A stretch of 63,871 nt of DNA, filler included, from Reticulomyxa filosa (lineage: Eukaryota > Protista > Foraminifera): assembly GCA_000512085.1 (NCBI GenBank). It is 30 parts of 30 records of this genome, joined end to end, with 100 filler letters (N's around TTAATTAATTAA, not from the genome) between each part and the next. Parts side by side here need not be neighbours in the genome. Positions count along the whole stretch, not along the records: positions 17,749 to 19,909 come from ASPP01038932.1; 29 more parts are not named here. The stretch is one strand, 5' to 3'. The notes below the pieces were generated by a model. The model was not told the DNA's origin, did not search any database, and saw only the letters and a program-made list of their open reading frames with translations. This document shows, one piece after another, positions 1 through 63,871 of this stretch. The position numbers and the translations under genes were made by a program. Numbering within the stretch: position 1 is the stretch's first letter; every line of letters starts with the position of its first letter.

Positions 1-19
1 CATGACGGCAAAAAGATAA

Positions 20-1690
20 TACTCGAAGTCTTTTGCCAATAGTGTCCAGAATCAATTTCTATTTCACGCTTTCTTTTAGATTAAAAATATTAAAGTTCAG
101 AAGTTTTTTACGATGAGTATGATTTGATTATGAAGAGGTCAAGTGAGCTGGAGGTGAGATATTATAATTATCACTAAAGAAAAATTACAATTCACACAAA
201 AAGATAAATTTTTCAATCAAAAAATGTGAGGCAAGCGTTAAATACTTGCGATCAAATATGCCACAAATTTGGCATTGTTTGTACTTCGCTTCACCCTTGC
301 TTGGCACTGCAATCACAACAGCCACTTTCCAAGTTCTTGATAGACAGGTATTATATTCTTTGTAGACCTATGTTATATACGTGTGTATTGTCATAAATAT
401 TTCAATCACATTACAAAAAAACATTATAACTTGGAATACATGTTGCAAATATAATCACGATAATAACCAGCCCACCATTTTCAATTCATCATGAACCACA
501 GTACACTATATGGACCTCCAATTTTTTCCCCCAAATTATACGTCATTCAAAACGCATAACATGGTCCATATTTAATGCACGCCATCATTAATAGATATTT
601 GTCCAATGATGAACAAATAGATTTATTGAAAAATGATAGACATGTTCGTTGTGTGTGACTTCCATGATTTGATATATTGTGTGTTTCATCAGCAACAATT
701 CGACCATGATGTTGCCACTTTTGCTTTCATGTATGCAATCATCGATATTGCTGAGGTTGCTGTCACAATTACCATTATCGCCGGAAACTCGTTGCGGCAC
801 CAATGATAATATAAACAGCAAAAACGCGTCCATTCGCATTCCAAAACTTCGTTGATACATCTTGGAATATCTGTTAAAATATTTCAAGCAACACATATCA
901 CATACATAACAATAAATAATCAATATACGTATAAAGATGTTGTTTTGCTATTAGTTGTTGGATATGTACATATTTAAAAAAAAAAAATGTAATTTAAAAC
1001 TTTTTCAAGCAATGGACCCAAACACGATTATAACAACAGGTAACAGGAACTTGGAACAGGCACACATAAATGACCAACCGAATATCGTGTAGATGAGGGG
1101 ACTAGACTGCTGACATAAAATGCTGTTCATTATCCATCCAGCAGGGCCTAGCGCCACTAACACATTGCCAGTATCCAAACTTTTTTCTTGGTTTGTTAAA
1201 TAATAGAGCGACTTTTGAATCGTCGATCCAATTATCGACTGACACGACATTGTTGCTTTTCCGTGCACACCAAATCAAATCGTGGAATAAAGCAGCGGTA
1301 CCCAAATATATTGGCGAGCACAATACCAGTCCAATGTATTAAAACAATTGACAAAGAGCTGGACTGTGTTTCGTTGTTGCCATCATAAGCATCACTGGCG
1401 CTGCGCTTGACATTGCCACACCAGTCAAGAAGCTTCCATTGAGAGTGCACTATGTAAAATTAGCAAAGCCGCCACTTGCAGACGTGAAAAGCCATTATCA
1501 CAACGAAAGTAAAGTTGACATAATGTCTTTTTTACTTTTTAAAACAAATCCAACGCGATATTCTCGGAATCTTCTTTCTATTCATCCTTATTCTCCTCCT
1601 ATCTTCCTTTTCTTGTTTACTGGTGATGTTGCTTGGAGTTTCGCAAAAATCATCCATGAAATTGAGTCACGATACTGGAAGAATAGTCAA
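20..1690 (-). pseudogene. Decayed copy A of an unidentified multi-copy, probably multi-pass membrane protein gene family
   Basis: Colinear nucleotide similarity to 39790-41545 and 62266-62720. Minus-strand fragments are hydrophobic (YLGTAALFHDLIWCARK, VLVALGPAGWI, FLLPVVIIVFGSIA). Many stops and frameshifts. Confidence 0.7.
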
Positions 1691-1728
1691 ATGTGATATT
1701 GGTTCAATCGACCGCCATATGTGATTAC

Positions 1729-1828
1729 NNNNNNNNNNNNNNNNNNNNNNNNNNNNNNNNNNNNNNNNNNNNTTAATTAATTAANNNNNNNNNNNNNNNN
1801 NNNNNNNNNNNNNNNNNNNNNNNNNNNN
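1729..1828. other. Artificial contig linker (44 N + TTAATTAATTAA + 44 N); first of 29 identical linkers
   Basis: The identical 100-nt block starts at 1729, 5033, 6518, 7658, 8946, 11578, 14546, 17649, 19910, 21305, 22880, 24148, 26902, 28093, 29323, 30968, 36138, 37971, 42427, 43855, 46271, 48424, 49876, 52076, 53374, 58221, 59901, 61001 and 62166. TTAATTAATTAA places stops in all six frames. Confidence 0.99.
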
Positions 1829-2860
1829 GTCAATTGTTCTTTTAAAGTACACTGGACGCAGAAGAAGAAGAAGAAAACCTCAAGATCGTATTGCCAAAGT
1901 CACTTTTGGTGGAAATGCAAGCCCAAAACAAATATCTTGGGGAAGTGGATCGAGACATATCGATTTCGATGAAATTTTATACATTGCTTGGGGACATTGG
2001 ACACCGGTATTCCAATCAAGAAAGGACCAACTTGATCCTACCTTATGTTTCAGTGTTGTTGGAAAGACTCAAACATTAGATGTACATGCTCAAAGTAAAG
2101 AGATGGCCAAATTGTGGGTTAAGGGATTGATAAAATTGATTGGACAAACGGACGAGCAGGCAATGAAACTCAGTAAACAAGGTTTGGAAACTGAAAACAA
2201 CACTGATGGTGATGATAGTAACCAGGCCAAAAAAGCAGACAAAGACAAAGGAAATACCAAAGAGCATAAAAAATGTGTCAGATCATTGGTGTTACTGCAA
2301 CAAGATCTGTTCGTCATGACCACCACTGTGTTCCGAAACTTGGAAGAGGAACGTATCTGGGACATTGATCAATCGGTACGTGATAAATTTAATGCCAAAC
2401 TTTTGTATGAAGAAGCCCTTAAAGAAATTGTACCATGGAGACAGTGGAATCATTGGGTTCGTGAAAAAGTGGTGGCCTATTTGAAAGAATAACCGAGTCA
2501 CAGTGCAACAACCAACTTATTTCCAAGACCAATTCGTGCAGCCAATGAATTTTGTATGTTTATGCCTTTTATTTAAATCAATTTTATTTGTTCGAGCAAT
2601 GTTGTTTGTTTGTTTGTTTGTTGAAAAAACAGTCTCAGCCTGTCAATCCAGTTGTTTATCAACCGGTCCAACAAATGCAGCCAATTCAAACAGTTCCAAT
2701 GCAACCACTGTTCCAGCAACCTATTCAGCGTGTGAACACACAAACGTTTACGCAACCCCAAGTGCAACGACCAAATATTCAGGGGTCAACAACAAGACGA
2801 AGCTTGTACCCTTATGTAAAATTGAACTACACTGGATTACTACTGGCTTTTACTTTGAGT
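1829..2860 (+). pseudogene. Interrupted gene with a Gln/Pro-rich C-terminal region, function unknown
   Basis: Consecutive ORFs 1891-2079, 2103-2492 and a QP-rich segment, with a GT-AG intron at 2554-2632 joining QPMNF to SQPVNP in phase 0. Broken by TAG 2077-2079, TAA 2490-2492 and small frameshifts. Confidence 0.5.
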
Positions 2861-3748
2861 GAAGGTTTTCTTTTTTATGTCCTCAGAGGCGTTGTAATGT
2901 ATCATGTCTTTTCACCTGTGACAAGCAGTTTGTGTTGCAAAAAATGAAAATCCAATATACGCATAAAGTCTAAAACGATGCTTTTACATTTTTTAAGAAT
3001 TGCTGTAAAAGGACAACCTCAGTGCCCGAAAAAGATATATAATTTGAAGAGAAATAAGGGAAAAAATGACTTAAACAATTTTAAAACATTAATAAAATGG
3101 AGAACATAGATCTAACAATAAACAAAACATATCAAAAAGGAGCTCAAACAACAATAACATTTTCCATACGCATATCCAATTGGAGGAAAAAAAGATAAAT
3201 AAGAATAAAAAAAGATTTGCTTTTGGTCCTTCCCGTTGTGCTTACCAAAACAAAACAAAAAAAATGCAAAGACATCCCCAATTTAAAAATGTGATAGCTT
3301 TATTGTGTCTGTTGTGGCCAGTTCATTCGACAATGTATTCAAACACTTTCACAGACCACTCAATGAACACTGACTCTTTCCAATTGAACTTTTCGGTCAT
3401 CATTCCCAGGTGCTGTCGATTTTCGGAAGGATTTTGGAAGCTAAAAAATTTGACAATAATAATAATAACAAACGTTCGGATTTGAATCGACTTTTGGATC
3501 AAATTCCCTATTGTTATTTGACGCCCGTCTATCCAATGGTAATGATCTTGAAACACGTGAACGCAGATGCTCTGTACAAGTGTGTGCACTGGACACGATC
3601 ACCGACGACAAGTCGAAACACAAAGGAAACACACCTGTCTCTGTCATCATTATAAACATTTTGTTCTTATACGTAATGTGCATGTGTGCATGTATGACAG
3701 AATAGAAAGCACGCACAAGACTGTATCGATCTCAAATCTGAGAGGCAA

Positions 3749-4723
3749 TTGAAGACAAGCGCAATCGAGATAAAAAGACAGAAGAGACAAAGAGTGAGAA
3801 AGACAGAGAGTGAGAAAGACAGAGAGGAAAAAACCAATGAACACGAGCAAATTCGCAAACACATGGCGGAGAGCTTGGTATTTGGTCTGAGTGAGATCGA
3901 ACATTTCATTTCGCATGTCGATAGTCCATCCAATGATATCACTTTTTTTGACATATTCAATTGTATCATGAAAGACGCTTCTCTTCATATCGATTTGGCA
4001 CAGTACCTTGTTACGCATTTGTTTCATCCTTTCTTGGAAATCGCTTTATCTTCCACACCTGCAAATAATAAGATGAATGGTAACTATATCAAACAAAATG
4101 TTTTGTTTTGTTTTTTTTTTTTTTTTTATGTACACTTGGTGCACATATTGATACTCAAAGGTACTACTTTGGTGTTGAAACGCCTGAAAGAAGAAATAAA
4201 CAATTTGAACAGCTGTGCCATATGTTTGGAAGAAATGGACTACAAAAACTATTGCAGATTATCTCGCTGTCGGCACTTGTATCACTTTTCATGCATACGT
4301 GAGCATCTCAAGTTTTCTGGAGACAATCGCTGTCCTTTGTGTCGCTCGCGGTTTGAAATGATCCAAGCTCGCAAAATTGAAGACAAAACCCAAAAAACCG
4401 TCTTGGAGTTGTTTCAAACCAATCAACTCACTGAAAATGACGAAGATGATGCCAGTGACAGCAATATGAGTGATATTCTCTCTAGAGTGGAGCGAACGAA
4501 TAGCTTGTTTTCAGCTATTAATGCACTCCAACAACGAAACATTTTATGTCAGCAATGTCAGCACAGAATTCATATTTCATATGCCAACAATCGGGGTGAA
4601 AGGCATGGATTTATTAACTGTGCTCTATGTGATCATTTCTTCCATGTCAGATGTGTAAACCCAGATCTCTTTATTCAATGTCAAGAATGTCTAATGTTAA
4701 GTAGTCGCAAGTTCTTATTTTAG
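3749..4723 (+). CDS. RING-H2 finger plus PHD-like zinc finger protein (putative E3 ligase); multi-exon, upstream exons from about 3265
   Basis: CAIC-x-CRHLYHFSC-x-CPLC fits the C3H2C3 RING-H2 pattern, and CQQC...CALCDHFFHVRC...CQEC fits a C4HC3 PHD. An in-frame 81-nt GT-AG intron at 4080-4160 explains the poly-Phe stretch in the ORF track. Confidence 0.8.
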   Translation: MKTSAIEIKRQKRQRVRKTESEKDREEKTNEHEQIRKHMAESLVFGLSEIEHFISHVDSPSNDITFFDIFNCIMKDASLHIDLAQYLVTHLFHPFLEIALSSTPANNKMNGNYIKQNVLFCFFFFFYVHLVHILILKGTTLVLKRLKEEINNLNSCAICLEEMDYKNYCRLSRCRHLYHFSCIREHLKFSGDNRCPLCRSRFEMIQARKIEDKTQKTVLELFQTNQLTENDEDDASDSNMSDILSRVERTNSLFSAINALQQRNILCQQCQHRIHISYANNRGERHGFINCALCDHFFHVRCVNPDLFIQCQECLMLSSRKFLF

Positions 4724-6667
4724 TCTAATGCTATGTGTGTATAATCTGCATGTTTTGCATTTATTTACTAATTCTCGATTGATTTGTGTACAGAACTGTG
4801 CACAGATCGTGCGTACACCGTGATCAAAGGTGGTCGAACGTGAATAATGTTTGGACTCATACACATGATGAGGAATAACAAAAACACGCTTTTACAAATC
4901 TTTCATTTTTTTAACAGTAATGCTGGTGTTATTTTGTGTTCAATTGGTTGATTTTTTCTATTTTGTTGGAAATTGTTCCATTTACGTTTCGTGTTGTTTC
5001 ACAACTTAATGTTCCGAGTACTTACACTGCGANNNNNNNNNNNNNNNNNNNNNNNNNNNNNNNNNNNNNNNNNNNNTTAATTAATTAANNNNNNNNNNNN
5101 NNNNNNNNNNNNNNNNNNNNNNNNNNNNNNNNTCAAATTTTTTAAACAATTATGAAAGATTTAATAAAAAACCAAACGATATTTAAAAAACACACGATTT
5201 GTAGATATTTTTTAAAAAATTATGTCTGAATGTTGTTTTTTCTTGAAGAAAATCAATCATCTCTATAAGGTGCCGTTTTATGTGCCAACTTTACTTTGCA
5301 TTGACTGTAATTGATATTAACATATGTTTCCACTGCTATATACTTATAAATTAAGTGAAATATAGTCATTTATGTTATTTATCTAAATTATTCAATAAAA
5401 CGACAACGCAATAATGTATAATTTATGGAAATATCTTCGAAATCTGGAATGTATCTTTATTTATCGTTATTTCTTTTCATATAATTACATTTTCGTTTAG
5501 TCATAATCCGATCAAAATAGTGAAATTTTATATTACATTTTGCTGGAAAATCTTCAGTTTATACATTTGATCTTATATACTATTAAATGATAGAAAGATA
5601 AATTATTATGAAACTATTAATTATTTAATTGAAAACAAAAAAAGTATACTTAATATAAAGTTAAAAGATATTTTAATCGTAAATGTTCAATAATATATTG
5701 AATATTTTATATGTATACGAAGTTATTAAAATTATTGTAACTAATTGTTATTATTATTTGTACAAATGAAATATCGAAAGGACAAGAAACAATTTATCAA
5801 CATTGATAAAATGATATTTTATGTCTTAATTGACTTACAAAACAAAATTGATAATATTTTGCATAGTAATATTTAATTTAATTTTCAAAATTAAATTTGT
5901 AATAATTCAAATGTATTATGTACATACAGCTTTTTATTTGCTGCTTTCATTTGAGTACTATGTTCTATTTCTTTGAAACAATGCTCTTTTAACTTGAAAG
6001 AACTGAGTTTTGTGCAAAGTTGGAAGTGCAAATTCAGTTAATATGAAAGATTGCTTAGTGATTGTCCAACATTCGACAAGACCAACCCAAAAAAAGACTC
6101 TGAAAAGACAGAACGTACCCTTTTCTTTCGGACGTTTCTTTGTCAACATATAATATTGATATTTGTAAGATGAATACAAATACAGGACAAAATGGAAGTC
6201 AGAATCAACCAAAGAGTATTGACTCGATCTCAAATTCCATGGTTAGTTTTTTAATTTTATTGCGTTGTGACCAGACAAAAAAGGGGTTTCGAACAAAAAA
6301 AAAAAAGGTTAAACAGGAAAAAAAAAAGTGTGAAGAGACGTATCTTCAGTTAGATGATTTAAAACGAGGAATAATGTTATGTTCTCTTTCAAATAACAAT
6401 GATAAAGTTAAGCAAATATGTGTAAAAATCAAATAGCATGGAGGAAAAAAAAGGGGTATTTCCGAATAAATTGTGCTGTGTATATGATTAAAACAACGAA
6501 AAACAAACAAAAACTGTNNNNNNNNNNNNNNNNNNNNNNNNNNNNNNNNNNNNNNNNNNNNTTAATTAATTAANNNNNNNNNNNNNNNNNNNNNNNNNNN
6601 NNNNNNNNNNNNNNNNNTACATATACGTATATGTATATGTATACGTGCTCCTTTATATATATACAAA

Positions 6668-7657
6668 AGTTTGGAGCCAACAAAACTTTTTCAGAGTGAT
6701 CTGTAATGGTTTGTTTTTGAGCAGCTGTTAAGATAAGGTCAGCAAATCTATCCTTTGGCGTCGTTCATGGTCATTTTCATTTTAATTTTCTTGCCCTTGT
6801 CTGCCTTCTTCCTCTTTATTCTCACTTTCATTCTCATCCTCGTCATCGTCGTCATCATCATCTTCTTTCTCTTCGCGAAAATCACCACTGGACATTTCAT
6901 CATCCACGGACTTGGACAAACTGGCAACTCGCTGATGAAACCTTGCGGAAGTGGAGACAACAGGGGCCGATGCATTATCAACGCAAGGATTGATGATCGG
7001 AGTGATGCCACTCATCATTCCATATTGTCTCTGTTTGTTTTTTTTTTTTAATAAATACTAAATAAATAAATAAATAAATCTTATATACATGTATATAAGA
7101 TTAGACTTGAAAAGCATGTTCTTGAAGAACCAATGCCATTTCAAAGCACGAATGTCCAATTATATATTTTTGTTCCTTGTCTTCGGCGTCTATGTAACTC
7201 CAGCCGACGTTGTTTCCGCAGAACTTGCACCAGACGTCGCAGACTTGATGGACGCCGGTGGTGAGTTGTCTGCATTACTCTTCGCCAAACTCCACGTTGA
7301 CACACGATGCGATCAAATACGCCGTGCTCGTGCATCCTTTGAACTGTCGATCCACGACATACTCTGAACTCGTCAAATGCGTCCCGCAGCGTCCACACCT
7401 TTCTTTTTTCTCGTCTTCGTCCGATGAACTGTCTCTTATGCTCCATACGTCTTCCTCTTCACTTTCATGCTTCTCATCTTCCTCATCGTCCTCATCATCA
7501 CTTTCCATCTGTGCTATCAATGTGTTGTCTCGCTTGCTTTCTTTATTCGTACCTTTGTTGCTATTGCTATTGCTATTACTATTACTATTGCTATTGTTAT
7601 TGTGATGAGATTGATATTGCGATAATGAAGTTATTACTGTTGTTGCTGTTGCTGTTG
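6668..7657 (-). pseudogene. Yippee/Mis18 (YPEL-like) zinc-binding protein with acidic flanks; three in-frame TAA; partial
   Basis: CGRCGTHLTSSEYVVDRQFKGCTSTAYLIASCVNVEFGEE*CRQLTTGVHQVCDVWCKFCGNNVGWSYIDAEDKEQKY matches the Yippee consensus (CxxC.THL...F.G..G.AYL...VNV..G....R...TG.H.V.D..C..C...GW.Y). Intron at 7031-7106. TAA at 7275, 6782 and 6728. Confidence 0.8.
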
Positions 7658-7757
7658 NNNNNNNNNNNNNNNNNNNNNNNNNNNNNNNNNNNNNNNNNNN
7701 NTTAATTAATTAANNNNNNNNNNNNNNNNNNNNNNNNNNNNNNNNNNNNNNNNNNNN

Positions 7758-8555
7758 ATGAAAATGAAATGAATAAATCAAAGGAATTAAACAAATTAAA
7801 CGATTACAATGAATGGTCTCCTTTCACAGACAATCACAATGACCCAATTATCATTGGAAGAGATGAAAATCACAATTATGAAGGAGTGCGTACAGTGATT
7901 GGTGGAATCAACAATCATTTGTTATTTATCACTTATTATGAAAATAATATTAGTGTGTTTGATTTAAATACATTTCAATTTATTAAACACGATAAATTAC
8001 CAACTAATAATTCAATACTTTGTCATTGACTTTATATCAAAATTAGAAAATGGACAAAACTATCAAATGCTGTTGTTTAAATATAATACAGGATTATCAA
8101 TTGAATATGATGACGATAATAGCACTTTTCAATTTCAGAAACTACCTGTTTGTCATGATATTGCACCATTCTATAAATATGCATATGTGTGTATCAATGA
8201 TGTAATCTTGTTCTTTGGTGGATGTGGTAATGATATTTCAAAATCAGTGTACAAGTATTCAATTCGAGAAAACAAATGGGTGACATTTGAAAACATTTTA
8301 CACAGTCCATTATATAATTGTGTTGCAATATTGAGTGAAGACAACATGTTTGTGCATATTATTGGAGGATTAAATGCCAAATGTGAAAGTATATCAATAC
8401 ACATGAAAAGTGAAGTGAGTAAATGGCTAAGTAAAGAAGAAATGAAAAAAGGAATTGAATTGAAAGCGGAAGAAGAAAAAGAAGGAGAAGAAAAGGAAAA
8501 TGAAATGAAAACAATAGTAATAATAAAGAAGCAAACGAAGAACAAAACAAAATGA
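7758..8555 (+). pseudogene. Kelch-repeat (beta-propeller) protein fragment with a frameshift near 8029
   Basis: Kelch-type units VIGGINNH, ILFFGG...VYKYSIRENKW and VHIIGG. ORFs 7769-8029 and 8067-8555 are separated by an apparent 1-nt insertion (CH-C-FISKLENGQNYQM). Followed by a Glu/Lys-rich tail. Confidence 0.75.
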
Positions 8556-11500
8556 AAAAAGATAACGATGTTGAGCGTTGCTTTATAACTGGAAAATGAA
8601 AAATCATTTTTAATTAACAAATTAATAAATGCAAAATTATGTTATTTGTTTTAAAATAGAACGCAAATGAAAAGGATGAACAAACAAGAGAAAAAGGATT
8701 TAATGAAAATTACACCTACGTTATGAATATATTTTTTTATTTGTTGCATTGTATTATATATGTTAAAACAAAACAAAAAAAAAAAATAGGAAAAAAACAA
8801 AAGATGGATGGAATGGTGGAATGAAAGAGAACAAAAAATAAAACAGAGATCATTCAAAAATTTAAAACAATGTCAAATGAACAATTTGGAGTATTATTAA
8901 ATGAATGCAAATGGAAACATACAATCACAAAAGATGATATCGCTTNNNNNNNNNNNNNNNNNNNNNNNNNNNNNNNNNNNNNNNNNNNNTTAATTAATTA
9001 ANNNNNNNNNNNNNNNNNNNNNNNNNNNNNNNNNNNNNNNNNNNNTCAGTTGATATGGGGTTGTTGCGATAAATATTGTTGAATTAGTGTTTATAAGTTA
9101 CCTTTATTAAAAAAAAAGAAGTTTTTTAGCCAATTGTACTTCAAACGAATAACGTATCGATTATTATCTCGTTTGATGCTTAGCTGTCCAAAAATGCTGA
9201 ACAGTTATAATAATGAAAAAAGGGAAAAACAATTGCAAACAAAATGTTAAACAGCCAAAAACGTAGATTTTTTTAGTTTTCTTTTTGATTTTTGTGCTAT
9301 TTTCTTGGTTTTTATTATTTAAATTTGAGAAAACAAGGATTTTAAGCCAGTGGCATCAGTGAACAACAAACTGCTTTGTCAGCAATAATTTATAAATGTA
9401 AAAAGAATATCAAACAACCTAAGTACGGAACATAAAAACAAGAAACGAAATTCATGTTAGTTGTGTAATGAAAATAGATATTTTCATTAGATTGACTTAT
9501 TGTGACAATAATGCTATTCACTTTTGGAGATGATCACCATTATTATTGCTTATAATTTTTTTTTATTCGTAAAAGCATCAAAATACATTGGAAGACGCAG
9601 TCCAGAAAGGCAAATTAAAGTCTTGCACTTTAAAGTACTGAAAACGTTCACCAGAAGATGCAAACCAAACGTTTAATCAAATGGTTATTGGAATTGTCAA
9701 ATACAATTCCCAAAGACTAGTTCGATCCCAATTAATGAGTTCTCAAAAATGATCACCTTTAGACATTTTCACGTACATATACTTTTTATTTCAGGCAAAC
9801 TACGTATAAACCAAATTATCTTTTCAACCAAAAAAATACGTCATCACCACATAAAAAGTGGACGTTTGACACATTGAAATATTATGTAACAAATAATTTT
9901 GCTATGTGCCAATGAAAAATGAACATTGCAAGAATAACACGACCCACATCATGACGAGGTGAAATAAACATTTGATTTGCAGACTTGGATGTACGTTCTC
10001 TAGTTTCCACAAATGATAGAAACTGTACAAGCAAAAAAACGTCTATATTACAAATAACAAGGCAAAAAGAACTATATACATCCCAAGTGGGTGATATTTC
10101 TAATTCTGTACAAAATTTGTGCATATTTGCCAAAATAATTTATTTTTTTTCAAAAAGACCTAATTAAAAAAAAAAAGCAGCTCCCTTTTTTCCTTTGAAA
10201 CAAAAATACTTTTTTATGTTGTCTCCGGATTCAAGCTGTGTTTTCAATAACAGGACATAATTGTATTATGAAATATCTACCCTTGTCACCGCATGGATTT
10301 TCTACAGTTATTGATATAGTATTTTTTGCACGTTCTTTGAAATTGCGAAAGCAAAAAACATACATAGACATACATTTTGAGACAACGTGCCAATGACGTG
10401 TATATCTATCTCCAACTCAAAACACATTTTCTTTTTGTTTCAAAGAATGAGCACAGCTTATTTTTCTTGTTAGTTAAGCAATGCTCGCTTTCTTACCTTT
10501 TGAAAGGTAACCCTACAACTTAAAAAAAGTCGGCCAAAGACAACAGCAATAGTCTCAAGAAAAAATAAGCTAAAAGGAACGAAAAACAGAAAATATAAAA
10601 CTAATATAATTGTCGGAAAAAAGCTACAAAAAACACTGATGAAAGTAATGGAGACATTTCTCTGGACTGTCGTGTGAATAAAAGCAAATAAACCGTATTC
10701 ATTTAAATTAAAAAAATTTAAAAAGAACTAGCTTTCTGAAAGATTGAAGGGAAACATGTTATCCTCAAATACAAATATAGCCATTGTATGATCCATAACA
10801 CAGATTAATACCACAACTAAAATTATTACTGCTTTTCTGCTATTTTTTAATTGAAGAAATGTAAGAGAAAATTCTTTATTTGTCATTTGATCGAATACCC
10901 CAAAATCGAATTGTATTACCTTAAACATATCAAATATCATCAAATTAATAAACAAGCTTTACACAACTATTTATTTCATACATTATGCGCAGATTTCGAA
11001 AAAGTATTAATGGGTATGGAAGGAAAGTTGCAATATATTAGATTCAAAAAAAGATATAATGATAATTGGTATTGTCAATATGCTAATATTCAATTACTAT
11101 ATCTGTGGAAATGTTATCAAACAGTAATCAATAAACAAACTATGCATTTATTATATTGTGTTTATTTTCTTATCAATAATCATGTTAAATAAATATAAAA
11201 CAAGATATTGGATTGTAGAAGAGTGTGTATATTATGGAATGAAAAATGTAAAGACTATTTTCGTGTATTTGATTATGAACATAGAATAATAATGTTATTT
11301 GAAAATCACTGTCTCCAATTTGGTTAAATTTTTAATATATCCTTTTAGCCATTTTTTATTTTGATTAATATTTAAACTATTTCATTAAAAAAATCCAACT
11401 AAATATGGTTGCATCAAATCACTTCCATTCCTTAAATGATGTGCATTCAATGGAACTGTTTTCATCTATCGATTATTCAATCTCACAAAAATAGATTATA

Positions 11501-14500
11501 AAGTTTCAAATAAACTGAAACGAACACAATGATCTTTATGACCAACCACCAAATTCAACAAATTTAAAATAAAAAAANNNNNNNNNNNNNNNNNNNNNNN
11601 NNNNNNNNNNNNNNNNNNNNNTTAATTAATTAANNNNNNNNNNNNNNNNNNNNNNNNNNNNNNNNNNNNNNNNNNNNATATTAACGATTTTTGTATGATT
11701 TACTACATTTTTATTAAAAATCAAAGGTACTTTTAGATTCTCCACGACGTCGAGATATTATTTTTAAAAAAAATTTTGAAAAAACGTTAATTTTTCATCA
11801 AAAAAATTGTAAATATTTATAATGATGTATTTTAGGGGGTCTTTTTTTTTGCAATCGATTGTACTTTATAACTATTTTCTTTTATGAACTTACGCACGAC
11901 ACGTTTTTTTATTCTTATTTAAATTTTTTAAATAAATGATTGCTAAAAAATATAAATTGATTACCCTTATCAACGGAACAAAGAAATGTTATCTCTTTTC
12001 ATCTGGAAAACACACAAAGAAAAAGACAATTTACAGAATATTGTAGAAAAAACATATAACTTCAAAGACTGACACTTTTAAAATATTATTTTAGTTATTA
12101 TTTGATCTAGAAATTAAATAATAAAATATTGACACATTAAATAAAGTAAAAAAATTGTATTACAATGATATTTATAGACAAATACTTGAATTGCATAATA
12201 TTTATGAGATATTATTATATATATAATGTTGGATTTATTTATGATCAAATAACTTTAGACATCACAAATGTTTTGTTTGCAATTTGCTATCAAAATTTTA
12301 CACAAATATGAAAAAAGAAAAAAAGAGAATATTGAATTATGTTGTGGATTGAAAGGAGTAAGGTTAAAGAATATTAAAGAAATCAAATAAGGATTTTCAT
12401 AATTCATATAACAGTAGAATGAAGATGAAAACACAAAAATGTTATTAATATGGACAAGATATGATTAATATATTCAATAAACTATGTTTATTAGAAATAT
12501 TTCATTCCATTGATTTAAACCGCATTTAGATTGTCTTATCGAATATGAAAGAAGACAATATTGTTAGAATTTGAAGAATGGAAAGTGCAACCAAATAATA
12601 AAATATAAAGAAAAAAAGAATCAACCATCATATTAACCTGAGTTCTATTTTCTTGTAAGAATTTTGTAGAAATTCATACAAAATTCGAAGTAAGTTTTTT
12701 CATTAATAAAAAAAAATCCTTTGTTTGTTTTCAGATGACTATTCATAAATTCAACAACTTGTTGATTTTTTTTAACGTTTTTCAGTGGATTGCCTTCTAT
12801 TCGTCCGTATTATTATGTACTTTTTGCCATGGTTCTATCATTCAATAGCGTCAATGCACTGTGAAAAAATTTTAAGTTTTTTTTTAAAAAAAGAACTCTT
12901 CAATATACTGTCGTAGTGTGGTCTCATCAAAGACATACAGTGACAAATGCGCTTTGAGAGCCCAAAACTGTGAGAAACTGTAAAAATACTTTCCTCTACA
13001 TTAAATGATCAAAGTTCGAACTGAGCGTCTAGTTTCCCAAAAACTCAACGAAAAACCAAAAAACTTTCTTTTATTTTTTATCACAAAACAAGTTGTTATC
13101 AACTTTTTTTAACTACAAGGATTATAAAAGTTTATTTGTTTATTTTGGTGTTTAATGCAACAGTACCTTTTTAATAAATGCTGTTCGAAAGCATTAAACT
13201 TTACCATTCTTCAAGAAGGTACTTTTAGACAAAAGATTGCCACCTCTCATTATTGGAATCCACAACTTCATTGACATCGCAATTTTATTATTTTGCGAAA
13301 AGCGTCTTATGTTAAATATAATAAATTATATTCTTCAATAAAAAGAAAATGTTATAAAAAGTGTCATCATATGTTAATGTTGGTACACTACATATATACT
13401 TAAATTTTAAAATTGAGTATGTAACCGGCGGAGTGTAAAAAATAATTTCCCAAGGCAAGAATATTTTGTTGATATGCTTATTGTTTTTCTTAATTTAGTC
13501 TAATAGTTGATCTGCAGTAACAAAGCAAGTATACATACTGAATGCATCTTATATTCATAACACTTTTTTTAAAAAAATTTTACAACATCTTTTATTTTAC
13601 GTTATTTTGTTTTTCAAAAAAAAACTGATAAGATTTATATGCTGAGTAATTACATTACAAAATCTTTTATATATCGTTGTCAGACAAAAATGTGATAACA
13701 ATTTCACAATAAAAAATATATCTGCAACAGTTTTACTAATTTACCACAAAGATGTGACGTAAATACGTTAAATTTTCGACAGAGATTTAGGTGTACAATT
13801 ACATAGTTGTGTATTGCAAATATTGTTCAAATCAAAGAAAGAAAATCAAAGACAAAATTTGCTGTCAAAATATCTTTAGCAATGCTTCAAAAGTTAGTAC
13901 ATGAAATTCTGATTGTACTATTCAAATTTGAAGATAATTTAATTAATTAATTTAATCATTATTTTATGTAGTTTTCATTGTAATTTTTTAAATGAAAAAA
14001 AGAATTCTCGCATTATATATATATAATATGATTGCATTTTCGTTTTATTTCTCTTTGAAAAAAGAAAGTTGGTTTATGCAGTAAAAACAAACTGAGAGCA
14101 CTAGCAAGTGGCAGAAAGAACTCAAAGTATCATGTAAAAGAGTCATATTTTGATTAACCTCGTCAAAGCGTATGCACTAGCAAAACGAGTGCAAGGACTC
14201 GAATTAGATAATAGAATACTTATTGATCAAACCAAAAAGCTATTGCCAATATAATTGATCCAAAACAATCAATCCAGATTTAAAATGAATTTCATTGCAA
14301 CTAAAAAAGTTTTAAAAAAATTGATAATCACGTATTTAACTTGTTCTTCTCCAAAAAAAACTCTACATCAATTGGAGTGACCTCCCAAAAAACTCTGCAT
14401 TAATTCGAGCGGCTCCAAAAAAGTTAGTTTGAGTTTTTAATGAATAAACACGATAAAAAAGACCAAAATCGCATTAATGTTTGTTCAACTATTATCCAAA

Positions 14501-14782
14501 ATGTTTTCCTCAATAATATTTTGCATTTTGGAACTGATAAGATTANNNNNNNNNNNNNNNNNNNNNNNNNNNNNNNNNNNNNNNNNNNNTTAATTAATTA
14601 ANNNNNNNNNNNNNNNNNNNNNNNNNNNNNNNNNNNNNNNNNNNNACTATTCGAAATGGAATATCAATATATTTCCCTCTCTTCCGTGGACAGATATCGC
14701 CAAACAAGCTCAATGCAACTTACCAAAATGTATTGAGGCTACTATCGTATGGTATGACACATGCGACTTTGTCGAAGAAGGA

Positions 14783-15235
14783 GTGTCTGAAGAAAAAGTA
14801 CATGCATTGCTACAACAAGTAAAAAACACAATCGATTCGAATGGAAACAACTTGGAAGAATTACACCGAATGCGACGTGAGGCTGCTGTCATAGAAAGCA
14901 AGATTGATTATGACTTGTGGTGTAATCACATTGCCCATCGCTTGTTACAATGTGCTACTCTATCTGACCCTTCTTCTATTGGCACTGCACTCGAAAACGT
15001 TCAAGAAGCCCACGCACATGCACAGAAACACCACTCTCAACAATCACAACAAAATACAAACATAGATACAAACATAAACACAAACACAAGTACACAATTT
15101 CCAATTCTTGAACCGAATGCAAATGAGCAAATGTTGTTGAATTGCAATCCACTGCACAAAGATGCAATGAAAAATGATGATATGTCACCACCACAAATGA
15201 TGTCCAAAACAGATAATGGATCACACATCTTTTGA
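14783..15235 (+). CDS. Hypothetical protein (fragment)
   Basis: 150-aa ORF with protein-like composition in AT-rich DNA; no motif recognised. Confidence 0.35.
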   Translation: MSEEKVHALLQQVKNTIDSNGNNLEELHRMRREAAVIESKIDYDLWCNHIAHRLLQCATLSDPSSIGTALENVQEAHAHAQKHHSQQSQQNTNIDTNINTNTSTQFPILEPNANEQMLLNCNPLHKDAMKNDDMSPPQMMSKTDNGSHIF

Positions 15236-15794
15236 AAATTTTTTTTGTTACACAGTTCAACTAAAATTAAAGATAACAAGACAACATTGTTTCTTCAGCA
15301 CACTGGCTTCTATTTTCAGCAAATTTGTTGTTCATCATACGAGTAAAAAGAATAAGAGTAAAAGATTTAAAATGAACAATTGACATTTTTCAAAAAAATT
15401 TATATTATTGTCACAATAAATCTGCACTACTTTTTGCATTTTAAAATTTACTGAAACATTATTAAAAAAAATTGCGTAGAAGTTTGGACCAGTTATTGTG
15501 AAAAATTAAGAATGCAACTGGTAAGCAAACAAATAAATTGCCGACTTTTTGGAAAAATATGTATCCATTATGTGCATCTTACATTTCTCACCACACGACA
15601 AAAGTTTAACTCAAAGTAGACATTCAAAATGCTCGTCATTTTGATTTTTTCTAATGTTGCATCACAAGATTTGGATATTGACATCCTCAAGTTTTTCGTT
15701 CAATATAGATTCTAATTGGCGCAGTGGCGTTTTCTATTGCAACGATAACAAATACATATGCTGTGTATATTATGTTATATTGCTTGTTTAAAAA

Positions 15795-17648
15795 TTAAAA
15801 CGAAACTAAGTTTTTCCGTAATCCCAACAATAGCATTTCCACAAAGCCGGTCGGAATTTTCTGTTCGATGTAGCCTTTAATTGCATTTTCTTCTTTAAAA
15901 CAATTATCTAGGAAGAATTTTTTTGATCGTTTGAAATGACCATTTGTTTCATTTTGATTGTCCCACGCAATAGAAGGAATGACGCATTGCTCTGCTGCTT
16001 TGAAGAAAGTTTTTTTGGATAAGAAAATAGCACATCGTTCCTGTCCAGAATTGCAAAATAATAGGCCAATTTTGGCAATACCTAAAAGTGGTGCGTGGAT
16101 ATGTTGCGCCAAAATTTTCAAATCAGAACGGTTGTCTACTTTTCCAGGAAATGAAATGCTAATGCCAAGGGGACAATCTGAAATAAATTTTGTTATGGCG
16201 TCGTCTCTTTTTTCTTCTAATTTTTGTCTTACAAAATTGTCCGTTTCGAATAACAGTATTTTGATTGGCTGAGAATTGGAATACGACCTTTCTCGTTTTA
16301 CTATGTCTACCAATTGTCCACTGTATTGTTTAAAATCGCTCAAAATTTTCTCTTTTGTAATTATCTTTGTCCGATCGTTTTGACTCTTTTCGCGGTCGTG
16401 TTTTTTTTCATTGGAAGCTTTCTTCTTATTATTTTCGCTGGAACCAATCGAGTCTCTGTTATGGCTTGTCTTTGCAGTTGCATCTTTACTATTTACAAAT
16501 GGCGACTGTTCAGCACCATATTTCGAGCAACGTTCAGAAAAAGGCGTTGTCTCTGGAGCAGTTGAAGGACCACCACTACTATTTCGTCTTTGATGAGCAT
16601 CACAATAATCTTTCTCGGCACTCTTTGCATTGTTGTTGTTGTTATTGTTGCTGCCGTTGTAATTGAATCCATTAACATAATCCGGTGTTGATTTTTGTTT
16701 CATGGATGAATTTTTCACTTCTGTTTCTTCATCAGAAGGTGGTGTTTTGTCATTTGTCCAAGTCTATGTGTTATTTGTATACCAAAAAAAAAAAAAATAA
16801 ACAAAATGGATAAATCAAATCAAACAAAAAAAAAGATGACAGAAAGCATAACCTTGATCGAAGTGGTGCTGGATGCTCTGTTGAAAGATGTGCTCAAAGG
16901 CGGATTTGTTTCATCATCGGAAATAGGAGGTTTGTGGGCTTGTGTTTTGGGAAATGAAATGGGAGGAGGAATGGTGGGTGGAGGAGGCACAATAGTGAAT
17001 TTTACACCATCATTACCATGTTCATCATCAGAGGACTGAGTCTTTAGTGTTTGTAATCGAGAGGTGGTCGAATAGTTCCATACCGCAGATGATGACGATG
17101 AAGCCTCAGTTTTGATATTATTTGTAGACGCATTCAAATCTGCATCGTCATGAGGAGAAGGAAGTGTCTTTGATGCTTCTGTTCCAGCGATGTAATTGGC
17201 TTGTGTGTCGTCGTCGGAATCAGGAGTTTTGGGAAGTGTGCTGGCTTGGACCGATGTCGAAACAGAGCCACTGTTATGTGGGAGATGGTTTGAAGAATTC
17301 CAATCTTGCGGTCGATCGACGCCATAATCAAGCTTTTCCTCTTTCATCATTGCTGCTGGTGGTGATGGCGTCGTCTCTGTTTTCATCTTTGTTTATTGTT
17401 TTATAATTTCATTTTCGAAACAATGTTAATGTCAATGTCAATGTAAAAAAAAAACAAACTGTAAAGACAGGATCACGGCTGACACTTGGAAGCGGTGGAG
17501 GAGCAGGTAAAAATGGTCGACGTTGGGGATGAACATCATGATCACGATCATCGTCAGAAGGAGTCTTTGGTGTTTTCAGAGCCGAGTTACCCGTGGTTCC
17601 ATTTTCTGTTGGCTGTTGATCCCATCTTTCTTTTTCATTTTCTTTTTC
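15795..17648 (-). CDS. Large low-complexity (Ser/Pro/Thr) protein with a globular C-terminal domain, possibly SPOC-like; 5' partial, 3 exons
   Basis: ORFs 16820-17386 and 15795-16718 join in frame across a GT-AG intron at 16764-16852. An upstream exon PFLPAPPPLPSV splices to the acceptor at 17387. The C-terminal fold assignment is only a guess. Confidence 0.65.
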
Positions 17649-18264
17649 NNNNNNNNNNNNNNNNNNNNNNNNNNNNNNNNNNNNNNNNNNNNTTAATTAA
17701 TTAANNNNNNNNNNNNNNNNNNNNNNNNNNNNNNNNNNNNNNNNNNNNTTTCATGCACGGGACCAGAATTGATGATACGTCAAAAAAAAAAATGTTTTTT
17801 TTACGAATGCATAACTTGAAAAACGGGAGCGAAACTTGTTTTTTGATGATGTAGAAAAAATTTTTGTGCATTACTCAAACTTTTGTGCACTAGACAAATT
17901 TTTGTGCATTAGCCACGTTTCTGACGTAGAAATATCACAACATTTTTTTTTTGTTAGGTTAAACTTTGACACAGGCCAAAAAAGTTTAAAAGTTTACGAA
18001 TTTTTTTAATAATATCTTCGACGTACAAATCGGCTTTCAAAAAAGCTAGGAGCTCAAAGGCCGTCAAATAAAATTAATTTTTTTTGAAACGTTTCCCCCC
18101 CTTGGTACTGTCCATACGCAAAAAAAAACAAACAAGGCGAAAAAGCCGCCAAATACTCATACCAAAATGTGGTTTTAGTTTTTTTTAAAAAATTAATTAA
18201 GTCCGTAGTGCTATCTACTGTTCACTTGCACGGACACGTTTTCCCTTCCAAGCGCACAAATGCA

Positions 18265-19405
18265 TCAAATCCAGGCCTCGAAGACGCCATTGATGGTGAC
18301 AATGAGGAAGATGAGTTCAGCAAAGTTGACAGAATATCTCAGGAAGCCTTTGAAAACATAAATGTAAATGAAAGTGTATAAAAGTAAAATAAATGTATGT
18401 ATTAAAAAAAATACATAATACCTCCAATTCCGCCAAAACATTTAACAAATTGAGCATCTCTTGTGAGCGATCAGTAACAAATTATAGTTTACATCCATAA
18501 TTTTTATATTGTGAAGCAAACCATTCAAGAAATTGATCTTATTGAACAATTTCCCAAATAAGACCAGTATCTTTAGATGTAATATAAATTTCTTTTTTTT
18601 GATGATTTATATTCTTAAAAGATCAAGATTTTCTCAAATAATACAAGTTTGTAAAGCACCCATTTCCATAGCATGAATAATATCACGATAATCAAAACAA
18701 TATTTATTAGTATCTTTAGCAATTTCTTGCATAAAATCCATTAATTTAACATTAGCTAAAGCATCTTTACTTTAATTCAATAGATTGATTAAAAATGATT
18801 TATTTAATAGTGATATTTTAGATTGTAGATTAAAATCTATTGTTATTAAAATTGTTGATACTTCTTATGGTGGTGAAAATGGTTTTAAAATTAGCACTAC
18901 CAGCTAATACTAAACCTTTTATATTAGGTAAATCATTTATTATAAAATGTTGTGTACATAATTATGTCTTTTTTCCATACGTAATCTAGCAAAATGTACT
19001 GTAAATTTTTGTAATATATTATATATACTACCAGATAATGTACATCAATTATTATAAAATCAAATATATCATCACTTTATAATAATTCATTTAATGGTTC
19101 TACATGAAATTTATTATAACATAAATATAATGATGTATTTATAGATTTAAATGGTTCAAAATGTATTCACATTTTTTTTTTTCTTTTCCATTATCTGTTG
19201 ATAATCTATTTACTCTAGATTTTATATTTGAAGCTGTTCCATGTTCATCTTGTATCATTTTTTGTATTCTTGATATTTGATCTTTTGGTGGTATTACTAA
19301 TGATATCATAGAAGTTCCATTACCACGTGATTGTGATAAGTGTTTAATTAAAGTTTTTATTTTCCATTGTTCAACAAGTGAAGCATCTATTGGTTTTTTT
19401 GACAT
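18265..19405 (-). pseudogene. eRF1: Eukaryotic peptide chain release factor 1 pseudogene with two micro-inversions and several deletions
   Basis: [61 protein letters not shown], (inverted) [28 protein letters not shown], intron 18348-18421, then GFLRY. The GGQ loop is deleted and there are several TAA/TGA stops. Confidence 0.95.
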
Positions 19406-21759
19406 TTTTTTAAAAAAAATTAAAAAGTATTTTTTTTTTGAAACAGAGGAATCCCCAGTATTACATCCAATACTATCCCATATTAATATATTTTTTTTAA
19501 TAAAAGTATTTTTTAAAAAAATTAAAAAATAATAATCAAAAAGAATCAACAAAATTTTTATCTTCATTTTTCTTGTAAACTATCCAGCTGTTTGTAGAGA
19601 AAGATACCTTGAGATATTATTTCATTTTCATCCAAATTTTATTCAAATTTTAACAAGTTTTTTATCCATTCACTTGAGTGTAGGGCAAGATCCTATAAAT
19701 ATCTGAACCTTGAAGGAACCCAACTAACTTCACTTACTCTTTTGTTTTTATTTTCTTCTTTTTTTACCGAATACTGGTTTACTGAGTAAAACCCTTTTCG
19801 TATTACATTTAGTATAACCTCTTCCAGCTGACGTCCCACATGAGTTCAAATTATAAAATAATATTTTCATTATGTGAGAAAATGTTGTTTAATTCAATTA
19901 AAAAAAAAANNNNNNNNNNNNNNNNNNNNNNNNNNNNNNNNNNNNNNNNNNNNTTAATTAATTAANNNNNNNNNNNNNNNNNNNNNNNNNNNNNNNNNNN
20001 NNNNNNNNNTTAATAAACAATAACACAATAACGAAAATCTTTCTATTTTTTTTTTTTCAGCGTATCTGAATAGTTTGACTTAGATTATTATGGAGGAATC
20101 AATCAATTATTTTTGTTGATTGTAATATGATATAAAATAAAAATCTTGTCACGTATTTTGAACAGTCAACAAATAAAAAGGCAATGATAGACCAGAAACG
20201 ATCATTTTTGATTAGTTTGTCGTTTCCTAGTTTGAGTGTGATTTCATCTTTAAACAAAGAATTTTGACTTATAATACATTTAAACACACGTTTGTAGTTG
20301 AAAAAAAAGGTTCCCTCGTTCATATGGAAATTCTCCTGTAATTAGTAAGGCATTGACTACAATGATGTACAAATTTATTTTATTTTGATTTGTATGAAAT
20401 ATAAAATGAATTATTTTTCCTCTAAAAAATACAAATTAAAAATCGAGGAGTAATTTATGGTCACCTAATTACGAGCTATTCAAAAAACCACAAACGATGT
20501 TTTTATTTAAGGTTATGTCTTTTAAATTTTTTTGAAATTATTGATATAAAGCATTGATAAGTTTGAAAGAAAAAGTTCAAATATAGGTCCTTTCAATAAA
20601 ATCGGTAAACTTCTATCAGGCCAATCTGAGGACATAGAAGCAGCACAAAATCTCTACAATTACTCTGCAGTCGAATTGTTTTATAACGTCGCAAAGAAAA
20701 GAAACACTAAAAGGTAAAGAAATACTAAAGTGTGTTACTCTGTTTAAAAGAAGGAATTAAAATTACTTGTTGTGCAAAAAAAATGTGTACGTTATTGGAT
20801 TTACTATTGTTCAGAGCAAAAACTATACAAATCATTTGGTCTCTGATACGGTGCTGCGTATATTGATTTACAATAAAAAAAATTAACATTTGTATTTCGA
20901 AGGAAGAATTTATCATTTGTTTTGTTTTTAAAAGACAATACATTTTAAGAAAAAAAAAAATCAAGTGAAACAACTAAAGCTCAATTTTTTTAATAATACG
21001 TATAATTTAATGATTTTTTTTTAGCTCATGTGCAAATATAAATTTGTTGAATTTCATTAATGAACAGTTTTTTTTTAGCTAGCTTTTTAATCTAAAAAAA
21101 CTCTTTGTGCTTCCCATCACAAAACCGTGAGAAATAGTAGAGACAAATGACAATCCCAAAATTATAACGATTTGGCTACGTGTTCTTTCTCCTAAAACTC
21201 AAGACAATAACTTTTCTTGGTTTTTTTGTATCACATTGCCACTGTGGTTTTCTTTGGTTGGTTTTCATTTTTCTTGTAAGAAGCTGATGACTCAGTAAAT
21301 ACAGNNNNNNNNNNNNNNNNNNNNNNNNNNNNNNNNNNNNNNNNNNNNTTAATTAATTAANNNNNNNNNNNNNNNNNNNNNNNNNNNNNNNNNNNNNNNN
21401 NNNNTTTTTTTTTTTTTTTAGAAAGATGAAGAGATCACTTTCTCTAACGTGTGGAAATTTTCGTCAAGAATTCGATACAATTTCCTATGTTCCTCATCCC
21501 CCACCCGGTGATTACACCAATTCAATCCAAAGAGCTTAAGTCAGCAACATCAGTGCTTAAGTTCCATTGGCATGAAATGTGGTTGCTCACACATTCTCAG
21601 GACAATCTACGTCCATTTTGCTGTGAATATGAACGCTCGACACCTGCAGCAATTATGTGAAGCATTTAACAATATGCAAAAGGCGCTGATGGAGATAAGA
21701 CGATATCCCAGATGTCAAATTTATCGACGAAATCAAGAAACGAAAACAACAAGGAGTTT

Positions 21760-22060
21760 ACAATCCTGAACTAAACAAAACTGTTCTATTGAGGAATGTT
21801 CCAGTTTGGGAGAGTGAAAAAGAAATCAAAGAGACATTGGAAGAAAGACGTGCAAGTATTGTGGATTAAAGAACCATGAAGCAGCGAAATGCCAACACAA
21901 TAATGATACAAGCCGATATCGATGTATTGTGCAAGAAGAAACTATATTATTGAAGAAAAAAGATGCTTTGCAAAGCATTTCAATTAAATCTAATGTGCAG
22001 CATCAAAGAAGTATTCATATACTGATGTCACAATAGTCAAAGAAATGGAAATGAAGCGAA
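21760..22060 (+). mobile_element. Possible non-LTR retrotransposon ORF1 (gag-like) remnant
   Basis: TVLLRNVPVWESEKEIKETLEE resembles the pre-zinc-knuckle region of I/Jockey-type ORF1. Heavily decayed. Confidence 0.3.
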
Positions 22061-22450
22061 GCCTAAAGAAAATAATAACGAACCCAGAAAACAATAAATC
22101 AGACAAGTCGCTAAAAAGAGAATTAGCAGTAAATGCAATCTCTATTACAATGATGGTGCAACTGTGGACTGGAAATCGATCGAGGAACGAAATCAACACT
22201 ACCGTGACATTTAATCTATGATCATCAAAATTTGCATCATAAACAACCCATGTCTGTTTTTTTTATTTTTTTTAGATGGGTTGCGGTAGGGCGTGTCAAG
22301 TGTTGGACTACTATCCGCTTCATCCACAAACTCAGGTCTTTCTAGTTAAAAGAGCACCTCGTTCTCAAAATCTGACCAAAAAATCCATGCAAAAATAAAC
22401 AATAAAGTTATTTCAATTTAAATTGAGATTTACTTAAAGAAATTTGGCAA

Positions 22451-22760
22451 TTATTCAAATCCTTTCACAACTTTGATCCTGACATGATGAATTATTTCAT
22501 TGATATCTGGAAGCAATTCTTGGACATTTATCCACCAATTGCAATGTAATTCGCTGTACCGCAAACATTCCATCAGGAATGCTCGACAGTCTCTTCTTCC
22601 ACAGTGTGATCTGTAATGATTACTCACATATTCCAATGCAAGTCTCATTGCTTCGATCTCGGTCCAATGTTTCATTGTGGTAATATGGATCCTGAATGAC
22701 AAGTCCTGCACGTACATTCATCACAAAATATCACAATGCAATCAAAGTCCAATTATGACA
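22451..22760 (-). mobile_element. Possible retroelement RNase H remnant
   Basis: Fragments IVIFCDE, AGLVIQ and TEIEAMRLALEYV resemble RNase HI motifs (IFTDGS, GxG, AELxAIxxAL). Frameshifted. Confidence 0.4.
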
Positions 22761-23330
22761 AAAGTCATCTGATGACCCATTGAAGATCGCAAATGGTGAT
22801 TTATTTGATTGTGGCATCATTGCGATTTGCGTTGGTGGAATATTTGGTCGATAATTTACCAATCCATGAGATATAATTCNNNNNNNNNNNNNNNNNNNNN
22901 NNNNNNNNNNNNNNNNNNNNNNNTTAATTAATTAANNNNNNNNNNNNNNNNNNNNNNNNNNNNNNNNNNNNNNNNNNNNATTTTGTCATATTATTATCAT
23001 AATCATTGTCAAAATATCATTTGTTATTCATCAGGAGGTATGGCGGTTTTTTTGCAATCTACTGTAGATATTTGTAATTATATTGTTTCTTTGATCTTTT
23101 AAGTTAATATTATTGTTAAACCTAATTTTGGAACTTAATTTTATGCCTTTGTTTGCTTTTAAAAATTTTGATATTTCTGTGAATAATTTAATATTTTCAT
23201 CATTTCATTTGTTTTCCAAACAGCGATCATTAAATGAAGATAATACAATACTTAACTGAAATCTCATCTTTTTGTACATCATGAAAAATAAAAATTTTAA
23301 CCTAATTTTTAAAAAAAAAAAATCTACTAA

Positions 23331-24147
23331 CTTGTAGTTTTTAAATATTAATTTTTTTTTTTGATATTTTTAATTGGCATTTCAAAATTTTGATATTTAA
23401 AATGGTAAAACATTTTAGTGCTTTTAAGAAAGGAGATGCTGTTGGTATATTGGTTGGTGGAGCTAGAATTCGATCTGTAGCAAAGAAATTTAATGTAAGT
23501 ATAGCTTCGCTTTGATTTTGGCTGGCGTCATATAAGTGTAATGGAGCAGTAAAAAAAGCTGGATCTGGCAGGTCAGAGAAAATTCATAATGTCACAAAGC
23601 TAAAGAAATAATAGATTGGTTTAAAGAAAATAATATAGAACGATAAATTTTCCTCATAATTCAACAGACCTAAATCCAATTGAAAACATTTGGTGGATAA
23701 TTAAAGTAAAATTATACAAAGGCAAAAAAATTAACAACAAACAAGAACTTTGACAAAAATTTGAAAAAATATGGGAAAAAACTGACACTAAACTATGTCA
23801 AGATCTAGTTGAATCAATGCCAAGTAGAATTGAAGCTGTAATAAATACACAAAGAAAACAAATTTTTAACAAAAAAATATTTTTTAAAAAAATTTCAAAT
23901 AATCAAAAAAAAAAAGGTTTCAAAATTTTGCTAAAAACTACGAAGATAAAAGGCTAATTCTTTTTTTTAAAAGTATCTACGTGACTTGAAGATTCCTAAA
24001 ATGAAAACAGAAAGATTTAAAAATTTCTTATTCTCAATACAGTTTCAATTTATGTGAACTCCTAAAAATCATTTGAAAAAATCATATTTTTGATCAACTT
24101 AGAAAAAAACTTATTATAAAATCAATTTAATATTTAAAAACTACAAG
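23331..24147 (+). mobile_element. Internally deleted Tc1/mariner-family DNA transposon with terminal inverted repeats
   Basis: From ATG 23402: HTH-like RIRSVAKKFNVS and GSGR AT-hook, then a jump to CHKAK...WFKENNI...NSTDLNPIENIWW...LVESMPSRIEAVI (Tc1 SPDLNPIE motif). A perfect 21-bp inverted repeat CTTGTAGTTTTTAAATATTAA lies at 23331-23351 and 24127-24147 (contig end). Confidence 0.88.
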
Positions 24148-24800
24148 NNNNNNNNNNNNNNNNNNNNNNNNNNNNNNNNNNNNNNNNNNNNTTAATTAAT
24201 TAANNNNNNNNNNNNNNNNNNNNNNNNNNNNNNNNNNNNNNNNNNNNAAAAAAAAAGCGATTGAAGATAAAGAACAAAATCGATCGCCGACAGCCACGTT
24301 AACGAAATTCACCACCATGTTTTTTGCCCGTCCATGTTTCGCTTTTTCGTCTTCGCTTTCGTTTTCGTCCGCATTCTCATTCATTCTGCTTCTTCATTGC
24401 TTTATCAAATCTTGGGAAGCAAACATGTGTCGTGTGCTATCTTGCAATGTGGAGTTTTCAACGAAAAAATTATTGAAATATAGTTGTATAGTTGGTATTC
24501 TAACTCAACTGACGGAATTGTGCGAGGAAAGATCCATTTCAAGGTTATTTTCGATTTATTTATTCTTGTCTTGTTTTGATTTTACCTTATTGCATTCTAG
24601 TGCGCACCCGATATATCTTCGTTGTAGAATCTGCGGTCAGTGGTATGATTTGTTTATTTGTTTTTAGAAAAAATAAAATAAGTCATTGATTATTGTTGGA
24701 TGTTGTTTTTGTTAGAAAGCAAACTGACAGGAGCAATGATGACAACATCGATGACGAAAGCGAGACAACGCAACTGCCACAAGAGCAACAACCGAAAATC

Positions 24801-24943
24801 AAATTCAATATTGGAGATTACGTGCAGTTATTTCGACGGAAAGCGTGAGTGGTGAGTACATTGGAGAAACCTATTATCACGAAAGGAGAGCTATCGGTTT
24901 CGAGTTGGACATAATGGCAAAGCGCGGGAGAAGCAATGGATCT
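24801..24943 (+). pseudogene. Degenerate CAP-Gly domain exon of a decayed multi-exon gene
   Basis: FNIGDYVQL / DGKR / EYIGETYY...IGFELD...GRSNGS follows the CAP-Gly pattern (G.V.YIG......GIELD...GKNDGS). Frameshifted. Confidence 0.55.
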
Positions 24944-27001
24944 GAAAACATTGAATACGATCTTCCAATTGAAACCATTCAAACCCAACGATTGCGTAAT
25001 TTTCTCCAATGGAGGGGGCAAACAGGTTTCATCAAATGCATTGGTTATCCTCCTTTTGCTTAGCGAAGTTATTGTAATTGGATTAAGTTTTTTTTTAGAA
25101 ACAATTTTTCTAATGTGTAATGCTGTGTGTCCTTTTTTATAGACGTATCAATTCCTGGTGCTCATGATGTCGTATACAATAAATACCGATACTTTCAGGT
25201 GTTTTTTTTCACTTGAGCCAATTGACAATGACTTGACTTTAATGTAAAATATAGTATCCCAAGGAAGAGTTATTTTCGCCAAACAAGCCCAATTGCACGA
25301 TTCAATTGACCCCGGAAGTAAAAACCAAGCAATAGACGACAGCAACAGCGGAAGTGAAGAAACAAATACGGCATCGGATAACGGGTATAGATTAACACTG
25401 AAAAAAAAGGAATCTGACTATTTTTTTTTAAACGGTGTGCAATGATAGACTTTGAAATTTGAAAAAATAGAAAATATGATACCGAAAGGTGCCGATGGGC
25501 AGTATAATCAAATGAGCAGCTTCACGTGCAAGGTTTGTTATTGTTTGTCGATTGCTGTTGAGATAGAAGGGAGATTAGGGCAAATGAACAAAACAGAAAT
25601 TCAATATTTATGCTATCTTTGTTTTTTTAAAAAAAGACCTGGACGGTGGTATACTTATGCGGGAATATGGAATCAAAACGCCAATCGACGAAGACGACGT
25701 TCCAACACTGTATTTTGGAGGCCGAGTGAAATTAAGTCGTAGACGTCATCGACACATAAAATAATTGAAGGGTGGGCGAAGGAGAAATATATGTCATCGA
25801 TGTCGACTTATGGATTGGAGATTCAAAACGCTGAAGTGTGAAGAACAATGTGTTTCAATGGCGCTGACATAGCATAACTCGCTCACTCTTCAACATTGCA
25901 ACCAATTTGCTGCCCGAGACAACAGCGCAGCCCGAAAGAGCCTCAAAATAAATATAATCGAAGAAAATAACGATAATGATCTCGAATTGGGCGGAACTGT
26001 GGAATTGATCAATGATACTGTGGCCACGATCCGTGTCATCGGTGTCACGCTTTGCAAGCCTTCAATTCGTGTTGCTGCCTTTTTTTGCGAGGTTCTTATT
26101 GCATCCTATGAATCTAGTCTTGATCACAAAAACAAGTTAATTATGAATAATAACAAGTATACGTATAAACATGTACATATATATTTATTTATTCATTATT
26201 ACAAATAAAAAATAACACAAAACATAATTAGCTGTTTCGATTGTTTCAATGAAACGAACAATACCAATGTCGCGACGTAACAACGAAATTTCATCTTCGA
26301 CTTTGAAATGAAGTTAGTCGTCTTGATAGCATGTTTCGTCATCCAGTTTGGTGGTTTCTTATGTTAACAATTGCAGCGCATATCACAAGTTTTCGACGAT
26401 ATTGGACAGGCAATTGAAATAAAAGAATACTCAAATATAACCAAAAATAAATAACTTCTGACACTACAGTCAGTTGTATTATTATTCTACCGCTTCAGCT
26501 CGACTACAATAAGCACATATCTGGAAAAGCAACGGGTCCAATGAAACGAATAACTACTACTAGCGATCACCAATTTCAGGAGTCGTTGACAACGACTATG
26601 TGGTCTTTTTTTCATATTGACGAATCACCGCTTAGATACTTTCTGGTTGAACAAAGAATCGGCGATTTTGCCATCGTAAAGTATCTCTTGTTCAAAGCTG
26701 TCGTGTGCATTGTAATGCCAATTGTCCAAATGCATCCGATCCACTTGTTATCCGAGAATTCTTTGCCATAAAAGCTGGCCGCTCAGCAAATAAAACATTG
26801 ATAATCGTCTCCTTGTGGAGAGCGACATCACCTTTGAACAGTGCGCTCATGCGCATATACACTTTTTTTAAAATTTTCACAACCTTTTTTTTTTCTCTTT
26901 TNNNNNNNNNNNNNNNNNNNNNNNNNNNNNNNNNNNNNNNNNNNNTTAATTAATTAANNNNNNNNNNNNNNNNNNNNNNNNNNNNNNNNNNNNNNNNNNN
27001 N

Positions 27002-28092
27002 ACCTGATGAGCGAGGAGCTTGGTGTTATTGGCCAGAGTGGTGAGACAGGAAGAAAGAGTGCTCTCTTTCAAATTGAGTTGAACCAATTGACGATACTTG
27101 CCATCAAATTCCAAATATTTGGTTTTCAATTTCGTCAAATCTGTTTTGTTGCCTTTGATGTCGAGTTTCTCTAAAACGTAGTCAACGCCATGTGATTTGG
27201 TCTTGACATTGAACAACGACACTGAGTAGCCTTTAAACACCGCGTGTTCGGCAACAATCATTTCGCCAATGCCAGCTCTGTCTTTTTCCAACAGCAATGC
27301 GAGTTTTGGTATGCAAATGCCTCCTTTGTTTTTTTCTTTGTAAACACCTAAAACTTCGTCAATGTGCTTGTTGATGTCGTCTTTGAAGCTGAAGATATGG
27401 ACGGACATGATCTTCATTGCAATCAATTTCGGAATGACATTTTCCGCTTGCGGATTATCTACAGATTCTTTTTTCAATTGTTGCACACGATCGAGTACCA
27501 GATTTTCAAGATTGTCCAGCTGCGACTTTACAACGCTGGTGAGAATCAAATTCTTTTTCATGGACAGAAAGCAGTTGTAACACAGATTGATATTGTCGCA
27601 ATCGATGGGGGACCATTTCAAATGCTTTTCAATCTTTTTCGTGTGTTCATTGACCTGCGTTTCCAAAGTCAAAAAACAATTATCAACCAACTGCTTGCAA
27701 TTGTGCAAATGAGATTTTGATTGCTGTTGTTGTTGTTGTTGTACCAAATGTTGAAGAAAGTCAAGTTGTCCTTTCAAAGCCTTGAAATAGCGATTTCTTG
27801 CAGTGTCATTCGTTTTGGTTTTGTCATTGATAATGCCTTTGTTCACAATCTCTTCCGTCATTTTTTTCAACTGCAAGTCCAAGTCCATGAGCATATCGGA
27901 GTACGTCTTGAAGTTGGCATTGAGTCCAGCATTGTTATTCCGCATGAACATGTTAATCTTGCCAAGAAGGTCATTGGTGTCATTGCCAACCACTTGCATA
28001 ACGTCCAAGGCCGTGCGTATTTCGTCGACGTCCATGCTGCTGATCCCATGTTTGTATCTCTGCTCAATCGACGCAAAATACTGATGGATTGC
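27002..28092 (-). CDS. Internal fragment of a large helical/coiled-coil hypothetical protein
   Basis: One stop-free frame of about 350 codons spans essentially the whole contig, includes a poly-Gln tract and is open at the 3' contig edge. Confidence 0.8.
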
Positions 28093-28443
28093 NNNNNNNN
28101 NNNNNNNNNNNNNNNNNNNNNNNNNNNNNNNNNNNNTTAATTAATTAANNNNNNNNNNNNNNNNNNNNNNNNNNNNNNNNNNNNNNNNNNNNTTCCGAAA
28201 TCTGATTGTTTTGTAAGCATCGACATTGCTGCTCGTACTTACTCTACTTCTGAGTCCAATAAAACATTTACGTTTTTTATAAAAAGAAGTGTTTGTTGGA
28301 TTTGCCATGATAATCCACAAAATAATACTGGTTACTCTTTTTTTTTTTTTTTTACAAAGATCATGAAAATATTTTAAAATACAATTTGTATTTGCACTTA
28401 TTGACCAAAAAAAAAAAGATAACGCTTTGAAAAAAATCAAGTA

Positions 28444-29140
28444 TATGACTTTTGAGGTACTAACGTGCAGAGAACTTTTTTGGCGCACGGAAGGTTGTAT
28501 GTTTCTTGTCTTCGTGATCACATTTCTGTCCAAACTTTCCGAGAGTGTCACCTGCGACGGATGTGCCTATGGAATTTCACGAACGGGTTCTTTATGTGAT
28601 GGACAAAGTACAGCCTGTGTGGCAGGTAACGACCGAAGCACAGTGCCCTCCCCTTCCCTTTTCATCAAAAAAAAAAAAAAAAAGCCAAGAGTGTGAACAA
28701 AAAATATGAAGTATGTATACATCACATATAAAGAAGAATTACGTGTATGTAAAAAAAAAAAAAAAAAAAAAAAGGCGATTGTGAAGTGTTTGTAACGAGT
28801 AAAGTGTACGCGTGCTACGGGAATTGGAGTACCGGTGGCATAAGTAATGCGGCGTTTCTATGTGCGCAGAGCTATGAGGTATGCCCGTCTGCAGCGCGTG
28901 CAAGTGCATTAGGTTTGCAGTCGGGCGTATGTGGCAGCTTTCGAAACAAGATAGCGTTCTTTGCGACGTTGGAGAGCAGTTCCGGGAACCTGAACTGCAA
29001 TGACAATGGTCAAGGGACGGATGACGTCTGGGGCTGTGCAGACACAAACCCTACCCCAACACCTGCACATTGTTACAGCAACTGTGATCCCTTGCGAGCT
29101 TTCTATTCCACGACTTGTTTCTCTCAAGGCGGATGGAGTT
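28444..29140 (+). CDS. Cysteine-rich, probably secreted protein (partial, at least 2 exons)
   Basis: Signal-like MFLVFVITFLSKLSES followed by CDGC...C...C. A GT-AG intron at 28626-28774 joins in frame to GDCEVFVTSKVYACYGNW...DDVWGC. Confidence 0.65.
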
Positions 29141-29422
29141 ATAACAACAACAACAGCAACAACAACAATATATACATATACATATATTACATATATGTAT
29201 ATGTAATATTTATTATTATTACAAATTTTTTTTTTTTTTTTTGGAAAAAAATTTTTATTTCGAGTGATCATGTGGGGACTACACGTCCATTGCACACAAA
29301 AATGTGTATGCATTTTCATATTNNNNNNNNNNNNNNNNNNNNNNNNNNNNNNNNNNNNNNNNNNNNTTAATTAATTAANNNNNNNNNNNNNNNNNNNNNN
29401 NNNNNNNNNNNNNNNNNNNNNN

Positions 29423-30967
29423 GGCAGCGGCCGCGTACCTTAGAGAAATTGTGAACAACAACGACCAAACAGCCTGGTCCAAGTGGATGCTGCTAATTCG
29501 CTAATACTATGGGTTCCTGGTAGGGGGGGAAAGCACACACAAATACATTGTTAACAACGTTAAGGAAAAGAATGCAGAAATGGAAACAAAAATCATTTAA
29601 CACACTATGGCAAGAATACCTGGATCATTCAATCGATTCCAAAACACCGCAAAATCGCCAGCCAACCAGCAAAACGGACACGCAGGCTCAAACCAGATGT
29701 CTTAATTTTGTGTCATTTGGGGAATACTCCAAAGCCTTCAAGTCCTTGACCCCTTCCCCATCCGTGATATACAACCAATCAACGATCGACGCCCTTGCTG
29801 CCAAACACCCAGACGAACCACCATGCACGTCCGACCTCGATCCTCATAGTCCCTCACCCAAAATTGACCCGATTTCGTTAGAGGAAATGCGAGAATATAT
29901 CCGTAAATTGGGCAGGTCATCAACTGGAGGGATAGACCTTTTCTCGGCCCAACTACTCATCGATTTGGAGCCATACGAAATTGAGTCCGATGTCATTTCT
30001 CTATGGGCCAGAGTAGCCGATTTAATATGTCAAGGCAAAGTCCATGAAGCGGGGGCACCAGTCGCCTATGGTGCGAGGTTGATTGCAATCGTGAAACCAG
30101 ACGGGTCGCCAAGACCAATCGCCATCGGCTCGCTCCTTCGTCGTTCGGCAGCAGCTATTTTGTGTAAGAGATTTGTGGACAAGATCAAAGACATCGTCGG
30201 CGTCCACCAAAGAGACAGCAAAACTGGCATCGAAATTTTTGTCCACGGTTTCAAAACCGCAATCCAACACGCCAAACATACCAAAGGAGCCGTCGTCAAG
30301 ATAGACTTTCAAAATACCTTTAATTCAATCAAAAGGTCCAAAATGATACATTTAGTCCACCATCAGATACCAGAGTTGGCAGTCTACGTTAACGGATGCT
30401 ATTCTAAGCACGTTCCACTGTTCCTGCCGACGGAGCAAGTGATTCAATCGCGGACGGACGTCCACCAAGGGGATCCATTGGGCAGTGCGTTGTTTGCTAT
30501 TGTCCTAGCGGACGCAACAAATATCGCTTTTGTCGGCCTCACAAATTTTTACCATGCCGCCTACCATGACGACCTCACCATTGTGGCTGATGCTGCCAAC
30601 ACACTAAACGTACTTACGGCACTCAACACTTCGCACGTGCTTCAAATCAATCTTAACAAATGTGAGTGGATCGCCCCCGCAGACGTATCCCCACCCAAAG
30701 CTTTCAAACAATTCCGCACAACAAGTCCTTCAATACACAAATTGTCAGCACTCCTATCGGAGACGACAACTACAAGGCAAACATCATGGATGAAAAAGCA
30801 AACATCTGGCAGCGGCAATTCCAAAAACTCACTACGCTCCAACATCACCAGCCTTCTCTCCTTCTACTCCGGCACTCAATGCAACTATCCAAAGTGGAGT
30901 ACTTCCTCCGAACGAACTTTGCCGCCCATCGCCTACCGTGGATATCCAAATTCGATGGGGGCATCCG
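29423..30967 (+). mobile_element. Non-LTR retrotransposon reverse transcriptase, CRE-clade-like; partial and frameshifted
   Basis: RT motifs RPIAIGSLLRR, VKIDFQNTFNS, QGDPLGSALF, YHDD (30562-30573) and INLNKCE. After a frameshift near 30700-30725, the alternative frame gives TPIGD...LLLLRHS...KVEYFLRT, typical of CRE-type thumb regions. Confidence 0.88.
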
Positions 30968-32429
30968 NNNNNNNNNNNNNNNNNNNNNNNNNNNNNNNNN
31001 NNNNNNNNNNNTTAATTAATTAANNNNNNNNNNNNNNNNNNNNNNNNNNNNNNNNNNNNNNNNNNNNAAGAATGAAATGTAAAATTTAAATTCAAAAAAA
31101 TATCTTCAGTGGCCACTTTTTCACTTCAGTTAGTAAAGTTTAGCTGTACGTCTTTAACTAACCCTGTATTCCATACAATCTACATGTAGTATAGCAATCA
31201 TTTGCTGGTTAGAGTTACAAATGTTTCACATGCCAGAAGTAATCCAAAGATAACGCGGCGCACGGAAATTTCAAGATATTTCTTTACTTTTTCATTTTTT
31301 TTTAAGATAAATACAATTTATATTGAAAAAAATTCTTCAATTGGAAAGACAGTTAAAATAGTCCTCATTTATCTGCAAATTCTCTAATCGTAAAAAAAAC
31401 TGCATTGTGCAACTACAAAGATCTATTAAAGATCACAATAGGCATCCACTTTTTGTATAATACAAAATTGCTTATCTTCCATTGAACGTAAAAAATTGAA
31501 CATTTTTATGCAAAATCGTTAAAATTGTTTTCTTCTCAGTAAATGTAAGTTTCACGCTCACAAAACAAATAACTTTTTGGCAATAAGAATGGTGTAATTA
31601 TCTTTGAGTCAAATTAAGGCGAAATACTAATGTTTGTTTAAGTTTCCAAAAAAAACTTCCACTTATGTCACTTTATTTTTAATTGCTTATTGCATTTTTT
31701 GTACATCAAATCTTCATTAGGTTATTCTTTCAATTTCAGGCCGAAACCACAAAATCTCTAACACCTTCTAAGTTGGCACAAAATTAACTTCTTTAACTTA
31801 AGGTAAAAGCACGAAAGACAAGTAAATAAAAAAAATGGAACTAGAAACTCTTTATTGACGTTTCAGAATTAGCCAAATGAAATCATTTATATAACTAATT
31901 TCATAAGTTTTTTTAAACATTATTATTACTAACTCTTTTAGAATTAGCTGACTTAAAAATATTCAACTCTTAAAAAATGTGCATTGAATGTTCATATTTC
32001 TGAACATATGTTTATTTAAATAAATAGACTAACGATCTGATAACATATTTTTATACGAACAATCCAATCGAAAAAAGGAAATAAAATAAGTTTATTTTGA
32101 ATTGATTTTATATTCATTTGCGATTTGAAAAGATATTTTAATTAAAATGTTGTAATTTGCAACACAATATAAATTTTATTGTAATTGATAAATTAAATAA
32201 AATTATCATTTTCAATTTGAAATTTAAATATTTAAAGTCTCATATATTCAAAAATAAATACATGAACGACACTTTTTTTTACAAAGTATTATTCTAATAC
32301 TTAACGAAAATTTTTGTAAAATTTAAATTTAATATCTTTTCTTCATTTGGTTTGTTGTTTAGCACACAATTTCATCCAATTCCATTTCATATAGCTTTTC
32401 AATAATGTTTTATACAATTTCAAAAGTGT

Positions 32430-32850
32430 CATGTCATCCCATTTATCATTATCCAATGATGAAGATTGTTTATCTTGCCTTGACAAATAACAAAATATCT
32501 TAAATACAAAGGTGTGTGACTCAATAATTTTAAATTTGAACTATTGTTCGATTTTTTTATCAATGTATTTGATTCATTATTATAATATTTTTTATGTCTT
32601 TGAAATAAGAACAATATAAGTTCGGATATCTTGTGTTTTAAATCCTATGACATTCAATATTCTTGGATTATTAGATATGAATACATTGTATTGGTTTGAT
32701 TTGTTATCATGATGGAATAGTTTTCATTTGAAGTATAATGTTGCAACCATGGTTGCAAATTAGTATTTTTTTCAATTTCATCAAATCCACCTAATAATAA
32801 CAGCAGTCTATTCATTGAATGTACAACACATTTGGTATCACAAATCGGAA
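32430..32850 (-). pseudogene. Decayed NACHT-type NTPase fragment
   Basis: RLLLLLGGFDEI (Walker B-like; compare ILDGFDEI in the NACHT ORF at 58321-59900) and NLKLLSHTPLYLR (PLxL motif). Multiple stops. Confidence 0.6.
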
Positions 32851-34369
32851 TATTTTATGAAGAAAATAAACATCAACATAAAGAAATTGGACAATAAGCC
32901 AAATTTAAAATTTGAGTCATACCTTTGTATTTGAGTTTGTGTAAAACATTGAATGCTAGTGATCAATGTAAAAGTAATATTATTTGTTTTCTGTTTTTAC
33001 ATAGTTTAATGGATTTTGATTTTATTTTACAATGAACAATTTATAATCATAATTGCAACAGTAGCTGATACACGTGCTAAAAAACTTTCAAACCACAGAC
33101 AATCAAAGCACAGTTTTGCCAACGAATGTGTTGTTGTTGATATCTTTGATTTAAATTTCTCATTAACATTATTTTTGCATAAAATTCTTTTAAAATTAAT
33201 TGATTAAAAATATATGAAACTCTTTAAAAATGTGTCTTGAATGTGCTTATTTTCGAACATAAGCTTATTTATTTACAATAATAAATAATAAATATGTACT
33301 TTTCTGAAGAAATTTGTATTAATGAATGCTATATTCATTTGTGATCTTAAAAAAGAAATTCAAATAATCGAAACAATATTCAAAAATTGTTGTTGTCAAC
33401 ATGTTCGCGAAATGACTTATCTGTTTGTTATTTGCATAAATAAATCCAAATTTTGCGATAAACATTCAAACTTTGTTGCAAAAGACAATTACGTTCAAAA
33501 CAAAAAATTTTGAAAAAGTGTTGTTCATGTACTTATTTTGAACTAGTACTTTTTTTAAATAAATGACAATTTTTGTACATTTAAACAGGTGCGAACTTAC
33601 TTTAACTAGAATAATATAAAAAAACTTATGCGTGAAAGAGAATATGTTAAATGATAACACAAATTCAAAAAATCATAACGTGATTTCAAATGAATTTTTG
33701 CTTATATCATTTCATATAACAAAACACAACTAATAACGCATTTGTCACAATATCGTTTTTAAAATCATTGGGTTCTTTCATCAAATATTTACAATGTGAC
33801 AAGAAATAAAGAAACAGTTTGAAATTGTCAATGATACCGATGATTCTACAAGTACAAATAGTACTAACATCAAACAGTATGGTAGGTTGTGCGAACAAAA
33901 ATTATGCAGATAAATGATGAAAAACACAAGTGACATCAAAATTCACTGCTATCATTTTGCAAACTTATTTGTAATTTTCAAATGTAGCAAAGGTATACGT
34001 ATTTGCTTATTCTTCGTCTGGAGAACGGAAGAGAAGAACAAACAAATGAACTCTTGGTGTGAGCAGTAACGTCCACTGACTGCCAGAAGGTCTCTCCTAC
34101 AATGAAAAGTAAAGTTGAATGTAACAAGAAGTTACTTTCTGGTCGAATTTTTGAAAAGCCAACGTCTTGTCTCTGTTTTTTGAGAGAATTGACGAAAAAC
34201 AAGCCGTCTTCTGTGTTTAAAAAAAAGTAGCTGCTTTGACAAATAAAAATAACAAAATATTTTTGAGAAATTCTGATATTTATCAAAATTTGTTTGCTAT
34301 AACAAAGCAATAATTCTAAGCCACATTTTTTAAGAAAAACGATAGTATTTTACAATTTCTCTATATGAG

Positions 34370-35480
34370 AAAAACGAACATTCGTTATTCTTTCAAATTA
34401 AAAGCTTTGCCCATTGAACAAAATATTTGCCGAAGTCCGAATACTTTATTTCAAAAAATGGCAACATCATTAAATAACAAATAAGTTTTTGCGAAGATAG
34501 GAAAAAAGTCCTTTATGACGTATACTCTTTTGCATTGTCATTATTTGTATCTGTTTCTATATTTTGTTATTAAAGATAAAAAATCTTCGACTGTTTGTAA
34601 TACAAATTTGTAGATTCTGTGCTTGTACTGTTATTGTCATTGGTTATGTTTTTGTACCGTCGTAATTAGAATTGATAACTCATTTAGAAACTTATTCTGG
34701 TTTTCCAAAAAGACAGACGTATTCATTTCGGAACTTCAGGAATAATGATGTAATGACAAATCAAAAGAATTAACATTTTTTTGATGGGCACACCAATGTT
34801 TTCATTAAAAATCCGAAAATAAGTTCTTTCCAACATCCATTAGACATAAAGATCAAATGTTTTTTTATTTATTGTTGCAGAATATTATATTGGTTTTTTT
34901 TATCTGTTTGATTTGTATTGCAAATATTAATTTCGTAAAAGTTTAATCATTTTGAGCAAGTTTTTAATGAAAAAGACAGACAACATATTTATTTATTTTC
35001 GGATTTTTAAATGAAAACATTGATTAATTCTTTTGATTTGTACTTACATTGTTATTACTGAACTCCGAAAATGAGTAAGTCTGTCTTTTTGGATAAACCA
35101 GAATAATTTCTAAATAATTATCAATTCTAATTACAACGGTACAAGCACAATTTACAACTAATTTTATGTCTCTTTGACAAAATAGTGTTATTTATCTTTG
35201 AAACGGAAAAAAAATAGAACAAACTATTTAGAATGATATGTGTATTACAAAAAGTCGAATATTTTTGAAGTGTTTTTTTGTTTAGCTTCAATAACAAAAT
35301 AATGGAAACAGATACAAATAATGACAACGCAAAAGAGTATACGTCATAAAGGATTTTCTATATCACAAAAACTTTATTTGCTGTCATTTTCTTGAAATAA
35401 AGTATTCGGACTTCTGCAAATATTTTGTTCAATGGACAAACTTCTTTTGATTTGAAAGAACAACGAAATATCCGTTTTTT
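34370..35480. repeat. Long imperfect inverted repeat (arms about 34370-34825 and 34993-35480)
   Basis: For example CCTTTATGACGTATACTCTTTTGC (about 34510) against GCAAAAGAGTATACGTCATAAAGG (about 35330), and GAAGTCCGAATACTTTATTTC against GAAATAAAGTATTCGGACTTC. Confidence 0.9.
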
Positions 35481-36646
35481 TGCAGACGACTTTCTTTGCA
35501 TGATTCATCTTCATACATAGTTAGGAATCATTATCTCAAAAAAAAGAAGAATGATCGAAATGATGCAACAACTGAATTGCTAAACGTATCGTCGATATCT
35601 ATTTGCAATGCATTTCATAGAGAAATTGTAATAGTACTGTTATTTTTCTTTAAAAGATATGGAATTATTGTTTTGTCAAAGTGGAAGTATAGCAATTAAA
35701 TTTTGATAAATGTGAAAATATACCAAATGACATTGATTTTTTTGATTTTGCTCTATTAAACTCTTGTTTAACATATCCTCTTTTATGATATAAGTTTTTA
35801 GTTCAAATTTATTTAAATTATACAAAAATTGCCAAATGTAATGTATTGAAAAATGAGTACATGAACAACACTTTTTAAAATTTTTTACCAACCATTTTTT
35901 TTGTTTGAACAGAATTGCTTTCCGTAACAAAGTTTGTATGTTTATTACGAAATTTGAACATTTGCTCATGCAAATAATAAGAAACAAATCATTTCATATC
36001 ATTATAACAATTTTTTTGTGAATATTGTTTATCAATATTGACGACATTGTTTTAATAATTTAGATTTCTTTTTCATGTCATAAATAAACGCAATATTTAT
36101 TCATAAATTAGATTTCTTCAGATAAGTACATATTTATNNNNNNNNNNNNNNNNNNNNNNNNNNNNNNNNNNNNNNNNNNNNTTAATTAATTAANNNNNNN
36201 NNNNNNNNNNNNNNNNNNNNNNNNNNNNNNNNNNNNNTGAGCCTATTTTACATTGTATTTGTAATGCATTACAAATACAATTTCTGTCAAGAATGCAATA
36301 TCTTCCAACATCCAAACCGTTTTTGGACGTTTTTAAGGAGGTTGGATTTATTGTCATTGTATTAATAGATTCCTTCTTCATTATAGATAAACACAGAATA
36401 TTTTTTTCTACAACAAAGAGGACATCATTTTGGTTGAATTTACTATATTTTTTCTCTTTTTTAAATAGTTAAAATAAAGTGTAATTCCGTAAGTCACGAG
36501 TAATTCGTCTAAACTACAAAAAAAAACTAGTTTTAATAAAGTTCAAAGGGGAGGGGGAAACGTTTTTGATTTCCTCTTGTGCAGAGCGAGAAAAAGGCTC
36601 AAAATTATCATTTTGCCTTTGATTTAAGAGACTCAATTGGAGTTGA

Positions 36647-37847
36647 TTATATACATATATATATGTATATAATGTACTTTATTGAAAAATGACCGTTTTG
36701 TAGTGACTCCAAATTTTTAATGTGTTTTTTTTTTTTGTAGTGGGCAGAAAACGAATCAATGCAATTGTCGAATTTTGGATGCGCAAATGTAACTTGTCGC
36801 GAGTTGGTTGGATTCATGCTTCCAATACCATTGTTGTAAATGCCCTTTATGACAGAAAGGAAATTTTGAAGACTATTAACTTTCGTCACTATTGGAGCTG
36901 TCCACTCCAAATTGATGTTTGTATGTACAAGTTGTCTCGTTTTTGGTTTTTTTTTTTTCAATTCGATTATTGTGTGCGTACTAATTTTCAAGTTTTTTCA
37001 GGTAAAAAAAATTAACATTTGATGTTGATGATAAATGAGTATGGGCTTGCATTTGAAGAGGAGGGGAAAGAGATAGTGAATTGTCATGATTTTCTTTGTC
37101 ATAATGATTTTGACTATCAGACAATGGGTCCTCGTATGAACTGCTGGCACTTTCACTTTCGTGTTCATTCTCAGTGTCACTTTCATTATCACCATCCTTG
37201 TCATTATTATTATTATTATTGTTATCATAATCACTTGTATATTCATTTATTATGTAAATGCATTCTTTGTTTTTTGATTCATTTGTACTGGAAAGAGTTG
37301 GATTAATCATCAAATATGACAATATGGTCATCCCTCGATATGAGTTATCCTCGGTCATAGTCCCATAACCATAAGAATGAAAATAAGAATGAGACTGTGA
37401 ATTAAGCGAGATTCGATGAAGCTGGATTATAAGCTTGCTGTTTGAGAAGGGTAGAATAAGGAGTAGGTTGGATTATGTTGAACTGAGCAGCGTTGCCTTT
37501 CCAATCTTCCAACATTCCCTCCAAATTTGAACGACGTTTCGTTCTTTCCATTATATTTTTACATTGCTTGCTCGGCCAAAAATTGCATACACTTCTTGGC
37601 TTCCATTCATTATCGACGCAACACGGCCGTCCACCAACACACATAACAACAAACAGGCAATAACAAAACTTACTGTCAATAACTCTAGCCTTCCGATATG
37701 CATTCCCTTCGCCCAAGGGATTTCAGACCATTTCAAATATGTTAAGACTTGCATCTTTGCTTTTTTGTTTTCGACGTTCGTTTTCTTCACAAATATAGCT
37801 GAAAAAAGGACAAAAAGCAATTGAAACATAATTATCATTTTTTGCAA
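36647..37847 (-). CDS. Hypothetical multi-exon gene fragment with an acidic/Asn-rich region
   Basis: Successive minus-strand ORFs (37551-37847, 37402-37716, 36981-37358, 36647-36991) separated by intron-like A/T runs; no motif recognised. Confidence 0.35.
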
Positions 37848-38637
37848 AGGAAAACAAGAAGTTTTCTGTTTAGAAAACTTGTACTACATTTGAATTCGGT
37901 GAGAGTGTAGATCTCCAAATAAGTTGCAACTTCGACTTGGTTCATTGAAATAATCATAATCATAATCATTNNNNNNNNNNNNNNNNNNNNNNNNNNNNNN
38001 NNNNNNNNNNNNNNTTAATTAATTAANNNNNNNNNNNNNNNNNNNNNNNNNNNNNNNNNNNNNNNNNNNNTTTGACTCCAGAAACAAAAAAAAGTTGAAA
38101 ATCACTATTTACTTCGTTGGAACAGAATGCTGCTACGTTGGAATTAACGGCTAACCAGATGCACATGGCCCCTCAAATCTCAATGTTATGAAAAAGAAAA
38201 ACTAATTTTAACATTTTATTAATCAAAAATGGTCATACATTCTCCTTATGCCAACTTAGAACAATGTAAATCTGTTGGAAATTCAATACAGTGATGTTTA
38301 TTTCCCAATTTGTGTCTCTACAAATGTACTCAAAATGACCATCAACAAACAATTAGACTTCAAAACTAAAAATATTTTTTTCGATAAAAAGTGGATTCGC
38401 ATAATATGGTAATATTGTACATGCAATCAATCGAAAAAATGTTAAAGAAAAATAAACATATAAAATTAAGTTTTATTGACCACGAGAAATTTCGATATAT
38501 TTAAAATTTATCAAATTCAGAAATGTTAGGCAAACAGTTTTGTTGTCAGTGCTTAAGGACCAACAAGTTTCCCTTTTCTTTTTCAAAGAAAAATATCAGA
38601 AATAAGATCAGAAGAAGAAGCATTTTTCAAAAGCTTA

Positions 38638-39709
38638 TTGGAAGAGTGTATCTCCCTTCGTCTAAAAGTAAAGACGACGACAAAGAGGGCTTTGGTGAGA
38701 ATGAGTCAGAGCAAACATCCCCTGGAGTACGTCCAGGAATACGTGCGAATGGCCCGTGAGGCAACGATAGATAAGGAGAATTTGGACTATTTGAATCATC
38801 ACAAAACATTTTACATATGTGACATCACAGACAATCTCCAGTATTTGATGATTGTTGTTGAAATGGGATCATTTGTTGTATGTTGCGAAAACGGCGGATT
38901 GCCATCACATAACGCTTTATCGTCACTTCAGTTTTTCGAAATTACACATCACAACATCACCCCAACTTGTTTGGATACTGCCAAATTGATGATGGTTCAT
39001 ACAACGGACAATGAGCACAGCAAATTCGCATTTAATTTTCGAAGAAAGCATTACGGCAAAAACGAAAGGGAGAACAGATATTTAGAAGAATTTTGGAATG
39101 ATCTCGTTTTTTCCAAAGAAAAAGGGAAATATTGTTTTAAAGATGATTCGACCATATTATTAATTTCCTTTTTTTTTTTTATTTAAAAAAAAAAAATTAT
39201 GGTAAAAATAATGGACACTATTGTTGTAGTGTCATGATTTGTACCCAATTACAAAAAATGTTTTACTGAATTGGAAATTTCCGGAAACACATACGTGCGA
39301 TATTCATCCGATCAAAGTCGATTGTGTGTTGGAATTCAAATGCACCAAGATCTTCACTTTCACGAAAAAGGATTTTCAAGGCATGTCTTACGCCGGAATC
39401 ACGGAACAAACTGCAGAAAAATAATAATAGTGTCATTCATCACGATATGTACGGAGCGGAACAGCAGACAAGCCACTTTCTTGAGGGAATGCTATGCGCA
39501 GCAAGGTAAACCCTTTCGGGCTTGAAGAGACGCAGAAAGTTGAAACTAATGTATATGCCCATCATTGTCGAGGCTGTTCGCAATCCTTCAAAAGTGTTGA
39601 TGAAAGTGAACTGAAACTTGCATTTGATTTGCATAGTGCACATAACCCCATGCCGCCACAAACACCTGGGGGGCCACAACATACAAGAGTAATGTTTTTT
39701 TTAAATTGA
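38638..39709 (+). pseudogene. Hypothetical multi-exon gene with frameshifts
   Basis: A 182-aa ORF followed by overlapping shifted ORFs 39239-39709. A possible CxxC...HxxH (CRGC...HSAH) lies near the end. Confidence 0.4.
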
Positions 39710-39789
39710 CTTGAACAACTGTTATCACAGTGAAACCTTTGAAGGAAAAAAATGTCGAACACGCGTTCTCTTACATTAATTGTGATATA

Positions 39790-41700
39790 AAAACTCTTGC
39801 AATCCAAGTTCTTGCCAGGGATAGTGGTAAAATCAATTACTATTTCACACAGTCTTATGCGCTTCTTTTACATTTAAAATATTAAAGTTTAGAAATTTTT
39901 TTTTACGAGATTATAATTTGATCAAGATATTAGGTGAACTGGAGGAGAACATTAAAAATTTCATTAAAAGAAAAATCAAAACAACTACAATTGGCATAAA
40001 GACAAAAGTTTTTCAGTCAAAAAATTTGAGGCAAGTATCAAACACTTGCAATCAAAAATGCCACCGACTGTCGTTGTCTGCACTTCGTTTTACTGTTCTT
40101 ACTGGCATCGCAACCACCACAGCCACTTTCTCGATAAAAAAAGGTATTGTATACTTTTGAGATCTATGTTTTATACGTGTGTATTGATCATACATATTTC
40201 AATCAAATTATATAAAAAAAAAAAAACCATTATAACTTGGAATATAGGTTGCGTATGTAATCACTTTCAATTGTTCGACTTCAATCCGTCCATCATGAGC
40301 CACGTTACACGATATGGACCTCCGTTTTTTTTTTCCAAACTATGCGTTATTCAAAACGCAATACAGTGATCCGCATTTGATGCATTCCATCATTAATATA
40401 TATTGTTCAGCGATGAACAAATAAATTTATTAGAGAAATGACGGACGCGTGCGTTGTAGTGTGGCTTCCATGACTCGACAACAAATTGAGTTTTCAGCAG
40501 CAACAATTCGATCATGAGGTTGCCAGTTTTACTTTCATTTACTGCAACCATCGATATTGCTATTACTGTCGTTGCTGTCACAATTGTCATTATCGCTGGG
40601 AACTTGCTGCAGCACCAATGACAATGTGTACAGCAAAGACTTGTCTATCTGCATTCCAAAACTTCTTTGATATACCTTGGAATATCTATTGAAATATTTC
40701 AAGCAATACATATCACATAAATAGAAATAAATAATCAATATACGTATAAAGCTGTCGTGTTACTATTAGTTATCGAATACGTACATATAAAAAAAAAGTA
40801 TATAAAATAAACTTTTTCGAGCAATGGACCCAAACACGATTAAACGACAGGTAACATGAACTTGGAATATGTGCACATAAGTGACCAACCAAGACCATGT
40901 GGAAAGGAGGGGGGAGGGCTCGACTGCTGACATTAAATATGTCCACGTATCCACCCAGCAGAGCCCAGCGCCACCAACACATTGACAATATACAAACTTT
41001 TTTCTTGATAAATAATGACCAGCTTTCGAATCGTCGATGCAATTATCGACTGGCACAACGTTGTTGCTTTTTGTAACAAATGCGCAACAACATTAGCTTT
41101 TCCTTGCGCACCAAATCAAATCGTGGAATATAGCAGCGGCACCCAAGTATTGGCGCGCACAGCACCAGTCCAACGTGTTAAAACAATTGGCAAATGAGTA
41201 AAAAGAGGGCATGGACTGCGTTTCGTCGTTGCAATCATAAGCGTCACTGGCACTGCACTTGACATTGTCATATCCAGCAAGAAGTTTCCATTGGAGGCGC
41301 ATTATGTGAAATTAGTCCATACATAAGAATGCGCAAAGCCTCCACTCGCAGGTGTGAAAAGGCATTTCATAACAAAAGTAAAATTGGCAGACTGTTTGTT
41401 TTTTTGTTTTTTTTCTTTTTAAAACAAACCCAATACAGTTCCTCGGAATCTTCTTCCTATTATTCATCATCCATCCTATCTTCCTTTTTCTTGTTTGTCA
41501 ATGATGTTGGCTTTCCACCAAATTGAGCCACGATATCTGAAGTATAGTTTCATAGTTGGACAGTATCAAGATCCAGATTGTCTGCGATTGATCTGGGCAA
41601 TTTTTTTTTTCAACTGTTCCAATTCCATTATATAGTTAATATTTTCTAACATACCAAATTCATCCGCTATCGTCGTCCTTGTAATGAGAGAGGTACACTT
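39790..41700 (-). pseudogene. Decayed copy B of the multi-copy membrane-protein family
   Basis: Colinear with 20-1690. Minus-strand intron ending AAACAAACAG near 41392. Contains the LITRTTIADEFG segment shared with about 44450-44485. Confidence 0.7.
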
Positions 41701-42229
41701 TGCCATTGGGTAATTGTCGTTGCTGGAAATTCTCGCATCCATCCCCATTCGTCCATTCAACAATTTTTTAGATGGAGGATATCATTTTGTATTTTCTTTT
41801 TTGGACGTATTCTCGCTGTTGTTCTACTTTCTTGGTTTCTTGAGTGCCATACCAACACGTCGATCCCGGAGACAGTTTGGCAAAGATGATAGACGTTTGT
41901 TCGACAAACGCAAGGCAAACAACTCTTGCGGCGATGGTGTCGGAAAATGCGACCAAATTTCTATCTTTCTTCACCGATAGACAATGCTCAACGTCACCCG
42001 CGAGCTCACGATTCAGAATCCAAGTTGCGCATGTGCGCGCACGCGCGCACACACGGCCAGTTTCGGCACGAGTGTTTAATCTCTGCGTTCACAACAGTAA
42101 CACCATTTCCATGACGACCAAGCGTTTCTTGTTCGTTAGCGCCGGTAAATTGCATTCTTTGGTGCTGTGTCGCGCCAACAATTATCAACAGAGACTTTTG
42201 TGATTGTCCCAGTGCTTTGGGCCGCCAAT

Positions 42230-42420
42230 ACTTGACATTGCCACACTCACATTTTCCATTGGGGCGTGATATGGGAAGTTAGTTCATGCATGCTAATGGC
42301 GAATTTGCGTGTTTTCAAATATGAAGGACTATTTCATCACTAAATTCAACAAAGCCGGCAAACTGATTGTTTTTTTGTTTTTTTTCCTTTTAAACAAGTA
42401 CAAACAACTTTAACGCCTTT
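42230..42420 (-). pseudogene. Short second copy (C) of the same family carrying a 43-bp inversion
   Basis: Acceptor ...AACAATCAG|TTTGCCGGCTTTG matches copy D. The segment aligns to copy B only after 42283-42325 is flipped. Confidence 0.7.
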
Positions 42421-42587
42421 TTCTCCNNNNNNNNNNNNNNNNNNNNNNNNNNNNNNNNNNNNNNNNNNNNTTAATTAATTAANNNNNNNNNNNNNNNNNN
42501 NNNNNNNNNNNNNNNNNNNNNNNNNNAAAAAAAAAAAAAGGAGCATCGTTCAAGTAACATATTCAGCTTCCAAGGGACAAAACAGAT

Positions 42588-42804
42588 TCAAAAAGGATTG
42601 GAAAATGAAAACGAGAAAGGTGGTTTGTTATGATGGTGTTTGGACATGTCCGTCATGGCGACGTCATTAGTCAAGAGAACGATGGGTCGATTGGGTTGCA
42701 ATTGGATTTGGATTGGTGTCAGGTACGTCGAGGGATGGGTATATAGCATGTCTCCAATTGCAGTGGGAATGTTATGGCTCCCTCCATCGCTCCATTGTAA
42801 AATA

Positions 42805-42835
<31 letters not shown>

Positions 42836-43520
42836 AAGATTTGGGACGGTCGTTGTCGACATGGGTAGACGCCGCAGTAGCCGCGGGATTGAGATTGACC
42901 GCAGTTGCAGTATTCGTCAGAGTAGTCGTCGTTGTAGTAGTTGTTGTCGCTGTTGCCGCAAGAGGATTGGTAAGCGGTACAAACACCAAATTTTCCACTG
43001 GCGTGGATAATGCAGAAGAGGAAGAAGCAGCAGCAGCAGCAGCAGCAGAAGAAGAAGAGGAGGAGGAGGAGGAGGAAGCAGCAGCAGCAGCAGCAGAAGA
43101 AGAAGATGAAGATGAAGCAGCAGCAGCAGCAGATAAGGGACATGTCGTAATGGTACGTATATCCGATGGAATATATAGCTTTTCAAAAGTCAAATGATTC
43201 CAAGAGTCGCCTTCCAATTGATGATACTTTGACTTTTTTGACCTTGGCAGGAATTCGTTGACATTCACACTGGCATTGCCACTACTTTCGTTTCGCTTGC
43301 GCTTCACACTCGCAAATTCGTGCGCGCCTCCACCATCCACAGACGCATGAGCAGCAAGAGTAGGAGCAGAAGCAGGTGCTGCAGGTCCTGCCACAATAGT
43401 GTAGTCCATACCTTCGAGTTGTCGTTGCTCTCCTCTTCCTTCAGTTCGCAATGTCATGCCCATCATGTCTTTATAGCGCCTCTTCCTTTCACTCAAACTT
43501 TCGTTTTTTCGCATCTCCAT
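42588..43520 (-). CDS. Low-complexity Ser/Ala/Thr-rich, probably nuclear protein (internal exon)
   Basis: 310-aa ORF with basic clusters (RKRR, KRKR, RSKKSK) and homopolymeric A, S and T runs encoded by GCA/GAA/GAG triplet arrays at about 42808-42838 and 43017-43131. Confidence 0.65.
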
Positions 43521-43815
43521 CTATTTCCCATGCACATATACATGTTAACGGTAAATATATACATAAAAAGTATATATTCATATATGTACGTAATAATGTT
43601 TTCATAAAACAAATTTTTTTTTTTTTTTTTTTTTTTTTGAAAAAAAAAAACTTGGTTTTTGGCAACTAAGGACAAATCAGCTTCTTTGCAATCAAACCTT
43701 CTTCTACGTTCAATACATGTATTTACTTCAATCACACAGCGTGTGCGAATATGCTTTTATTTATTTTGTTGATTGATTTGATTGGTTTGAATGTAAGATA
43801 AATACACATACATAA

Positions 43816-43854
<39 letters not shown>

Positions 43855-43954
43855 NNNNNNNNNNNNNNNNNNNNNNNNNNNNNNNNNNNNNNNNNNNNTT
43901 AATTAATTAANNNNNNNNNNNNNNNNNNNNNNNNNNNNNNNNNNNNNNNNNNNN

Positions 43955-44500
43955 TTCGTTCATATTTGAAAACGTGCAAAATCGCCACTAATGTTTATAG
44001 CGAGCAATTTCATAATAAAACGCAGCAAAGCCTACAAACTTTTTTTTTAAAAAAAATAAAATCCAACGCGGTATAGCCCGGACTCTTGGAATATCCTTTC
44101 TTTTCTTCTTCTTCTCCTTTTTGCCAGTGATCTTGGCCATTTCGTATAATCCCTCAACCGAATTGGGCCACTCGCACATAGTGACTCTTCGAACGCCGTG
44201 ATTTGCTCGCCAACTAATGTTAACATTTTCTAACAACTTGCTCGTCACCTTATTTATTACCTTCTACTCCTTCGGTTATACAATCGCAGCCGCCGCAATG
44301 TTGATATCGCTGCCACTTTGCTCAATATCATCAAGTCTTCTTTTTCTTTTATCTTGGTAAGTTTGATTTTGTGATCATTCGGTACCAAGATCCAGTTTTC
44401 CTGAATTAATTTGATATAGCTTGTTCAATTATTCCAACGCTATCACCGAAGCCATCCGCTCTCGTCGCCCTTGTAATGAGAGCATTTCCAATAACGACCA
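43955..44500 (-). pseudogene. Diverged copy D of the multi-copy family
   Basis: CATCCGCTCTCGTCGCCCTTGTAATGAGAG (about 44453) against CATCCGCTATCGTCGTCCTTGTAATGAGAG (about 41661). FIMKLLAINISGDFARFQI aligns with FVMKCLFTPASGGFAHSYV. Confidence 0.65.
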
Positions 44501-46370
44501 TATCCGACGTTTGAATTAGCGATCCAATGATGGTACCATTATTATCTTCTTCTTCAGTCTTCAGCGTATTAGTCGTTCTGTAAATACTGCATAATGTACA
44601 AATGCAAGTATTGCTCTGCATTTAACAAGTCGTCCGTCAGCCCATAGTCGATCTCGGAGACAGTCCAGCGAAGGTAATCATAGTGACGCTTGCAGCAATC
44701 CACTGTTTTCACTGTTTGAGCCGTGAATGATGTTTGCGTCTTGGCTGTGCCTGTCGTCGTGGTTGTTTTTAAAAAGTGATAGCGAACGACCAACAACATT
44801 GTAAACAAAAATCCACTTCCAATCACCTCCATTGCACACAAACTCAGCGAAATCGCTTGAAAGGGCCACGATCTTCTCGTTACGCAAGATATTAGCTACA
44901 TACCACAAAATGCTATTACGCTACTAACAACAGTTTTCGCTTTATTGTTGAATCTGTCTCTATATACACAAGTATCCATTATTGTTTTTTTTTATTTTAA
45001 TAAAAAAAGATCTTGCGTTGTGAGTATGTATGAACACACGTGTAAATTGTCGGATTTGTTTACAGTGTTCATTGCCTGAAGTACAAATGAATGTAGATCT
45101 CAAATAACTAAAATGTCGTACAGAAGCCATTAATGTTTGTATCCTATTTTTTTTTGTTGGCTATTTCGCAATACTTGTTATACTTGACCCCGATAAATCG
45201 CTCCATCTTTGATGCTTTGCCATCCAATGTAGAGTTGCATTGACATACTGAATTCCATTTGAACTACCCCTTTGTTTTTATCGAAGGATAATCACCCGCG
45301 GAGACTTGCCTAATTATACGTTGATGGTGAGCAAATCTTTTCAATGATATAGGCTGCCACTGCCTTGATATTGCCACACTCGTCCAGCAGTTCCATTGGC
45401 GCTCTATCGCTTCTAGCGCTTTCACGGGATATTCTCCCAATTTTCTTTTTCCATTTCCCCCATTTTTTTTCATTTTCCTTTTTTTCTATTTTTATTCTTT
45501 TTTTTCCTTGTCATCTTTTTTTTTACGTTGTCACTTTTTTAAATTTTTTTATAATTGCCATCTTTTTTTTTTTTCTTTTTTCATTTTCAAATCTTTTTTT
45601 TCATTTTTTATTTTATCATTATCTATTTTTTCATTTTTTCATTTCTAAAATAAAATTTTTCCCCCATTTTCCCCCTATTTTTCTATCTTTTTTCCCAACT
45701 TTTTATTTTTCCAACTTTTCCCTATCCCTCTCAATACAAATAGAAATAAAAAATAAAAATAAAAAAACAAAAAAATTTCCAATATTTGCTCGACGATTTG
45801 CAACCTATAAACACAACGAGATCAAATAATTTTTTCATTTTTTTGAAGAAAAAAAATAAATGAAAACTTTGACTATGGGGCTTAGCTCCAATTCCAATCT
45901 TCTATTTATTTTTTCTTTTGTCAATGTGAAGGGGGGGGTTAAAAAAATTTTTGACGGAGGCATGCCTATTAACAAAACAAAATATTATTTTACAATAAAA
46001 TATAAAAAATAAAAAAAAATAAATTCAAACCCTTTTATTTTTTTTTCAATGCAGGATGGCTTCAACCCCTAAATTTTTCTTTGGAGGGTAGGAGAACATA
46101 TATTTTATTTTTTTTGCTGGACGGGTTGCGGCTGTTATTGAAAACACAGACAATCGATTATGTCAAAATATATACATATATTACGTAACAAACCATGTTT
46201 ACTCCTTGCGGAGACGGGGGGCCTTGCCCAATTATTTACTTTTTTTTTTCTTTTGTTGAAGGATGCACAGNNNNNNNNNNNNNNNNNNNNNNNNNNNNNN
46301 NNNNNNNNNNNNNNTTAATTAATTAANNNNNNNNNNNNNNNNNNNNNNNNNNNNNNNNNNNNNNNNNNNN

Positions 46371-46583
46371 TGTTCTGGATCAATGGATAATACAATTCGT
46401 TTTTGGGATATTCGTTCAAATAAAAACGAATTGTTTATGATTAAAGGAAATAAGAGAGGAGATGATGGAATAACTTGTCTTAAATTTATTGAATTGAAAA
46501 AGAAAGAGAAAACAAACAATGCTATATATGATTTGAATTTGTGCTATGGTTCATATAAAGGTCCCATTCGTATTTGGGGATAA
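46371..46583 (+). CDS. WD40-repeat protein, C-terminal fragment
   Basis: CSGSMDNTIRFWDIR WD40 unit; ends LCYGSYKGPIRIWG*. Close paralogue of 53474-53864. Confidence 0.9.
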   Translation, partial: CSGSMDNTIRFWDIRSNKNELFMIKGNKRGDDGITCLKFIELKKKEKTNNAIYDLNLCYGSYKGPIRIWG

Positions 46584-49226
46584 TTTAGTTTTTGTCAAAT
46601 AAGAAATAAAAGTTTTTTGTTTGTAAAATTTGATTAAAGAAAGGTAAGATGATATCAAACTGTTTGATTTGATTGAATGTAAGCATTGAAAGATGTGTTT
46701 TATCTTACTTTGTTGTTTAAAAATTTGAAAGCTTCGTTCAATGTTTTTTAAAGAATTAAAAAGCATGACGAAAATTTTATCCAAACATCAAAATAAATGG
46801 CAAAATATGTCAAGTGTTGTACTTTTTGTATAGAATTTTTTATAAAAATGTTACTCAAACCAATAGTGAATCATTGCAGAATATTATTAATACATGACGA
46901 ATTTATGACTTGATGAAAAGATTTCTATATATCTTAAATTACTTAACAATATAATATTCAACTTAGTCTATCAAAATATAAAAAATTAAAGTTATTGAAA
47001 TTGAAATATATTCTTCCAGATATCATATTTCACATTATGCTTTTACACCACTTGGACAAATTTAATTTAAGAAATAATTGATTATCCCTGATATAATTAC
47101 ATTTAATACAATAATCAAGTAAATGTACAATTATCAAATCTTAATTTACCTAATTTAATTTAATAACTTTTAAATAATATCTCCTTTATAAAATACCTTT
47201 CATCTTTAATAGCGAGACTAAGGAATTAATCTTTTCTTGATTCCTTCACCATGAAATGTCCATTCAAAACAAATTCAGAACAATTGTAAAGTTCTCTTTA
47301 CAACAAAAAAAACCCAAATAGTAAAAAAAAGGCAATACTGTGTTTATGGAAATGTATTGTAAATTTTGAACAATTACCCGAGATGACTTATGAAAGTACA
47401 CAATATACTCGCACATTATAGTGTAAATCCACTGTCGCTTGTTAATGAATCATCTATTAAATTTGCAGGAAGCACACAGGATGCAGGAAAGCATGAAGCA
47501 GAAATGAAGGTATTGATACAATTGTACGGTGACGTGGTAAAAGAAGATGTCTCAAGAAAAAGCTTGAACAAAGCAATGATAAGTGTCAATTGCGATTGAG
47601 CAGGCACATCTCTTGCTGATTCAGAGTGTAATGTATACTTTTACAAAAAAATACAATATAAGTATCATCACTTTTGTATCGAAAAACAAAATTAGAAGAA
47701 AAAGGAAAATATGACAAGAGACAAAAAAAATCAGGAAATAATACTAATAATGAAAAAGGTTGGATATAACTGATGAAAGAAAATAAATTAGAATTGCGTC
47801 GCACTAGTGTTTATGGAAAAGCAGGAACTGAATAAAAACAATGAGAAAAGTAATGAGTGAATTGAATACAAATTCAGAATTCAGTTTTGAGATAATTGTG
47901 TTCATATTTGGATAATAATCAAGAAGATTCAATCCACTGGACTTTAAATAATCATCAAACAAATGAAATAATTGATGAGTTAAAATTGTTGAAACTAGAA
48001 TAACTTTTAATTTCTTAGTATTTTTGCTTCTCCAAAAAACTTTTTTGAAATCAACAAGAATTTTTTGGTATTAATTTCTAGTTTACATAAAATTATAGGA
48101 AATGGATAATTTGAATGCATAAGAGCGTATAATTGAATATGAATTTTTTTTTTGAAATTCATTTTAAACAATTCCCATCAATAGTTTACGGATCATTTCC
48201 AGACTGGACCATTAAATTTAGATAAAATGTCAACACTTTACTATTATCCCAATAATTTCCAAAAACATATTGCCCTTTTTAAAATCACAAAGTTTATTCA
48301 ATGCAATCTGCATTCATATGCGTGTTCAAAGATACACACATTTACTTCTTTAACAAAAAAGGTGTAAAAAGTTATAATTACATACTACAGTAGATTGCAA
48401 AAAAAACTGCCATACCTAAATGGNNNNNNNNNNNNNNNNNNNNNNNNNNNNNNNNNNNNNNNNNNNNTTAATTAATTAANNNNNNNNNNNNNNNNNNNNN
48501 NNNNNNNNNNNNNNNNNNNNNNNGGCCTATATAAAAACGCGTTCCATTATGTTAATGACTTTTGTTGTATTATTACTGTGACATGTTAATGATTAATAAT
48601 TAAAAAAAATTTTAAGAGTTGCTAAAAATTTTAAGTAATGATTTAATTTTGTATTTATGAAGTTAATTTTTTGGCAAAGCGGACAAAGGATACACTCTGA
48701 GCAAAAGAGCCACAAATATAGTTAATTTTTTAGTTAAATTTTTTATAAAGCACGTGTGGTTTATTGTACAAGGCAGGATTTGAAAATTTGAAATTGTAAA
48801 TAAAGTCGATCGAGAAAAAATTTGTTCAACATCAGTGCTTGACCAAAAAAAGTAATTTTAGGAATGTTACTCACAAATACAAAGCATAATTTGGCTCTGT
48901 GGTCATATATTTAAAACAAAACAAACCAGGCGAAGAAATATTTGTTTAAAATAAATCGCTTATTTGACAAGTTTTGTAATAACTCGTGCAGTGCTATTCT
49001 TTTCAAAAACAAAGAAAAAAAGAAAATGGATGGAGAGCCAACTGAACAAAACAAAATAAAACAAAACAAAAACATGTGGACTCTCTTTTTGTTAAACTAC
49101 ATCTCCTAAGGGGGGAGAAAAAAAAAGAAAAACAAAACAAATAAGGGGGGGGGGAGAAGAGGGGAAAAAAAAGCAATTGATCCAACAAGTTTCAAGAAAA
49201 TCAATCTGTCAAGAAAAGAACAAGGA

Positions 49227-49875
49227 TTATCGATTATCAAGAAAAATGCGAACAATGATGGAAGGAATGACGGCAAGCAAAGCAGTGATAACAGCTTTGG
49301 AATGAAAGTTGTTCATTCGAATGCCCCAAAGTTGTGGTGTGATCTCTTTGGCTCCAACGTGTTGCACAAGTGCATCCATGCTTCCAACCAACATCTTCAA
49401 CTCTTCAATTTTTGAGACATCCACAGAGTGGTACCTATGATATAATTTATCGGATAAATGTATTAAAAAAAAAAAAAAAAAAAGAACAAGTGAATTGGAT
49501 AGTATTAAACTTTTCTTGTTTCAACAAATGCTTCATCGTCTGCGAATACAAAATGATTTTCTGTCTTTGTAAGCGATTGAGTTGCTGTTCGTTTTCTTTT
49601 CCAAAGCGATAACCGATCCACAGGAAATAGACAAAGTAGTACAACGAGACGACGAAGATATAGAGCTCCTGTAAAAAGAGCGGATTGCTGATGGGCTTGG
49701 TCCCTCCCGTGAAATTGCCAATGCGTTTTCCAATGGTCGGGACGACAGCGATTGTGATGAACAGCAGCGACACGAAGCAAGACATCATCAACGCCAAGGC
49801 TTGGATCTCCAGTCCACTGAACACCAAGTCTCCTTTGCGATGGATAAAACGAGCGCAATCGAAGCCACGCAAAAA
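49227..49875 (-). CDS. Multi-pass membrane protein C-terminus, PHTF-like; 5' partial
   Basis: Two exons join in frame across the GT-AG intron at 49435-49510. Three hydrophobic helices. R.I.RKG, LQRQKIILY and PQLWGIRMN recall PHTF1/2 R..KRRG, LLTEQINLY and PFRLYGLTMN (recalled by eye). Confidence 0.5.
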
Positions 49876-50363
49876 NNNNNNNNNNNNNNNNNNNNNNNNN
49901 NNNNNNNNNNNNNNNNNNNTTAATTAATTAANNNNNNNNNNNNNNNNNNNNNNNNNNNNNNNNNNNNNNNNNNNNCTATACTGCAAATGGATCGGAACTC
50001 AGCATGGACCATAAGAAGATTTTCTAATTTTTTTTTTCAAAAATGTTTATGAATAATATGAATATTTACTTAATTGAAATATTTTTTTTTTTAAAAAAAG
50101 AAATATGGTTCGTATTAGATTATTACTGATTGATTTAAAGATTTTGTTGAGAACAATAATTATTTATTATTTGAAAATTCAGGTTCGAAAAGATGCAGTG
50201 TTGATACATGTTCCAAGTGTTTCTAAGTTAAACCAAAAAACACCCTTTTTTTCTAGTGTTTCTTCTCTTTTAGGAAGAATCAATTTGACTGAAAAATTCT
50301 GTAATATACTTTTTATTTCTGGATTTGAAGCTGACTTTTTGAAACTCTTTCTCTTTTTGACAG

Positions 50364-51725
50364 TGTGTGGATCTTATATAACAACGTGAGAAAAGAGGTT
50401 GATCAAACAAGAGCAAGAACAAGAACAAAAAAAAAGTTTGGGTGGGGGGAAAAAAAAGAAATGAAAGAGAACCGAATAAGCTTAGGCACGTTAAAAGACA
50501 AAGCGAATAAAAAGACAATCTCGTCTCCCTTGTCCTCATGGAACATGAGCGTAATGAAAGGAAGCAAAGAGCGCCAACAAAAGAGAAGAAGAGAAGACGA
50601 AAAAGGAAGACGAAGAAGAAAAGAAAAGCACAGTGGTAATGAGTATGCACACGGTAAAATGCATTCATGGAAATATATAAATGAAAGTGCAAACGCAAAT
50701 AAGAATGATGAAGAAGAGAAAAAAAAGAATGAAGAAAAAAGTGTGATGATAGGAGAAGACAATTGCAAGATGGAGAAACATGAGCAAACGAAAAGACAAA
50801 AAGATGATGATGATAACAATGGTAATGGTAATGATAATGATAATGGTAATGGTGATAGTATTGTTGGTAATGGCAATGATAATGGTGATGACGGGACCAC
50901 ATCAATGTATTGGATCGAGCCCATGACTTCATGCGCAACGAGCAAATGGATTGGTTGCAACAACGACGGTGAAGATAGTTGTGGCAGTGATGAGATAAGA
51001 CATAATGGTGACAATCCAACCATTTCATCGTCATCGTCATCGTCATCGTCGTCATCGTTGTCATCGTCATTACCATCGTCTTTGTCATCTTCTCTTGGGA
51101 GTGCCGACGTCGACAATCCAATTCATGACCATGACACTAAGCATACACATCAATCGTCAAAACATCAAAATGACCTTTATTTAGATGAAGCGCTTGCTCA
51201 GCTCGCTTCTTCGCAAGGGTCTTCCATCTTTGAGTCTCCAGTTTTTTTTGTTTGTTTGTTCACTCAAAAAAAAAAACAAAAAAAACAAACTTTAGTTATT
51301 GTTATCATTATCACGTTTGTCTTTTTGTGTGTGTGTGTGTGCGTGTGTTTTGAAATAAAAAAAAAAAGGAAAGAAATCATCGAAAAGAGATAAAGTAATA
51401 GCGGAGATTGAGAGAATGGCGTGCGAGTGGGTGCAGATGGTGTCGCGTTCGAAAGGAATTGAGGACACCTCGCAGAAGGCATTTGTATGTAGCTATGGCT
51501 CATATTCATTGGGCGTACATTTGGACTCTTCTGATATTGATTTATTATGTATTGCGCCCGTTCACGTCACTTCGCATGACTTCTTCACTCATTTTCTTCA
51601 CTCTTTACAGTGCAATCCCAATATTTCCAATATTCTAGTTTCTTAATTGCAATTACATTATATATACATATATATATATATAAGTGTATAAATATATAAG
51701 TGTATATATATATGTATACACTTAA

Positions 51726-51756
<31 letters not shown>

Positions 51757-51961
51757 ATCGAATGGATAACTTAAATAAACCAAACAAACAATAATCAGAG
51801 TATTCCAACGGCATTTATCCCATTGTTAAAATTCACATATCAGGACATTGAAGTGGATATGGTGTTTGGACAATGGAACGAAGAAGTTATCGACCTGACC
51901 ACTTTTGATTTATCTGACGACTACATCTTTCCAAACAAGGAGTCCATCATGAGTGTCAACG
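50364..51961 (+). CDS. PAP: Canonical poly(A) polymerase (PAP/Pap1 family) N-terminal catalytic part with a long low-complexity N-terminal extension; partial
   Basis: IFESP, intron, KRDKVIAEI...YGSYSLGVHLDSSDIDLLCIAPVHV...DFF, intron 51638-51798, SIPTAFIPLLKF...IEVDMVF...SVNG. This contains the GS-x-DxD nucleotidyltransferase signature and the third Asp. Confidence 0.9.
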
Positions 51962-52221
51962 GTTTGGTTTTCATTTTCAATATTTTCACATATAAATAGA
52001 TGTACATGCAATTCAGCTCTATTCATAATGCATAAAAAAGGGAGGAGCGTTTGTGCAAAAAAAAAAAAAAAAAAANNNNNNNNNNNNNNNNNNNNNNNNN
52101 NNNNNNNNNNNNNNNNNNNTTAATTAATTAANNNNNNNNNNNNNNNNNNNNNNNNNNNNNNNNNNNNNNNNNNNNAAGTTTTTTTTTTTTTTAACCCCTT
52201 TTTTTAAAAAAAAAAAAAAGA

Positions 52222-52970
52222 ATGGGCGCAAACATTTGCAAAGCAAATCCAACAGCCAACTGCCACGATTACGGAACGAAGAGCGACGTGAACTGCAAAC
52301 CATTTATTCAAAAATACAAAGGCAAGACGCTGGAGTCGTGCGAGCTAATTGCGCGCGTTCGCTTTTCACAGATCAGTTTGCGATTTCGGTGGAACGGCCA
52401 AGACATGTGCAACCGCACGTCACGCTGTGTCAACTATGATCCCAACAACGCCAGTCTATGGAATCAATACTGGGATAAATGAAACGAGAAACCCAACTGG
52501 TCCAGCACCGGCATCCACATAGTCTTCCGATATTGATACCAAGTTTGCACATAATAAGACAAATACGCAAATTGGTTGGTAACATAATTTTTTTTTTTAA
52601 ATAAAATTTTTTTAAAATAAAAAATAAACCCATTTTTTTAAAAAAAATACAGTAAAATATTGGATTGTGATTTGCTGATTTTATCAGCGAAGATTTGATA
52701 GTGTGGATTCAAGTGGCAGCGCTGTCGAAATTTCGTAAGCTGCATCGCGTGACTCGCAAACAGGACTTGTCGAAAGGAGATACTGCGACAGTGACAACAA
52801 TAACGTGCTTCCCAGTGGACCGCTTCCACTGCAAAAAATCCATCGGCTTGGGCACTACCACCTGGACCGGCATGGAAAACTATTATCTAGCTGAGCCTTG
52901 GTCTCTTTCACTGTTGCTTGCTTCGCTCTCGTCTTGATTCTCGGCGTGCTCTTATTCGGCACAAGGTGCT
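52222..52970 (+). pseudogene. Cys-containing extracellular protein with a C-terminal transmembrane helix; frameshifted fragment
   Basis: Cys-rich ORF 52222-52482, a later exon, and hydrophobic VSFTVACFALVLILGVLLFG. Frame breaks between parts. Confidence 0.35.
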
Positions 52971-53473
52971 GTTACAATATATATATATTAATATATATGT
53001 ATATATGTATTGCTGTTCTTTTCTTTTCCATGACATCAATACTATTATATACATATATAGAAAACTTGCGGAAGTTAATAGACCAAGATCGACTGCATTG
53101 GCCTCTCTTAATGTTGTCGGTTGATCTTGTCCAAAGTGTCACCATTTTTTTCGAGTTTCAATTTTTGATCAATTTCATGTGGTCAATTCAACTCCTTTTC
53201 TCAAATTCTTTTTTTTCTTTTAAATTTGAGTCGACATGTTTTACTTAATTCAGCTATCATCATTGTTGTAACAATTCTAGTTGTGATTTTTCTTTTGCAT
53301 GCCTTGATTGTTCCTTCGTTTGTCTTGTCCGTATTCACTTTAAACAAAAAAAATGTTCTTTTGATAAAGTTTCNNNNNNNNNNNNNNNNNNNNNNNNNNN
53401 NNNNNNNNNNNNNNNNNTTAATTAATTAANNNNNNNNNNNNNNNNNNNNNNNNNNNNNNNNNNNNNNNNNNNN

Positions 53474-53864
53474 TGGATCAAATGGATTAATGAATACAAT
53501 ATTATCTGGATCAAATGATAAAAGTGTTCGTTTGTGTGATATTCGATCTGGTGAACAAATTCAAGTATTCAATGGACATACAAATACTATATGGGCTGTT
53601 GAATATTCACCATTTGTGATAAAGAATAGCAGTGGTAATTCAAATGTGATATGTTCTGGATCATTAGATAATACAATTCGTTTTTGGGATATTCGATCAA
53701 ATAAGAATGAATTGTTTATGATCAAAGGAGATGATAGAGAAGATTGTGGAATATTATGTATTAAATTTATTGAATTGAAAAAGAAGGAGAAAACAAAGAA
53801 TATTACATATGATTTGAATTTGTGTTATGGTTCAAATAATGGTCCCATTCGTATTTATGGATAA
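53474..53864 (+). CDS. WD40-repeat protein, C-terminal fragment
   Basis: ILSGSNDKSVRLCDIR, FNGHTNTIWAVEYSP and ICSGSLDNTIRFWDIR; ends GPIRIYG*. Confidence 0.92.
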
Positions 53865-55479
53865 TTTTACTGTTTTGTCAAATAAAAAAATGAAAATGTT
53901 TTTGTTTTAAAAAAAAGTAATCTGGTATTAAACTTGTTTGGTTTGATTTTACTTGGTTGTTTAAAAAATTTGAAAAAGTTGCATTCAATGTTTTTAAAAA
54001 GAATTGAAAAGCATAATTAATGAAAACTACATTTTGAAGAGAATTAGGTTGTATTTTTGTGATCTTATAAAACTTTATTCAAATCAATAGTCAATAATGT
54101 AAGAATATTATTAAAAGATTACAACAGTTTTCATTTGGCATTGCATGAACACATTTTTTTATCAAAATAAAATAAAATATTCTTTCCATTTTCCATTCGA
54201 TAACATATATGAAATATTTTTATATACATTTGTCATTTTTTAAATTGTAAATAAAACAATTTAAACACGGCAAGATAATACATTGGCTGTTGCATAAAAG
54301 TCACGCTGAACGAAAGATAATCAATAATACATAGGTAAACAATAAATAAACCATCACAAACAGTGTCAAATTGAAAAAATAAGCAAATTACATCAGTGAA
54401 TTTGAATCCAATATAACACTGATTTCGATTTTCATTCAAAGGTATGTATGATAACATTGTTTCAAAATTATCACAATTTCTTGAGTTTATTGTCTATTGA
54501 TTTTTAAAATATTTTTGTTACTAAATTTATTTTGATGACGTTGGTAACTCATTTGATCTGAAATGCCCCTGGTGCAAGAATAACAATAATATATGTGTCT
54601 CAGATTGTATGTATATGCATGCGCATACAAATTTAAATATACCATCCGTTGGTTAAGGTGCAGATTTGTTTTGTTTTGTTTGTGGAGGCAGTGTTGAGAA
54701 CCATAAATATCTTATATCTTATCTTGATCAATCAAATGAGAACTTGACAGCGTATCAAACTTACTGTAAACTGATGGCGCCTTCCATTATCTTTTAGAGT
54801 TTTTTTTTCGCTCCTCCCCTGTTTCTTTTAAACAAAAAATAGCCATTTTTCTTTGAAAAATTGTAAAAAAAATCAAGAAAGTGGTTAAATAGTTGGATAT
54901 TTTGATTACAATTGAATGAAAAACAACAAGAAAAAACATAACGGATAACAAGTTTATCAAAATCAAATGTAATATGTAATACTCGAATCCAATGTTGTAT
55001 TCATCACAAAGCACATTTAATAAAACTGATATCTGAAAATTTGAAATGAAGTTTACCAGTGCCAGATATGTTAGTAATTTTTTTTTATTAGTCATTCTTT
55101 TTTTTGATTAACTTTTTCTCTCATGAAATAAGAAATTAAACAATGTCTTGATCTTTTTTTCAAATTTTTCAAAAGCTTCATTTTAGTTTAAGAAGCTGCC
55201 CAGCCACTGTCATAACATTCAACAAGAGAAAAAGCTTTCAGTTTGTTCACTTTATTTTCTTTTTCATGTAATAGAACATACTATTCATCTTTTTTGTTTG
55301 CTTTATCTTTTTTAAGCAAAAAAAAAACAGTCTTGTTTGTGTACAAATGAAGCCAAGAGATTAATTATTTTAAATGAAATAAAATAAAAATATTGATCTA
55401 TCTATTTTGATTTTTTTTTAGTAGTAGAGATAGCAAGAAAAAATAGTATCGCTTACATTTCAATTAGATTTTTTTTTGT

Positions 55480-56420
55480 TTGTTTTTGGAGTAGTTTTTT
55501 TTTTTTTTGAAGAAAAAATCATAGTAGAAAACGAGTTTTTTTTCAATAATCAACAAAAAAATTCTTGCTAAGTTTTTGAATCTTACTTGCTACCATTCTA
55601 TGGAAATAATCTTATTTCAATAACAACAACAACAACTTTTGATCTTTTTGTTTGCATCAAATAGATAAAACATCAATATGTCTTGCGCTAATTAATGTTT
55701 TAAAAATATTTTATTCTTTTTGAGACATTTTTATTTCCAAGTGCGAGTTGTTGTTAATTGGAAAACGAATCATCTTTATTTTTTTGGGAAAACCAGAGTA
55801 GATTTAATTTTTGTTATCTATTTTTTCCAACCAAAAAATATTTGTACTTATTCTTTTTTTAAAAAGATTATCCAATATACAAACTAATACAAGTGGAACA
55901 ACAGAGATCTCAAAACAATATATTTATTTTCAATATTTCTTTCATATTTGATATTTCAACTAGTTTAATATTTTACATTAAAGCTTTCCATCAAGTTTTT
56001 TTTTTTGGAAGAAAAAATCAGAGTAGAAAACGAGTTGTTTTTTTAATCAACAAAAAAATTCTTGCTAATTTTTTGAATACTTTCTCCAAATCTATGGAAA
56101 TAACTTATTTAACAATAAAAATGAATCATCATTTGTTTTTTTTTGGAAAACCAGAGTATTTTTGTCGTCCATTTTTTCCAAGCAAAAATATTTGTGCTTA
56201 TTCTTTTTTTTTGAAAAGAGTATTGTGATTAATAATCAATATACAAATCAATGATGGAACGTGTATAATATTAGTTTCATATTTGATGTTTCAACTGGTT
56301 CAATATCTTACTCAAACTTTCCGTCAAGTTTTTTTTTTGTTTGTTTTTGGAGTAGATTTTTTTTGGAAGAAAAATTAGAGTAAAAAACGAGATTTTTTTC
56401 AATAGTCAATAAAAAAGTCT
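55480..56420 (+). repeat. Three degenerate direct repeats
   Basis: GAAGAAAAAATCA(T/G)AGTAGAAAACGAG-like blocks at about 55510, 56010 and 56367. GGAAAACCAGAGTA...CAAAAATATTTGT at about 55790 and 56145. Confidence 0.7.
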
Positions 56421-56871
56421 TGATAAATTTAATCATCCTTATTTCTCTAACTGACATAAGATATTTGATTAATATTTTATCTATTAGATTCAAATAAAAA
56501 GATCAAAAATCATTGTTATTGAAATATGATTATTTTTATTGATGAATACTATAAAAACATTAACCCTTTATCATTTTTTCATTTTTTAATGATAGATAAT
56601 ATTCAATTATGTTTTAACGTCATATGTGAAATAATATGTTGAGATAGCAAACGTATGTTGTATGAATCCAGCAATTGAAAAAACATAGAATTATTCATCA
56701 TTAAAATTGTAATGACTAAACTTGAAATATATTTACTTATACGAGTGAAAAGGAGATAAGAAATTTCTTATCACTGAAAAAAAAACATTATAAATAAAAT
56801 TATTCAAGAATTTTTAAAGAAAAAAAACATAAAAAATTTCAAAATTTGAAAATAAAGATGATATAATGAAA

Positions 56872-58220
56872 TTATATGTCGATACTATTAAATGGCTTTG
56901 GATCGATTTTTTTGATATCATCTGGTTGCAATTTTTCTCCATAAATTGCAATTCTTCCTTTTCCACCTTTATTTGGCTCACTTTGATTCCCTCCAATGCA
57001 TTGGATAGTCCCAAAATCGTGAGGAAAAAAAGAACATTGCAACAATTTAATTAATATTGATCCTCCACTTCCACCTCCACTAACCATGCCTATATCTCCT
57101 CCATTGGATTGAATCGAGCCATAATTAAGCAATTGATGCTCAATTATTAATTCAATTATTCCACCACCACTTCCTCCGTAATCATTTTCACTTTCACGTC
57201 CACCTCCACTTCCAAAACAAATTTCTTTTTGCAAAGTCTCTTCTCCATATGTTGTCCCACCTTTTCCAACACCCAGGAATGTCTTAATGTCTCCTCCTTT
57301 TGTTCCATATCCACCACCACCACCCCATCCTCCAGCTCCACCTTTTCCAGGACCTTGATCCGAAGGATATCCCAATCCTGAACAATCAATAGTAGAGGAA
57401 GGATGTTTAATCCATAAATGACTAGCTTTGATTTTTAGATGTCCAAGTTCTTTTTTATCAATAGCTTTATCACAATTTACAGTTACTGTGATATATTCTC
57501 CAACTAAATATACTCCAAAATTGTAATTACACCATTTATTATTTTTTAATTTAACTTTGTAATCATTTACATTCACCAATAAAAAATCCACTCCATTTTC
57601 TAGGGTTGACCAAGAAACAATTGAAACCATTTCATTACAATCGTGGAATTTAGAAATCGTGCTATCTCGTTCACCGTCGCTATCTTCTACGTCTTCTTCC
57701 TCTTCCTCTTCTTCCTCTTTTTTTTCAATTTGTGCGTTAATATAAAGTAGAAGTTTTTGAATATTTGTATTTCGATTGTCTAACTTGAGTTTAATGTCTT
57801 TTTTGTATTCTTTGGATTGATCAGATTCATTTGGTGTTGTTTCAATATCATGTTGAGTAATACCCATTTTTAATTGTTGGATGTTATTTACTAATGCAAT
57901 TATTGTTTGAATTTTTTCCAGTAATTTATCTTTTAAATTGTCAATTTGTTCATTTTGCTGTTGTTTTAAATCATTAATAGTTTGATTCATTTCTGTTTTT
58001 AATTGTTGAATATCATTTGTCAATCCAATTATTTGCTGGTCTTTTTTCAATATCTCGGCTTTTACGTCATTCATTTGTGTCTGTTATTTTTTTTTTTTTT
58101 TAGCACATTTGAATTTTGTAAAAAAAAAAGCATTTGAAAAATGAAACTATTTACATTGAGCTCTTCAATTTGTTTGTTTTCATTCTCTTTCATCTTTTTG
58201 ATTTGCTTTTTATTTTCCAC
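56872..58220 (-). CDS. Coiled-coil protein with a C-terminal glycine-rich (GSGGG/GGGSGGSI) domain; 5' partial
   Basis: 400-aa ORF plus an upstream exon across the GT-AG intron at 58081-58154. Heptad-rich N-terminal half, an acidic linker, then GLGYP...GGGGYG...FGSGGG...GGGIIEL...GGGSGGSI...GGKGRIAIY. Confidence 0.88.
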
Positions 58221-58320
58221 NNNNNNNNNNNNNNNNNNNNNNNNNNNNNNNNNNNNNNNNNNNNTTAATTAATTAANNNNNNNNNNNNNNNNNNNNNNNN
58301 NNNNNNNNNNNNNNNNNNNN

Positions 58321-59900
58321 ATTCGAAATAATCTTGATTTTAAATTTACAAATATTGGATTTATATCATAAACTCTCTCTGCAATAAACTGAATAATTCC
58401 TAATTCTTCATTTAATAACTTGCGATTGATAGATAATTCTGGAGCATGCTGTTCAAATTGTTGTTGAAATTGTTGATTATCAACAATGACGGTATTAGGT
58501 TTCCATGAAATGATATCAAATATGATCTTTTGTGCAGCATAATATTCTTGACAGGATTTATGTAAAAATTGATATTTGTTATCACCAACTCTTCTCAATA
58601 CATATTTTGCAGTACTATCACCATTGAAATATTGGTTCCAAATATCATGTGTTTTTTCAGCAGATATTTTTGTATTGTCTATTTTTAGTTCTAATTTTTC
58701 ATCCAGATATTTGGTATCAGTTTCCATTTCTGGATCTAATTTACTCCAAATGTTATTATTTTCATATCCTTTATAATCATTTTCTGTTGCAACTTGATTC
58801 CCTTGAATAAACATTTCAAAAGCTAAATCTTGACAATATTGTTGAAATGCAAATTTGACTTTTTTGGGACTTGTTTGAATTCTTAATTCTGATAATTTAT
58901 TTACAACATTTTTTACATGTGCATCAATCCATTGTTCATTGAATGCTTCGTATACTTGTGCTTTGGATATTCTGGTTCCGATAGAATGTTGTCCCATTAA
59001 TGATGGCAACACAGTCAATATCATTCGAAGTAAAAATGGTTCTTCTATCATTTTATTTAAATTTGGATAATTTTTCAATGTTGTTTCATATTGTTGTATT
59101 GTCCAATCTAAATAATCATTCATTTTATTTTTTTTATTCATTTTCACAAATTTATCAATATATCCATTAATTTGTTCTCTCGAAAAAGGCCATAAATGTA
59201 TCATTGGTGTCATAATATTTTTTGAACCAATTAAAACTTGATCAATATCTTCATCATTTAATACAAGACTTCGACAACTAACAATCATTTTTGCATTCCA
59301 TTCATTTAAATTGAATCGATCGTAAAAATATTTTTCATTATTGTTATTTTTGTCATATTTGTCAAATATTTCGTCAAATCCATCTAAAATAAACACAAAT
59401 GATATATTTTCACGAATAACATCCATCATCTCTTTAGTAATTTGTTTCATCTGTAATGCTTGAGAAATGATTTGTTTTTCATTTAATTCATTATAACATT
59501 TTGGTAATGAAATATAAACAGGAATAGATGTTGTATAATCATTTACATATGATTCCCACAACGTTTCTTCTAAGTGACGACAGAATAAACTTTTTCCCGA
59601 TCCTGATTTTCCTTGTAATATTATCACTTTTTGTTGTTCATCTTTTTCTTCTTTTCTTTCTATCAATAAATCAATGACATGCTGATAACAATCATATGCA
59701 TTATTGTTTTTGTTATCGTCATTGTCAGTAAATGAATAATTGTTTGCTTGTAATGGTATATATGTTTCAAGAGCTTGTGACATTGTTATATCTTCTTCCA
59801 ATTCTTGTTTTCTTGATTCTTTTAGTAATGATATAACATCAGCACAACTTGCTGGATTCATTTCACCCATAATACATTTCTTGAAATATTCAAATAAAAT
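58321..59900 (-). CDS. NACHT-domain STAND NTPase (NLR-like), internal fragment
   Basis: Walker A LQGKSGSGKS, Walker B FVFILDGFDEI, sensor IVSCR, PFLL motif and winged-helix FLHKSCQEYYAA. More than 500 stop-free codons. Confidence 0.93.
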
Positions 59901-60729
59901 NNNNNNNNNNNNNNNNNNNNNNNNNNNNNNNNNNNNNNNNNNNNTTAATTAATTAANNNNNNNNNNNNNNNNNNNNNNNNNNNNNNNNNNNNNNNNNNNN
60001 TTTTTAAAACATTGTGAAAATAAGCAGTTTTTGATTGCTGAAACACTGGCTAGTGAACATAAAAAACTGGTTAAATAAAAATGAAAAAGTTGTAACAAAC
60101 GACAACTTTAGTCTTTTAAAAAACTAATTACGAGTTTTTTTATTGATAAGGCAATTACAATAAGAAAGCTGTGTAATTATTTTAAGTGAAGTAGAACTCA
60201 CAAAAAGCATTTGTTTAATAATATATTTTCTCGATTAATTATGAAATAGATGTGGAAGAAATGTTTAAAAACAAGCAGAAGCGTAAAATAAAAATAAAAA
60301 CAACAAAAAACAATATATCATTCAAATATCAGGTTTAAACTGAACGCGTTTCCTAGCAAATTTTCTTGGGTCAAAAACGAGTTACTTTTAACTAAAATTA
60401 ATAAAATGTGCAAAATTAAATTATTTTTAAACAAAACAAAATATACATTAATCTAAATTATTATTTTTGCTTAATAATAAATGTACAAATCCACCAATTT
60501 CAAAAACCAAACAACCAAATAATAGCACAAACAAAAAAACATAAAAGCAAAACGTATTGATTGCTCAATCAATATAGCAACACACTAAATTCAAACTAAA
60601 TCACAATCACATAAAACAAACAAAATACAATAATTTACACAAATTCATAAAAAAAAGTTCAAATCAAATAATTACACGCTAAACAAATAAAACCTAACAT
60701 CAACAAACAACTCTTGCCAGAAAAATTTA

Positions 60730-60841
60730 TAAAAAAAGAAAAAAAGGGAAAAAAGAAAAAGTAAAATTTTATGTCCGGCGTCGTTCTACGACGCCGGACA
60801 AAAAATATTACTTTTTCTTTTTTGTCTTTTTTTCTTTTTTT
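60730..60841. repeat. Near-perfect palindrome of about 112 bp with a GC-rich 13-bp core stem and 3-nt loop
   Basis: TGTCCGGCGTCGT (60772-60784), TCT, ACGACGCCGGACA (60788-60800). The purine-rich left arm and pyrimidine-rich right arm pair for about 40 more bp with few mismatches. Confidence 0.95.
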
Positions 60842-62265
60842 AAACGTTAAAAATGTCTAAGCATATTTCCAACTAGCCAATCTTATCTTATGGATATTTT
60901 AATTTTTTTTTTAAGAACATTTGTAAATGTTTTGATTTATTTTGAATTTAGCATAATATTTTGAACATTGGGTTTTTTTGCGTTGATCTGAAACAGAAAA
61001 NNNNNNNNNNNNNNNNNNNNNNNNNNNNNNNNNNNNNNNNNNNNTTAATTAATTAANNNNNNNNNNNNNNNNNNNNNNNNNNNNNNNNNNNNNNNNNNNN
61101 CATTCACATGACCTGCAGACAAAAGTGCATCTACGAACAGATGTTTCCACATGTTGCTAAATATCAATGGATATGTTGGATGTGCATTTCGATCTTTGGA
61201 AGGTTTTTCATTAAATATATAAGTTTTCATAACACCACTACCCTTATCGGAAGAACCTTTCAACCAATACATACTTTCTCGATAAGATATTGTGCATGTA
61301 GATAATGCATTAACATTGAATCATTTGTCACTGGATCACAGGCAATAACCAATACATTATGTCGAGTAAGAGAAAAAATTAGCTTCCTGAACAAAATCAC
61401 ACAAGTCTTTCAATCTCATTTCTGTCATTTGATTGTTATTTAATGTTTATTTTCCATCGATGTCATATACATTTGATAATTTTTCTGAAGTCTTGGATAC
61501 ATAACTAGATTGCGCTAAATCATTCCTTGTGATTACATACACTCCATCTTTGATTTTCATGACAAAATTGTTTCCCATTGGATAATCATGAGTGATTACT
61601 TTTGCCAATATATATGGATTAGCTTTGTCTGCACCTTCTCTTTTCAAAACATCCAACTATTTTGTTTTTGTCATTATGACACTCTTAGATAAAATAAAAT
61701 GAAAGTAAAAAAGGTAAGTCTTAACGATATCGACATATAAGATATAAAAGCGTGTCTTTCTCTTCCTTTATCATCAATAAAATGTTTGCAGTGCAGATTT
61801 TGTAACAAAAGACTCAAACACTTTTGAACAGTTTGGTTCAATTTGTTCTATCTTTTCATTTGTTATCATCACTTTCTTTTTTTTTTTCTTCAGCACTGTC
61901 ACTTTTTTTATTGTTGTCTGTTGTCACTTGTTTGATCAACAAACTGACATAAATGTATGTTTCTACAAATCCAACAAGTGACAAAATCTTTTTCAATTGG
62001 AGACGATCACAGAATCGAATTGTAATTGTTTTTTGTAATTTCTCAAATTTTTCTTTCCACAAAGGATCCAAACTAAATTGTTCTAATAAATTAGGAACCA
62101 AAGAAATACTTTTCGAATCGGCTCAAAAATACCACTGGAGTGTGCAATTCCAAATTTGTTGTCTANNNNNNNNNNNNNNNNNNNNNNNNNNNNNNNNNNN
62201 NNNNNNNNNTTAATTAATTAANNNNNNNNNNNNNNNNNNNNNNNNNNNNNNNNNNNNNNNNNNNN

Positions 62266-62720
62266 TTTTCAAATTGTATATCATTTAAAACGCAAACGAT
62301 GACCCATATTTGATGAACGCCGTCACTGGATACTTGTTCAATAATGAACACATAAATATATTGGAGAAATGATATGTGCGTGCAGTGTAGTACAGCTTTC
62401 ATGATTCGACGATATATTAGGTTGCCACTTTTGCTTTCATGTACTATAATCATCGATATTGCTACTGCTGACGTTGCTGTCACTATTTCCATTATTGCTG
62501 GGAACTCGCTGCAGCACAAATGGCGATGTAACAGCAAAAAATTGTTCATTCGTATTCCAAAATTTCATTGTTACACCTTGAAATATCTATTAAAAAATTT
62601 CGAGCAACACATATCACATACATACAAATAAATGATCAATATTACGTATAAAGATATTGTGTTGAATATGTATATAAAAAAGTACTTTTTTAAGCAATGG
62701 ATCCAATCACAATTACAACG
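62266..62720 (-). pseudogene. Decayed copy E of the multi-copy membrane-protein family
   Basis: GTTGCCACTTTTGCTTTCATGTA...ATCGATATTGCT...CAACACATATCACATACATA shared with about 711-910 and 40519-40720. Confidence 0.75.
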
Positions 62721-63871
62721 TCAGCTGACACGAAAGAGGAACGAGCATGATAACAGTAAATCCTTGTGATATGATAAATTGAGTTCTTGCTGTCCGAGTG
62801 CGCGCTTGTATTTCAATGACAATTCCACAATCAAGCATTCCGTTACATTATTGAAAGGCCCGTCCCTTAGAACTGCCATTGTTTGAGTGGTGGCCTTGTC
62901 AATAGCAGGCCCTTTCACTTCTTGAATCCAAGTGATTCGGCTTTGTTGGTAACCGAACAATTCGTTCGTATCCACAGGCGACGAGTCTTTGAGACGAGGG
63001 GCATAATACAATCGACTTCTGGCACTGACATTGCCCACGTATCCACTCAGCAGCGCCCTCTACATCACACTGAAGCGCTTTGTTCGTTCCACCCCAGCGT
63101 TTATTGATTCTCTGATCCACATGCCGATCTTGATGCCATAGATTTCTCCTTCATCGATTTCTTCAATATATTTTATATGCCCATGATGTTCAAAGCTCAA
63201 TTTCACTCGGCCTCTTACACTCTATTTTGAACGCCGTCTTTGTCGGTTGCCATTTGATCAAACATTCCGCACAAATATACCACCATCCATGTCTTTTTTT
63301 TTTAAATAAAAAAAAGCAAACTATTGAATTTTGTTCATTTGTCCTCGTATCTCTTCTATCTCAACAGCAGTTTATAAACAATAACAAACCTGCGTGTAAA
63401 GTATGTACCGCCCGTCGGTCATTCAGGTATTTTTTCATTCAATTCAATGTCGTATACCTACTATCATTTAGTATCTTTTCCAATATATTATGTTGTCTAT
63501 TTTTCCAAATTTCAAAGTTCAGCATTGCACATCGTTTTAAAAAAAAAAAATAGTCAGATTAACTCTTTTTTTCCCGTTTTAATTTGCACCCGTTGTCCAA
63601 TACTGTATTTACTTCCCTTTCGTTGTTACTCTGGCTTCCACTTTCGAAATCGATTGAAGCACGACAATTGATTTTCGTTTGGTACACGTACCTATTCCAC
63701 TGGGACACTACATTTTACATTCGAACAAGTCACTATCAATTGATATACTTCTTTTGACTTCAAACAAATACTGCACAACAAAAAAAAGATTAAAAAAACC
63801 TGAAAGTATCATGAGCACCAGGAGTCTATATGTCTACAAAGAAAACACAATATAGTATTATATATTTAAAA

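Follow-up and report, generated by a model that had tools for sequence, protein, structure and literature searches.

Two micro-inversions bounded by short inverted repeats in a decaying eRF1 pseudogene of the foraminiferan Reticulomyxa filosa

Short inversions that leave a DNA segment in place have been described in primates, both as pure micro-inversions flanked by inverted repeats (Potapova, Kondrashov & Mirkin 2022, PMC8755829) and as in-place inversions attributed to template switching (PMC5453318). In primates, substitutions outnumber definite micro-inversions by about five orders of magnitude (PMC8755829), and candidate template-switch events number 4,778 per 14.51 million base differences, i.e., ~3.3e-4 per difference (PMC5453318). 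The '1-3-2-4' type, which merely inverts a fragment, accounts for 45% of the high-confidence primate events (PMC5453318). For micro-inversions with very short repeats, microhomology-mediated break-induced replication (MMBIR) has been proposed, and it is given as a caveat that a repeat of only 3 bp offers little support for the polymerase to jump twice (PMC8755829). Inverted segments with short repeats at their edges are also found in the scrambled micronuclear genes of spirotrich ciliates, which carry inverted MDSs and pointers.

The window analyzed here is a stretch of 63,871 nucleotides (filler included) in which parts of 30 records of the Reticulomyxa filosa genome assembly are joined end to end, and all positions count along it. 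Minus-strand translation of the part from ASPP01038932.1 (17749-19909) revealed eRF1 sequence scattered across three frames. Based on comparisons with related copies, this region contains the following features:

17749..19909: presumably a complete contig, 2,161 bp, R. filosa, GCA_000512085.1, with ~89% DNA identity to ASPP01021398.1, non-coding flank included
18265..19408, minus strand: unprocessed eRF1 pseudogene, ATG at 19408-19406 and TGA at 18267-18265
18348..18421, minus strand: retained intron, 74 nt vs. 94 nt in ASPP01021398.1 (1269-1362), at the same site, after the GGIGG codons
17753..18264, minus strand: co-duplicated 3' UTR and downstream flank, homologous to ASPP01021398.1 1446-1952
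17858..17911: 19-nt tandem repeat in the flank, 2.8 copies vs. one in ASPP01021398.1, an insertion
19409..19909: AT-rich upstream region, without convincing homology to the upstream region of ASPP01004452.1

An ORF at 19408-19139 covers the N-terminal part. It matches eRF1_1 in Pfam and eRF1 structures in PDB (E ~1e-25), keeps the NIKS stop-codon recognition motif as TASNIKS, and has R. filosa ETO32143.1 as its nearest relative (82%). When separate fragments of the pseudogene were searched against Pfam, eRF1_1 (E 5e-12) and eRF1_3 (E 5e-6) were found on the minus strand and eRF1_2 (E ~1e-5) on the opposite strand. Using a close full-length eRF1 (P0167) as a tblastn query, residues 14–441 were covered piecewise. 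In NCBI, UniRef and EukProt, the public gene model on the contig is only a 142-aa fragment (P0001; phmmer search), which is a warning about annotation at this locus. A full three-domain eRF1 is encoded by R. filosa RFI_24941 (P0166), and searching with domain 3 brought up no additional eRF1 fragments in R. filosa. A search for RNA genes in 17749-19909 returned no Rfam match and no tRNA.

Four sequences served for comparison, among them the contigs that encode ETO32143.1 and RFI_24941. ASPP01021398.1 (hereafter, L002) carries an intact eRF1 paralogue, whose two exons (20-1268 and 1363-1445) are separated by a GT..AG intron (1269-1362); this contig starts 19 nt 5' of its ATG. ASPP01004452.1 (hereafter, L001), from the same assembly (GCA_000512085.1), carries another eRF1 copy, and two intronless eRF1 transcripts (L003 and L004) were used as outgroups.

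The pseudogene was compared to L002 using blastn. The locus aligned on the minus strand in two blocks (17753-19198 to L002 1952-338, and 19199-19386 to L002 244-57), in which exactly two plus-strand matches were nested. These matches and the repeats at their boundaries are:

18789..18888, plus strand: micro-inversion 1, spanning at most 100 nt and at least 18795-18882, at the end of eRF1 domain 2
18789-18794 (TTAAAA) and 18883-18888 (TTTTAA): 6-bp inverted repeat bounding micro-inversion 1
18277..18315, plus strand: micro-inversion 2, spanning at most 39 nt and at least 18280-18312, in the acidic C-terminal tail
18277-18279 (CTC) and 18313-18315 (GAG): 3-bp inverted repeat bounding micro-inversion 2

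Micro-inversion 1 matches L002 729-828 on the plus strand with 89% identity and L001 7861-7942 with 92.7% identity, and 89/100 of its positions are identical to L002 when it is flipped vs. 38/100 when it is not. Micro-inversion 2 aligns to L002 1395-1433 in plus orientation (84.6%, E 5.5e-6), with 33/39 identical positions when flipped vs. 18/39 unflipped, and its flipped reading agrees with the C-terminus of the related eRF1 proteins P0167 and P0168. Protein-level searches agree, given that a plus-strand ORF (18785-18907) matches Pfam eRF1_2 (E 9.6e-6) between minus-strand ORFs that match eRF1_1 and eRF1_3, and tblastn with P0167 recovered the same opposite-strand match nested within the gene. 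With both segments flipped, the locus forms a colinear alignment with L002 from just 5' of the ATG to L002 1952, including the intron. All four inversion junctions then keep the frame, with 0 bases gained or lost. As sequence features, both inversions are certain to be pure, in place and in frame. Their exact coordinates, the 3–6 bp range of their inverted repeats and the recovery of the frame on flipping are as described in an earlier note on this DNA.

To assess the boundary repeats, we used random in-place inversions of the same size in these sequences, among which a repeat of at least 6 bp arose with P ~0.006–0.009 and a repeat of at least 3 bp with P ~0.04–0.10. Overall, the boundary inverted repeats are moderately beyond chance, and the 3-bp case is marginally so. 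The orientation is standard in L002, L001, L003, and L004, showing that the two inversions are derived in the pseudogene copy (18265-19408). The inverted 100-nt segment diverges from L002 by ~11%, like its flanks, and has 8 derived states in common with L001. Because it carries these shared derived states, the segment is native to the copy and was not a chimeric import from another paralogue. Copy-specific substitutions did not cluster near the breakpoints and, if anything, lay farther away. Given that substitutions are not in excess there, the breakpoints give no positive sign of error-prone synthesis, which counts against a template-switch or MMBIR origin. An 11-mer opposite-strand search for additional small template switches in the copy returned only palindromes and one 12-nt quasi-palindrome (18612-18623), which is accounted for by a single G-to-A change.

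The remaining lesions of the copy, given relative to L002 and all on the minus strand, are:

TGA at 19169-19167 (for Ser) and 18636-18634 (for Trp), TAA at 19079-19077 (for Glu), 18541-18539 (for Gln) and 18484-18482 (for Glu), minus strand: five nonsense codons in place of sense codons
19181-19182 (+2, A in an A-run), 18773 (+1, A) and 18460|18459 (-1), minus strand: small frameshifts
19044|19043 (19 nt) and 18956|18955 (22 nt), minus strand: frameshifting deletions, microhomology 0–2 bp
18610-18600, minus strand: composite frameshift deletion (-5, +1, -12; net 16), microhomology 0–2 bp
19388..19391, minus strand: 18-nt in-frame deletion (4+14) in the variable N-terminal tail
19198..19199, minus strand: junction of a 93-nt in-frame deletion in domain 1 (L002 245-337), without microhomology
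18993..18997, minus strand: junction of a 42-nt in-frame deletion (L002 557-601) that removed the GGQ catalytic region
18745|18744 (21 nt) and 18570|18569 (36 nt), minus strand: further in-frame deletions, microhomology 0–2 bp

In total, there are six frameshifts (+2, -19, -22, +1, net -16, and -1) in addition to the in-frame deletions (18, 93, 42, 21, and 36 nt). Even after both flips, the copy is dead: the GGQ region is deleted and the five nonsense codons and six frameshifts are left. A variant genetic code was ruled out as the cause of the stops, because the codons they displaced specify different amino acids (Ser, Glu, Trp, and Gln). It had also been suggested that the locus carries short deletions, some of them at direct microhomologies. 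The deletions are there (16–93 nt), but they do not appear to have been guided by microhomology: direct microhomology at the deletion junctions was 0, 1, 4, 0, 2, 1, and 0 bp relative to L002, a mean of 1.14 bp that is not above chance (null 0.82 bp; P = 0.25). Only one deletion has a clear direct repeat, which is the 5-bp CAGTA at the 42/43-nt deletion when L001 is used as the ancestor proxy.

Identity of the copy to L002 is similar in exon 1 (0.89), the intron (0.877), exon 2 (0.88), and the 3' flank (0.891), and reaches 0.937 in the first 115 nt of the 3' flank. Because identity stays uniform through the retained intron and ~500 nt of 3' flank, the copy arose by duplication of DNA (unprocessed) rather than as a retrocopy. 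As judged from this comparison, L002 and the pseudogene are old paralogues, diverged by ~11% throughout, including the intron and flank. To place the copies relative to each other, we built a codon alignment of five sequences (the flipped pseudogene, L001, L002, and the outgroups L003 and L004), in which the many derived synonymous changes common to the pseudogene and L001 identify these two as sister copies. Their shared differences from L002 fall 6/0/30 at codon positions 1/2/3 (P = 8e-10), which demonstrates strong purifying selection on the shared branch. Changes found only in the pseudogene are distributed as expected under neutrality (15/10/10; chi-square P = 0.49), and those found only in L001 are likewise uniform (5/6/4). 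Given a constrained shared branch and uniform private branches, there was once a second functional eRF1 lineage, which duplicated before decay set in in both daughter copies. L001, too, is a pseudogene, with frameshifts, NIKS changed to NIIS, an altered GGQ region, and a truncation after approximately L002 position 910. Its deletions differ from those in 18265-19408, and there is no inversion at the counterpart of 18789-18888. There are 35 substitutions on the pseudogene branch vs. 15 on that of L001 (2.3x; P = 0.007), a difference that fits the decay scenario set out below less well.

To survey the genome for similar events, L001, L002 and eight more R. filosa contigs (L005–L012), amounting to ~105 kb, were compared all vs. 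all together with 17749-19909 (~107 kb in total), and 119 paralogous alignments were scanned for in-place reverse-complement segments with a reverse-only control. The scan found no in-place inversions beyond the two known ones in ~107 kb, at a power of only 35–45% for old events, as obtained with implanted inversions. The other candidates were only 14–15 nt long and were equally frequent in the reverse-only control. About 4.8 kb of the surveyed alignment is unique non-genic or pseudogene sequence, and at the rate of the pseudogene and this power, ~5 detections would be expected. The intact eRF1 gene adjoins a member of a WD40 family with >120 R. filosa paralogues, of which a single pair exceeds 78% protein identity; with only one such pair, the family is poor as pseudogene material. 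We also compared the rate at the locus with that in primates. The two inversions occurred among ~170 pairwise differences, where primate rates predict 0.06 or 0.003 events (P ~0.0016 or 6e-6), a comparison that is biased because the eRF1 locus was picked for its inversions. Two events per ~170 differences is nevertheless far above primate rates, and background mutation may be an incomplete account. Overall, the survey argues weakly against a uniformly high genome-wide rate and is compatible with a rate well above that of primates.

Taken together, these results make it probable that the locus is a dead, unprocessed eRF1 copy that is decaying by deletions and by micro-inversions of the template-switch or MMBIR type. 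The duplication took in the coding sequence, the intron, and at least ~500 nt of 3' flank. The lineage of the pseudogene and L001 was at first under purifying selection, after which both copies drifted neutrally, and the nonsense codons, the small frameshifts, the 16–93 nt deletions, and the two inversions were gained during this neutral phase. Each inversion probably arose on its own, through a mistake of replication or repair at a short inverted repeat: either the polymerase jumped to the other strand and returned (the four-point '1-3-2-4' template switch), or a break was repaired by MMBIR. The caveat on 3-bp repeats counts against this for micro-inversion 2. Two pure, in-place inversions bounded by 3–6 bp inverted repeats fit template switching or microhomology-mediated repair, in line with the earlier proposal that such junctions are the signature of template switching or microhomology-mediated end joining. 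For the deletions, end joining or slippage that needed little or no microhomology is the probable origin. With no selection on the copy, the rearrangements would persist and nothing would act on them.

If, by the same mechanism, R. filosa as an organism accumulated short in-place inversions and deletions unusually fast wherever its DNA is non-functional or duplicated, this would explain why a single 1.1-kb pseudogene with ~170 differences holds two events when 0.06 or 0.003 are expected at primate rates. It would also agree with the ~8 deletions of at least 16 nt plus small indels per ~63 private CDS substitutions in the pseudogene, and with the ~6 indels per 15 substitutions in L001, where the deletions are independent of those in the pseudogene. 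The 119 alignments (~107 kb), however, contain no further events where ~5 are expected, the sister pseudogene L001 lacks inversions, and the ascertainment bias is strong, given that the locus was flagged through its inversions. We therefore regard such a rate as unlikely, and it is similarly doubtful that inversions in R. filosa, and perhaps in foraminifera generally, occur at a rate 1–2 orders of magnitude above that of primates with medium-sized deletions similarly frequent. The unusually active process that the earlier note had put forward is thus not borne out by the survey (power ~35–45%), which recovered only the two known events, or by L001, which has none. If all or most of the rearrangements instead stem from one complex local event, for example serial template switching in break-induced replication or the repair of several breaks when the gene was duplicated or later, this would account for the concentration of ~10 structural changes within 1.1 kb (the 500 nt of flank have small indels and one tandem-repeat change), the lack of anything comparable at the other sampled loci, and the substitution excess over L001 (35 vs. 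15). Segment order is fully kept, however, with no templated insertions or duplications, deletion microhomology is at chance level, and substitutions are unclustered at the breakpoints. Moreover, L001 has its own deletions of a similar kind, suggesting gradual, ongoing loss, and a single event is quite improbable.

An origin of the inversions as library, sequencing, or assembly artefacts has to be considered because the R. filosa draft assembly is in a great many pieces (50,809 scaffolds, N50 3.6 kb; PMC13746701). This is very unlikely given that each inversion would need two exactly complementary junctions with no base lost or gained. The 3–6 bp repeats are far shorter than an assembly word or a read and so would leave no ambiguity of orientation, and the inverted DNA copies no assembled paralogue (89% identity to L002, 92.7% to L001) and carries its own lineage markers. 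The least probable explanation, with hardly any chance of being correct, is programmed rearrangement, under which the locus would be a germline-type scrambled gene whose segments are restored via pointer repeats, as happens in spirotrich ciliates. As this explanation would predict, the segment edges coincide with short repeats and flipping restores the frame locally, but five stops and six frameshifts remain and GGQ is still missing after the flips, the substitutions are neutral (15/10/10), and the junctions lack IES-like spacer DNA. No gene is intact except the paralogue, which has a flank of its own and is 11% diverged. These observations favour decay over programmed unscrambling, in agreement with what had been concluded from the nonsense mutations. 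They also speak against the idea that the organism holds both rearranged and unrearranged versions of its genome, because the unrearranged paralogues are ~11% diverged everywhere, with intron and flank included. A special gene-scrambling system is not established by these data, which comprise known mutation types in a foraminiferan pseudogene.

Although the locus does not reveal a new biological system, it provides two large, pure micro-inversions that are fully polarised, with an intact paralogue, a sister pseudogene, and two outgroups all at hand. Because rhizarian genomes are barely explored, the case is useful for models of template-switch mutation. If the rate is truly elevated, it would offer new insight into the fidelity of replication and repair in foraminifera. 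Pseudogenes in R. filosa would then be 'scrambled' as well as eroded, making them a natural system for template-switch/MMBIR mutagenesis, and the process might contribute to the fragmented, repeat-rich assembly of this species.

Among the known systems, the two inversions resemble the definite microinversions between human and chimpanzee (PMC8755829), in which a segment is replaced in place by its reverse complement, the inner edges of short inverted repeats form the inversion boundaries (repeats of 3–8 nt are common there), and template switching or MMBIR is the proposed origin. The segments described here (39 and 100 nt) differ from those events (17–33 nt) in length, a difference that counts against the explanation preferred here. 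Primate template-switch events typically involve tens of bases or fewer (PMC5453318). Frequencies differ as well, with two events in one 1.1-kb foraminiferan pseudogene compared to ~1e-5 of the substitution rate for primate microinversions (PMC8755829), and two per ~170 differences (after ascertainment) compared to ~3.3e-4 per base difference for primate template-switch candidates (PMC5453318). Inverted segments with short repeats at their edges are shared with the scrambled micronuclear genes of spirotrich ciliates; unlike in those genes, there are no intervening eliminated sequences, no restorable ORF, and no sequence-identical unscrambled version, and the copy shows neutral decay throughout. 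In its retained intron and flank, its nonsense and frameshift lesions, and its even distribution of substitutions across codon positions, the copy is like other unprocessed, deletion-biased pseudogenes. As in these, deletions far exceed insertions in the former coding region, with no difference in kind, and its many medium-sized deletions per substitution are reminiscent of genomes prone to deletion, for instance that of Drosophila.

A second eRF1 pseudogene, independent of the window copy, lies on R. filosa contig L001 (ASPP01004452.1; L001:7159-7975). It contains frameshifts, a NIKS to NIIS change, an altered GGQ region and private deletions of 3, 14, 30 and about 37 nt, and is truncated inside domain 2/3; this copy is not inverted. 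Over roughly the first 790 columns of the alignment, private substitutions number 35 in the window copy compared to 15 in its L001 sister (binomial P=0.007), and both branches look neutral despite this imbalance. Gene conversion of L001 by the intact paralogue on contig L002 (ASPP01021398.1) is one possible explanation, and a locally higher mutation rate is another.

Base composition was compared between the two pseudogenes (window 18265-19408 and L001:7171-7960) and the intact paralogue (L002:20-1445). Coding GC is 35% in L002, whereas it is 25-26% in both pseudogenes, and 101 of the 129 differences between the window copy and L002 pair a G/C in L002 with an A/T in the window copy. When polarised, the changes shared by the pseudogene lineage run from GC to AT, whereas those in the L002 lineage are mostly AT-to-GC. 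The 3' flank common to the window copy and L002 does not show the same AT shift as the coding sequence. This pattern suggests that the two eRF1 paralogue lineages were under differing codon-usage or biased-conversion regimes prior to inactivation. Repeat features were noted in the duplicated 3' flank:

Window 17858-17911: 19-nt tandem unit, 2.8 copies (single copy at the homologous L002 site).
Window 17775-17845: counterpart of an imperfect inverted repeat-like sequence at the end of the duplicated flank in L002 (1885-1945 and 2065-2135); the contig of the window copy ends inside this sequence.

The 19-nt repeat is a small tandem expansion within the flank, and the sequence resembling an inverted repeat may be a repeat that marks the duplication or assembly boundary.

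In the intact eRF1 of R. filosa (P0166), the stop-codon recognition motif (L002:190-210) reads TASHIKS, with CAC (His) at codon 66, whereas the window pseudogene, both intronless outgroup transcripts (L003 and L004) and eRF1 generally have TASNIKS. No intact eRF1 copy other than that on L002 was found in the assembly, which is roughly one-third complete. TASHIKS could be a genuine variant of the motif or result from a sequencing error; it could also indicate that the eRF1 copy actually expressed falls outside this assembly.

Other duplicated genes were found on L002 and eight further R. filosa contigs (L005-L012):

L002:4959-6176 and L005-L012: members of the WD40-repeat family.
L007:6331-7127: degraded Peptidase_C14 (metacaspase-like) copy, about 71-73% identical to L010:4786-5888.

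The L007 copy corresponds to the 3' portion of the L010 Peptidase_C14 gene plus sequence downstream of it and is a further unprocessed pseudogene fragment, in which no micro-inversion was detected. The WD40-repeat family of R. filosa is very large, with at least 120 paralogues in the annotation, some of them under the names NACHT/WD40 or F-box/WD40, and includes several truncated fragments (e.g., L007:5036-5810, L010:4587-4776). Its members share 73-88% DNA identity across 1-1.5 kb, whereas protein identity is only about 52-66%, a pattern suggestive of fast non-synonymous change, as is likewise the case in NLR-like WD40 families.

Follow-up and report, generated by a model that had tools for sequence, protein, structure and literature searches.

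Two microinversions at short inverted repeats in an apparently dead eRF1 gene copy of the foraminifer Reticulomyxa filosa

The window analyzed here is a stretch of 63,871 nucleotides, filler included, from Reticulomyxa filosa, a freshwater foraminifer whose genome assembly is GCA_000512085.1 (PMC9231491). Positions 17749-19909 are one contig of it, ASPP01038932.1, in its full length of 2,161 bp. The assembly is highly fragmented, with 50,809 scaffolds, an N50 of 3.6 kb, a repeat content of 30%, and a mean intron length of 87 bp (PMC13746701). The contig carries on its minus strand a copy of the gene for the release factor eRF1, and we compared this copy with two paralogous loci, L007 on ASPP01021398.1 and L006 on ASPP01004452.1; the comparison of copies covers this one R. 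filosa assembly (2014). The principal features, with positions counted along the window, are these:

17753-18264, minus strand: 3' flank duplicated with the gene, aligning to L007 1446-1952 at 77% identity with many indels
18265-19408, minus strand: decayed eRF1 duplicate, a putative pseudogene, from ATG (19406-19408) to TGA (18265-18267), placed by Pfam, PDB eRF1, and L007 alignments
18277-18315, no strand assigned: inversion 2, 39 nt, a 33-nt spacer plus CTC/GAG arms, with the acidic C-terminal tail on the plus strand
18348-18421, minus strand: GT..AG intron of 74 nt between GGIGG and FLRYSVNF, from reading of the sequence and the L007 alignment
18789-18888, no strand assigned: inversion 1, 100 nt, an 88-nt spacer plus the 6-bp arms TTAAAA (18789-18794) and TTTTAA (18883-18888)

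The Pfam pieces found on the copy are colinear, comprising eRF1_1 positions 4-55 and 96-123; eRF1_2 positions 45-61, 66-94, and 89-121, the last of these on the plus strand; and eRF1_3 positions 8-43 and 88-104. The three domains of eRF1 (PF03463, PF03464, and PF03465) therefore occur in their proper order, and the alignments to eRF1 structures in the PDB agree with it. Once flipped, the copy is colinear with the intact eRF1 P0144 and with L007. The NIKS motif of stop-codon recognition is present, in a region aligned to human eRF1 residues 11-71. Scans of the gene flanks on the contig with Rfam, tRNA, and Pfam models returned nothing.

The paralogs were reached by a library-wide search with the N-terminal piece, all matches of which were compared with the contig by tblastn; this led to P0121, and a search with P0121 led to P0259. 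The latter is RFI_24941 at L007, a model of 424 residues in which the three eRF1 domains are all present. The minus strand of the ASPP01038932.1 copy is colinear with L007 from 19386 to 17753, through the gene (aligned to L007 positions 57-1445), the intron, and about 500 bp of 3' flank, save for two flips, and the coding sequences (CDS) share 88-89% nucleotide identity. The intron lies at the same position in both, with a length of 74 nt in the copy and 89 nt in L007, so the copy stems from duplication at the DNA level rather than from retroposition. RFI_24941 differs in having an uninterrupted open reading frame (ORF), GGQ, both inverted segments in coding orientation, and a third-position GC content (GC3) of 20.8%, whereas the ASPP01038932.1 copy has a GC3 of 4.8% and bears all the lesions.

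P0121, named 'eukaryotic release factor 1 [Reticulomyxa filosa]' and located at L006:7047-7985, is itself decayed and truncated: NIKS reads NIIS, GGQ reads CGQ, and there are two frameshifts. L006 has deletions of its own of 3, 15, and 30 nt, and its homology stops near 7975. RFI_24941 is the only eRF1 copy with an intact ORF that was found in the assembly, and it reads HIKS (CAC, within L007:187-230); the Asn of NIKS is kept in the ASPP01038932.1 copy (19214-19225), in L006 (NIIS), and in the related transcripts P0260 and P0261. Either HIKS is a sequencing error, or RFI_24941 is not the working gene, or the variant is real. On the assembled sequence, R. filosa has at least three eRF1 copies in differing states of decay. 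Glöckner and colleagues reportedly described the genome in 2014 as rich in amplifications, and at least three copies would fit such a genome.

The 3' flank has features of its own. A 19-bp unit, AAATTTTTGTGCATTACAC, is present in 2.8 copies at 17858-17911, and the homologous L007 flank has one copy; the ASPP01038932.1 copy has therefore gained 39 nt (17850-17888) by tandem duplication. The segment 17775-17845 matches L007:1880-1950 colinearly and also, reversed and at 74% identity, L007:2061-2129, about 180 bp further on. The two L007 segments thus form, within the flank, an inverted repeat some 70 bp long, which may be a small foldback element. A plus-strand similarity of 18133-18207 to the eRF1 N terminus (E 0.73) was set aside as chance, the region being colinear with the L007 3' flank.

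The first-pass annotation of this DNA had placed the eRF1 gene on the minus strand, as the Pfam and PDB alignments do, and had noted a conserved middle-domain block reading on the plus strand. That block is a 100-nt inversion, which is confirmed in the sequence far beyond chance. Its plus-strand translation corresponds to eRF1_2 positions 89-121 and human eRF1 residues 233-265, in the M-domain. The upstream minus-strand neighbor corresponds to eRF1_2 positions 66-94 (human eRF1 210-232), and the downstream neighbor reads NQSIEL and then enters eRF1_3. The ends of the segment, TTAAAA and TTTTAA, form the inverted repeat that had been described, exactly 6 bp long and without outward extension, in the arrangement TGGTAGTGCTAATT-TTAAAA-[88 nt]-TTTTAA-TCAA.

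When 18789-18888 was reverse-complemented in silico, which was the check that the annotation had proposed, tblastn with P0144 returned a single 63-residue HSP in one frame that crosses both junctions (18961-18773, 67% identity, 84.7 bits). The flipped DNA served local alignments only, and the database searches used the separate protein pieces. Comparison with L007 gives the same picture: 18888-18789 corresponds to L007 828-729 on the opposite strand over 100 nt, with 89% identity, no gaps, and colinear sequence on both sides. The further claim that the flip restores the frame with no base gained or lost is thereby borne out. Identity to L007 is 0.38 for the block as it stands and 0.89 for the flipped block, and L007 already has the two arms. 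The block is also colinear in L006, where the far junction has been lost to the 30-nt deletion private to that locus.

The gene contains 116 segments bounded by inverted repeats with arms of at least 6 bp. Flipping inversion 1 changes the score of a frameshift-tolerant eRF1 alignment by +123, compared with a median of -52 over the 116, and the other flips that raise the score are only sub-segments of the inversion 1 block or overlaps with it. The 6-bp arms are themselves significant, since they would rarely occur by chance: there are about 116 such segments among roughly 1.8e5 possible ones, the latter figure being an estimate. The block begins and finishes with the palindrome TTAA; that these ends reflect cuts with compatible ends is an idea only.

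A second inversion, absent from the first-pass annotation, which held the 100-bp segment only, lies in the acidic C-terminal tail. It was predicted from the composition of the tail before the comparison with L007 was made. The C-terminal tail is hydrophobic on the minus strand. Of 4,234 windows of 15 residues taken from the six frames of the contig, only one is acidic, and it lies opposite this tail on the plus strand. In the L007 alignment, 18315-18277 corresponds to L007 1433-1395 on the opposite strand over 39 nt, 85% identical and without gaps, with colinear flanks; identity is 0.46 as the segment stands and 0.85 when it is flipped. The arrangement is GCTGAA-CTC-[33 nt]-GAG-GCCTGG, and the arms are CTCG/CGAG in L007. 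After the flip, the tail reads AELEDAIDGDNEEDEAWI up to the stop, compared with AELEDALDVDNDEDEAWI up to the stop in L007. Arms of 3-4 bp would be met a few percent of the time by chance and are weak evidence by themselves.

These two segments, of 100 nt and 39 nt, are the only parts of the copy that align to L007 on the opposite strand. Each is a reverse complement in place, with nothing gained or lost, and in each case the arms (TTAAAA/TTTTAA and CTCG/CGAG) are found in the un-inverted sequence of L007. A third candidate flip, 18529-18553, was rejected. It has perfect 7-bp arms (GAAATTG/CAATTTC) around an 11-nt loop and spans the TAA at 18539-18541; a flip abolishes the stop, yet the segment then falls out of register and the alignment score does not rise, and L007 is colinear there, with CAA mutated to TAA in the copy.

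Could the inversions have arisen in the laboratory, by template switching in vitro at the same inverted repeats or from chimeric reads in a low-coverage contig? The contig is short (2.1 kb) and unplaced in a fragmented assembly, no other contig in the protein index has the same ORF, and some frameshifts of 1-2 nt fall within an A-run or close to one (A11 at 19172-19182), as homopolymer errors would. Nevertheless, no assembler would be misled by arms as short as 6 bp and 3-4 bp, and two balanced inversions require four exact junctions. The inverted block of inversion 1 bears the copy's own substitutions at the density of its flanks, its divergence from L007 (11%) matching that of the surrounding CDS (11-12%), so the block is native to this copy and not a mis-joined read from L007 or L006. 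A truly decayed locus, in which such lesions are expected, is also indicated by the six stops and the numerous deletions of several bases. A library or assembly artefact therefore appears unlikely, though we would still leave it a small share of the probability.

The remaining lesions were mapped by alignment to L007 and, for the two largest deletions, to eRF1 as well:

19198/19199, minus strand: junction of a 93-nt in-frame deletion, 31 residues lost
18996/18997, minus strand: junction of a 42-nt deletion, GGQ loop lost
18459-19044, minus strand: six more CDS deletion junctions and one insertion, given singly in the next seven lines
19043/19044, minus strand: 19-nt deletion
18955/18956, minus strand: 22-nt deletion
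18744/18745, minus strand: 21-nt deletion
18603/18604, minus strand: 16-nt deletion
18569/18570, minus strand: 36-nt deletion
18459/18460, minus strand: 1-nt deletion
18773, minus strand: insertion of one A
19181-19182, minus strand: insertion of two A in an A-run
18482-19169, minus strand: six in-frame stops by codon comparison with L007, given in the next four lines
19167-19169, minus strand: stop, TCA to TGA
19077-19079, minus strand: stop, GAA to TAA
18634-18636, minus strand: stop, TGG to TGA
18607-18609, 18539-18541, and 18482-18484, minus strand: stops, L007 codons CAA, CAA, and GAA to TAA

Relative to L007, then, the CDS has eight deletions (93, 19, 42, 22, 21, 16, 36, and 1 nt), two small insertions, and six in-frame stops. 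The 42-nt deletion takes out ELPKKHGRGGQSSV, and with it the GGQ motif of peptidyl-tRNA hydrolysis. In L006 the segment lost here lies between two perfect copies of a 5-nt direct repeat, CAGTA, the second of which is CAGTG in L007; the 22-nt deletion has a TAC microhomology or repeat in L006, and the other deletion junctions are without microhomology. A search of the rest of the contig in six frames for the missing eRF1 segments found none; in comparison with L007 and L006, these are plain deletions. A variant genetic code, with TAA read as Gln or Glu and TGA as Trp, was rejected as an explanation of the stops: they face TCA, GAA, TGG, CAA, CAA, and GAA in L007, and the frameshifts and deletions would remain.

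The lesions also bear on whether the inversions are programmed or reversible, either as an invertible switch or as a germline gene that is unscrambled in somatic nuclei with the 6-bp repeats as pointers. In the scrambled genes of ciliates, coding segments destined for the macronucleus are inverted between short repeats, which form the microhomology at the junctions. The exactness of the flip, the pointer-like length of the inverted repeats, and the TTAA palindrome at both ends of the block would suit such a scheme. After both flips, however, six stops, several frameshifts, and all eight deletions persist, including that of the GGQ loop, and no uninterrupted reading frame is obtained. Unlike a ciliate scrambled gene, the copy has no intervening DNA of the eliminated type between its segments and no extra bases at the junctions, it is not restored by unscrambling, and a processed version was not found; the paralog with an intact ORF differs at 12% of sites and so is not a processed version of this copy. 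Nor does the 2.1-kb contig hold a nearby recombinase or the longer arms of a site-specific switch, as its only Pfam domains are those of eRF1 and the arms are only 6 bp. We give a programmed rearrangement almost no credence. With stops, frameshifts, and deletions left after both flips, the copy is to all appearances an eRF1-family pseudogene, dead in either orientation.

The history of the copy can be followed from its divergence. Against the L007 CDS, at 11-12% divergence, dN/dS is about 0.19 and dS 0.44, figures that average over all of the divergence; such a ratio suggests that most of the divergence accrued in a working gene. The lineage was probably functional for some time and then lost its function. 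With L008 as the outgroup, a related transcript from a Logan assembly that encodes P0260 (89% identical to P0259), the tree (L007,(ASPP01038932.1 copy,L006)) is favored by 19 sites, compared to 4 and 1 for the alternatives, making the copy and L006 sisters. These two share no gaps, which indicates that they decayed independently.

Base composition differs strongly among the copies. In the region aligned four ways, GC3 is 3.6% in the ASPP01038932.1 copy, 6.8% in L006, 19% in L007, and 44% in L008. The changes specific to the ASPP01038932.1 copy are nearly all GC to AT, those specific to L007 are nearly all AT to GC, and the CDS of the copy is more AT-rich than its own flanks. An extreme AT bias at silent sites is known in foraminifera (PMC11980380). 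An origin of this AT-rich eRF1 from a giant virus was rejected, since relatives in IMG/VR reach only 56-58% identity, compared to 78-82% for cellular eRF1 and 88% at the DNA level for the R. filosa paralogs.

A single complex replicative event, with serial template switching of the MMBIR/FoSTeS type (MMBIR, microhomology-mediated break-induced replication), could in principle have produced the duplicate, its deletions, and both inversions at once. The structural lesions are dense, with eight deletions and two inversions in 1.2 kb, and some junctions show microhomology, namely the CAGTA direct repeat, the TAC repeat in L006, and the arms of the inversions. Against this, several deletion junctions lack microhomology, the sister copy L006 gathered deletions of its own independently, and a balanced flip of a spacer usually points to a local event at inverted repeats. 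The six stops and the strong load of GC-to-AT substitutions indicate a long neutral decay, with time for lesions to be added stepwise, and a single event is accordingly possible but unnecessary; we regard it as very improbable.

The reading that we prefer, and hold to be very probably correct, is that the ASPP01038932.1 copy is a dead duplicate of eRF1 made at the DNA level, comprising gene, intron, and 3' flank, in which two microinversions at inverted repeats have no function. In each inversion the spacer has been turned around between short inverted arms, which the un-inverted gene already possessed. Going by the anatomy only, such flips most likely came from intramolecular template switching at the arms during replication or, alternatively, from the repair by MMBIR of a break inside the spacer. 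The inversions are without function and represent ordinary mutational damage, not a switch.

Close parallels are found among known microinversions. Inverted repeats flank every one of the 59 definite (stringently defined) microinversions between human and chimpanzee, for which Potapova, Kondrashov and Mirkin in 2022 proposed template switching or MMBIR as the cause (PMC8755829). Like those, the R. filosa events are exact reverse complements in place with no gain or loss. The primate events measure 17-33 nt, whereas the smaller R. filosa event measures 39 nt with a 33-nt spacer and the larger one 100 nt with an 88-nt spacer and arms of only 6 bp. Both lie in one 1.2-kb pseudogene, a local density far above that of the primate events. 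In yeast genes, spacers have been inverted through template switching between short inverted repeats (PMC8604942), and short mutation clusters caused by template switching are documented in human genomes (PMC5453318). There too the arms are kept and the spacer is inverted, and the result passes for clustered substitutions if one does not try the reverse complement (PMC8604942, PMC5453318). The yeast cases affect functional genes and change five neighboring residues at most (PMC8604942), whereas the R. filosa flips reverse 32 and 11 codons, and the gene was either dead beforehand or killed by the inversion.

The inversions belong to an already known and ordinary class of mutation, and as lesions in a dead gene copy they matter little by themselves. 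Even so, microinversion at very short inverted repeats is resolved here cleanly and in full, and a paralog of the same genome keeps the un-inverted arms. For annotation, flips of this kind break a gene or pseudogene into fragments on opposite strands and mimic clusters of substitutions.

The occurrence of two microinversions within one gene copy of about 1.2 kb, set against roughly 130 substitutions, is a modest point of interest. It is far above the expectation at the primate rate, and it means either an unusual mutation spectrum or grounds for caution. One tentative idea, which we consider doubtful, is that R. filosa, or its very AT-rich coding DNA, has a rate of spacer microinversion per substitution that is orders of magnitude higher than that of primates. 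If this were true, the amplified gene copies of R. filosa would decay and diversify in large part through template switching or MMBIR, and the pair of inversions seen in this 1.2-kb pseudogene would offer a first glimpse of such a spectrum. Should many such events prove to exist across the genome, they would give new insight into mutation in foraminiferal genomes.
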